Positions 1-64,000 of a stretch of DNA of 64,000 nt are shown here, one piece after another; position 1 is the first letter of the stretch, and the number at the start of each line of letters is the position of its first letter. Location of the stretch: contig JAHLTZ010000030.1 in the NCBI GenBank assembly GCA_025786725.1, positions 62,001 to 126,000 of the forward strand, in the 5' to 3' direction. The notes beneath the pieces are model-generated. The model searched no databases. It had not been told where the DNA came from and worked only from the letters and a program-made list of their open reading frames with translations. Source of the DNA: Syncephalis fuscata S228 (Eukaryota > Fungi > Zoopagomycota). The position numbers were made by a program, and so were the translations under genes.

Positions 1-1140
1 GGCTTATTCGTAATGTTTGCCATGCATTACACTGTTTACTTGTGGGTGTTGTTAAACGATTTGTATAGCACTGGCTGTCATACTGTTTGATTTCTCGACT
101 GCTTTATACGAAAATTAATTTGACTGACCGAAGGTCCTCTGCAATGGCGACTGAGATAAAACGGCATCTTTACCGTTGATTATATTGTAGAGAAGGCTAG
201 TTGCTATATAAAATCATTTAATGACATATCAGTATATGGCTATGTGCTGTTTAGTTGTAATATGTTGTGGTGTTCATGTGTTCAGCTCTAGACATCAACT
301 ACAAATGGGTGAATCCATAGTTTGGTGCAGCTTATTGCTACGCTTGAATTGCCATGGCATCTTGTAACATTTATTGAACAGCATTGCCATCAAGATAGCA
401 GCTAATATAGAGCTGTACGCATCCGACAAATGTTACTTACGCCCAAGTCGTAGTATTGCCGGTACTCCAGGTGGACGTATAGTTGCTATATTAGCTGCTA
501 TCTTGTTTAACAACTTTTAACAACATTTCTAGTTTATTTGTATAACAAATAACAACAATACACAAACAACTACACTCGTGTACACTATAAACTATACGCA
601 AGGAACAATCAACTAGATGTAGGTGCTTATTACTACTAAACAATACTAACGCACTTTTATTATAGCTATTCGAGCATTGGCGCTGGATCAACAAGTATAT
701 CTGAACTGCATTTGTTATCGGGCACAAATATTTTGCATGCAACTTACAATACCAACTATAGAATTCGTTGGCACAAGCATCGACAACAATACTGTATACT
801 GTCATTGGTACTATTGTTTGGGCTAGATTCTAAATGAAACATATACCCATTTGGTTTATATTACCCAACACTAACTGGCATTGCTATTGCGCATCTGCTA
901 AATGCTTTGGTTTGATTGAAGTGGTGGTAATAAAGAGGGAGGTGGTGGGCATTACACATATATTACATTGAAATGGTAGATTTAATAAAGAAGCGCATGA
1001 GGTGTTTGCTGAATCAACATAACACTGTGACTCCATTACTAGTTTGTCTAATGTTGTGCTTATTATGTTTATTAAAACTAAAATACTGGTACATGTATTC
1101 AATTAAAGTCACTGATACTTGAATGGCTAGATTACAAGTA
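1..1140 (-). repeat. Dispersed repeat module A, copy 1 (inverted relative to 46855-47965; runs off the window start)
   Basis: Reverse complement of 421-495 (ctaatatagcaactatacgtccacctggagtaccggcaatactacgacttgggcgtaagtaac) matches 47490-47552 (ctaatatagaaactatgcgtccacctggaatactggcagtactacgacttgggcgtaagtaac). Similarity is traceable across about 1.1 kb, roughly 70% by eye. Both copies give short ORFs sharing WYCKLHAK. Confidence 0.85.
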
Positions 1141-1257
1141 GCTACATTCAATACTGCATCTACACCAACTATTTTAATAATAGTGCCAATGATTTATTTA
1201 TTGCTGTCTTATTTATTGCCATTTAACATGATCCAGTGGTCAAATGGCTGCATTTAA

Positions 1258-1410
1258 TAGCATCTAATCTATTGAACATGCTAGTTGATGGTGAATGACA
1301 TCAATCATCAAATACTCATCATTGTAGATTCATTATCCAATATGTATATATTCAGTATACATATAGAATTTCTATTATATACTCAGACTAGCATATATTA
1401 TTCTATCTTT
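1258..1410 (+). mobile_element. Solo terminal fragment of the MITE-like family seen at 35446-36000
   Basis: taatctattgaa...ggtgaatgacat...aaatactcatcattgtagattcattatccaatatgtatatattcagtatacatata closely matches 35451-35552. Confidence 0.6.
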
Positions 1411-1699
1411 GGGAAGTTATTAGTGCATAGCAGTACAATCATCATGCTACTAAACTCGCTGCATGCTTTGGTTTGCCATAGATCACCACTGCAGTTGTTT
1501 TAAAAGTAGTAGTAGATTGCACTTTTAGTACGGCCACTGAATAACATTTCAGTACCATCAGTGCGATCTACTACTGTCGCTACTGTATATGCTATTACCA
1601 GCACGATCTATAGTGGCGATCTATAGCAAATCAAGGCATACAGTAGCTTTGGCAGCATATGGTCGCTACATTCGTCGTACTGGCAGTTGTGCATATACA

Positions 1700-2290
1700 A
1701 TAGCGTAATCTGCAATAATCCATAGCATAAACAAAGTATACAACGAGATTTCACAGCATATGCTCAAAACAACATAAAACAAGCTAGGATTGCATTTACT
1801 GTGTCAATAAAGCTGCCAAAAGCAACGATCAGAGCAAGGAAAGTGATTTGCAAAAAAGGTCAGATTACAAAAGAGCAATGCAAGTACATAGTGTAGAAGG
1901 TGTTTGTACATAACTAGTAGTCAGTCAACTACTGACACTATTTAGATGGTATATATGGAGTGTACAAGTATATGCAATGGATATATGCTGTCAAGTGTGA
2001 AGAAAGAGAAAGGAAATGTGATGACGTAGATTGTGAGCTGTGAGCCTGTCAGTCAATATTTATAAACAGCCGAGTTTAATTCATTAATAAATGGAGTGTG
2101 AAATAATAAAAGTCAATCTACCCAACATGTCGATACATCATAGAACAGATTAATAGTAAATAAACAAATGTATTAAAAATAAAAGCCATTTGACACCAAA
2201 ACTAAGTTATTATTATGAAACATGCTCATCAATAAAATAATGTATAATAAAAAGAGTAAAGCCATTTAACATCAAATGTCATTATTATAA
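1700..2290 (-). repeat. Dispersed repeat module B, copy 1 (inverted relative to 51910-52580), ending in degenerate 75-80 bp tandem repeats
   Basis: 1905-2150 is nearly identical to the reverse complement of about 52135-52385; flanks are about 80% identical by eye. Tandem motif aaagccatttgacaccaaa / aaagccatttaacatcaaa. Confidence 0.9.
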
Positions 2291-3258
2291 AACATACTGC
2301 CAATAAATTACTGCGTGTAATAGGAAATACAATCAAAGTCGATGTTTTTTAAAGGCAAGTGTAGTCATAGAAGGTGTCATTATTGAAATAATGAAATGTA
2401 ACCATATTCTAGAAGATGGAGCAATATATTAATAATTTATATGAATGAATAAATAGTGCGATGTTAATGCTAGTAGAAACATGCACAGTATATTCAGTGC
2501 AGTGGTCAGTGGTGAACCAAGGCCTTCTGATATCTTACCGTTTATTACTATAAGAAATCAACCTGACACTGTTGCATCAACAGCATAATTAAATTATAAC
2601 ATTTTATTGTAAGTAGCATGAAATACTGTTTAACATTTATTAACACTGATATTGGACATTAAAGATAGTACTGATTAATTGACACTGATCAATTCAATCG
2701 AAGTTAATGTGGCACTGCTTCAACAAACAAACCCCTCTCAGTAGTGAAAACTGATTGACAATTTATTGTTCAAATTATTGATCTTTTGTCCCAGTTTGAA
2801 GCTAGGGGTCAAAGTGAAGTAGCTCATTTATTTAATCAATATTTACGTAATAAACGCACTGTTTAAACAATTAACATCTGTTTGTTCAAGATTTAAAGTT
2901 TAAACGTGACATTGCCATTAAATAAATGTAGTGCGAATGATGCTATATTTATTATATTAATTACTATAATCAATAATCAATAATACTAATAAGAATTGTA
3001 ATACCGTTGACTTTATGATTAACTAAATGAATTAAACAGTAAAAACTAAACAATAGTTAGCGCAATTGTAATAACAACTAAACAAGTGTTTATTTTAAAA
3101 TAAAATTTTTATTATGATTACTATACTATCAAACACTAATACATATATATTAATCAGTAATAAAGGAGATGCTATACTCGTAGCACCTTGCGGCTCTGAT
3201 TTTGACAAATAACATTATCCGGATTATAAATATCACAGGTTTATATCGAGTTGTCTGG

Positions 3259-3600
3259 TTAACGTGTCCAGTCGCGTGCATGGTCAATAGCTCGCTCCAT
3301 GGCTAAATTGCTACGGCGCTGCCATCGGGAAAACGACCAATAGGCACGCAGTATGGCCCATGTAAGTAGGTCGCGTAGCTTGCCCACGTAGATAAACCAT
3401 ACAAGCTCCCACGCACTCTTGTATGCAATCTTTTGTATATAAGCAATTAAACGACCTCGCACACGGTCCACCAGTGGCGCGGGACGTCGTTTCTGCTCGA
3501 GCAGTGCAATTCGGGCTTCTAGCCGTTTCATTCGGTCATTCATTTCTACTAATGTCGTTTCCAGCGAAGTCGCTGGCTGTAATGAGCCCGAAGACGACAT
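3259..3600 (-). CDS. Small hypothetical protein (113 aa): coiled-coil-like segment followed by a hydrophobic/amphipathic helix
   Basis: ATG-initiated intronless ORF in a GC-rich island within very AT-rich flanks. LVEMNDRMKRLEARIALLEQK has a heptad-like pattern; AWELVWFIYVG is hydrophobic. No family recognised. Confidence 0.6.
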   Translation of the reverse strand: MSSSGSLQPATSLETTLVEMNDRMKRLEARIALLEQKRRPAPLVDRVRGRLIAYIQKIAYKSAWELVWFIYVGKLRDLLTWAILRAYWSFSRWQRRSNLAMERAIDHARDWTR

Positions 3601-4042
3601 GATTTACTATATTGTAATAAATGATACACGGCTATGATAAGTTGTTTGCAAAATCAAAGGAAAATAACAAGTATTCGGAATGGGCAACTACCGAAAATAA
3701 TCAGCTGATATTAATTATAGCGAGTATGATAAAAGTTGTAAACGCAATTTATTTAAGTAAGCTGTAATAAACGCTGGTGTGCAGCATAGTAAGTGTATGA
3801 CGGATATTTATGATTAATTGTTGTATTTTACATCAGTAGCTGTTGCATGTCAAGCTACTGTTTGCCAGATATGTATATGTTAAACAATAGTAAAGTTTAT
3901 GCACATTATATCGTGCAGTTTTAGTGATCAGTGTATCTAATGTGTTATTATGGCTGATTTGCTATAAATATTGCCATGGCTTTTGATGCTATCGTTTCAT
4001 TACAACTATAGCTTGAGCTTGTCCTTTGAAACAGTACATCTG

Positions 4043-6139
4043 TTACTTGTAAGACTTCTCGGTATCAGTGTCACCTGTACGAGAAGTGCTGTCAACAACA
4101 ATACTGTGAGGTACATCGGAAAAGCTGGCAAAGTGTTCGTCCGCTGAGCGAACAGGATAGCCTGGTCTGTTAATATCATCGCTGCTGTCCTGGCCGGCGT
4201 TCCATTGCAAGAAGCGCGGATAGGTGTTGTTCAACATTAAAGTCGATATTTCGCTGAATGCTGTATCGTATATGCTAACGTGTGGACTACCGTGCTGCAT
4301 ATCTTTTATAATGTCCTTGCGTGTGTCACTTTCGAGATTCAACTCGTATTCTGCACCCGGAATAATAAATTTGTTGTAAATAGATCGAATTTCCCTTTCT
4401 ATTCGTTTATTCAACGCCATACTGGCAGCATTGGCATCGATTATATTTGATCGATTGCGCCGTGATCCGTTGCCCGATGATGTTCCACCTTGCTTTTTTT
4501 CCTGCAATGCTCGAACTCGACGGACTTTGTCGTAGAAAAGCACGTTTTCCACACTAAAGTCTATAATGGAAAAGACTTTGAACTAAAAGCGATGAATTTG
4601 CATTAGTTAATGTTATATTGCATTGCTGTCATGGCTTACTTTTTCAAATGAAGACGGGTTGGCTAAAGACTCGGTAAATCCAGTTGCTGCTTTGGCAAGC
4701 CGATCAAGACGGATAGAATCAATAAGCGGGAAAATATTAGTAGCAATATAGCCCATAAATGATGCAATCATCATGCAAGCTGAAAAGCCGTATGACTGCT
4801 TGTCAATGTTCTTGTTTTCAAACATGTTATAAATAAATATAGTAACACTTGCAAGTGCTACTAAAGCGGTGATAACTGAGACCATTACCAATTCGTTACG
4901 AATATAAAAAGCATCATTTACACTACTTAGCGGAAATATTACCATCCATATCAGTACGCCAACAAAAGCCGCAGGAATTGCATACATAATTAGATACGCT
5001 GCCGAATTATAGCAATACACCGCCGTACTTGGAATGATATCTGGAAGTGGAGTTAGAAATAGCTGAATAAGCGCTGTAACTGCCAAGTTTGCCATCAAAA
5101 TTATAGCTAATACACGCAGAATAAATTGCGTACGAGCCCAATGTCGGTGTCGATAAATCCACGTAGAAAATTGCTTTTCTGGCTTTACTGCCAAAAAGTC
5201 AAACTGTATATTTTTTGATAATGGTGATTCAGGACTCCATTGAGCTGATTCGTTTGTCTTTGTCCGTCTAAGTGCTTTTGAAGCAAGCGTATTATCTGTA
5301 GCTGCCAATTCGTCGTCATTTTTTGATTTGCGAATTTCATTGGCCTGTGTTTGACAAACAGTGGGAGATGATGGCTGCGACTCATCTGTTTGGCTATTTG
5401 TGGAAAGCGTATTGCTACTTGTTGGTCGGTTGGTCGAGCGACAGCCGTCCATTTCAACAAGATCAATCTGACTGGTAAACGTTTCATTTGGATCTAATCT
5501 TTCGCTATTTGATGAAGATTTTGTTTTCTTCCTAAGTAGACGTGTTGATGGTGTTGGCTTTAGCCTAACGGTAAAGCTTTTTAAAAGCAATGTTAAACGT
5601 CCAGAATGCCGTTGCAGGTGTTCTCGCGATCTCCACGCCTTGTGCTGTCGACGTCGTTGCTGGTTGTATCCTGGGGATGTTATATGTCCCGTTTTTAGAC
5701 TCATTTTACGCTGGCGTTCACTTTTGATATGTGCTCCCTCCGTGTCTGAATCTGACTCGATCGATAGTCCCGATGTTTCTGAAAGATTGCGCGTCATTCG
5801 ATAGCGTGCCTCGCTAACACGATACAAGAAAATCACACGCACTGCTCTGGCAACAATGCTAGCACAGTGTAGAGATGTCGATACCGCAAGAATCCATATG
5901 TCGACCATGCAATTAATCGGTGTTGTAACAACCAATCGAAGTATTGACAAGCAGATGATTGTATAAAGGGAAAATCCCGATATTAACGACAATAGCGCGC
6001 CTCGATGTCGTATTCCTGGCAAGTGTCGGTACCTATAAATGAGCGCATTTGGAATGCCCATGATGCACATGAGACCAGTCACAATGCCTATATATAACGC
6101 CCAGCCATTATTCGATGGCTCATTATCAGAGTGATCCAT
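4043..6139 (-). CDS. Seven-TM protein with C-terminal RGS domain (GprK/AtRGS1-type architecture); coding exons 6139-4640 and 4582-4043
   Basis: Three plus four hydrophobic helices separated by a long S/T/K/R-rich loop. A 57-nt GTAAGC..TTTTAG intron joins SFEK to FKVFSIIDFSVENVLFY, followed by RGS motifs IYNKFI..GAEYELNL and LMLNNTYPRFL. Confidence 0.85.
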
Positions 6140-7869
6140 TGCCACCTATTAGTTTACTATTATGATTATTATGATTATTATGATTAAGTTCTATATTTGA
6201 TATTGTTGTTTTCTGTGATAGGCGTGCTGATTTAATACGCTAGCATAGGTAAGGTTACACTACTATTAAACGGTAGCAGTAACGACCAAAATTGGTGACG
6301 CTCTTTTGTTTATGTTGCTTAGCGTTTGAAGTTACAGAAACTGAAAACCAACAACAAATACAGATAGAGTGATATAAACAAATAAGCCGGTATAAATAAC
6401 GAATCAATTAAACGAAATCAAGAATAAGAAAGAGGAACAGAAAGAGCTAGAGGCACATGAGCGACAGACAGACAGAGCAGGTAGTAAAGCTAAGGTGACC
6501 CTTAGGATAATAAAACAGGTTATAGCCTGAATAAACATTGGGCTGGTCAGTAAAAGCATGGAGCAATGCAAAGTGTCAGATTGCCCTTTTTTCAAATGAT
6601 TGTGCGGTGGTGGTGGTGGTGGTGTACAAGAATACGCATGGTCGATGGTCGGACGACAGTCAAGTCAAGGTCGGTACGCATGGCAGCGTCCGTGTAATCA
6701 AGCGTAAATTATTACAGTAGCGCTCTATCCGTAACATGCTTAAATGGAGATATTTCATCCAACTTTAAAAGCAGTTGCATAAAACAGCACGCCATTTTGC
6801 TATACTACTTTAAGTAGTGGTAGTCGGGGCAATTGGCACAATCTATATCAGGCATGGTGTGGTTGATGCATTCAATGCAGCATATGCTGCAACTAATGCA
6901 GTAGATCATAGAATAAAACTGCTATGTATGATTGGATGCACAAAACTCATGCAGCCTTCCTTCGCATTCTGTCTAGAATTCTTTGTCCGTACAATAGACA
7001 CAAGCACATGTGATTATGGCAGCTACTTAATGCATACTAAACTATTAAAGTAACATACCATTGTCGTGCCCTGTCATATTGTTGCGCAAATAGCCCGACA
7101 ATGTATGATGTGTGGAATAGGTGGTTTGTGATGGATGGAAACGCTCTTGGAATATATTACAAGCAACCGGTTTGGGGGCCGAGACTTTTTTACATTCCGA
7201 ATGGCCTGATGTATCTATGGTCCAATGTTCTAGCCTTTTAGCTAAAATATCCTATTTGTCTTCATTTACTACGGCCATATGACCTTCATCGAGTAAATGG
7301 TTATTCTGTAGATGAGGTGCATATTTGACTTGCGAAATCCGGTTGTAATGAACGGTTTTACTAATATTAGTACAGAAATGACCTCATAGACAATGCATCA
7401 CGTCAGGTCTGGACAATTGTATACAAGCCCCAACTTATCCAGCACAAAGCAAATCTATATTTTTTATGTATATTTGGTAAATACAATAGTGATATCTAGC
7501 TGTTATAGATGAATCTAGTATATATATTCTACTATTCTGCACGTACAGCTACCAACATAACCAGCAATCTAGCCAATAAATGGTAATGGTGATTTTTTTT
7601 ATTTTAAGTATTAGCATGTTAGAATGCAATATGTCTATACTTGCGCTATATATTTAATAGTAATACCAATGACTTTCTATGATAGTGTTATTGCAATAAT
7701 GCATATGTACTATGTACTATTTAATATTTAGTCTTGAATCCTGACAGTCATTTAATAAATACAATGTGTTAATCGCATAATACACAATATACCATTTAAC
7801 ATTATTGTGCTTATCTGTCTTTTATTGCCAATGTATTGACTATCTACTATTATTTGGTGGCTAAATGGC

Positions 7870-8200
7870 TACATTTAACAACGCTCGTTCTGTTAAACAT
7901 GGAATTGGGCGATGAGAAATGTCAGGGTCCAAAATAGTCATCATTATAGATTTACTATCCACTATGCATATATCTAGTAGACATATATCCTTTATCCATA
8001 TATATATATCGCTTCCATTGTACCTCCATACTACCATATATATCATTTCATAATATATTAGACACATTCTATTTGCTATATACTTGAGCATATTTTACTT
8101 TTTCCATTCATACTCTTACATTCTATAATATCAACACCGCTACTCGTACTCTTTCCATTGTAGATTCAGTCAATGGTATATAATTTTATTATGCATTGAC
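7870..8200 (+). mobile_element. Diverged partial copy of the MITE-like family
   Basis: gggcgatgagaaatg...aaatagtcatcattatagatttactatccactatgcatatatc matches the terminal repeats at 35446 and 35900-36000; internal sequence 8036-8100 resembles 35593-35655. Confidence 0.55.
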
Positions 8201-8746
8201 TATATGCTATCTAGAGCCGCTTTCCATTTGTCGCTAGCTTTAGTATTTATAAATCTCAACTCATCTCGCTAATTTGCTCATCAGTCTATATTCACTATAG
8301 CTTCAGCATTTCTATTTACCCTTTTTTCATTGTATATTCATTCTACTGTGTACCATCCTATTGTCTACTAACCACCATCTATTGATGGTCACTATTTGCC
8401 TACTACTAACTGTATTTATTGTAGATTTCAATTCAGTATACTCATTCATTTATATAAATTATAGCTTCGCCATTATTATTAGCACATCTCTCTTGTCCAC
8501 TCATTCTGTTTATGCCTTATTAATAAAATAGTTATTTATATATCAGTGCACATGTTATAGCCTTAGACAGCAAGGTGTGGTGCAGCTAGTTAACAGGAAT
8601 GGCAGCCAATACATAGAGTAATAGCCGCTGTACAGACATTCTACTAAAACCACTCCTATTATTCGTACACTTGTTCTATTTATAACAAAGCCCAGTTACA
8701 TCTATAAAAGCACTATTGCACGTCTTAATAGCCATAAGGCAATATA

Positions 8747-8795
8747 GCAGCAACAGCAACAATAACAGCAACAACAGCAACAACAGCAACAACAA
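8747..8795 (+). repeat. Imperfect (CAA/CAG)n microsatellite, intergenic
   Basis: cagcaacagcaacaataacagcaacaacagcaacaacagcaacaacaaa. Confidence 0.8.
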
Positions 8796-9117
8796 ATGGA
8801 CTAGTCGCATGTTGCTTGTTGGCCACGTTTTACACCACGCGATATAATTTACGCTATAACACCCGCGTGCTAACATAGGTTGTCACTACTACTCAACACT
8901 AAATAGTTGCCACGGTAAACTGGCCACTTTCATATACAGTAACAACGAGCTATTCATATCATGGGGGATGGATGAAGTGCAGCAAGGTGAACGTGACCAC
9001 TACTCTTGCTCTCACTACCACCACCAGTATCTTTTACCTTTATTCATTTCCATCTCTTCATCTATAGTCATTCCTCTAAACACATTGCCTTATTCTACAA
9101 CTACACTATAGCGTATT

Positions 9118-10332
9118 ATGGCCGCGCCAGATTATCGTATTTCTAAAGTGGGCGTTTTATGTAAAGACTGCGGCCAAGATGTAGGTCCATACCCGACGCG
9201 ACATCGTTGTGGTGCATCAGATGCACCGTCACTGTCCTCAACGTCGCGCGATAGCGTTAATAGCAGCGGTTACTCACTGGCCCCGCCTTCACTGGCCCCA
9301 CCGCGACCCGGGCTGCCCGGCCGGTCGAATACCGGTGGCCGATACGGTGGCCGAACAGCCCCGTCGTCAGCTAGCAGTAGTGGCAACACCACCGCAGCAG
9401 GAGGCAGTTCACTAAGAGCCGGTGCCGGCCGCTGGAATCGACTGGCCGGTCAGTCGGCACCCTCTTCAAACCAGCAGGTGCATGGTTCGGGCAGTGGCAC
9501 CGAAGACGAAGGACCAAATAGCGGTAATAATACATCGTTATGGGGCAAATTCCGTGCAGCTACTGCTTGGAATAATGATGCATCGGACGCGAGTGGCTCC
9601 GAACGAGGTAAGATAGCCTATAAACGATAGATAATATTTATTTATTAACATTATAACAATAATAACAACAACACCGTTAGGCGATGAAGAAACGGGAGAA
9701 GCAGGACCACCTCAATCAACAAGTTCTGGTAAAAAGCTATGGGGAAAGATTATGGGCAGTGGCGATAATGAAAAGTCTGAAGAACCTGGTAAGCAATTGC
9801 CATAGAATATACTATATTTAATTAACAACTATTTAACTTTTATATTTTATTAGACTCTGATACATCTGATTATGAAGGCGAATCACATGTTACACGACTA
9901 CTTAAATCATATTATCGTGAAAGATATCCAGAAGCACAATTACCGGGCTGGTTGACACATCCACCACCAGATCTATACCGTCCATTTGGTGGTATGGGCA
10001 GAGAACGACCCGTATCGAGTTCATCATCCTTTTCACCACAACATACGCAAGTACCTATAGGATTTGGGCATGAACACCGACGCAGTCAAGATAATACAAA
10101 CACCAATACCAGTAGTAATAGTAGGAATAGTGTGGGCAGTGCAAGCAATATGTATGGCCAGTCATCATTGTCACCGACAAATCAGTCCTATGAATCACCT
10201 GCATTGGTGGATTCGGCTAAATATGCGCGTGGATCAAGTGGTACGCTGCCACCCGCTCCATCACGTCGCCCCACTCGACAACGCGTCAATGTACGTCGAG
10301 ATGCAGGTGCCTTCTTCAACGACGATAATTAA
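9118..10332 (+). CDS. Mso1-like protein (Sec1-binding region) with N-terminal CxxC..HxC motif; exons about 9118-9607, 9681-9788, 9854-10332
   Basis: GTAAG..AG introns keep the frame. Exon 3 encodes SDYEGESHVTRLLKSYYRERYPEAQLPGWL, resembling the Mso1 Sec1-binding motif (recalled consensus D.e.dthv.rvL..YY......lP.WL). Confidence 0.65.
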
Positions 10333-10705
10333 TACACTTGGGATAAGAAAATGCATCCAATGCCGTTTAGTTCGTTTAGTTTAACCAACTAACCAACCAA
10401 CTCCCCTCCAGCTAGTTCATTTAATCACGCGCGCTCTCTTTCTCTCTCTCCTCACCTCCTCCTATTTTTCGTCTGAAGTCAGTATGAAGTAGTATTGTAT
10501 AATCGTCATACTTTTGATGATCATTGGTATATACGCTAGAAAAGAATAAGCGTTAATACACAAAGACACACTAGAAAATTAAAACATGAATACGTTATTT
10601 TTAATCACTCATTGCCAATAGTAATAATATTAGTAAAGTAATATAGTAGTTAATTATAAAGAAAAAGGTTGATTCAATAATAAATCAATAAATGATAGTG
10701 GTGAT

Positions 10706-13700
10706 TTAAGGCTGTGCCATAATATCGACATAACGATTACGTGCACCGCGTTTCTTCTTGCCGCCTGGTGTTGCAGCTGTAGTGGCTGTGGTGGCCGGTC
10801 CAGCTAAAGGAGAACTTGATGCTACTGGCATAGGCGGTAAACTACTAGCCGATAAAGATGTACCAGGTGGTGGTGGTGGTGGTGGACCTGATCCAACTGT
10901 ACTAGTGGATGAAGGTGGTCCCATAGTCGGCGTTGGTGCACCAGTCGTCGTTGGTGTAGCAAATCGTGTTGACGGTGCCGATGATGACGACGACATAGGC
11001 GGTGGTGGTGGTGGTGGGGGAGGAGCCGTAGCTGCTGCACCCGCCTAATAGAATAACAACAATATAAAAGTAAATAATCATTCTTCTAACAACACCATTA
11101 GTAATGACTTACCTTTTTATTAACCCATCGTTTTAATTCGGCATCGTAATAGAACTCATTCTCTGCGCCCAATTTAGCCTGTTTAACACTACCCGTACTA
11201 CTACCCGGCCTGAATAGACCCCATATCGACCAACCTATAACAAATCGATTAATACTAATATATTAATAGTAATAGTAATTACTTGTACTTACTTCCTTTC
11301 TTATCACCATCAACACTATTGTTATCGTTATTATTATTATTATTATTACTGTTGTTGTTGTTGGTTGTATTAGTCGGTGCTGGTGTAGATTCTGTTGATG
11401 GTGTTGTACCAGTGTGATTCGATGCATTATCTGCCGTGGGCGCTGGTACCTTTTTACGTAATGAGCTGTTACCCAATCCAAAATCATCATCATCATCGTC
11501 ATCTCCACCGATATCATTGTTGGCATTATTAGTATAAGTCGATGGTTGATAGCTCGTCGTTGCTGTATCTGTAGTTAATACATCATTAGATGTTGCAGTA
11601 TTAGTAGCATTCCACCAAGAAGGCGTATCAGTATTAGTCGTTGAATAAAAGGTAGGCTGTGTGTTCATGGTATTAGCAGTACTGGTGGTGCTGGAATAGA
11701 AGGGCACAGCTGTTGTTACTTCTGATGTATCTTCAGTAGATTGCGTTGTCGTATCAGTTGGATTATACCATGCTGGTGTTGTTGTATTATCGCTCGTCTC
11801 CTCTTCTTGAGTGGTCTCTAAACCAAGACCCATGTTATAGTCACTAGCACTGTTGGTATAAGTAGCACTACTGCCATAATACTGTGGATAAGTGTTGGTG
11901 CGTCCTGTATCGGCCATGGCATTCGATTGACTAACAAGTGGCGAATGAGTCGCTGCAGAATATCTATTTGTATTTTGTTGTTGTTGTTGTTGTTGTTGTT
12001 GATAACTAGGTACAGCTTGTCCCATTGTACTCGAGCGATACATTGCTGTGTTTGCATTATAACCGCCATTGCTACCCTGTGAACTACGTCGGCTAGCCAT
12101 ACCATGGCCATGAATAGCTACATCAGCCGATGCACTACGCATTGGAATCATGGCCGGTGAGGCCGGTGTACTATGGAATTGACCACTACTAGCAAATGGA
12201 CCTGATTCCTTAGTGGGCATCATAGGCATACCTTCATCACCGGCAATAAACTTATTCAAACTATTGTCAATGGCGTTCATTAATGAACCCAGTGTTGGTT
12301 TGGGCAATTTAGATAACCAAGAGGCTGCCGAATCAGCTGCTGTCGATGCACTATTACCACCAGTGGATATAACAATACGTTGATTCACCATTTGTAATTG
12401 CTGCATGAAACAGGCATGGAAATACGGCGATCCTTTAGCGTAGCTCTTAACACAGGCCGCCACCGATTCACAATAACTAAATAGCTATATTAGCGTCGCT
12501 TGCACTATACACACACACACACATCTATATAATAATTACCGTAATGCTTCGTGGATGTAACCGGCATCCAATAGTGACCATACATGGGCTAGTTTGTAAG
12601 CTTGTAAATGAGGGAATCCACTTGATGTAGTGGCACTTGATTTCAACGATAATACAAATTCTAGTATTTCTGTCATTCTAATTGCTTCGGTATGCTTGTA
12701 GAAAGTGGATTGCTGTTGGTGGTCAGTACCCAATAATACAATTCGGGCACTTGTACCCAATCCATTCATAATCGATACTTGCGGTGACAATAAATAACTA
12801 AAACAAAAATATTAATTAATAAATATAATAATTATATATTACCTACCACACATGGGCCGCTTCAATAAGATTCGCTTTACGTAGTGCATCACCTAGTGCT
12901 GATAGTGCTTGTTGATCGTTTGGTGTACGATTAGCAATGAGCATACATAGCATTGACTGCCATCGTGATAGATCCATTGGCGGTGCTTGTCCCATTTGAC
13001 CCGGTGTCCACACACTAGTGGATACAGCATTGGCCGTTAATTCAGCGGCTGTCGTAAATTCTGTCGTCTGATGACTAGTCCCATAAATCACTTGATTCAC
13101 TAAAATGATCTATTAATACCATAATGTATATAGCTACTTCTTTCTACTTACCGGCTTCTTTGCCTTGACCGGCTAGTAGGCCATAGAGTAGTCGGAGTGC
13201 AGCAGTCGAGGCTGTATCCCCCAATTGATCTTGTATAAATTGATCAACGGTGGTCTTCCACATATCTTTGCCCACACAACTAGCAACCATAAGAGCGTGA
13301 GGCCATAACTTATGCTCAATAGCCAGGGCCACTGCTGCTTCTCTGTCACCACGTAACAATAAATATTCAATATCATTTAATCTCTGCATTGAAGCAACGG
13401 AAGCAGGTGGTGCCACTTCAGTAAATACATCTTCTTTACCCGCACCAAGTTGTAACTGTTGACAAAACTCTTTATCAATAGTCTCGTCACCACTATATAT
13501 TATATATTAATAACAATCTACTATAATTATACTATTTTATATTTACCTGCCCGGTGCTACACCATCATGTTCACATAATAGTCGCAGTAGATACCATAGT
13601 AGACGTGTACCTTGTCGTTGATCATCACTGGCCTCTCTATTCTCTTCTAGCACGGCGAGCTTTTCATCAATCATGGCTAGTACTTCTTTCTTCTTAGCCT

Positions 13701-16700
13701 TTACGCCTAGTCGGGCATCTTGTAATAGTGGCACGGTTGTTGTTTCTACTGTATCTTGTGGTGTCGTTACATAATCACGTAGTGATGCTACTACGATAGG
13801 GCCTGGTACCACTTTAGTAATGGGTGTATTTTGATCAGCTACAAATCGCTGTACACTACGTGGAAACATGACCACCATACGACCTATGTTATGTATTATA
13901 GTATTAATAAATATTGTCGCGCTGTTCTATCTACTACTTACCGCCAAATCCAAATGATATTAATGGACAGGGTGGCCGCTGTGTTGGATCCTTGTAACTA
14001 TTCTGCCCATCGAATGTTGCCGTATGGCTTGTATCACGCGATGAATAATCAATAGCGGTTGCAGCACTTGTAGATGAATCAGTCATATCATGGTGTTGAT
14101 ACAGTTGCTGTTGTTGATGATGATAAAGTAATAGACCATCATTACTACAAGCAGTATCTTGGTACATACCATTCATTGAAGTGGTATTGGCCCCTGTATA
14201 ACTTTCATCATGTTCTTCAAATAGCGTTGATGATTCACCCGGTAACCTGTTACCAGTAGTGGTGGTATAGGCAGCAACGGATGAGAATTCACTGCCGTAC
14301 ATGGACTGAGTGACCATTTCTGTACTGTAGGAATACTGTGAATGTCGACGATCTTGCTGTGTTCTATTGGACATGACACTCGCCGATCTACTTTGATCAA
14401 TATCTTCCATGTCCCATGTATTACTGGCAACATCCATGACTGATTGACTATTCACAGTATCAGCTCGTGATGGTGTACGTACATCCGACCATCCTGCCGA
14501 CCATGACACAGGCGGCTGTGACTGCATCGAGGCTGTATCCGTCTCTGCTGTCCCCTCCACTAATGATGCAATTGAGTTGATCTGACTTGGATCAATGGTT
14601 TCAAAGGTAGATTGATTCGAGTCAACTGCACCTGATGACGATGAATGGCCAAATATTAGATCATCCAAATCATCTGTACCATGATGATGATTACTATCAT
14701 TGGTAGATAAAAGCATTTCTGATTGACCTGTACCATAGTGTTCATCATGCGTCAACTCAGTATTAAATGTCATTGATGTCGTTGATGGTATATGTTCATG
14801 AGAGGGTGACATGGTTGATGTATGAGGCACTGTATCACTTGAACTATCATGATGCTGATGGTGGCTATGATCCGGCTCAGATGCTTCATTAGTACTTGGC
14901 TCAGCCACCCATTGATTTAATGTAGCATCAAATCTATATCCAGGATAAGCATTAGGGTCTACAGATGGAATCCATTGTTGTGTTGTATAATCATAAGTCC
15001 AACCTGGATATTCAGTTGATTCAGTAGTCGTTGCTGTATCAGTAACCGGTGCTGTTTCTGTGGCCATTGCTGCTGTCACTTCTTGTGATACTGTTGTTGT
15101 AGCTGTAATTACCTCTGTTGTTGTTGTTGTAGTTACTGCCTCTGTTACTTCTGTTTGATCAATTATCTGTGTGGCATAAGACTGACCCATATTGTTATCA
15201 ACTATGTTATAATCAGTAGGATAAGAGGACTGTTGTTGATGTTGTTGATATGGCTGCTGCTGCTGCTGTTGCTGTTGTTGTTGATCTGAACTTTGATAAT
15301 CAACAGTAGATGTATTGCCATATTGTAAATGATCAGCCGAGTATTGAGATGACAAATCTGATTGCGTTGGATAGACTGCACTAGTATAATTGGTATCTTG
15401 TTGTACTGCATATGATTGATCAGTTACAGTTGTTGTGGTTGTTGTTGCAGTTGTATAAGCAGTATTTTGTGAATATGACTGTGCCGTATTCATTTGATTC
15501 GAATAAGATTGATTCGAGTATGATTTACCAGATGAGGGTGGATATTGTGCCGTGGTTGCCATTGTTGTTGCATACGCATTAGCATGTTGAGCTGATGAAT
15601 ATTGTGCATTACCATGGTTATTCTGTTCATAAACAGTATTGGAATGGACTGAATAAGCTGAATCGGTTTGACTAGGCAGTGGTACAGTAGTAGCATGTTG
15701 AGACATTGAATCATTAGATGTTGATACAGTTGATGTATTATAAGCAGTATCTGTATTATAAGCATTGCCTGCATTGTAAGATGTATCTACATTATAACCA
15801 GTATTGGCTGTATAACCAGTATTCGATGTATTTGCATTATAACCAGTATTCGATATATTTGTATTATATAATCCATTGGATGTATTGGCATAGTTTTGAT
15901 AATTGACATTGCTATTTGTACTTGAATACGAAGATGGACTGGTAACACCATAAGCATTTGATGTAGTCTGTTGCTGTTGCATGTGATGCTGCATCTGATG
16001 TTGTTGCTGTGGTGGTGGTGGTGTTGGTCGATGAGATGTTGTCTTTTTAAAGAAATCCATTGGTGGACCATCATAAGCATAATCATCAGGTGGCGCTGTA
16101 GATGATGATACTGCTGCTACTACTGGTGGTGGTGCCATTGTACCTGTACCTGTACCTACACTATTAATACTACTAGGAACACCAGGATATGTGGAGGCCA
16201 TAGAGGCACCATAGGGTGTAGAATAGTAATTAGTAGGCGGTACAGTTGAATTGATAGCCTTTGACTTCTTTTTAGTATAAAGTACGGGTGGTCCATCATA
16301 GGCAAAACTATCATCAGTAGTGGCTGGTGCTGGTGCTACTGCTGCCACTGGTGGTGGTATAGCAACAGAAGAGGCTGTATTCATATAACCTGGATAACTA
16401 CCATAGCCATAACCAGTACTAGTAGTACTAGTAGTAGTAGTAGTAGTAGTAGATCCATAATAATTAGTCGCTGTAGTAGGTGCATATCCACTATAGGCTG
16501 TACTAGCTGCCGTATTCATGGTTTGATTTGCTGTATAGCTAGATGTTGAATAGTCTACAGCCGTATTACTCATATATTGACTAGTCGTATTAGCTGTAGT
16601 TGCAACTGTTGCAGTTGTATCTGGTGCTGTATACGGCTCAACCATGTCATACATATCATCATCATCATCATAATCCCGTGATAATGCAGCCCATATATCC

Positions 16701-18468
16701 TGTTGTGTAGCAGTAGTAGCAGTATTGGATACTGGAGCTGAGGCTGAGGCTGACACGGTAGCAGCAGCAGTAATTGTTGTCGTTGTTGCATCAACCATAC
16801 CTAATTGATCAAATAGATCGACATCTTGACCTCCAAATAATTGGCTTACATCGTCATTAGCTGTTGAAAAAGCAGCCATGGGCGGTTCAGTAGCTACAGT
16901 TGTTGTTATTGTTGTTGTTGTTGTTGTTGTTGTTGTAATACTAGTATCAATCGTATCTGTTGTTATAGGTACAACCCGCGGCGTAGTCACTTCAGGCACA
17001 CTATCCTGATTTAATTGAAATGCACTTTGTTCTTCAATAACTGAATCAAAGAAAGGTACAGCTGTCATACTAGTAGCCATGGTCGGTGTCGGTGTTGTAT
17101 CAATAAATGGTGTATTAGATGCCGCAAATAGATCATCAAATACTGAAGTAGCATTAGAAGTTATAGTAAAATCAGGTACTTCACTTGAAAATAGAGCATC
17201 AGCATGAATTGGACTCTTTGGTGCAATTTCTGTATTGGATACAACAAATAGATCATTTTGAGTAGCAGTCGTCGCTGTTGCTATTGTATCTACTTTAATA
17301 TTGCCCATATCTACTGTATCAACTGCCACTACTTTCGTTTCTGTGGTTTCTGTTGTTACTACTGCTTCTACTTCTGTTACCACTGTTTCTGCTTCTGTTG
17401 TTACTGAAAGGGGAAATGGAATACTAATTGGTACTATCTCCTCTATAGTATTCATTTCTACTGATGTCACTATTGCTGCCATTCCTGTTTCTGTTTCTGT
17501 GGTTGTTATACTGGTAGTAGCAGTAGTAGTGGTTATTGTCTCGGCAGGAGTAACTGTTGTCATAATGGAATCATTCAAAGGGGCATCCACACCAACATAG
17601 GATGATGTAGATGATACTGATATAATAGATGGCGGTATATCTGATGTTGATAGAGAATCCATTGTATGATCAATAACTGATTCTACCACCATTTCTGTAG
17701 TCATTGTCTCCACCGTTTCAGACACCAATGTTGATGTTGATGCCAATGCATTAGGTGGATTAAATGACGTAGATATTACATCATCATTAGTAACTATAGT
17801 AGTTTCTGATATATTTGCCCTCTTTTCTACATCTATTTACATCATATTATATTATATTGTATTATATTAGTTGTTGTTATTTAATATATAGTATATAGTA
17901 TATAGTATATAGTATATAGTATAAATAACTTACCAGATACGAGTACTGTATCCACTACTTGTTCTTTATACATTTATATATTTACTAGTTAATATATATA
18001 CATATATACATACATATTATACTAATTGATATAGTCTACTTACCAGATAGAGTCTCTACTACAGCTATATTCATTTCAGTAGTGGCTACAGTATCGGTAG
18101 GTATCACTTTTATTTCTTTCTCTCCGCCTTCTTCTTCGTGTTCTTCTTTCTTCTCCATTTCATCGTCGGTATCATGGATAGTACTGCTTTCATCGGGTGT
18201 ATAGGGTGTATCGGTAGTGGGTGAGGCTATATCTTCACTTGGATCGGTTGACGTGCTATTGTTGTTGCCTAGTTTCTTTCCCTTGCGCTTCTTTTTCTTT
18301 TTAGCCGACTTTGACGCTATATATAATATACATGGTGTATCATGAGCGACTGTTACTATTGTAGACTACTATTAAATTACCTGTGTTCTGCGCTGTCGTA
18401 TTACTAAGTGGGTTGTTGCTAATCATGGTGTGGTATGCTATCATCAATGTCATGCGGTTATTCATCAT
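10706..18468 (-). CDS. SEC16: COPII coat assembly protein Sec16 (multi-exon; one 3.9-kb low-complexity exon; start codon uncertain)
   Basis: Central domain [31 protein letters not shown]....[25 protein letters not shown]....EAAHV, HLQAYKL.H...L.D.G. C-terminal [20 protein letters not shown] and ARNRYVDIM. Upstream exons near 18468-18381, 18316-18044 and a 30-nt exon near 17934-17963 splice in frame. Confidence 0.92.
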
Positions 18469-18924
18469 ATCATTACGTAGACGGTCACTGTTCTATTCGT
18501 GTCCAGTACTACTAATACTACTACTACTACTTACCAGAATGCTGGTTATCAAAACAAAGAACGAAGCAGACGCACTGTTAAAGTTACAGTCTGTCTTGAT
18601 GGCAATAAGTTTGCTACACTCAAGTGAATTCGGCTGGGAATTAAAAGATGACAGAGTGTGGTTAAAAGAGTGATAAGCAGTGTCGTTGTTATTCACTTCA
18701 AAGGTATCATGTGAATGTGTGTGTGTATTGTTGGCAAGTTCCCCCAATAAACATTACAATCAATTCACAATGTTATTATGTTGTATTGATATAAATATTC
18801 GTATAATGATTGGTATTACTATGATTGGTATTAATATTGTTTGACGTGGTCCAATCATCACCAATCATCATTATTATAATTGACACATCATTTAGTATAA
18901 ACTGATTTGTCTAATAGTGTTTTA

Positions 18925-21601
18925 TTATTCGGCCTTATTTGTCTTGGTACGTTTCCGTTTTTTATTCGTCGGTTCTAAAGATGCCGTATTCTTGTTATTA
19001 TCTTTACTATTCTTGTTACTTGACATCGATGATCCAGTCTTTTTCTGTTGTGGCTGTTCCTCTTGTTTTTGTTGTTGTCTTTTTTGAGATGCTTTTATCA
19101 TTTCCCTTAGTAATAGATGGTATCGAAGAAGTATTGTTTTATAAATAAATGAACTATGTATGATGCTATGGTCTACTTACTGTTTACGATGTGTTTTACG
19201 TTTATCGTATGAACTGCGAGTACTGATTGTTTTACGTTCCACAGGATTTCTACGTAATTGATGACGCTTTTGTTTACTAGTTGATGATATGTTAATTATA
19301 TTCTATAACCATTACTACTACTTACGATGCCTTTTTAAGTGTTAACATCCAATCGGGTACATCACATCCTGATGTTTTCATTACATTAACAATACTAGAT
19401 AGTAGAATATTAATATAGGGTATAATAATAATGTGTAATAAGTAGGTACTGACCTGCGTAGGAAATCGACATCATCATTAGTAAATAGCGTAACTGCTTC
19501 ACCAGTACGACCGGCACGACCCGTACGACCTATTAATTGATTGATTTATTAATAATTTTATTATAATTAATATATATATGTGTGTATTAATTACTTACCA
19601 ATACGATGAATGTAACTTTGTACGGTTTGAGGGAAATCGTAGTTAATAACCAAACGAACACCTTTGAAATCAATACCACGAGCCATTAATTCGGTAGAAA
19701 TAAGTACCCAAATCTTGCCTTCTCGGAATTGTTTAACAATATTATCACGCTACGATAGTCACAGTTATTCAATAGTTATTCAATAGTAAATACTAGTGGA
19801 TACATACTTGAGCACGGGTACGTTCTGAGTGGATAACATCAACATTAATACCATCATAGATCAATTCGTTAAATAATTCACGGGCTCGTTCAATTGACTG
19901 GACGAATATAAGTACGGGTGGTTTTAAACCTTCTTGGATAAGTTGACGCATGGCAATCATTTTGCCCTCTTCACTGCCCACATAAATTAAGCGTTGTTTA
20001 ATGGTTTCTGTTGCGGCATTTCTATAGATTGATTAGTTAAAAGTTCCATCAAATGGTTATTGATTGCAGCACTTACTTTGTTCCTACAACTACACGGATT
20101 GGATCTTTCATAATAGTTTGTGCCAATTGTTCAACACCTGATGGCAGTGTTGCACTGTAGAGTGCTTTTTGTAATTGAGGCAATGTACATGCTGCTAATA
20201 TTTCATCCATTTGTTCGAGGAAGCCCAGATCTAGTAGTTTATCGGCTTCATCCAATACTAAATGTTTTACACTATTATAATAGATGAACCATTAATATGG
20301 AGTATATCATTATATATATATATATATATATCTACTTACTGGCTTAAATCCATTCCTTCTTGTTGAATGGCATGTACAAGTCGTAGCGGTGTACTAATAA
20401 GAATATCTATTATGGTATAAGTAATAATATAAAGTAATACGCGTATTATAATATACATTACCGAATTTTGGACGTAATTTAGGATTATTATGTTGTTTAT
20501 GTGCGGACATTTTTGACATCATGCCAATTTTAAAACTTTTACCAACACTTAATGCTTGGAATTGATTGTATATCTATTAATATTAAATGTATTAATATAT
20601 TTAATATTTCAACTGTATATATTCTATATATTTACCTGTTGAGACAGTTCCCGTGTAGGAGAAATAACCAATGCTCGACAACCAACCTTCTTTGGACTAT
20701 TAAGATCTTGTAGAATAGGCAATACAAATGATAGTGTTTTACCACTACCCGTAGGTGCACAGGCCATAACATCGCGTCCCTTTATTACATTATATTAACA
20801 GTGGACTATATGTAATAGATGTAATAGCTTACATTAAGTGTTACGGGTGCACATTGCATCTGAACTGGTGTAGGTTGTTTGAATCCAAGTTTGGTCAAAT
20901 TGTCAACTAGGAAAGGAGCCATTTCAAATCTATGTACATTATAGTATAATTAGAATAATTAAATGATTATTAATATTTACTACTTACTGTTGTTCCAGTT
21001 CAGAGAATGCTTGAAATGGTCGTGGAATATCTGTGCCATAGACACGAATACGATGCTGTGTACGGAATTCCTCGGCCTAAATAGTTTACTGTTAGTATTT
21101 TATAAGATATTATCTTCATTTAATCCACTAAATACTCATTAATCACTTACTTCTTGTTCATTACGAAATGGTTTAGTATTTGTATCAACTGCATTTGAAT
21201 CAGGCTCTGATACATCTAAGCGATTCAATAATAGATTGTAATGATATAAGTAAAAATGTAGAATATAATGCTACACCTACCAGAATCAGCGCCATCAACT
21301 TCCATTTTATCTGTACTTGTTTCGTCTTTTTGACGACGAGTATGACGACGACGAGAAGGTGTTCCCGGTGCCGGTTTGTTATTGAAAAAGTCTATTTCTT
21401 CAAGTAATTCATTTGTATTATTGTTATTGGCCGTGGCTGTCGACGATAGTGGTAGCGTTGTGGTGCGCTAGTTAAGCGTTAATGGTTTGACCTATAGCCA
21501 ATCCCTTCTAGATTAATACTTACCTCAAATAACTTAACATCTTCTGCAAATCGCTGCTTATTAAAGCGTGCACCTGCACCCAGTGCCTTGAATATCTCCA
21601 T
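18925..21601 (-). CDS. ROK1: DEAD-box RNA helicase Rok1/DDX52 (rRNA processing), about 12 introns
   Basis: N-terminus [18 protein letters not shown]; motifs [89 protein letters not shown]. Confidence 0.93.
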
Positions 21602-21934
21602 AGCTGAATATAAATACGAAGAAAAAAGAGTAAAAGAATCTTAAAAAGCAAAAGTGTTTTTATTTTATTTTTTTAATACACAAATTCAAACTGAACTGTC
21701 ACAGACTATAATTCAATCACCACCCATTAATGATGTTTTGTATTAACCAGATTGTATTTGTATTAATGGCATGACAGACACTGCAACATTTATGTTTATG
21801 TAGTCTGATTTGCCAAAATGACATAACTCTCAAATAGACATTGTTATATTAAACGGCTGCTTCTTATTGTTTATTCATTTATCTTAATCAACATTAATGA
21901 AATATGAATATGTCATAGATAGCGTTAAATCCAG

Positions 21935-23091
21935 TTATTCCTGCGAATAAGATTCAGTATATAAATTCAGATTTGCAGCTAAATTCTCAATCACAGAAGC
22001 GTAATTATTGTTAGATGGCAAAGCATTAAATTCAGGAAGGTCAGCAGGTTGCACATTAAAATAAGTAGTCGTAATGGTTTCTTCAGTCCTATTACGACGT
22101 TGGCAGTCATCATGTTGTTCCGAGTGCTCAGACTGTGTAAATGCTGCATTAATATCATTTACCACATCTCTCGCTCGTTGATTGTAAGCAGTAGCGGACA
22201 TAGCAATAAGTGTGCGACTGGTAAGAGTAGGCTCTTTATCAAATCCTGTTAAAGCTTTGCGTGTATAGACACCGACAAACAAAACAAGAACATTAGAGGT
22301 ATGGCCAGCTAGGAAATGATATAAAAGGTAACCCATGTCAGACACAGATATCAAAATGCAATGGGCTGCTAATACGAGCAGTTGTCTACACTTGAAATCC
22401 AATTCTGAAATATTATTACGCTTAATTTCCGCATACTGCCAAAGAAACAAAATGGCCGAGAGAAAACTAAATCCTGAGGTTATACTATAACCAGCACGTA
22501 TTATATTATCGGCTTTTTTCTCGGACAAAAAAGTATTGGACCTAATAAGAAGGATCCAACCACCAAGCACCAATGCGCAGCCAATGCTATAGAAAACCAT
22601 CCCATTGATGCCAAATCGGTAAACTAGCTGGGCTCGTTGGACAATTACTTTTCTCATAGACTGACTCCTATTGATCAAATTTAGTTAGTTACATGTTATT
22701 GCAATATTAATACAGTGCTAAGTGAATGTGTGATAACTAAATAAAGTAGAAATGGGAAGCTAACTTACCATGCTAGCATTAACTTTGCAACAATAATTTT
22801 AATTATCCAGCCAGCAAATAATAATACTACTTTTGAATAATTCAGAAATGTATCATTGAACTTGTATAAGCCATTGATGTGCATACCAAAGGCAGCTGCG
22901 CCAATTAATATGGCACCGATCATCATGCCATGATACTTAGTTCTTGTCTGAATGTAGCGCCAAAAATGGAGACAACCAAAGCCTAAGAAGAAAAGCGCAA
23001 ATGTAATGTCCCTGAGCGGCTTAGTTCCAGGCACGAAAGGTTGCGTTGGAGCCACATTATCAACAGAGTTTGAACTAGAATCATCTGACAT
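21935..23091 (-). CDS. Multi-pass membrane protein, RTA1-like (2 exons)
   Basis: About seven hydrophobic helices. N-terminal FALFFLGFGCLHFWRYIQTRTKYH resembles RTA1 TM1. Intron GTAAGT..CAATAG joins the two ORFs in frame (AW|SQSMRK). Confidence 0.6.
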
Positions 23092-24369
23092 GATGGTATA
23101 GCTGCTTGCAGGGGATGTGTTGTCTCGTAAAGGGAATGTTAAGATTGTGCAATACTATATGAGCTAGTAATTGTAATGGCAAACTTTAACAAAAAAACGG
23201 TAGTTAAGTGTTATTTATCAAAAACTAAATTGCACTTGGTGATAGAGGAAGAGTCGAGGTAATAGAGAATGAAGTATGAATATAGATTATGCTGAACTTG
23301 GTTATTTGCTTATACTTTTATAGCATCAAACTTCTAAATTTTTATTTTGGCTTAAGTCACGGATACCAGTAAACAACGTCCAAAAATAGGCTAGTAAGTT
23401 GGTATGTACCCAGCTCAATGGACAGCGTATCTAGAACACACACATACCATACATTGCATACCTGTATTTGTTAATATATTGTGTAACCTTTTATTATTAG
23501 CTTATGTTCCATAAATGTTCAATGTAATAGGACATCGCCCCCTAAAGTTCAGGCCCATTCTAGCTGAAATCTATCCACATGCACTCGCTAAATGGCAACA
23601 TTTGCTGCCGTCTACCCTTGCACCATTGACTTTGATTTTACATACTCTGTTGATATTTAAATACAATATTAGTTCACAATAATTAATATATAATAGCGAG
23701 CTATTACTTTATTTTATACTAGTTCAAATTCAATAGCAATAGAACAAAAGTAATAGTTTTGAATAGTATATAGATACCCCTACAGTTGAAGACAAAAGGC
23801 TTGTGTAATTCATAGCAATTTCTTTGAATGGCATCGGCTTAAAACAAGTTATAGAACGTGGTAACCAACTTTTTGTGAAAATATTGCTGCAAGATGAGAC
23901 ATAAACGTTGAAATTAAATAATTAGTGTGGTCTTGTTCTGCGTTTAAAACATAGTATTACGCTAATTGTGCGTGTACTGTAAACCAACTCACGTTTTAGC
24001 AAGCTTTCAATGCCGTGAGCTAGGGGAAAGCAGTCATTACGCATATTCAAAATGGCCAATGTGACAATCTGCCAATCATTTATCGTTACATCAGACAACG
24101 CAATAGCCATTGAAGCAATAATTTGCTCATAAGATGCCTAAGGCGTCCAATATATACTAGTTTTCGATACTATTGATACTATTTAATCTAAATACTAGTT
24201 TTAATAATACCATGTTTAATAGACAAGAATCACCATTACACTATTACATATACTTTGATTCAACACTCAGCTTTGGTCAGTACACGTGTAATCATGGTCT
24301 TAATGAGCCCTTATTGCACCGTGCAAATAGTGCAATTACGCCCAATCCACCAAATAATCCTATTAATGG

Positions 24370-25480
24370 TAATCGCCATTTCATTTGCCGAGTCAACATT
24401 ATGCTAAGGCGACTCGTTGAAACCATTTTGTATAATATTTGACAGTAAGCATTTAGGGGTACTTGATTGATTGTTGTTGAAACATTATGCAACAATTGTT
24501 ACACTGACATATCAATTATAGTTGTTGTTGGTATTTACCAGATACGGCATCATCCGACGATAGCTCTTGGAGTAGAATGCTGTCGAATAGTTTATTGACT
24601 AGTACTATAGCAATACTACCGACATTTTTGTTTGTTTCTAAATATTGTAGATATGAGTATTTTATATAGTATATTTTGTCAACTGCTAAAACATACAATA
24701 TTTTCTATTCATTTATCTCATTTTAGCACATAGCGAAAACATTCTATTTATTATATACTTTAACACGTTTTGCTCAATTCATTCAAATCAAAATATCCTC
24801 ATAAATAAAAGAGATATTCAACAGGCAATCAGCATATATATCGCTTGAAGTATGTAGTTTTCTAACTGACGGTTATTAACAAAGCTTTGCTAATGTACAA
24901 CACAGGCACAATAAGTGAAATACTTCAAAAGACTCAAGCAGCTCATAGTTTGGCTATTGACGGGACAGTGCCAGTTAAAACAACATCAAAACAAATATGC
25001 CTATGAATTTGTAATATCTGCTAACAAATAGTATGTAGAATGTATGAATCAAAAGCCGTATTGTTATTAACAATCTTTTCTTAAACCTTTTTGTAAAATG
25101 AAGTTGATTAATGAAGTTACAAGTTGTAGTTTTTCAATTAATAATTGATATGTTTATTAACACACTTGTGCTAATGGACTTTTAAACAAATAAAATGTTT
25201 TTCTCTTTTTATAAAAAATGGTGACAATCTACTAGCTGCTTGGTTGAGTAGTGCACTTAGAGTATTAAATGTTCTGGAGTATATTACAATTTTTCAGGTA
25301 TGTGTATTATAAACTAGCTTTATACGATTTCTAAATTAGTTTGTTCATAGTTCTCTATATCTTCTGGCTTAACTGTGTTAATATCAGTTGTATTTGATAT
25401 ACAAAGCATTCGTGTTATACTAGTACACATGCCAAATTGTACACATCCATTCCCGATAAGTATGCTATCTACGCCATGTC
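24370..25480 (+). pseudogene. Degraded paralog of the 26428-28386 membrane-protein gene, interrupted by the 415-bp repeat
   Basis: LSTAKTYNIFYS vs LSRAEALNIMHS; ctag|ctgcttggttgagtagtgcactt vs atag|ccgcttggtttgcttcgtgcactt; tctggagtatattacaatttttcag|gt vs tcgggaccttattcccgttttcttcag|gt (same intron position). Stops and frameshifts present. Confidence 0.55.
24785..25196 (+). repeat. About 415-bp direct repeat, copy 1
   Basis: aaatcaaaatatc...ctaatggacttttaaacaaataaaat is about 95% identical by eye to 28597-29013. Confidence 0.95.
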
Positions 25481-26427
25481 AGGACAAACAATATTGGTGA
25501 TGTGTGCAGTTACTTATTTAAGTATTATAGGTATATAATGGTCAAGCTTAACTAATACTACTATGGGTTATCTACTATTTAATGAAGTGACTATACCTGA
25601 AAGCAATATGAAGCTAAAGAATGAACAAAATTTACGCTACTGTTACGCAGCATCTTAAATCTGTATCAGAAGCTACATGCACACCAATGCTATTGTATCC
25701 AAAACAATATCTATACATACGATGCTAAAATTAACGGTGATTTCAGTGTTGTCAAGAGCTGTTAAGTCCTAAGTACTAATGATACATGTTGGTACACAAT
25801 TGGGTGTTTACCATGGTAAATTTGATTTAATATATATTGCGTGTTCGGCTTTGTACTAGCTTCATTCATTTTCTATTTATACAGGAACAACGCTATAAAC
25901 TACCCAGCAATATCTTTATATCTGTATTGCGTCCATGTCTTTACTCAAAAAATAAACAATTACTTCCTTTATTCGGTGTACTTATTGTGGGCGGTGTTAA
26001 TGTCTGCATTATTACATTTCTCATCCACATGACAGCCCATGATAATCCATAGTAATGTACAAGATAAGTTATTACACGTGTATAACTTGCACACATTTTT
26101 GTCAAAAAATACCTATGCATATAATTGTTGCTAAAAATAATACGCATGCATAGTTCTATTGAGAATTATAATAGTGTAACCATCGTGTAGTGCATATTGC
26201 AGCCAAAAACTTGCTGCTGCATTGTCATACACATGGCCCTTGGTTCCCATGACCATGCTAAAGATTGTTAAGGCAATATCAAGACAATGTAATTTTGTAA
26301 TGAGCCTAGACAATAAAACACTAATTCATCTGAGCTGTTGTATCATATAAAGCTCGGCTATAGAACTAAAAACTAACCATCTATTTTATTTCGTTTTTTG
26401 CATTTACACTAATTTCAATATTCCATC

Positions 26428-28386
26428 ATGAAGCTAAACTATAATTGGGGTTTTCTGTTGACTTATCTATTTATTTACTTTATCATTTAAGTAGTGCCCA
26501 TGCCAAAATTGCTTTACAAAATGGCAACAAAACATTAACACTTCCCACACTTGATTATTACTATTACAAACAACCATATTATCGCTATGAAGGAATGTTA
26601 TATTTCTGGAAAATAGAAAATAAGGCAAATCAGCTTGTGTTTGCCGACCTTGATGTAAAAGACAGCTATTTCCCCACTATGAAAAAGAAAGTTGCAAACT
26701 ACTCGTGTGCAGCCATTTTAATCAATTACAATATCCTTGCACACTTAGATACCGGTTGTACATTTGCTCAGGTTAGTAGTTATACGCATTTATCTAGAAA
26801 ATTACTAATGATAACGTAGCTTGCTTTGGCTGTAGAAGAGCTTTCAGAACAATTTATTAAAGCCAAACTTCCACCTATAAAACTTATTGTTGTTGTCATA
26901 CCATATGACCAACCTGGTAATATATGGAGCACACTAATACCAGAATACGCCTCGACTCAGCCATCCAAAATACCGGATGGGCCTCCGTCCATTGACATGG
27001 CTTTTTTGGAAGGTCCACCAAGCATAAGTTAATAGAATTTTATAACGATGCTTTTAGTATGCACTTTATAGCTGAAGAAGGTACACACTTGTTCAAAACA
27101 GTATTTGCATTTAAAATTAACGTATAGTAATAGAACCTGGAGCAGTAAATAGTTTACTGTTATCACCGGGATATATAGCTTATCAATGGATTTATTTTCT
27201 ATTAGTGAGTTCATGTAAATACAAAATATTTACAGTTAAAACTAACAACTTGCTAAAGATGCTAGGATTACTACTTTACACGTGCGCTCGCACAATTGAG
27301 TTAATTTGCAGAAAAAGCTTCGGCGTAATTTACGTATAGTTATATATGTGGTGGCGTCTTTAAATGCAATTGGTAACTAATTAGTCAAATCATGGTTAAC
27401 GTGAACTAACTTGAATATCAACGTTGACATTCAAGTTTTTCTGGTTTTCATTCACACTCCCGACATTACTCGCAAAGGCATATTGCTGGGCTCTTCGGTA
27501 ACCGTTATAGCAGTATTTAATATTTATCTGGCTCTTTTCTACTGGTTAGTACTACCAATTTAATAATTGTATAGTGCTAATGATTTTACATAGCTCAATA
27601 CGCGCTAGAGAAGCCTTTTCATTAGTTTCAGTAGTATTGTTTCGACTAAGTTTACTACTTTTGACGATTTTGCAAATTGTTATGATTCAATATAACATTA
27701 GAAGCAGGACTTTAAGTCGTGCTGAAGCACTAAATATTATGCATAGCACTGGATACAAATTTGCATTTCTAGCTAGCCCTATAGCTAATAGCGTTTTATT
27801 ATTTGCATTTAGTAAGTGTTTTTTTAAAAAATATCACCAATACTTACCAATAATAGCCGCTTGGTTTGCTTCGTGCACTTACAAAGTCAAAAGATATTCG
27901 GGACCTTATTCCCGTTTTCTTCAGGTAATTTTAATTGTAATAATTTAATCAGCGTTTTAATAATATTATTGCAACATATAGTTGACAATTATCACTGGCC
28001 TTGCAATGCTGACATCAATCATATCGAGTACACAAAATATTGTTAATCAATTAAGAACCTCCTTCCATAGCAGTGGCGAGATTGTTGCCTATAATATCAC
28101 GCTACATACAGCAACATTGGTGCGTATAGTTGCCTGCTTATGTGTTATGGGTATAAAATGGCCAAAAGTAGGCAAAAGAAGTACACAACATTCGCCACTT
28201 GGTGAACTGACAACAGTTGGATACGACCTTACACTAAGCCAAGAAGATATATCTATTCCGCTATCAGCCGAAATGTCTCAATTACCACGGAAATCAACAC
28301 GAACGAACCAAGCTAGTATATCAAAGAAGGCATCTATTGAAGCACTTCCATTAGCTTATACTAGTTTTAGTAACTATAGAAGCTAA
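26428..28386 (+). CDS. Lineage-specific protein: signal peptide, extracellular domain and several TM helices (orphan receptor-like); apparent 1-nt deletion near 26487
   Basis: MKLNYNWGFLLTYLFIYFII-(L)SSAHA-KI forms a signal peptide if one T is restored. Ectodomain LPTLDYYYYKQPYYRYEG; spliced exon EPGAVNSLLLSPGYIAYQW; then TM helices and an S/T-rich tail. Canonical short introns. Confidence 0.65.
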
Positions 28387-28596
28387 TTAAATTTTAAACG
28401 TTAGCGATTATTTATTAACTGAATGGAGTTTGTGATTATATCTATTACGAACTATTATCAAATTATTTTTAATAAATACTCTTTATTCATAGTCAATTTG
28501 TATTAAATCTATTTTAAATTACAAGTGTTAAAACATTATTATAATTTAATTTCATGCTTTATCATAAAAAGATGGTCAAGAGTATGTGAAAAGACA

Positions 28597-29013
28597 AAAT
28601 CAAAATATCTTCACAAATAAAAGAGATATTCAACGAGGCAAATCAGCATATATATCGCTTAGAGTAATGTAGTTTTCTAACTGACGGTTATTAACAAAGC
28701 TTTGCTAATGTACAACACAGGTACAATAAGTGAAATACTTCAAAAGACTCAAGCAGCTCATAGTTTGGCTATTGACGGGACAGTGCCAGTTAAAACAACA
28801 TCAAAACAAATATGCCTATGAATTTGTAATATCTGCTAACAAATAGTATGTAGAATGGTATGAATCAAAAGCCGTATTGTTATCAAACAATCTTTTCTTA
28901 AACCTTTTTGTAAAATAAAGTTGATTAATGAAGTTACAAGTTGTAGTTTTTCAATTAATAATTGATATGTTTGTTGATACACTTGTGCTAATGGACTTTT
29001 AAACAAATAAAAT
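28597..29013 (+). repeat. About 415-bp direct repeat, copy 2, directly upstream of the COG5-like gene
   Basis: Matches 24785-25196. Confidence 0.95.
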
Positions 29014-29148
29014 ATATTCGCTCTCTTCCCTCTCTTCTCTTATTTGTGTGTGTTATTAAACCCTCTCTCATATAATAACACCATAATACACTTGAATTCA
29101 ATTACCACTCTAACTGTAGTTTGTATTAACCATTCTATATTTGTACTA

Positions 29149-32100
29149 ATGACGACCATTACACGCCCGTCGACCAGCGACGTGACAGACACTGACCAGC
29201 TACCGGAGGTAAGTACTATACAAGTATATTACTATTGGTAATACTTTATAACTGTCTATTTATACAGATATATGATGCACTGGAAGAAATAGCCGCGACA
29301 CAAAAGAATGTAGCGACTATTGTCACCGATAGTACAAAGTAAGCGATATTCAGTAATAGGCCTATCAGTTCTTTAATAGCTAACCACTAGTATAGACTGT
29401 ATAATTCATTAAAAAAGCCACGCGATACATTTGCTCATACTATTCGTCATTTGGAACGAGTTCAACAAGCATGTCGTATTCTACGTGATATGAACGAGTT
29501 CTTTAGCTTAACTCGTCAACTGGATAGCATCAAAGTGGACGATGATGGCATAGCGGATATGTATGAACACAGTTCATTTATTTCTATGGCCAAAGTTATT
29601 AGACAAATTGGTAATTGCCATAGACCTTGTATAAATGGTATTGATGTGTATTAATAATGGACAGATACTGAATTCGATCATCATCTAAATGGAATTGAGG
29701 CAGTTGACCGTGAAAGAAAACGTGTTGATAAAATACATGAAGTGATCCGCACAACAACAGAACAATCAATGAATCAAGCATTAGAAGATCGGGTAAGATG
29801 ACGGACACAATAGCACGGATACCAATGTTAATACAAATTGATTAATTAGAATTCAATTACTTTGTCTAAAGCACTTAATCTATATCACCACTTGGGAGAA
29901 TTACCGCATCGTATTGAAGCGTTTATGGATGCTCAACTAAAGCAGCTGTTGGATGTTATATTGAACATAATAGATGTGGATACACTTTGTTCGCCTGAAG
30001 ATAACAGTATGTATACCATTGATTGCTACCCATGTCTATTTATAACACTATGTAATAGTCAGTAATTATAAAACTGAACAAGAGACTATTGTTGCTTATT
30101 GGAAAAGAATTAATGAATGGATTGATATGGTGTATCAAAGTGGCTGTAAAGTATGTCTATTCAGTATTCAAATAAGCGAGACTAATAGTCAATTAGATGT
30201 TTGATTTAAAAGCTGCATTGCATCGTCAACAGGGTCAGTTTAGAGCTGAACTGATTTCTGGTAAGTTGTTATTAAATCTACTAACAATAGACTATATGAG
30301 CAATATTGAATCTAGATGATGACAAGCAACAGTTCTTAAATGACTATTGGAAACAATTGGCCGATATAATAAGACAGAGTCTTAATGCATCAGCTACAGG
30401 TAGAATAAGACAAAAAGTAGCAATATACAAGTAATGTTAATAGGAATGAATCAATAAATGAATTAGGTGCAAAGCGTGGTGTTGAAATTCTAAGATCAGG
30501 TTATCCAAGATTGCTATGGATATGGCATGGTTTATTTACAAAGTTATTTAATTACTGTGGAGAAACATTTAATGCACATCAACCGAGGTTAGTAATTAAT
30601 AATAATAAGCATAATATTAAATATACTCTAAGCTAATCAATTAATATTAGACCGCAAGTATCTTTAATTATTAGTAGTTTATCAACACTAGAAACGGTTT
30701 ATCTACGTCGATGGCAACGTCAATTGGATGATCAAATGCGAAAATCATTTGCTCAAAGAGGCGGCATTTCTTGTAATGAACTCGCTGCAATAGGCTCATT
30801 ATTAGCAACGTAAGCTATTACATTAATGTTATAATACTACAATACTAACAAATAATTATGTTAATTAGTGAATTGGAAACCACAAAATTTGATCCAAGGT
30901 TTTCTAATCTAATTATTCAAACGGCTGATGATATTGTACAGCAATGCACAGAACGTGGCCGTTTATTGGTAAATAAACAACAAGTCGATTAATGAAATAC
31001 ACTAACAATAAATTATATAAATAGTTGCAATCACCGACCACCTTTGAAATCGGTCAAGGTCTATGTACGCCAGGTCAACAATTAAATATTGATATTGCTA
31101 ATAGCATGCACGCATTACTGATATCATTCGAGGCAGCAACCGCTCATCGTAAACCATCAAAAAAGGAACTTGCATGTTATAAGGTAAATAGCAATGATTA
31201 TAGTGATGATGATGCTAACAATAACAATTAACTATTCACTAGTCTTTACGTCAAGTAATCTCCATGGTAGTTAATCCAATGATTTATGTATTTCAAACAA
31301 CATTAGAAACTGTGCTATTAAAAATACACTCTGAATTCAATAGGTATACCATCTATTTATTCATTCATACTATATTACTAACCATGTTGTATTTAATACA
31401 CTAAGCAGTACTATTAATTCATCTAATCTGCAATCAACGAATAATTGTAGTATCTACTTAGATGAATTTAATCGGAAGCTTGGTCATTTACATCGTGAAT
31501 ATATTGCTCGATTTGAATGTGGTCATTAATCATTCAGAAGTAGGCTACTTGATACTATTGATTAATTAATTAATTATTTATTTAAATAATAATAGAACAC
31601 AACAATTGATACAGCGATTGATCCATGTCTTTCTTTTACAAGCAAGTATTGTCTGTCCATTAGATGAAGATAAACGATTACGTTTGGCAGCTGATGCTAC
31701 ACAGCTTGAATTCTGTGCTAGTCATATTGCCTCATTTAGTAGCAAAACAACTTGGCCACTGACCGAGTTGGGCGATACTTATGCTGCACTACGCAGTTTC
31801 CGGTAAGTCGTAGAATTGTTATTATATTAATACTGACAAATCATACACTTTTAGTCAACTGTTGTTTGCTACATGTGATGAAATTACTGATCGAAAAGAT
31901 CTACAAGTGATATCGCCACTAATTCGTCTACATCAATTGCTAATCCATGCTTATAAGGATATTGGTGCACCTTATAAACTATTAGGCATTGATTGCGACG
32001 AATATGCCTGTCAACTAAACGATACAACCGAAGATGAAAGGACGATCTTTAACCGAATTCAACTGAAAATTAAGGAGCATTTGGACCTACACGAATTCAT

Positions 32101-32167
32101 TAGTACTAATGGCACATTGGCTATTATAAGTAGTGCAGCAAAGATTTATTATACAAACGACGCTTAA
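29149..32167 (+). CDS. COG5: Conserved oligomeric Golgi complex subunit 5-like (divergent; about 14 introns)
   Basis: LERVQQACRILR (N-terminal helix), GYPRLL, QQLNIDIAN, ASIVCPLDEDKRLRLAADATQLEF and LGDTYAALRSFRQLLF match the Cog5 pattern (SlvRPLse.GKL.la.Dm.qLE..lG..Y..LRafR.LLF). One apparent 1-nt deletion near 31527. Confidence 0.75.
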
Positions 32168-32223
32168 ACACAAAATTAGTTTGCGTCAACATCTTCTCTC
32201 TACTCTCCTTTCTCCCTTCAAAG

Positions 32224-35132
32224 CTAGTTTAGTTTTACGTCGCGATAGCGTGTGCGTTGTTTTATGCCCCGCGGATCATCAGGTCGTCGTTTTGGTTTTG
32301 GTGGTGGTCCTTCACGTCGAATGCGTTCTTCGTCTTCAACGAGTGTTAGTATTTCAGGTGCAACTTTTTCCATACGTTCTAATAAAAAGGTTGCTTTTAC
32401 ATCACCGTGCAGCTGACGATAATCAGACAGTCCGGTAACTAGAGCACGGGCGGCCCATGTCCATATATTGGCACTTTTGCCATCCTCTATGTAATCGAGC
32501 GGTTTATCTTGATGCAATGCTTCGAGTACCTGACACGCTTCAGGTAACATACGTCGTTTGGCCAATGCAGCGGCCAGTTGGTTGTAGTTACGTAGATCGA
32601 GAAAGCGCAGTGATCGTACCTTCTCCCATTCAACAAACGCTTGACGTAAAACATTGGCTCGATTAGAAAAACTATTCACAATAACTGAAAATGCTTGTGG
32701 ACTTGCTTGTTGTTGATCGAGCATATCGTCCCAAGCCTCCCATAGCATGTTGTATTGGTAGGAAAAGGCGCGGAATAGCCATAGCCATGCAATACGATCC
32801 ATCGGCACATTATTGGCTATCATGTCGTTACGTAGCTCATTGGCCGAAACGGCATCGCGGCTATGAGCGTATACTTTTAATAGGGTCGTATAATGCACAA
32901 TGTCAAGGGAAAAGCCGCGCGTTTGAAGCTCATCCATAACTGCTCGTGCACTTTGAGCATCGCCGGCTATAACATAGGCCTGCATCAATAACGTGTAGGT
33001 AAGACTGTCGGGCATAATACCGCTGGCTAATAACTCGTTATAAATACGGCGTGCTTCTGTCAAATCATACTGCTGTGTATACATGCTAATAAGTGCATTG
33101 TAGGCTCGAGCTGTTTTCAGTTGTTGATGAGCATCGTTAAAAATACGCTCCGCCTCTTCAATATAGCCTGTATCGGCCAATCGACAAATAAGCGTTGTAT
33201 ATGTAACTTCATCGGCTTTAATATGGTTTGTTTGCATTTCTTCATAAATGTCAAGGGCCCGCGACATATCACCATGCAAACCATGGGCGTGATAAGTACA
33301 TTGTAAGACACGGCCGATGGACGTGTTCCTGTATTAATCATTAAACGAAATGCTCGGTCTACACCTTCTGTATCGCCGGCTGCCGCATAAGCTGCTAATA
33401 ACGGCGCGTATGTATACTCATTCGTAGTTGTTTCATCGCTAGTTCGCAATTCCTTTAATACACGAACTGCGTTCACTGGATCGGCCATTCGAGAGAAAAG
33501 TCGAATTAATAAATCGTAGGTGGCTTTGTCGGGTTCAACGTCATGTTTTACCATGTCGCGTACAACTCTAATTGCTCCGTTAATATCAGGTTTGCGCGAA
33601 TAACCAACAAGTAATAAGTTAAATGTACGCGTTCGTGGCTCCAATCCTTGATCAATGGCCATATCCAAGAATTGGTGTGCTTCATCCATCAAATCATTGT
33701 CAACATATGCATTAATAATAGCCGACATTAAAACATTGGCTGGCTTCACATCGTGTCTGCGCATATCCTTCAATAGCAAACTAATTTCATATATTGGGCC
33801 GTTGCTGCATAGTGAACCATTAAAGGACGGTATGTATACTGATTGGGCCGCACACCTGATTCATCATATCTCGGATAACCTGGCGTGCTTCATCAAGTCG
33901 TCCACAGTCACTATAGGCACGAATAACTGAATTAAGTGTCCATCGTGTAGGTTGAATACCTGCTGTCTGCATTCGTTTGAACATATTAATTGCCGATGGA
34001 AGATCGCGTAACTTTGCATATAAATGAATAAGCGCCGTAAAGCCAAATACATCGGGACTGATGTTCGCTTTTTCCATATCATCAAGAACACTTAGTGCAC
34101 TTTTCTCATTCATTAAACGAACAAAGAACACAATCATGCGTATGCCAATGTTCTGTGTAAGTTGGATACCTTGGTCCAGCATAGATTTGTAAAAACGAGT
34201 AACTGAAGCCACATTACCGCGCTGCTGATGTGCATCTAGTATCTTTTCGTAGGTAAAACTATTGGGTGTAATACCTGCTTCCAACATATAGGCAAGGAAG
34301 TAGTCAGCACCATCTGCATCAGCGTATAAAGCAAGTCGATCTAGAATAAGGTTACATGGAGTACGTTGACCAAATGCCACGGCTGCCAATTGCCGAAATG
34401 TATCCACATTTGATTTCACGTCATGTTTTTGCATTTCCTCGTAAGCAGCCAATGCGCCAAATAGATCGAGTGCATCAATATGCGATCCTATCCATAGATT
34501 GTATGCCGTGGCCGTTGAAGGAATACTGCGTCTACGCATTGCTGCAACAATTTTGCCAGCTTGACGTGGCTGTTGTTGACGGGCATAGATTGCTAGAAGA
34601 ATATGAAATTCACCAATGCCCATTTCCTTGCCGTTCTCCTCCATCATCTGGCATAGCTCCAGTGTCCAGCGCACTGTACTATCGTGATTACTGCGAGCAA
34701 TAACACTCATGCCCCGTTGAAGCATATTACGCGCATAGGCTGATGGACTTGCTCGCTGTGCTATATCTCGACACGCATCCACCACTTTATCGATATCATT
34801 TTGCTGTATAGCTTGTTCTAATGCATTAATATACTTTTCATCCTCCAATGTAACGTTATCTACTGGAGAGTCTTGTGTTTTGCTTGATAAAGTCGGTTTC
34901 CCATGATTAGTCGTTGATTACTGGGTGGCTTAGTATCATAGGTATGTAGATCGCGTGTATATATAGATCTTGAATCGCTGCGCACTGTACGCCTACTGGT
35001 TAAATGACTGCAAGATCTTGTAGCTTGTAAAAAAGAACGCGTTGCTATTGGATCATAAAGCGGTCGTAACTGTAAACGACGACGATAGAAACAAGACCAT
35101 GACCATAATACTTGTCTGGGTGGCCACCGCAT
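32224..35132 (-). CDS. Pentatricopeptide-repeat (PPR) protein, probably mitochondrial; split into four ORFs by apparent 1-nt deletions
   Basis: Many 35-aa PPR units (e.g. TYTTLICRLADTGYIEEAERIF; AYNALISMYTQQYDLTEARRIYNELLASGIMPD). Arg-rich N-terminus MRWPPRQ. Frame switches near 34860, 33860-33795 and 33290 lack convincing introns. Confidence 0.88.
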
Positions 35133-35445
35133 TGCTTTTCTAAAGCCGAGTAAACGGCTAGACCAAGTAAGCAGTACGTCACCGACACGTTTGTAAAATT
35201 CAATAGGAATCAAGATCGTCTACAGAAACGAAACATTAAAGAATATGAATAAAAAGCATTTTTTTTAATTTGAATATGGCATAAATTATTACCACGTTGT
35301 TTATTCTTATTACAAAAACACCAGTGCTCGTTGATAATATACTTTTGGTATAATGATCAATAATAAGCCTTTATTTCCATTACGTTTTTAGCATGATCTA
35401 ATGATTAAATAACTAAACTTGATAATATTCGTGTAATTGAACTAA

Positions 35446-36000
35446 ACATTTAATCTATTGAATACGATAATGGGCGGTGAATGACATTAAAGTTTAAAAT
35501 ACTCATCATTGTAGATTCATTATCCAGTATGCATACATTCAGTACACATATACTTTATTTACCTATATCATTCTATTTTATTATATACTGATATATACCA
35601 TTTTATAACATACTAGATATATTCTATTGTTTATATGTTTCAACATACCTTACTCACTCCAATTATTGCGTTATATGTACTATAACTTCAACGTCGTTTA
35701 TATGCTTTCTTACCGTACATTTATCATTTTATATATCATTTTATGCTTGCCTAGTCGTGCTTTATCCAGATTTGATCTATTAAATTAATAAATTCCAACT
35801 TAATTTCCTTCTTCATCCATCAAATCGTATGTATTTGAGACTTATAACAATTAGAATATGCATAGTATAGCATGGAATGATATATATTAGTATGTAATAG
35901 AATTGAGTGATATATGCATACTGAATAATAAATCTATAATGATGGCTATTTAACAACTACATTACTCATCACCCAGTTTTATGCTTAATAGAACAAATTA
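35446..36000. mobile_element. MITE-like non-coding element with about 100-bp imperfect terminal inverted repeats
   Basis: Left end aaatactcatcattgtagattcattatccagtatgcatacattc (35497-35540) vs reverse complement of right end aaatagccatcattatagatttattattcagtatgcatatatc (35909-35951). AT-rich interior without ORF; related copies at 1258 and 7870. Confidence 0.6.
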
Positions 36001-36109
36001 TAGTTTTATTACGCGAATGTTGTTAAAATAGTTGTATGACCATTAAATCACATTAAATGACTGATAAATTTTAATTCTTGTAAAATGTTATTTTTATTAA
36101 ATTAATATT

Positions 36110-37135
36110 TAACATTTAGCAACATGTCATTAAAAGCCTTTAATTGCAAAATATCATACGACAGCGACAATTGATTACTACCACACTACTTATTATTATA
36201 ATAAATATTAATTTGCTTGATTCTGTTCAATTGTTTGAATAAACTGAATACAGTGGTCGATATACGTAGCGTCAGATAGCATTAGAACATGCGAGCCTTT
36301 AGGTGTCATATCTAGTTCGGCTGAATAGCCAAGCGATTGAAGATTTGCATAAAAATGCTCAGCCTGCCCACAGTCTATTATTTCATCTTCTAGACTATGC
36401 ACAACAAGAAATCGAGCCGATTTGGCTAATGGGTTGTATGCTTTATCAATGCAGGTGATTCTTGTTGCCAATCTTGTAGATTATTGCCAAAGGCTGTTTC
36501 AATAAAATATTTATAACTTGGATATCGATCAATCCATTGAGGTATATCATAAACACCTGCTACGCAAATAATACCACGTAATCCATTTAGATGTGGTTTG
36601 GTTTGTTCTATTTTATCAGTATGGGTATTTACAGCTGTTTGAGTCATAACTAGCATACTAATGAGTTGAGCACCCGCTGAGTGACCAGCTAAATAAAGTC
36701 GTTGTGGATCATAAGCATACTGCTGTTCATTGCGTTCCAACCAAGCAATACCATGTGCTATATCATATAGATGCATTGGATAGCGTGTATCCAACTGATC
36801 TTTTTTGATAGTCGATAACCAACAACTGCAACGGCAATAGGTGTATTGGCGCTAATACTACATTCAATAAGCTTTTGTGCCATAGTTTTATATTCTGGTT
36901 CATTATGCAAACACCATCCACCACCGTGAACAAACACTAATAATGGCGGTGCTTGCTTTGTGTCGGCATCAACTATTGGAAGATACAGGTCAAGGACCGT
37001 TTAGCATCTTCATTAGGTGTATAGACCGTTGGTAATGTGTAATGTTTATAGTCCATGAGGCTAAATAGCAAAAAAGAGTAACTGTAACCAAGCGATATAG
37101 TTATATTATTACAACCAAGAATGCACAATACAATG
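36110..37135 (-). repeat. Left arm of a 1.03-kb inverted duplication
   Basis: Reverse complement of 38941-39969, including UTRs. Confidence 0.97.
36208..37056 (-). CDS. Alpha/beta hydrolase, kynurenine formamidase (Bna7/AFMID)-like, divergent copy (three apparent 1-nt deletions)
   Basis: VFVHGGGW, GYRLS, YLAGHSAGA nucleophile elbow, VVHSLEDEII, GSH. The frame is restored by comparison with the + strand copy. Confidence 0.8.
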
Positions 37136-38940
37136 TATATAGTGTAAAATAGAAGATAAAAAGATAGAAGATTATTTGCTTCGTGTAGCCATGCGATGAC
37201 CATTGTACTATGCTTAATGTTTGAACACATTAAGCGTAATGCCAAATATGGCAATAATACAATGATTGGTTAAAAGTAGTAAATATAAAAATAAACTATT
37301 TTAAATACAAGTATAACTGTATATAGCATATGAGTAAAACAATAAGTGCATTAAAACTATAATTCCATTTGATATAGAGACAAAATCTGTTGATGAGGCA
37401 TGACTTGGATCTGGATTAAATATTTGGCTATTTAACTGGCCGTCCTAGTCATCGATGAGTTTTGTGGCTTGATATAGGCCGTTGGTATATAAAATGAGAT
37501 GGAATGCAGATGGTCTAGGATTTGCTGAGCTTGGCTGTCCTGAGCGTTAAGACCAAGGGCGTTGATGTGCTGTAAAGCCAGATTAGAACTAGTTAATTGT
37601 TAGCAGAAATACGGATACTAATAAAAATTAAAAGCAAACATGGGCTTAAAAAATTAGGCAACATTGAATTCATTACACTTCATTATAGGATAGTCTTTAC
37701 TGACTTCATCGATAAACTTACCCAGCATGCGAGTCATAGCTGTACATTCTATTGGTTCTATATTTTTGTTCAAACAAGAATTCAAAATTAAACAGCTGTG
37801 TGCATCGATATATTACGTGGCATATTATAATTGGTAGTTTCGTGCATATCAAACATACCCATAATATGTATACATTTTTTTAAATAAAATGATAATATCA
37901 GCGTTGAGCTAATTGATACTAAACTAAACTTGCAGTAATAAAGCACCAGACAATAGCGGCTATATGTTTTGAATATATTGGGATTATGCTAGCTTAAAAG
38001 CTATTATTACTAAATATGCATATACTTTTTTCATAATCTGTTTGGTCTTTAGATATAGTGAGCTTTTATTGTTATTTTTGTCGTGATTTGGTTCTAATTT
38101 ACCATAATATATTTGATTAAAAATCATAAATTTGTAGACTAGTACACACAATGCATCTTAATGCCACGGGCGAAATGGGCGCGGTATTTGCAATGGTTAC
38201 AATAGTTGGCTAAAGTGCAGCAAAAGCGGTAATAATGACAAAAAATCTCATGGTAGTAACAGCAAAAATGGTAAGATTTCAGCTGAAGTTGTTACAATAA
38301 AATACTGTTGGTTTGTTAAACACTTTAGTCACATTTGTTGAACAATCAACTGTATTTTGTGAATGTACCATATCATATGCCTGCTTGATATGCAAAAATC
38401 TATCAAACACAGATTCATTAACTTTTAATCCAGCTATGCATACATCTCGCCATATATTACAAATACCTACATTTGATCATAAAGCTCATCAACGATAAGA
38501 ACAACCAACATTAACAAATACACACAATAGACAATTCACTAATTTAGTTCAAATCATATCTTATAAACAGAATAATATCTGTAAAGTTATTCAATATATT
38601 TTCAGATTGCTGTACAAACACTGGCTACATTATTGAGCATCATACAAATAAGTAATCTTTAATTGTCAGCTCATGCATTAATTTATTTAATTTAAATATA
38701 TAAAGTACATACAATTACAAACTAATAAACAATAGCTCACTTTAATATATTTCTATTTTGCATTATATTGTTATACCTAGTTGCTGGTTATATTACTTAG
38801 AGGTATACGTCACTTCTATAGTCGTAATAAATGTGTAACATCCTCAATAGAAATAAACGTGTGATTGTCTATTCTCTAAAACGTTGAGTTTCATTCTATT
38901 GTTTATTCTCATATCCGACTTAATCTTTATTACGATATAT

Positions 38941-39969
38941 CATTGTATTGTGCATTCTTGGTTGTAACAATATAACTATATCGCTTGGTTACAGTTACTC
39001 TTTTTTGCTATTTAGCCTCATGGACTATAAACATTACACATTACCAACGGTCTATACACCTAATGAAGATGCTAAGACGGTCCTTGACCTGTATCTTCCA
39101 ATAGTTGATGCCGACACAAAGCAAGCACCGCCATTATTAGTGTTTGTTCACGGTGGTGCATGGCGTACACACGATGAATCAGAATACAAAACTATGGCAC
39201 AGAAGCTTATTGAATGTAGTATTACGCCAATACACCTATTGCCGTTGCAGTTGTTGGTTATCGACTATCAAGAAAAGATCAGTTGGATACACGCTATCCA
39301 ATGCATCTATATGATATAGCACATGGTATTGCTTGGTTGGAGCGCAATGAACAGCAGTATGCTTATGATCCACAACGACTTTATTTAGCTGGTCACTCAG
39401 CGGGTGCTCAACTCATTAGTATGCTAGTTATGACTCAAACAGCTGTAAATACCCATACTGATAAAATAGAACAAACCAAACCACATCTAAATGGATTACG
39501 CGGGCTGATTTGCGTAGACGGTATTTATGATATACCTCAATTTATTACTCGATATCCAAGTTGTATAGATTTTGTTGAAACAGCCTTTGGCAATAATCTA
39601 CAAGATTGGCAACAAGAATCGCCTGCATTGATAAAGCATACAACGCCATTAGCCAAATCGGCTCGATTTCTTGTTGTTCATAGTCTAGAAGATGAATTGG
39701 TAGATTGTGGGCAGGCTGAGCATTTTTATGCAAATCTTCAATCGCTTGGCTATTCAGCCGAACTAGATATGACACCTAAAGGCTCGCATGTTCTAATGCT
39801 ATCTGACGCTACGTATATCGACCACTGTATTCAGTTTATTCAAACAATTGAACAGAATCAAGCAAATTAATATTTATTAATAATAATAAGTAGTGTGGTA
39901 GTAATCAATTGTCGCTGTCGTATGATATTTTGCAATTAAAAGCTTTTAATGGCATGTTGCTAAATGTTT
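38941..39969 (+). repeat. Right arm of the 1.03-kb inverted duplication
   Basis: Reverse complement of 36110-37135. Confidence 0.97.
39020..39870 (+). CDS. Alpha/beta hydrolase, kynurenine formamidase (Bna7/AFMID)-like, canonical-motif copy (one apparent deletion near 39225)
   Basis: VFVHGGAWR, YPMHLYD, GHSAGA, DGIYD and VVHSLEDELVD; Ser-Asp-His triad present; intronless. Confidence 0.82.
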
Positions 39970-40237
39970 AATAAAATGAATGTGTAGCTCAGTTACGCAA
40001 ATGTTATTGAGTGTAATTATTTAATTTTTAGTTTTGACATAATGCTACGCAATTGACTTCCTCTTTCGATTTGCTATCTAAATCTTTATAGTTTTTATTA
40101 TACTGAACTCTCAAAATGAATCTAGCATATGTCGCAACTAAAATATTAATATCTATTTTATTCATGTTTTATTTAGACTGTTTTAACTATATTTAATAAA
40201 ACGAAGGAAAAGCTTTATTTATGCTGTATTACCTCAA

Positions 40238-41484
40238 TTAAATAAAGTGAACAACTTTCTCCTCCTGTATATCTGAATCACATATTACACTAGGACTACT
40301 ACTAGCAGATCCTTCTGAACTGCTTCCACTACTATTATTCCTACGAGTATATCCCGGTGCTCTAATTCGAGCCGTAGCCGATGAATTTGTGCCAAACTTG
40401 CCCACTTCATTTTTATCACCGAGACTATAAAGCACACTGTCATTTGGTTCGACGTGAATATCAATGACTGTGGCATCGGTGTCCCGTTCAAGTAGGCCAG
40501 TGTAGCTATTGTCGGATCCAGGCGTGCCGGTACGAGATATACGGCCATCGAAGCGATGCTTATTCACAATAGCTTCTTCACCTTCATCGTAGTTGCCTGC
40601 ATCATCCTCACCTGAAAGGTGTGTGTAATTCTTGGATCGTAGTCGACCATCGCCTTTAATAACACCATCAACAAGCCAAAACTGAATGATATTCATAATA
40701 AGTGGGAAAATTAACATAACAACTACTACTTGAACACGCGTATCACCAATTGCTTCAACAGGTGCTAGAGCCCATTTGCCAAACCAGAAGAAAAATGGAA
40801 AGATACGTAGCACAACAAGTACAAGTAACTTCATACTAGCAAGGGCCATAACAAATACCACCAGCTGTCTTAGCCAGGCCACAATACGAGGTGGATGGCC
40901 ATAATAACCTGAACGCATATCAGGTACACCAAGACGAATAGCACCTTTGACGTAGATTTGCATACAAATTAGATGACAAATACACCAGCAGTGGTATCCA
41001 AAAGAATATTTAAAAAATACCTAAATCATTTACTATTAAAAGGTGCCAACGCTGACTGTACTATCTATCGCCACATACCAAACACATGGATTTGTATTGC
41101 CACTATCAGTTGCATCACTACCTGTAAATAAGGAGCCGACCAGATTTAGCGTATGCAGCATAATGCCGCCTGCTGCTTGCTTGCTAACATCAAAAAACCT
41201 ATCGTTGATTCAATATCAATGGCTGGCTAGGCTATCCCCCTTTTAAAGTCAGACTAAAAGACAACTACTTACCAGATGACCAGTGGACGTTGTGGATACT
41301 CACGATGACGCTTAACCAACAGAGACGAGCAAACGATGAGGCCCATAACCAGTTGCACGCCAATAGCAAACCCATCAGTAAGCTTGCAGTCAATGCTGCC
41401 TGGGTCACCTAGACCCGTAGCGTCATACGGTAGACCCTCGGTATAGTTGGTCCGAATAGGTATGGCAATAACTGGTTCGTGCAT
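40238..41484 (-). CDS. Vacuolar membrane protein YPL162C / TMEM110 (STIMATE) family; 3 exons
   Basis: CKLTDGFAIGVQ..LLVKRHREYPQRPLVIW|FFDVSKQ..H..N..NPCVW|YFLNILLDTT, SGYYGHPP...WLRQ, VMLIFPLIMNIIQFWLVD..IK. Confidence 0.88.
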
Positions 41485-42018
41485 TGTAGTAACGTAGTAG
41501 TAGTAGTACTAGCAACAACAACAAAGTACTTTGAGTTACAATAAGCAGCAGTGCAGTGTATATATCGATATAGATATATCTATGTCTGCTTCGATGTGTG
41601 TGTATAACTAATAAGTAGAGTAATGCGTATAATGAACCAAGAAAATGAAATAAAAAAGGTTTAAATCGATGAATAAATGAAAGTGATTTTGGGTGTTTTA
41701 AATCAGCAATGCTACTTGTTTCTAATAAACGTTCCTTGAACAAACAAAAGCGGAATAAGAAAAGGAACCTGCTCGTTTATCATTGCAACTACAATATGGA
41801 CATGTGTTCAATAATCTTATTTATTTGTGTATATGTGTATGCTGTTGGCTATTTAGTTGTATGTGACAGTCACTTTCAGATAGATCCATTAGCTACTGGT
41901 AATAGTATCGATAGATTACTACAAAGTCATAGTTAATAATATAAGCAATATATTTAAAAGCACACAAATCATCTTATTAAACACTAGTACAATACTTTTA
42001 ATTGAATAAACATAAACA

Positions 42019-43416
42019 TTAAAACATAACACGGTGATCGTTATCCATATCAATATCTTCTAAATCACCTAATTCTTCAATAGAAGTGACTGATCCTTCA
42101 GGCGTAGCGTGTTTCTCAATGGCCGCCTTTACTAATTGATGTGTACGTTTTGTCACTTCATCAATCGCACCTTCTCCATTAATCTATTAATAATAACCAT
42201 AGTGATAGTTCATTAGAATCAATAACCTATAAAATAAAAGTACTTACGGTACAGACCCGATCTAGACGGGCATAGTGCTCAATGACTGGGCGGGTAAGCT
42301 GCTCGAATGTATCGAGTCGCTTAGCGATCGTTTCGGCATTATCATCTTCACGTCCACTTGTCTCTCCTCGTTTCAACAAGCGTTTAACAAGTAAGTCTTT
42401 AGAACAGTCAAAGTTAAGTAAAAACGAACAATGACCAATAGATAGTTCAAATTCACGGGCTTGAGCTAATTCTCGTGGGAATCCATCCAATAGTATACCA
42501 ATGGAATGATCTTTTACTTTGCTAATAGCATTCACCAACAACTGTTTCGTAATAGCCTATTATTATTATTATATTAACAATGTTAATAATGGTGGCATTA
42601 CTATTAATAGCGTATCTATTTACCATTGATACCATTTTGCCTTCACGCATGGCAGCAGTAATCTCTGCACCTAATTTTGATCCTTGTGCCACTTCTTCTC
42701 TTAATAAATCACCCACCGATATATGGGCAAGTTGAAAGGTCTTGGCCAATACCGCACATTGAGTACCTTTGATTAATATTGTTGTTAGTAATCCACTATT
42801 GATTAAACCACTATTGTAGCTTACCTTTACCTGAGCCTGGTCCACCTATTATTATTATTATTATTATCATTATTATTATATTATTACGATAGTCATATAT
42901 AATAAATTACTCTTCTAGCTCTATTGCTACTTACCCAGTACAAATATAATCATAGTGTCGTTAAATGGCAATACTTGGTGTGATACATCCTTGCCACTAT
43001 CATTGGCAGAATACGTATTAGGATGACTTGATGGATAATTTGTTGATAATTTTTTAAAGGAGCGTCTAACTTGCATCTCTTGCATGTTTGATTCACCGGT
43101 CTGCATATTCATCATGGCCGAATGCTGAGATGTTGTTAATTGATCGGCACTCTTTTGTTTATTACATAGTTCATTCTGTTTGCCTATACCAAATAATCTT
43201 CTATTATAAAGAGTATTAACTGTCAATTAATTAATGTAAATATGGATAATAACTTACTGTAATGGTAGTAGAAATGAAAAGCAAAATGAAGTGCCCGTAT
43301 CATCCATATCTCTATAAATTGACATTATTATTAAATCTAATAGTTATAAAGTGTACAACTTACTGTTGTTTTTGTTGTGGTGGTGGTGGTGTTGGACAAT
43401 TAGTTTCGGCAGTCAT
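42019..43416 (-). CDS. Adenylate / UMP-CMP kinase family protein with N-terminal extension
   Basis: Spliced IIFVL-GGPGSGK-GTQC, HISVGDLLREE, LLDGFPR, RLLKRGETSGREDDN..TI.KRL (short-LID NMP kinase). Confidence 0.9.
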
Positions 43417-44074
43417 CGTTCAAATAAAAGGTGACACGCGATAGTGAATGGGAAATACAAACAAATAAAATAACTGATGGTGTGTGTGTGGATTGAAGGC
43501 GTCAAGTGTCGTTGTATTTCAATAAATAGCTTATATGTCCCTAAGGATTGTCCCTGATCGGCAACTCTATTGTTCTATCGACGTTCATAGACGGAATAGA
43601 AATGACGACTCATGGGCCAGGTGATGATAAATATGATCCGTTGTTGTTCAGGTGACGCGGTCGTGTGAACTGATTTATCCGATAAGTAATGGATGATGGT
43701 TTGACCATCAATCACTATAGACAATACACCACATGACACACAAATAGATACACACCCAAATATAAATAGACATACAAACAACTGTTTATACATACAAACA
43801 AACAAATCTATAGACACAATGGTGGATGCATGACTGATCCGTCGATCCTATAAACGTGTTGTATGGTCTTCATTGTTGTAACATCATAGGTTGCGCACAG
43901 GTAGAAGATCATTCTAATGATCAACAGTGCAGTCTACTAGCGTGACAATGAACAACCGACACTACAACATGATAGACAAGATAAAGTACACGCTATTTAT
44001 CTGATAATAATTCAAATTTATTGATGAAATAATCAAAAACAGACTATACTAGCTATTTCCTCCGTGTTGTTAAT

Positions 44075-46478
44075 CTAATCAACCTTGATGGCCGAATAGA
44101 TTTTACGTGTAAATAGTAGACAGGCGGCAAATCCAATTGCCCCTAAACAAACACCATCATTAACACCCTATCCAATCGCTATTACAATAACCATTATTGC
44201 TTACCTGTCATTACAAATAGCATAAGGGTCATGATGCCGGTCCATCCGAAATACAATACGGTACTCGTAAAGCTATCTATATTAAGACGTGTATAGTAGT
44301 AGTAGACGGCGAATGCCGATGTATATAGAGCACATCCACCCGATGTAAAGAAGGCCCGCCACCACCACCGATAATCCTCGGTACATAGATGGAAATAGCA
44401 CATAAGCACAGTTACCTGTGAACAAGTAATGGTCGCTATGATAAACACCAAAAAGAGGAAACCAAAGACATAGTAGATCTTATGGTACCAAATACTATTC
44501 ATGATAAAATAGAGTTCGATAAAGATAGCACCAAATGGTAGTAGGCCAGCGAGAATAAGGGCCGGTAATGGGCGTAGATAAAAGGCTTGTTCTGGTATTT
44601 GACGCGGTATTTGATTAGTGCGTACAGGATGTTCAATTTTCTATCCTTTACTCGTTAGTATACCACTTAAGCTACTTGAATTACATCATACCAATTTCTT
44701 AAAGCCAAAATAGGCCCCAACAAATGTAAGCGGTGTCGATATCAAGAACCACATAGCAAACAATGCGGCCAATGTACCGAATGGTACAGCATCCGATGAA
44801 TGTGCACTTAGTAGGAATATATTAATAACAAATATAATGCCAAATATAATACTATGTAGTCAATATTAGTAGAGTGTCTGTACTAGGTTATTACAGCCAT
44901 TACTTACCCAGGGAATAAAAAGGCTGTTAATGCAATATTGGTCTTCCATTCCACACCACCAAACATCTTGTAGAGACGAGCTGATACATAACCGGCTACA
45001 CATCCAAATAACATATAGAATGTAACAATCATAGTAATTAGTGCACCACGATTGGAGGGTGATAGGAATCCAAGTACGGCAAATGCTATATATCATTGAT
45101 TCATTAATACTACTAAATAGACCATTAACTATGCACTTACCGAGTGTAACTGCTGTCATACATAATAACTGAGCACCATTACCCACCAATACTGATAGTA
45201 ACATAGCCTGAGGTGGAGAACGGAATACATCACCATGCACCAATTTCCATCCAAAATCTTCTCTAATATCATCTTGTTCTTCATCAACATTATACCGTGC
45301 AATATCCTTATGAAGAGCACGTAATAGAATCACCCCCACCATAACGGTAAGGAAAATGACTATAAATGCCGATATAGATAGACTAATTGTTATTTAATAA
45401 CTATTAACATCCATAATCTGCATCTATTTATTCCCTTACCTAAACCAATGAATACTTGGATCAAATACATGTAGATAGTTGTCCCATCGTGTTCCCCATG
45501 GAATATCAGATGACTATATAATTATTATTATAAAAAACATTATTAATAATGTTAATTAACTACTAATGTTATACTTGCCTCCCATTCTACATCATAAGTG
45601 TAAACAATGCCTTGATTATCCTGTTTGTCATTAAGGATCAATAGATCTGTACTATTACATTGAGCATTGCCTGATTGATCAATTACTGTATTTTTACTAT
45701 TTAGTTCATTAGTGCTTTAATAACAACAACACAATAATGTTATCACTATACCTGTAAGGGAATACTAGCACACCAACAATACGGTAATTGATATTGTCTT
45801 TTGTATGATATTGAACTCGAATCTTGTAATGATTGTGTAGGGTAGTCTTGGGTTCAGGATCTTTAAGAAGCGATGTAACTTGACCTAGATTGAATCCAAC
45901 ACTATAGAATGATTCGTTGGTGTGACGATCAAATCTGATATGAGCGGCTGGTAATCCATCAATGAGCCAGTTATACGCATAATTTTCTTCAACGCGCTTA
46001 GCAATAAAAGCGATATCTTCTTTTGGTATAACACCGGTTTTACACAACACATTACAAGTGGTATTGCGCAACATTACCACTATAATTCATTTATGATATA
46101 TATATATATGTATGAGTATTGAATATTGGCTAGTTATATGGTTGGTTGTTATTGATGTACTTACTTAAACGGTGAATTGTAGAGTCGGTCACCGGATAGA
46201 ATGGCTCCGAGTGATGCCGATCGGCTTTGTGGTCCGCCTTCTGGCTGACAGAAGTGGAATTTGTCAAGATAATAGTTATACGGAATGATGGACCGTAGTT
46301 GTCTGTCTTGTGCGTCAATCTTTGGCGTTATTGGATTGACCGTCAAGTCGACTCGTTCTCCTTGGCGGTAATCGTGAGGAGCAACACCGGGCAGATAGAA
46401 TGCCTGTGTGGCTATAGGTAGTAGCGTGGTCACTATGGCTGACCACGCCAGTTGTCGGGGCACATTAGTGTACCGCAT
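44075..46478 (-). CDS. EMP70: Transmembrane 9 superfamily (nonaspanin) protein Emp70/Tmn; multi-exon
   Basis: Signal peptide then FYLPGVAP; SLGAILSGDRLYNSP, WLIDGLP, WGTRWD, GWKLVHGDVFR, PVRTNQIPRQIP, HLCTEDYRWWWRAF; C-terminal IYSAIKVD. Confidence 0.95.
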
Positions 46479-46656
46479 TCTTATAAGTACCTATGGAATA
46501 GAATGTGGTCAATAGCTGTATCGCTTGTATATCGTCGATGTTGAATAGACTGGCAGCAATAGTAAAAAGAAAAGATGCAGTACAAGTAAGTGTAAGGGTG
46601 ACAGAGTAAGTAAGAGAATAAGGCGAGAGTAAATCTACAAGTTGTGTGCCATGACT

Positions 46657-46683
46657 AATAATAATAATAATAATAATAATAAT
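46657..46683 (+). repeat. (AAT)n microsatellite
   Basis: Nine tandem AAT units. Confidence 0.85.
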
Positions 46684-46854
46684 TTATATATATTATTGCT
46701 GTAGAGTATTAAAAGTATTATATTTTGATCATTGATGCCACTTACTATCCAATTTATGTTAGATAGAAAAAGTGCTTAGTTCAATAAATAAGTGTTAATA
46801 GATATAATCATTTACTTATCAAATTACAATATAATTAAATGAATAGTGGGCAAT

Positions 46855-47965
46855 TGTAATCTAGTTATTTAATTATCACTAGATTTGTAACTAAATAATA
46901 TGATAAGCAAATATGTAAACAATAATAATAGTGCCACCATTATATTGCATCAATAAACACACCATACACTTTTTTAATAAACTTATTTCATTCAACATAG
47001 TATATGTATATTATTCTTTTACTTTGCCATCAATGATGCTTCATTTATTTAACCAGCATACTTAAAAAACATGCAATAACAGTACCAATTAACACTTGAT
47101 TGGATAAAAAACCAAATGAATATATTTTCTCATTTGGAAAACCGTGTCAAGTGATAGTACTAGCAACAATGTATAATACTACTGTTGATATTTGTGCCGA
47201 TTCTGGCAATAATTGGTATTGTAAACTACATGCAAAATTAATGGCAAATAATGAAAAATGCAATCCAGTATACTTGTTGACTCAGCACCAATATTCAAAT
47301 AGCTATACCAAATATTGTTAGTATTGTTTAGTAGTAATAAAATATTTACATCTAGTTGATTGTTGTCTATATGTAATTTATAGAACACATCTAAATAGTT
47401 CTTTTGTTGTTTGGATATTGTTATTGTTTGTTATACAGTATTATAAATAAATGTAAAAGTTGTTAAAAGTTGTTAATCATGATGATCGTCTAATATAGAA
47501 ACTATGCGTCCACCTGGAATACTGGCAGTACTACGACTTGGGCGTAAGTAACGGTTGTCAGAAGCACATAGCCCTATACTAGCTTCCTATCAAGATGGTA
47601 ATACGGTCTAATAAACGGATGATATGCAGCGGTAATTCAAGTGTAGCAATAAGCATCACTAGTATACTGGTTCACCCAATTGTAGCTAGTGTGTAAAGCT
47701 GAGCGAATGAACACCATTGCATATTACGATTAAAGAGCTGATATTACCATATACCGCTGCATTATCAAATAACCACAATATAGTAACTAGTTTTTGCCAC
47801 GTTGTCACCAATCGCAGAAATACCATTGATCCTCGGCTATCAAGCCACAAACCGTCTCAAGTCTTACGTCCTTATGTCTCGATAACTCCGAATACTAGCT
47901 GATATTTGAAACTAGTACTATAAGGTAATTCATTTAATAATGCTCACAAGTAAACAGTATGGTAA
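46855..47965 (+). repeat. Dispersed repeat module A, copy 2
   Basis: Inverted homolog of 1-1140. Confidence 0.85.
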
Positions 47966-48450
47966 TACACGTTCACCTACTACGGGTGTTCGCATACCAC
48001 ATCCGACATAGTGTGTGGTGGTATTATTCCGCAAGTTGAATCCTACCAGCACACCTCCAGCGCGCAATAAAAGCAGATGGACTCTAGTGTATGACCACCC
48101 ATCACAGGTCGCCGCCTGAACATAGGTCAGTGTGCAGCAGCAATTCCAACTTGCTAAATATTGTTACTGCACACCTTAAACTCCACATGTCTCCGCATTG
48201 CACCAGTATACAGTCGCCTACTACAGGCAACCACATGATTATCAAGCCTTGTATAATACAGTAGTTTGCAAATACTGCATTATACACTCAATATAGCCCA
48301 CAAGCAGAAACGCAGTATTTCGTGATCAACCAAAAAGGGACCCCACACCACTGGATGTGACTACTACCCCTTATGCTATACCATTAACAAACGACTTACA
48401 GTAATTAACAACTGGAAACAGAAGAAGGCGAGGTAATGAGCAAAAGTAAT
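47500..48450 (+). mobile_element. Possible highly degraded retrotransposon gag-like relic
   Basis: Stop-riddled frames give (C/S)Y(L/Q)DGN(A/T)V** in the two A copies, reminiscent of the gag YL.G.A..W motif, and RDPTPLDVT near 48337, reminiscent of the gag C-terminal PMDVD motif. Weak motif-level inference only. Confidence 0.25.
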
Positions 48451-49404
48451 TCAACACAGCCTTATAAAATTTCCCAAAACATATCTACCAATTAGAATGG
48501 ACAATGTTGGTAAATAGTATGTGGCAGCTGTTCATTGGCGTATTGCAACTGACTGACACCTTTTAATATCAGATACCATCTTATCAGTATATCGGATTAT
48601 AATCCCTTCCTTATTTCCATATTTGCTCACTTTTTGCCTTCCATTTGCCGGTCATTTCCGCGCATAATCAGCATATCTACACTGGCTAGTTGAATCAATT
48701 GGCCAATACAACTGAAACATAGCCAAATGCAACCATTCTTAATCAGTTGTACCACTATAATAGCGGCTCTTTCCGATGCTATCAATATTTTCAGGGTCTA
48801 GCGGGTATTTTGCTTTCCCCCAAGTATTCTTGCCATTTGCACACAATTAAATCAGTCGATCCACACAATTTATTACTGTATTAGTTAAATAAAAATGACT
48901 ACTTTTCTTTAGAAATATGGTCTATAACATAATTCACCGATTGAGTTTCAATGCCACTAAATAGAAATAAAATACACGTTGTTCATATTACATTACAAAG
49001 TCCGTTAAAGTTATGAAGTAAAAACAGGAATAAACACGTAACCATATCGACTGCAAAAGCCAACATGAAAACCAGTATGATGTGGCACATGCATGCTTAG
49101 CCAAGTGACTATATAAAATACCGATATGCACAATAGTTTGCTATACAGCTTAGGACTGAGCTATAGCATCAGTAAGCGGAATATACTACAGCAAATGTAG
49201 AATTAGTGTATATGTCAATAAAGTATTATTATCATTATACTACCTTCAATACTAATTGATATTGTATTATTGTGTGTTTTAAATTCATTAATGAAATAAC
49301 GCGTTGAATCTTTTTGCTTTACTCTTTACACGCTTTCTTTTCAAGCTCACTTTCTACTTTGAACAATTGTTTACCCATCGTCTATATTCTTTACCTTTAT
49401 CATT

Positions 49405-51734
49405 ATGAACACCTCAAACCAAATAACTCCACCCCGGCTGTTGAAGCCGCTCTTCCTACACCAGTTCGATCTCTCCTATCGCGGATGCAGCTTTTGTTGC
49501 ATCGTCTTCGAATGCTTCGTACAACGAAGATTCGCTTTATGTAAACGTCCCAGCCTGTTGGGATAGTTTAACGAATGAGGAACGCCATGGCGCTGTTGCA
49601 TGGCTTGAAGTGAATGATACAGCACATCAAGGTAAGCTAACGCAATATGAATTATACATGCATCTAAATATTAATTACTTAGAATTCATCTTGATGAACG
49701 ATCAAGAATTTACTGTTGGGGCAAGCCAACAGTGGTAAGTGACAAGAATATACACGATGTTAAGCTAACCACATAATGTACATTAAATAGTAACTGTCAG
49801 GTAACTGAGGATGAAATGCCTCAGTTATGCTTCAAGGTGCTAGTTGTAAGTATAGTATATACTCCAGTAGACTGATACTAACTAGGATGCAACATAGAAT
49901 AACGGCATTATTAGCTGCACAGTAAGTCAATAGCTGTTTAGTGTTTTATTACTAACCATTGATTTAGAATATTGCATGGGCAGTCTTAAAAGTTAGTTTT
50001 AAATTAGCATTAATAATGAAGTTGCTAACATTGTTTTTAGTCAACGGTGTCCATGTCGACTATGAAGAAAAAAGAGGTTTTAATGAAGACTGCTTCATCC
50101 GCGTGCCTGGGCTTGAAGGTAATTAACAAATGTTTACTATTATTATAACTTCTAATCATGCATTATAGCGTCGTTCAGTATTTGCCTCATTGAGCGCACC
50201 ACGCCTCTGGAGATGGAAGCTCTACAGAGTATAACCAGGTAAGTTACAAATACAGCTAACCACTATTAATATAACACATTATTATGATGATAGAGTCTCT
50301 TCCAAGAAACTATCATTACTGAAAAAAGACTTGGAAGGTAAGTATTTATATACAAAACAATAACTGGCTAACAAATTATTTATGACAGAGGCGCATATGG
50401 GCTGGTACGCCTGGGATTTAACCGCGTTACGCGTCAACGCGTCGCAGTTAAGATTTCAACACAAGGCTGTGATTTTAGCAGCTTTGCAAATGAAGTCCGC
50501 GCTCTAAATGAAGTAAAAGATCATTCTTGCTTCACTGAGCTATTTGATATGGGGATTACTTCCGCCAACACGTACATAAGCATCGAGTATGCTGCGGGTG
50601 GCGATTTAAAGGCATATAATAATCGCCATTTCCCAATTCCAGAGATGGAATTAAAACATATCTTTAAACAGCTGTTCGAAGGTGCCGAAGTAAGTACTAT
50701 TATAGTTTAATTATTACAACGCTAACATTCTATTAGTTCATGCACAGCAGGGCATCGTACATCGAGGTAAGTATATTTATTTCTTTAACATTACAATAGT
50801 TAATTATTGCTATTATTTAATTAGATATTAAGGTAATTAATTAATTGATTTAATATTAAGCATCTTTACTAACAATAAACTAGCCCGGTAATATCCTAGT
50901 ATTTAGCCATCGTCTATATCCCAAAGTCGTCTACACTGACTTTGGGATGGCTTATGATGTAGGTCTTCTCCCGCGGTCCAGTTGCTGTGGCACTATTCCA
51001 TACATGGCGCCTGAAGCGTCATTGTGGTCTAGCGAGCGGTTATCCCTGCTAGAGCGTGCGGAAGACAACACCGAGGTATACCACCGGTTGACCTCTCCAC
51101 CATTAAGTGTCAATGGGTATGGCACGCCCATTGACATGTGGAGTTTAGGAGCTATGCTCTACTACATCATATGGGGTAAGTACAAGCAGAAACAAAAATA
51201 TTCTACTAACTATTCTACCACAATAGATGAGTTTCCATATGGTGCGCCGAATACGATATTTAATTATATTGAAAATATATTAAATAATCAACTTGACCTT
51301 GAGCAAGTGATCACTCAAGCCAGCAACGAAGGTAAGTTGAATATTTATTTATTGAAAATAGCTAACATTGCACAGTGGTCGAGTTAGTGACGCAATTGCT
51401 AGCCATTGACAGCAATGCGCGCTATACGGCCGAACAGGCGCTGCGCTGCTCTTGGTTTGGCGGTCAGCAAGAACAAGTGAGTACAATTGTACCGCTTGAA
51501 GCCGCTTCTTCAAACCAGGAAGAAGTAGCGGCATTGGCAACATCGGCAACATCGGCAACAACTACATCAACACAAGCACCAATAGCACCGGCAGCAACGA
51601 AGCAACATCTAACTCCCAAGCGTTTGGGGCGACGCAAGTTAAAGCGCCGGTGCTATTCAAAATATAAGACGCAAGGTGTAGCCAAGCGGGTGCAACCTTT
51701 CCGCAAGTGCCGCTTCAACAAAAAGGCATTTTAG
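49405..51734 (+). CDS. Divergent FHA-domain Ser/Thr kinase (Chk2/Dun1/Mek1-like architecture), about 14 exons, several apparent 1-nt deletions (pseudogene not excluded)
   Basis: LGR|GAYGLV, VAVK, FANEV, IEYAAGGDL, GIVHR|DIK|PGNIL, TDFG, CGTIPYMAPE, DMWSLG, RYTAEQAL..SW. N-terminal FTVGASQQC...NGV resembles a degenerate FHA domain. Basic C-terminal tail. Confidence 0.8.
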
Positions 51735-51909
51735 TCAAAAGGTAAGTAAGCACTAACAATTATACAAGTCATAACACTAACCATCTTATATACTTAGCTG
51801 CTTTACATCATTTGTCCATTCATTGCTTATATGTTATCAATAAATATTGTAAATATGTTTTATTTAGTATATAAACTATTGTTCTATCTTCTATAATGCG
51901 GTGAGAATT

Positions 51910-52580
51910 GGCATGTTTCATTTTAATGATGTTGGTGTCAAATGACTTTTATTCTTTTAATACATTCGCTATTATACTGAAACTATATTCTATGATAATG
52001 AGTGTTTTTTGGGTGTGAATGACTTTTTGTTATATTTTATTATATTTGTTAGTATACTGAAACTACGTTCTATGATAATGAGTAGTTTGGTGTCAAATGA
52101 CTTTTATTCTTAATGCATTTATTCATTTACTATTAATCTGTTCTATGATGTACTGACATGTTGGGTAGATTGACTATTATTATTTACACTTCATTTATTA
52201 ATCAATTAAACTCGACTGTTTATAAATATTGACTGACAGGCTCACATCTCACAATCTACGTCATCACATTTCCTTTCTCTTTCTTCACACTTGACAGCAT
52301 ATATCCATTGCATATACTTGTACACTCCATATATACCATCTAAATAGTGTCAGTAGTTGACTGACTACTAGTTATGTACAAACACTATTTACACTATGTT
52401 CTTGCATTGCTTTTTGTAATCTAACCTTTTTTTACAAATCATCACCATTACTCCGATCATTGCTTTTGGTAACTTTATTGACATAGTAAATACACCTCTA
52501 GATTGTTTTTAAGTTACGTTGAACATATACTGTAAAATCTCGTTGTATGCTTTGTTTATGCTATGGATCGCAATTACAGA
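51910..52580 (+). repeat. Dispersed repeat module B, copy 2, beginning with about four degenerate 75-80 bp tandem units
   Basis: Units of ttctatgataatgagt..ttggtgtcaaatgactttt recur between about 51910 and 52190; the remainder is the inverted homolog of 1700-2150. Confidence 0.9.
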
Positions 52581-53199
52581 TCATCTGCTGCAGCTTTGCA
52601 ATCTTAAAAGTGGCAACGCAATCTGTTACTACAGAGAGACTAAAATTTGCTGTTAACATGACCTGCAATGACAATCCATGGTAAGCTAAAAAATACAGTG
52701 ATTTTGGCAGCATATATACTGTATGCTATACTAAATTAATAACTGCCAAAACTTTAAAGTGCATACAGGCTATATGCAATACCAAACTCATAACTGTTAA
52801 TATCTTGATACTATAATTATACTGTTATAACAATATGATGAAAAATGCGCTATATGATTGGAAAACATGCTACATGTGAATAATTGCATGATATTTATAT
52901 TAAATATCAGTACTAATTACTAACATCAAACGGCTATTACGAATATGACGACTAAATATTTGCTAGCTGTAGAGGTATGGATGTTTAAATAAGCTGATAA
53001 TATAGCTTTGAAAATAAAATAATAGAGAGCATTCAGATTTATTACTAGTTATGTTTGTTATAAAATGATAGGCTTATTTAGTATCAATAAAGTCCATATT
53101 GATTTCTAGTTCCATACAAATTATTTGGCTTATCATAATAGTTTACATGTCACACTGTATAGATATAGATATAAATTATATTGAATTTAAGATAAATGA

Positions 53200-54695
53200 T
53201 TAGATTATAGTGTAAATGGCCACTACACCATCATCTTTTGCATGTTCAGCCACACCACTGACAATAATATCAGCTTGATCAAATGAATTAGTAGTAGTAA
53301 GCCAATTAATCTTGGCAAATGGCTCTGCTTTCCGTTTAGCAAGTGGAGCAGTAGGTGAAGCATCTTTAGTTGACCAAATGGCCAACTGTCCATCATTGCC
53401 GCCTGATATCAATACATCAGGTGTATACTTGGCAAATTCACTAAAATGTCAAATAAATAAATAGTAATAATAGTAGTGGTAGTAATAATGGTATACTTAC
53501 ACACATGCTACGGCAGAACAGTGCCCATTATATCGTTGTCGTAATTGCCATTGCTTATTACGCATAGATTGCCATACTAATACATCACCGGTACCAACAC
53601 CTGCCGCAAGTAATTGACCGTCCATACTAGTAGCTACTGTATGAGCAAGTGGTGGATTGACTAGTTGGGTGGTTGACTTGTTTTCTTCTACTTCGTTTGA
53701 TGCACTTAATTCAGTATCTAATAGCATTGTTTATTAACCAATCAGATATTTAAATAAAGGCTCTTACTCATATCAAACACGGTACTTGGACTGCCCCGTG
53801 TAATATCCCATACAATAACTTGGTTATCAAGACCCGCAGAAATGACTATAAAATAATTAATACAACGAATCTAATCTGTAAATACTTACCTTCATATGGT
53901 GCTTTGGGTCTAAAAGTTACACCTAAACAAATCTAATTTTATTACTATTATGTTATTACATCTAATTGTAATTACTTACATTTTTATGAACTGATCTCAT
54001 TTGTTTATATGGTCGTTGTGATTGAATGTCAAATACTCGAACATCACCGTTGTCATCAGCAGTGGCCATAAATCGGCCCTTTTGATCAATAACAATCTAT
54101 TTATGTGTATATAGTTAGTATTTATCTTTATTATTATTATTAAAATTGGCTTACTTGATTGATTTCATCTTTACTAAAATCTAGTATGTTTTTACTTTCA
54201 GTAATAACCATACTAGCATTTCTCAAATCAAATGTGTGTACCTTGTTTATTTATCAATAAATAGCAAATGATAGGAGTGGTAACTTACTTTATTGCCAGA
54301 TGCAGCATAAATAATATGGGCATCGGTTGGCGAGAAGCACACGCTTGTTACCTATAGGCGGTTAGTATATTGCTAATTGCATGGTTATAACAGTACCTCA
54401 GCATCAAATGCTCGTATTCCTGTCATACTCGGCCTTCTCTTACATCCCAAAGACGACAAGTAGCATCCTCTGAACAGTAAATAACAACAACAAAATAATA
54501 AATATTGTATACGTAAAGTAATGGCTTGGCTAGTTACCTGAACCAGTGGCTAATAATGGCGTACTTGACAGTTGTCTTGCTGTAATGCCAATGACAGTAC
54601 TGGCTTCTTATGGCCACGCAATAAACGAGTAGGTATCTATGAGACAGATATAATACTGGTGTCTATTATTCTATAAACGACCTTTAACTTACCAT
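53200..54695 (-). CDS. WDR53: WD40-repeat protein WDR53-like; first coding exon is only the ATG
   Basis: M|IPTRLLRGHKKPV, ATGS|EDATCRLWD, YAASGNK|VHTFDLR, KDEINQ|I, ATADDNG, VH.N|IC..V.FRP, SAGLD, LVNPPLAH. Confidence 0.8.
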
Positions 54696-54746
54696 GACCA
54701 GTGATAAAAAAACAAAATAAAAATCATTTATTCTTTTCTATTTTCA

Positions 54747-56764
54747 ATGGATAATACAATTCCACTTGGCAAATTACCTGCCACTGTTCAAAGTGACATT
54801 GACTGTAAGTAATTGGCAGTAATATAGAAGGTCATTGTCTAAGTTGCTATTGAACTTAGTGTTTGGTGCACCGGTACTTGGAACAGACCATACACTTGCG
54901 GTAGAGTTATCGACTGCTACTTCTCAGTTGTCTTCACCTTCACCTTCGCTGTCGTCGTCACGTCTCCAGACCAACAAACCAAACGACAGTAGTCTTGGAA
55001 CAGAGACACAGCGGCTGTATTGTATAATATGTAAAAAGTCGTTTGCTACCGATGCTACATGGCAGGCACATCTTCGTTCAACTAAGCACATTAACGCGGC
55101 CAAGTCACAGCATCAACGAGCAGCACCAGCACAGAAAAGTACCCGTAAATCGGGTAAGTGTTTCAAATGTATATTATTTAATTTTAATAAAATGTTGTTG
55201 ATAGCCAGTAATAATAGTAATAGTAGTAGTAATATAATTGATAAAAAGGAAACGACTGCGGCCATCACAGGTAAACTATCGATGAATTTGTTGTTATAAT
55301 TTTAATCATTGGCTATTATTAGAAATACTTGATAAACGTAAACAAGCTGAGCGTATTGCTAGTACAAAGAAAGATATGGCAGCAACTGTTTATTTCAATA
55401 TTGCTAAAGGTAATTAGCGCAATAAGTTTATATTTAATCATTATATAATGATTAATATGAACATTTAGCACTATGGCAGGCCAATGCTGTTCGTGAAACA
55501 GCCAAAACATTAACAATGCTACATTCATTACTAAACGATTCAACTCTAAACACTAATGCAAAAGAATCAGCGAATGATGGCACCATATCAACGGCTCAGA
55601 CCCGTAAACTTATCGGTTTATCTATGGTGGGCTGATGCGAGTCTATGCCGTATCTGGATACCATAGGGTGGCTATGAATGTGGTATATCGCATTTACAGA
55701 ATATACAGGATTGGAGAAAGATGCAATACACGAACTAGCCGTTGTAAGCATTATATTCACTCGCAACAGCTCCAACTAATACTATAATGATAGGAAATAA
55801 GCGAGCTACCAGTTGATGCTGCACAGGATATGTGTCGTGCATTGGCTAAACAAGCAGTATTACGTAAATCAACGATCCATGTTTAGTTGGATCCAATTAT
55901 TACAGGAAATAGCAATTTATGCCCTGGCTGAAATTAACATACAACAGATTAAGGTAACAATGTTGATGAAACATTAGAAATAGTATTGGCACTTTACATG
56001 CTTGCCGCAGAACTAGGACGACGTGAAAAAAGGTAACATTACCATTACATTATTAATACGCATTCATATTTACTAGTATTATTAGTGAGTTATCGATACG
56101 TATGATGGCACTTTATCAAGCAAGTAAAGTAAGTATTTACCACTATTAATGCTATTTATCTAACAGTGTGTAGATCTACTGCACTTTACTAGCTCATTGG
56201 TATGCTGCCGATGTTTTAATACTGGCGGTAGAATTGGTTGTTAAATCAGCAGATATTAAACTAGTTATTGATAATAACACGACATTATGGCATGCCATTC
56301 TGTCCAGTTTATTAGCGCTATTTCTCGATTTTATTGAATGTGGTAAATATAATTGATGATCAGTCTTGTACCATTTATTAAGCAGCGTATATAATATAGA
56401 GGATCATGTAAGATGTGAGGCATTAGAGCAACTATTTGCACTACCTTGTATTTTAAATGTTCTTTCAAGCGATGATTCAATACAATATGATGATATAAAT
56501 GTAAGTTATCAAATTAATTACAATTCTTCTTAATTAAACGTATTAATGCATCATTAGTATTTAATACAATTAAGTCGGGCACTGCGTTTAAATGACCATG
56601 TCTGGCTATTTACAAATAGTCAATCTGAATGGCATCGTATAGCTAGTGCTGCTAACACGACTGCTCTAATAACATCACATCAACTATTAAGCAGGTTTGA
56701 CTGGTCTTATCACGTCAACAAAGTTATTGGCATCGTATTAAACGAATACTGGAACGATCATTAG
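54747..56764 (+). CDS. Protein with one C2H2 (matrin/JAZ-type) zinc finger and a helical C-terminal region; multi-exon
   Basis: MDNTIPLGKLPATVQSDID spliced to LFGAPV; YCIICKKSFATDATWQAHLRSTKH; successive GT-AG introns lead to a stop at 56762-56764. Exon structure is approximate. Confidence 0.7.
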
Positions 56765-57198
56765 GCGTTGACAATACTGAATACCACAACAATTAGACTC
56801 ATTGTTATAATCCTTTACACTTATACATTACACATTAACATTAAATAGCTTAAAACGCACACTTTTTTGGATTTTCAAATAATAAACGAAATTACACGAT
56901 ACAATAGTAGACACGTGTAATGAAGAGACAGCGGATAACAATGGAGTATTGATTGTGTACCATTATAGTGTAAGACAATGCAAACACTAGCACAAAAGAG
57001 GTCGAAAACCCGTAGCGAACACTATAATAAAGTAGGATGTTGGGATAAAGAAGTTTGAAACACTAGTGAGTAGTGGGGATGATGATAAAGGTGGTGAAAA
57101 TGTGTTAAAGATTCAATCATTAAGCTAACTAATTAACTAGTTAATTAATATAGCTGTAAAGAGACCATCTCTTAATACGCCAACTAATAATAGCTTGC

Positions 57199-58545
57199 TT
57201 AAGCGGTAGCGCTGACTGGTTGAGCAACACGCTGTGGCACTTCTAGACCGGACCAGACATTGATACCTTCGCGCTTCAATTTCTCGGCACGCACGGTAGC
57301 GAGGAAGTCGCCGAAAAGATATTCAGTATCCATGGGTCCGCCCTTAGCTTCTGGATGGAATTGCACAGAGCTAAAAAGGCCACTTTCGTGCCAAATGCCT
57401 TCGTTGCTGCCATCGTTAGCATTGACAAAGTAACGGTGCCAGCCAGATGGCATCTTTTCGTCGCATAGAGCATAGCCGTGGTTCTGCGAGGTAATGACAC
57501 AACGTCCATCGCGGGTATTGACGACCGGCTGGTTATGGCCACGGTTACCGAATGGCAACTTCTTGACCGGTAGACCAGCCGCCAAACCAAGCAATTGGTT
57601 ACCCATGCAAATACCAAAGATTGGTCGTTGGTAAGTGTGCAATGTAGTCTTTAGATTGTCGATGGCCTCGGTAGCCTTTTCAGGATTGCCTGGTCCGTTG
57701 GAGATGAACAGGCCGTCGTATTGCTGAGCAACTGCGTTGAAGTTGTAGTTCCATGGCAGAACAGTAACACATGCGCCGCGTTTAACCAACGAGCGAATAA
57801 TGTTCTGTTTGACACCACAGTCAAGCAAGGCAATCTTAACGTCGCCTTCAGCGTTGTAAACGACTGGCTGTTTAACAGATACCTTGGCTACAAGGTTATC
57901 AGCATTTGGATCGGCCCATTGAATTTGCTCAGTAGTCATCTTGACATCGGATTCACCAACGGCAAGTTGGCCAAGTGTAGAACCTTGATCACGTAGCAAG
58001 TGAACGAGTGCACGTGTATCGACACCAGTAATGGCTGGCACGTCATTACGGGCACACCAGCTGGCCAACGACTCAACAGCATTCCAGTGCGAGTAACGTT
58101 GGGCATAATCGCCAACAACAATACCGCTAACTTGCACGTTTTCTGACTCAAAGTGCTTCAACAAGCCAAATGAATCACGAACAAGTCCTGGAACACCGTA
58201 GTTACCGATGAGCGGTTGTGTGAAAACAAGGATTTGACCGCTGTAAGATGGATCAGTCATTGACTCGGGATAGCCAACCAACGAGGTGGTGAAAACGGCC
58301 TCACCGTTAACGCTGCGAGCTGCGCCAAACGACTCGCCATGGAAGACTTGGCCAGTCTTAAGCTGCAAGGCAGCTGGTACATTTTGGCCGGCTGTCTCGT
58401 TAGCAAGTGTAGAGCCCACCTGCTTGCCATGGAGTGGCGAATCAGCAACAGTGGCTAGACCTCGAGTAGCAATACGGGCGGTGGTTGATGAACGAGCAAG
58501 TCGTAGAGCATTGGCAAACAAAACAGATTTGTTAATAAGCGACAT
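57199..58545 (-). CDS. CPA1: Arginine-specific carbamoyl-phosphate synthase small (glutaminase) subunit with mitochondrial targeting peptide
   Basis: GEAVFTTSLVGYPESMTDPSY.GQILVFTQPLIGNYGVP, SNGPGNP, FGICMGNQ, GNRGHN, ITSQNHGYA, SVQFHPEA.GGP.D; intronless CDS. Confidence 0.98.
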   Translation of the reverse strand: MSLINKSVLFANALRLARSSTTARIATRGLATVADSPLHGKQVGSTLANETAGQNVPAALQLKTGQVFHGESFGAARSVNGEAVFTTSLVGYPESMTDPSYSGQILVFTQPLIGNYGVPGLVRDSFGLLKHFESENVQVSGIVVGDYAQRYSHWNAVESLASWCARNDVPAITGVDTRALVHLLRDQGSTLGQLAVGESDVKMTTEQIQWADPNADNLVAKVSVKQPVVYNAEGDVKIALLDCGVKQNIIRSLVKRGACVTVLPWNYNFNAVAQQYDGLFISNGPGNPEKATEAIDNLKTTLHTYQRPIFGICMGNQLLGLAAGLPVKKLPFGNRGHNQPVVNTRDGRCVITSQNHGYALCDEKMPSGWHRYFVNANDGSNEGIWHESGLFSSVQFHPEAKGGPMDTEYLFGDFLATVRAEKLKREGINVWSGLEVPQRVAQPVSATA

Positions 58546-58733
58546 AATTGAATCTTTTTGGAGTTTGGATAAATCAAATGTAGTAAAAGTGTTTCAAATA
58601 ATTCTTTAGCACAACAAGTAAGTGTCGCGCGTAAAATACGGGGTGGTAAAAAGAAGGAAAAAGAGAGAGAAAGTAAAGAGTAGTTCAAGCGTTCAGTAGA
58701 GTGCAATGGTTTATCGAGTACGATTACCAAAGT

Positions 58734-58922
58734 TTAGCAGGAAGGGCCGAAAGTAAAACCGGTAGCCTTCCAAACTATATACAGGAACATGGAAGCAGTA
58801 TTGTAAAGTATGTAGTTAGTTAAAGGTATCTATATAGCGTATATTGCAACGTCATCTTGAGTAAACTTACCGTGATCAGAAATGTAGTCAGAGGAGTTTC
58901 TTTCTTGCGCGTGCGAGTACAT
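58734..58922 (-). promoter_or_regulatory. Spliced uORF encoding the arginine attenuator peptide MYSHAQERNSSDYISDHVWKATGFTFGPSC (exons 58922-58871 and 58774-58734)
   Basis: ATG TAC TCG ... GAC TAC ATT TCT GAT CAC G|GTAAGT ... CTAAC ... TATAG|TT TGG AAG. DYISDH.WK is the AAP core (yeast QDYISDHIWK, Neurospora QDYLSDHLWR), and it lies upstream of CPA1. Confidence 0.95.
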
Positions 58923-60333
58923 GCGCAAAGTGTGTTGTTGTTAGTAAGCCAGAAGGCTAGTGTTGATAATCGAAGTAGATTCGATAAAGCACAAAGCTTG
59001 AAATCAAAGTAGAAGCAAGTTAAACGAAAAGTGAACGAAGAGGAAAATACAAACTTTCTCGATAAGACGGACGGTTTTATTCCTCCTCTCTGCGGGCATG
59101 TTGATATGAAACGCAATGATGATTGGTGGATAAACAAGTTCCAGATCTTAATCCATCTTCACTCACTCACCCACCCACAATATTGTGTATGTATATAATA
59201 GCAGATACATTACAACAATAATAGATAATTAATAACAACGATAGTAACAGGTTAATGACAACAAAATAGCATGGATCAACAATAATATCGTATTATAATA
59301 GAATATTTAACAGCAATAACAATAAATAACACTGATAACAATAACAGATACTGATGACATATTAGTAATTATTTGGATCTATTAATCAGTATTGATCATG
59401 TAATTTAATCATTTATAATCCTTTGGATTAGAAACAACATCTTATTTGAAACTGTTTTGTTTCAACAGTTACAGTATCAAAACAAATTAAACTTCCGATA
59501 AAAACGGTTAAATCTATCCGATACAAATAACTCCGAACAATAAGTAGGCCCAAAATGGCAGATTTTTCTTTATTGTGAGGGGTATCACTTTTACAAAGAC
59601 GGCTTACTGCAAAATAGTATTTCTTATTCCAATTGATTTGGACATGTGATTATGCAGTAGATCATGTGGCCATAGCTATATGTCTAGAACAAGTATTAGA
59701 ATACCGCCATGCTATACTGCAGTTATTATTAGTGTTAGCGTTGTTGTTGTTGTTAATGGTCAAAGGGGGCGGTTTGATATTTGATCGGGCTGCAGGATGG
59801 CCTATCATTTGTGTCACCTGGCGAAGCCATCTTTTTGGCACACGGTCCAAACCAAGTCAACGTCCTTCCTTTTTGTTCCGATCCATGCATATCCACATGT
59901 TTTGAATAACAATTACAACAACGGCTGCCTCGTGCTTCATACCGGCTATAGTTCAACAATGACGATAATGGATATCGGCTTGGCAATTAGTAGCTCGGCC
60001 GTAACCTTCTCTCTTGGACAAAAAAGAACATGGCCATTGCCGTTCTTATCATTGTGGCTCTCCTTTCTCGCTCGCCCGTTCGCTTTATGCACTCTTATTA
60101 TGCCGAGAGTTTAAAACTCAGCAAGTAGTTTTAAAGCATTCCCATTCTTATTACTATTATACAACTAGACTCGATTTATCAATTCGATGATTAAACTGGT
60201 CCATTGGCTTGGTCAATTAAACACTGTTTGCTAATTGCTAGTAAGCTAGCTAGTTAATCCACTAGTTAGCAGTTGTGTTACTCAATCAGTGAATGAATCC
60301 ATGGGTGGGTACGTGAATTGTTTAGTTAGTCAC

Positions 60334-60369
60334 TCAGTCAGTCAGTCAGTCGATCAGTCAGTCAGTCAG
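60334..60369 (+). repeat. (CAGT)n tetranucleotide microsatellite
   Basis: tcagtcagtcagtcagtcgatcagtcagtcagtcag. Confidence 0.8.
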
Positions 60370-60818
60370 TTTATTAGTCACACCTTTATTTACTCACATT
60401 GATCGGTGTAGATAGGCTAATGATAAATGTGTGGCACGAATACTCGGGGGTTTTCTTTCACTTTTCCTTTTCCCAGTTCTCAACTTACTCACACGCACTC
60501 ACTATACTCACACACACACCGGCAGTTCATAGTAATACTTGTAGTAGTCGTTGTTGTCTCTTCTTCTTCTCTGTTGTCTACGGCTTCTACTTTTCTTTCT
60601 TTCTAGTTCTCTTTGTGTTGTCGTATCCTGTTTTTGCACTAGTGCTGTTCATTGCTTCTCTTTCGCGTCTTGTTTTGGTCATTACCTTACTTACTCTTTC
60701 TCTCGTTACTTGCTTCCATACCTGATACAACCTATCAGTATTGACTATCACCTACGGCTGTACCGTCTACACCGTCGCTTCATTTGGTTGGTTGGTTAAG
60801 TTCATTTAGTTGATTTAG

Positions 60819-62320
60819 GTAAGTAGTGATTCCATAGCTATTCAGTCTGTATGCGTCTACTTTATTGTTCTATGCCTCTTTACCACTGTCCATACGTGTA
60901 TGTATGATGCATATATTCATAGAGTATATGCTACTTGCACTTTCTATTACTTGTTTCATGGTTAGATTAGTCATTGACAGATCTGACATGACTTTGTTAA
61001 TAATGATCACGCGTATACCACTTGTTTCTATTTGACTCTTCTTTTGTATAATATATACCAAGCAATAGAAGGGACAACAGTAGTTTAAATGACTCTTTCA
61101 TTCTATATGTGCTTCATTGTGTTTAATAACACTATGGATTAAAAAGCACATAAACGACATTGTCTACTCTACTGATTGCTATGCAAACACCACCATTATC
61201 TGTCTGTTATGATATATACTATTTATTATTGTCAAAAGTCTATCTTTATTTATGGCTGTAGATATAAATATGACAGCCAATAGACTGGATGGCTGCATGT
61301 CAACCGCTGCATTTCTCGTTTCTCTTGCTGTATGCCTAGACCGTCTAAATCGACTAGATTGTATTGTGCATAATGCATATAGACATACATACACCGACTT
61401 TCCCACGACGCATTGTTAAAAAGCGTTGTTTATTCCTATTTACGTATTCGTAATGGCATGGCAAACCGTGTGATGTCGCCATCACAAGTACGTAGATCTA
61501 CTCATCATGACGATGATGATGATGCTATCACCGTTGTAATGATCTCGGTGATAAGCATCATCAGGCATTGGCCAGTTTATATGCTGCGCCATGCCACATT
61601 GCATGTTTTGTGTGTGTGTGTGTGTGTGTGTGATCAGCTTCTCCACACATATGCAATGTAGTGTGGTGACCAATCGCCGTTATTATCCGATGTCTATTTG
61701 TATTTATCACACAACAATACCAATTATACATCGGACATATAATGATTGGTAAAATACCGCCTTTTCTTTTTTGCCATTATTTTGTCGGATAATTATTGCT
61801 ATGTCCATGTACCGCTTATCGGCATGCTTGGCAGCAGTCACAAATCCGATAATAACGGTGGAAAGGAGAAAGCAACATTTGAGGGGCTTTTTTGACAGAG
61901 AAAAGGGGAGATTACAGGCTGCTCTGATCAGCGTTGTACGCATGACGAGCAGCCAATTTTCCTATGGACAGTTGTTGTTTTCGTGGCCTTCCTTGTTTTT
62001 GCACCTAGAACATGTGTGTATCAACGGGTGGGCAATGTGTGTGTGTGTGTAGGTGAATGGGTAGACAGTGTACGTCCATTATGGCTACACGAAAATATGC
62101 CAACTACCTTTGATTCATTCTAGCATATAAAAAACTATATATATATGGGAGTGTCATATCGGCGTATGTAAAAGAAGCCTACTTTCATTGTTCCTCCCCT
62201 TGTTTTCAATACACTGTTCTTTCTCCTGAAGTTTTAGTCGTTTAGTATTTTTTTCTGTTGCTCATTTTTTGCTTTGCGATCATTACCAACAAGTAGTTTA
62301 TTATTGATGTTTATTCATAG
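60819..62320 (+). other. Putative 1.5-kb 5'-leader intron of the cold-shock-domain gene, rich in complementary stems
   Basis: Strong AG|GTAAGT donor after a pyrimidine-rich, ATG-free exon-like stretch; CATAG acceptor 58 nt before the ATG; numerous 7-17 bp inverted complements inside. Confidence 0.55.
61609..61632 (+). repeat. (TG)12 microsatellite
   Basis: tgtgtgtgtgtgtgtgtgtgtgtg. Confidence 0.9.
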
Positions 62321-62378
62321 TATTTCATCCTTGGGCGGCTTACAATACAGCCACGAATCACCGCCTGCTATATCCCAT

Positions 62379-63534
62379 ATGTCAATGACTCCTTCTGGCA
62401 TGACCGCGACCTCAATGGTGGGTGCCACCGGCACTCGTAAGACGGGCCGTGTCAAGTTCTTTAATAGCCAGAAAGGCTTTGGCTTTGTAATTCCAGACGA
62501 TAAAGGTACCTTTGGTAACGCAGAAGGTAAGTAATAGTTGCAAACAGTTGTCGTTGCTAGTAGGGTCATTTCTACTGCACGACCGCATCAGTCATTAATA
62601 TTAACAAACAATCTGATACAGTGTTTGTTCACCATACGGCTATTCATAACGACGGCGGTTTCAAAAGTCTTGCTGAGGTAGGTACAGGTTATCACGGTGT
62701 GATCGCAGATCATGGCTAATAAGTTCTATTTTTGGATGGTTGTACAGGGTGAAGATGTAGAATTTGATATGGTTAAAGGTCCAAAGGGCTTCCAAGCCGC
62801 CAATGTGACCGGTCCATCTGGCACTTCCGTTAAAGGTGATCCTAACGCCGGTCGCAGTCATACAGGCAATCCTGGTAATGGCAATCACGGCGGTCAAATG
62901 ACATCGAGTCCACAGCTCAACTTTAATGCATTTGGTGGATTGCCTATGACTGGCTATGGCATGCCAGGCCAGACAGCGGCGTTCGGCATTCCGTTCGGCC
63001 AAAGCCCACCATTTAACAATGCAGCCATGTTCCCTGGTGCATTTGGACAGGGCCAATTCCCCGGTAAGTAGCAATGGACTGATATTATGCACAATATTTT
63101 CACAATAAACTAACTCCGGTTATTGATAGTCTTTGGCGGTCTACCAACGGGTAATTTCCAGATGCAGCCAGCCGCAGCATTTGGCAGTAAGTTTGGATGA
63201 ATAACCATTTAATTCTTTAACCAAAAGTGGTAGATTCTTCACAATTCCCTACAACGCTATCGAATGGATCTGCTGCCACTTTCTCCACGGCTGGCATGCA
63301 AAATCCATCTGGATTTGTTGTACAACCTGGACAGGCAGCTCCACAAGTGTCGATGGGCCAAGATCCGCTAGCCAGTAAGTTACCATTGGCCCTCTACAGT
63401 ATCTGTAGAACATAGTTACTTATCTGTCTTTGTTACTATTTGATAATACAGGTTTATCGCAATCGGATTTTGATCTTACACCCCATTTCCAAGGTGCAGC
63501 AGATCAGCAATACCGCCGTCCATCGCAACAATAA
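62379..63534 (+). CDS. Cold-shock-domain (Y-box/Lin28-type CSD) nucleic-acid-binding protein with a G/P/F/Q-rich tail; 6 coding exons
   Basis: GRVKFFNSQKGFGFV (RNP1) | VFVHHTAI..GGFKSLAE (RNP2) | GEDVEFDMVKGPKGFQAANVTGP.G..VKG. Confidence 0.93.
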
Positions 63535-64000
63535 GTAAATAGCGATACGGCATTGTTGTGCAAATTACCGCTGTCTTATTTGCACACACAAACACACACA
63601 CATACACATGCTATACACGTAGGACCATAGGTATTCTATCAGTGTGCTGTTTGTAATTTTGATAGATTTCAACGGGATGCTTTTTAGCTATCTGTGCTCA
63701 TTATGAAGCAGTTGGCAAACAGTGTTTCCAGATGCTCTTTCTTGTTTCTCGCTTTCTGTTGCCACCATCACACATCCGCTATTTCTATTTCCTTCGTTTC
63801 CCTTTTTATCACTGTTATCGTTGTGTGCTACACTTGTTCTACACAGCATATCTATATTTCATCTTTCCGAATCGTGGTATATCTTATGCTTTACTCTATC
63901 TCTTTACCTATCTCTCTCTATCTCTCTATCTACCTCCCCATCTACCTCTCTCTCTCTCTCTCTACATTTGCTAATATTCCGATAGCATGCCGTTGTGGTA

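Follow-up and report, generated by a model that had tools for sequence, protein, structure and literature searches.

A spliced arginine attenuator peptide uORF upstream of CPA1 in the early-diverging fungus Syncephalis fuscata

Does the CPA1 leader of an early-diverging fungus encode an arginine attenuator peptide (AAP) whose two halves are joined by splicing, and where would a ribosome arrest on a peptide with so long a C-terminal tail? The nascent AAP stalls the ribosome upon arginine, a response that is abolished by D12N, and D12 contacts uL4 at the tunnel constriction (PMC7038982). In Neurospora extract, toeprinting placed the stalled ribosome with the uORF stop codon in the A site (PMC4505036). 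According to one passage in a review, ribosomes stalled on the AAP obstruct scanning, and stalling favors NMD of the CPA1 mRNA (PMC11550727, citing Gaba 2005); a second passage there describes AAP function as independent of where the AAP is placed within a polypeptide (citing Fang et al. 2004). AAPs from several fungi are described as active in Neurospora extracts in a passage of another article (PMC7049704, citing Hood 2007).

The locus examined here lies in a 64,000-nucleotide stretch of the Syncephalis fuscata S228 genome (contig JAHLTZ010000030.1), hereafter the window. An earlier note, made from the letters of this DNA, had pointed to an intron-split AAP uORF upstream of CPA1, and this observation is confirmed: the uORF is a genuine, expressed and correctly spliced AAP orthologue, identified as such because of its conserved core, the spacing within that core and its position upstream of a CPA1 orthologue. 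An early-diverging fungus that has received little study thus carries, expresses and correctly splices the uORF of a known nascent-peptide sensor.

The spliced uORF and the gene downstream

Reading of the window sequence gives a 30-codon uORF spanning 58922-58734 on the minus strand, with two exons and one intron. The leader and gene are arranged as follows.

58923 to 59019, minus strand: 5' leader before the uORF, at least 97 nt (minimum extent), ATG-free, from RNA-derived contigs
58871 to 58922, minus strand: AAP uORF exon 1, 52 nt, encoding MYSHAQERNSSDYISDH plus base 1 of codon 18
58775 to 58870, minus strand: AAP uORF intron, 96 nt, GTAAGT...TATAG, phase 1 in codon 18
58734 to 58774, minus strand: AAP uORF exon 2, 41 nt, in which TT completes codon 18 (GTT, Val)
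58546 to 58733, minus strand: intercistronic leader, 188 nt, AUG-free, unspliced
57199 to 58545, minus strand: CPA1/arg-2-type CPSase small subunit, 448 aa, intronless, Pfam PF00988 and PF00117

The uORF opens with the ATG at 58922-58920 (context cgcATGt, C at -3), and its intron has a TTAAC/ACTAAC-like branch site near 58823. After Val18, exon 2 reads WKATGFTFGPSC (W19-K-A-T-G-F-T-F-G-P-S-C), followed by TAA at 58736-58734. The peptide is therefore 30 aa long, MYSHAQERNSSDYISDH before the intron and VWKATGFTFGPSC after it, with a core of N9-S-S-D12-Y-I-S-D-H-V-W19-K20. D12 and W19 were already said in the earlier note to occupy the positions of the critical Neurospora arg-2 residues, and their spacing proves to be the same in all 15 leaders compared below. 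As the note also had it, the uORF is invisible in the ORF track, where the listing holds only an unrelated 105-aa TTG frame; gene callers overlook the AAP uORF because the intron splits it. A search of the 29.4-Mb assembly for the pattern DYISDH plus base 1 of codon 18 returned a single match, at the uORF itself, and the reversed control returned none.

The uORF stop is separated from the CPA1 ATG (58545-58543, context attATGt, A at -3) by 188 nt, and the uORF and CPA1 lie on the same RNA contigs. In agreement with the proposed position upstream of CPA1, the 448-aa ORF contains the CPSase_sm_chain (PF00988) and class-I GATase (PF00117) domains, and among named homologues the closest, at 57-64% identity, are arginine-specific CPSase small subunits from Mucoromycota and Zoopagomycota.

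For evidence of splicing, contigs from four runs were mapped onto 57100-59400. Run X1 contains 81% of the gene's words, and its contigs cover the CPA1 coding region, the 3' end, the intercistronic leader, both uORF exons and the leader to 59015, with a depth of zero at 58794-58870, in the intron, and from 59025 to 59400. Without depth in the intron or upstream of ~59024, X1 behaves as RNA of the same organism, its RNA status being read from this coverage pattern and not from its record. Run X2 belongs to a separate study with another organism label, is ~97% identical, and includes a contig reaching 59019. The joint 58774/58871, which skips exactly 58775-58870, is found in contigs of both X1 and X2, and thus in two studies; the skipped part ends CT..AC on the plus strand, corresponding to GT..AG on the gene strand, and in the X2 contig the junction is flanked by 119 and 149 bases. 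The 96-nt intron of the earlier note is thereby seen at its exact junction, which is also the check by RNA that the note had proposed. Furthermore, RNA contigs continue ~97 nt past the uORF ATG, so that transcripts begin upstream of 58922, the contig ends giving a minimum for the 5' end. Given the junction and the contigs upstream of 58922, neither of these two grounds on which the note would have given up its reading was encountered. No intron-retained form occurs among the X1 and X2 contigs, in which rare isoforms are not visible.

Spliced contigs extending to 59015-59019 place the uORF in the mature mRNA, where it can be reached by scanning, as its ATG is the only one in the mature leader from 59019 to 58546. 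Two more ATGs sit within the uORF intron, and splicing removes both. A candidate second leader intron at 58604-58727 on the minus strand was rejected, because an X2 contig spans 58656-58774 without a break, X1 depth continues through the region and no corresponding joint was found. A structured RNA or riboswitch was likewise ruled out as a reading of the leader, for which an Rfam scan yielded only two sub-threshold chance matches and no structured-RNA family. At 58657, in a pyrimidine run of the intercistronic leader, ~3100 of the 22800 X1 contig depth has one extra A/T, reflecting either variation in homopolymer length or an error of assembly.

The same uORF in related CPA1 leaders

The comparison of CPA1 leaders across early-diverging fungi that the earlier note had called for was made with the DNA around CPA1 homologues and one pattern scan of metagenome contigs, which gave only 3 loci; each leader was read exon by exon. 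The strict motif D[YFH].[ST]DH skips the relatives, most of which have Q17 or C15, and a looser scan finds them. Counting the window, the same uORF is found in fifteen CPA1 leaders from the Mucoromycotina, Mortierellomycotina, Zoopagomycota and soil fungi, including the genera Jimgerdemannia, Umbelopsis, Rhizopus, Linnemannia, Basidiobolus and Calcarisporiella and eight other contigs. The peptides compare as follows, with identities relative to the window.

Window: MYSHAQERNSSDYISDH and VWKATGFTFGPSC, 30 aa
78% relative, one species (L002 transcript, L001 genomic): ...NSSDYISDQ VWKSTGKATAF, 28 aa
Second 78% relative (L013): ...NSSDYLSDQ IWKAVGNTFAC, 28 aa
67% relative (L014): ...IWKSAGQTI, 26 aa
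Jimgerdemannia (L003): ...IWKAT, 22 aa
JGI contig (L015): ...IWKSVGAN, 25 aa
Umbelopsis (L005): 25 aa
Rhizopus (L006, L012): 25 aa
Linnemannia and Mortierella-like (L007, L010, L011): 26-27 aa
Basidiobolus (L008): ...NSSDYISDQ IWKALNQTN, 26 aa
Calcarisporiella (L016): 25 aa

All fifteen share the layout MY.H..E(K/R)N..DYI.D(H/Q).WK with invariant D12 and W19, and D12, Y13, D16 and W19 are kept from the Zoopagomycota to the Mucoromycota; at position 17, most relatives have Gln and the window keeps His. Together with the codon-18 intron and a uAUG in weak context ahead of a main AUG in strong context, this layout can serve as an annotation guide.

In all ten genomic copies (10/10), the uORF is interrupted after base 1 of codon 18 by an intron of 54-238 nt. 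The site is essentially the same from chytrids through the Zoopagomycota to the Mucoromycota, including leaders of genes in which the CPA1 coding introns have all been lost, and the codon-18 intron is ancestral rather than peculiar to the window. Five of the relatives' sequences (L002, L013, L014, L010 and L012) are natural spliced transcripts. One of them, L002, aligned with its genomic counterpart L001, proves splicing at the codon-18 site in a second species, where the intron is of the GC-AG type (L001:2573-2810, 238 nt, GC donor, GCAAGT...CACAG). In Rhizopus delemar (L006:2341-2472), the AAP intron is 54 nt long, a multiple of three, and free of stops. A further copy, in the 2055-nt JGI contig L015 (L015:6-200), has the AAP intron unspliced and begins 5 nt before the uORF ATG; if the sample is a metatranscriptome, this contig would represent an RNA that kept the intron.

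The start contexts are also kept. A pyrimidine (C or T) stands at -3 of the uORF AUG in 15/15 leaders and A at -3 of the CPA1 AUG in 12/12, so that the weak uORF AUG and strong CPA1 AUG described in the earlier note for the window recur in its relatives. Such an asymmetry is what a leaky-scanning design would predict, and it is the strongest indirect support for uORF function obtained in this analysis.

Two other features had been singled out in the note as unusual. The first, a length of 30 aa, stands in part: the window peptide is the longest of the 15 compared, with a tail of 11 aa after W19 against 3-9 aa in the relatives, and it does not share the model-AAP trait of 24-25 aa with a stop right after the conserved region. 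However, it lies at the end of a continuous range of 22-30 aa (22, 25, 26, 27, 28 and 30 aa in the census), and its two closest relatives have 28 aa. As natural lengths run from 22 to 30 aa, length is not a family-defining trait. The window tail is related to those of both 78%-identical relatives (WKAVGNTFAC and WKSTGKATAF); compared with L013, it has a two-codon insertion, a common K-A-x-G-x-T-F, a terminal Cys in both and several synonymous differences. The long tail is a modest trait of the window's small clade. The second feature, SSDY, loses its standing in these lineages: position 11 is Ser or Ala in 15/15 peptides, and NSSDY is also present in Basidiobolus and in both 78% relatives. With S or A at this position being the rule in early-diverging fungi, SSDY is no departure within the clade. 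The 2007 survey by Hood reportedly covered many fungi, and both the uORF intron and long-tailed AAPs have probably already been described.

Arginine response and the position of arrest

The arg-2 AAP of Neurospora crassa is likewise a uORF in the leader of an arginine-specific CPSase small subunit, with D12 and W19 at the same positions and a poor uAUG, and it shares with the window the core S-x-D-Y-(L/I)-S-D-H-(L/V)-W-(R/K)-A. It is 24 aa long, whereas the window peptide has 30 aa and a stop 6 codons further from the core. Position 11 is Gln in Neurospora and Ser in the window, the N-termini differ (MNGRPSVFT and MYSHAQERN, respectively), and the Neurospora AAP, unlike that of the window, is not split by a codon-18 intron. 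The AAP of Saccharomyces cerevisiae, a 25-aa uORF of CPA1, belongs to the same gene and has the same core, QDYISDHIWK in yeast and SDYISDHVWK in the window. It differs in having no intron, in the number of its critical Asp (D13) and in its tail after Trp, of 5 aa against 11 aa. For S. cerevisiae CPA1, leaky scanning, arginine-dependent stalling and NMD are given as established in passages of two articles (PMC7049704; PMC11550727). With the early-diverging AAPs, the window uORF shares the layout, the phase-1 intron in codon 18 and the asymmetry of AUG contexts.

With high confidence, the best explanation of the locus is an AAP orthologue, with a predicted circuit of arginine stalling, leaky scanning and, most likely, arrest in mid-elongation. 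The uORF sequence, its splicing and transcription, its uniqueness in the genome, its conservation and the asymmetry of AUG contexts are observed, and to these homology would add the response to arginine, leaky scanning and the stall position. The CPA1 mRNA begins at or upstream of ~59019, and removal of the 96-nt intron joins the halves of the uORF, which bears the first and only upstream AUG. Because the context of this AUG is poor, with a pyrimidine at -3, some scanning ribosomes would skip it and start at the strong CPA1 AUG 188 nt downstream. At high arginine, by analogy with the model AAPs, the nascent core would act in the exit tunnel to arrest the ribosome, which would then block scanning ribosomes behind it and lower CPA1 synthesis. 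In Neurospora, the arrested ribosome has residue 24, 12 positions beyond D12, in its P site. The same distance in the window would put arrest around codons 24-25 (58757-58752), with F24 (58757-58755) as the P-site residue, and since the window stop is at codon 31, the ribosome would most likely be caught in mid-elongation.

A stall at the end of the uORF instead, on its stop codon, in the manner of the Neurospora and yeast AAPs, with the tail compacted or the sensing depth tolerant, is the alternative that carries most weight, and it is possible, if doubtful. Canonical AAPs stall at the termination codon, Pro28 near the window stop could slow termination, and G23 is kept in many tails (WK[SA]xG), a hint that some of the tail is important. 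However, between 10 and 18 residues separate D12 from the C-terminus in the 15 peptides, a spread not readily explained by a fixed contact between D12 and uL4 if all of them stall at the stop. In addition, the AAP works as an internal domain, as the passage on engineered AAP fusions indicates (Fang et al. 2004, cited in PMC11550727): there, the core lay within a longer polypeptide and arrest took place during elongation. Elongation arrest is more likely for the window's geometry, and going by that passage it is not new in kind; the fusions were laboratory constructs, whereas the extension in the window is natural, short and within the uORF.

Other readings of the locus fare less well than a stall at the stop codon. 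It is improbable that the conserved uORF lacks arginine sensing in this lineage and represses CPA1 either constitutively or by way of NMD. Serine replaces the Q11 of assayed AAPs, the H17 of the window is Gln in most relatives, and to our knowledge no AAP of the early-diverging type has been assayed, a literature search on AAPs in early-diverging fungi having returned, among the papers available, no such assay and nothing else specific to them. Against this, the peptide sequence itself is strictly conserved from the Zoopagomycota to the Mucoromycota, beyond the mere presence of an ORF, and conservation of D12, Y13, D16 and W19 is the pattern predicted for a nascent-peptide sensor. Still harder to credit is the codon-18 intron as a regulated switch, in which retention would yield a non-stalling peptide and derepress CPA1. 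The reading frame with the intron retained, MYSHAQERNSSDYISDHGKFTQDDVAIYAI, does encode 30 aa that end at an in-intron TAG and lack W19, in line with the earlier note's remark that retention would remove this residue; moreover, the intron persists even in leaders of CPA1 genes with no coding introns left, and L015 is unspliced, be it of DNA or RNA origin. Introns near the 5' end are generally lost last, though, so the persistence of this one needs no special function; the X1 and X2 contigs include no retained form, with zero X1 depth in the intron, and retention in R. delemar would leave both AAP halves in frame in a 43-aa peptide, where the window frame is truncated before W19, so that the proposed effect is not conserved. 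A related and only marginally less improbable idea is that splicing gates AAP function and the intron is kept for it, while the clade's long tail moves arrest into elongation and thereby uncouples it from termination-linked NMD. As for a chance ORF combined with a chance GT..AG interval of no biological role, the small size of the uORF is the sole point in its favor, and the RNA junction, the genome-unique pattern and conservation in 15 leaders have already refuted it.

The known AAP mechanism is unchanged by these findings. To a specialist the uORF is an ordinary member of a well-known regulatory family, whose added value lies in annotation and in the tail-length series. The spread of tails, from 3 to 11 residues past W19, is a natural set of variants with which to ask what determines the stall site, the distance to the core or the stop codon; this question bears on the coupling of stalling to NMD.

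CPA1 N-termini and divergent leaders

The first ~35 residues of the window CPA1 (MSLINKSVLFANALRLARSSTTARIATRGLATV, 58545-58440, minus strand) abound in R, S, T and A and lack acidic residues, and this N-terminal extension looks like a mitochondrial presequence, as predicted from its composition. The main protein of the Neurospora arg-2 system has a presequence-like N-terminal extension as well. Mucorales CPA1 orthologues are ~50 aa shorter, and their alignment begins only at ~residue 60.

Two further leaders show divergent forms. Upstream of CPA1 in Synchytrium microbalum (L009:2170-2460), an apparent AAP is divided among three exons, MYAHKYEK, VSNDYIADQ and VYKSFIAA, in which D12 is kept, Tyr stands for W19 and an extra intron follows codon 8; the position of its second intron is shifted 2 nt upstream relative to that in codon 18 of other lineages. 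Upstream of CPA1 in Diversispora eburnea (L004:2130-2330), a divergent AAP-like uORF, MKSYSGTTSADYIAQQ, is followed by a GT donor, with VWKSSSTS downstream in another frame, Asp at position 11 and Gln in place of D16. In Linnemannia hyalina (L007:1549-2500), the uORF ends ~757 nt before the annotated CPA1 ATG, against 29-310 nt elsewhere, and a gap of this size suggests either an additional intron in the leader or a wrongly annotated start.
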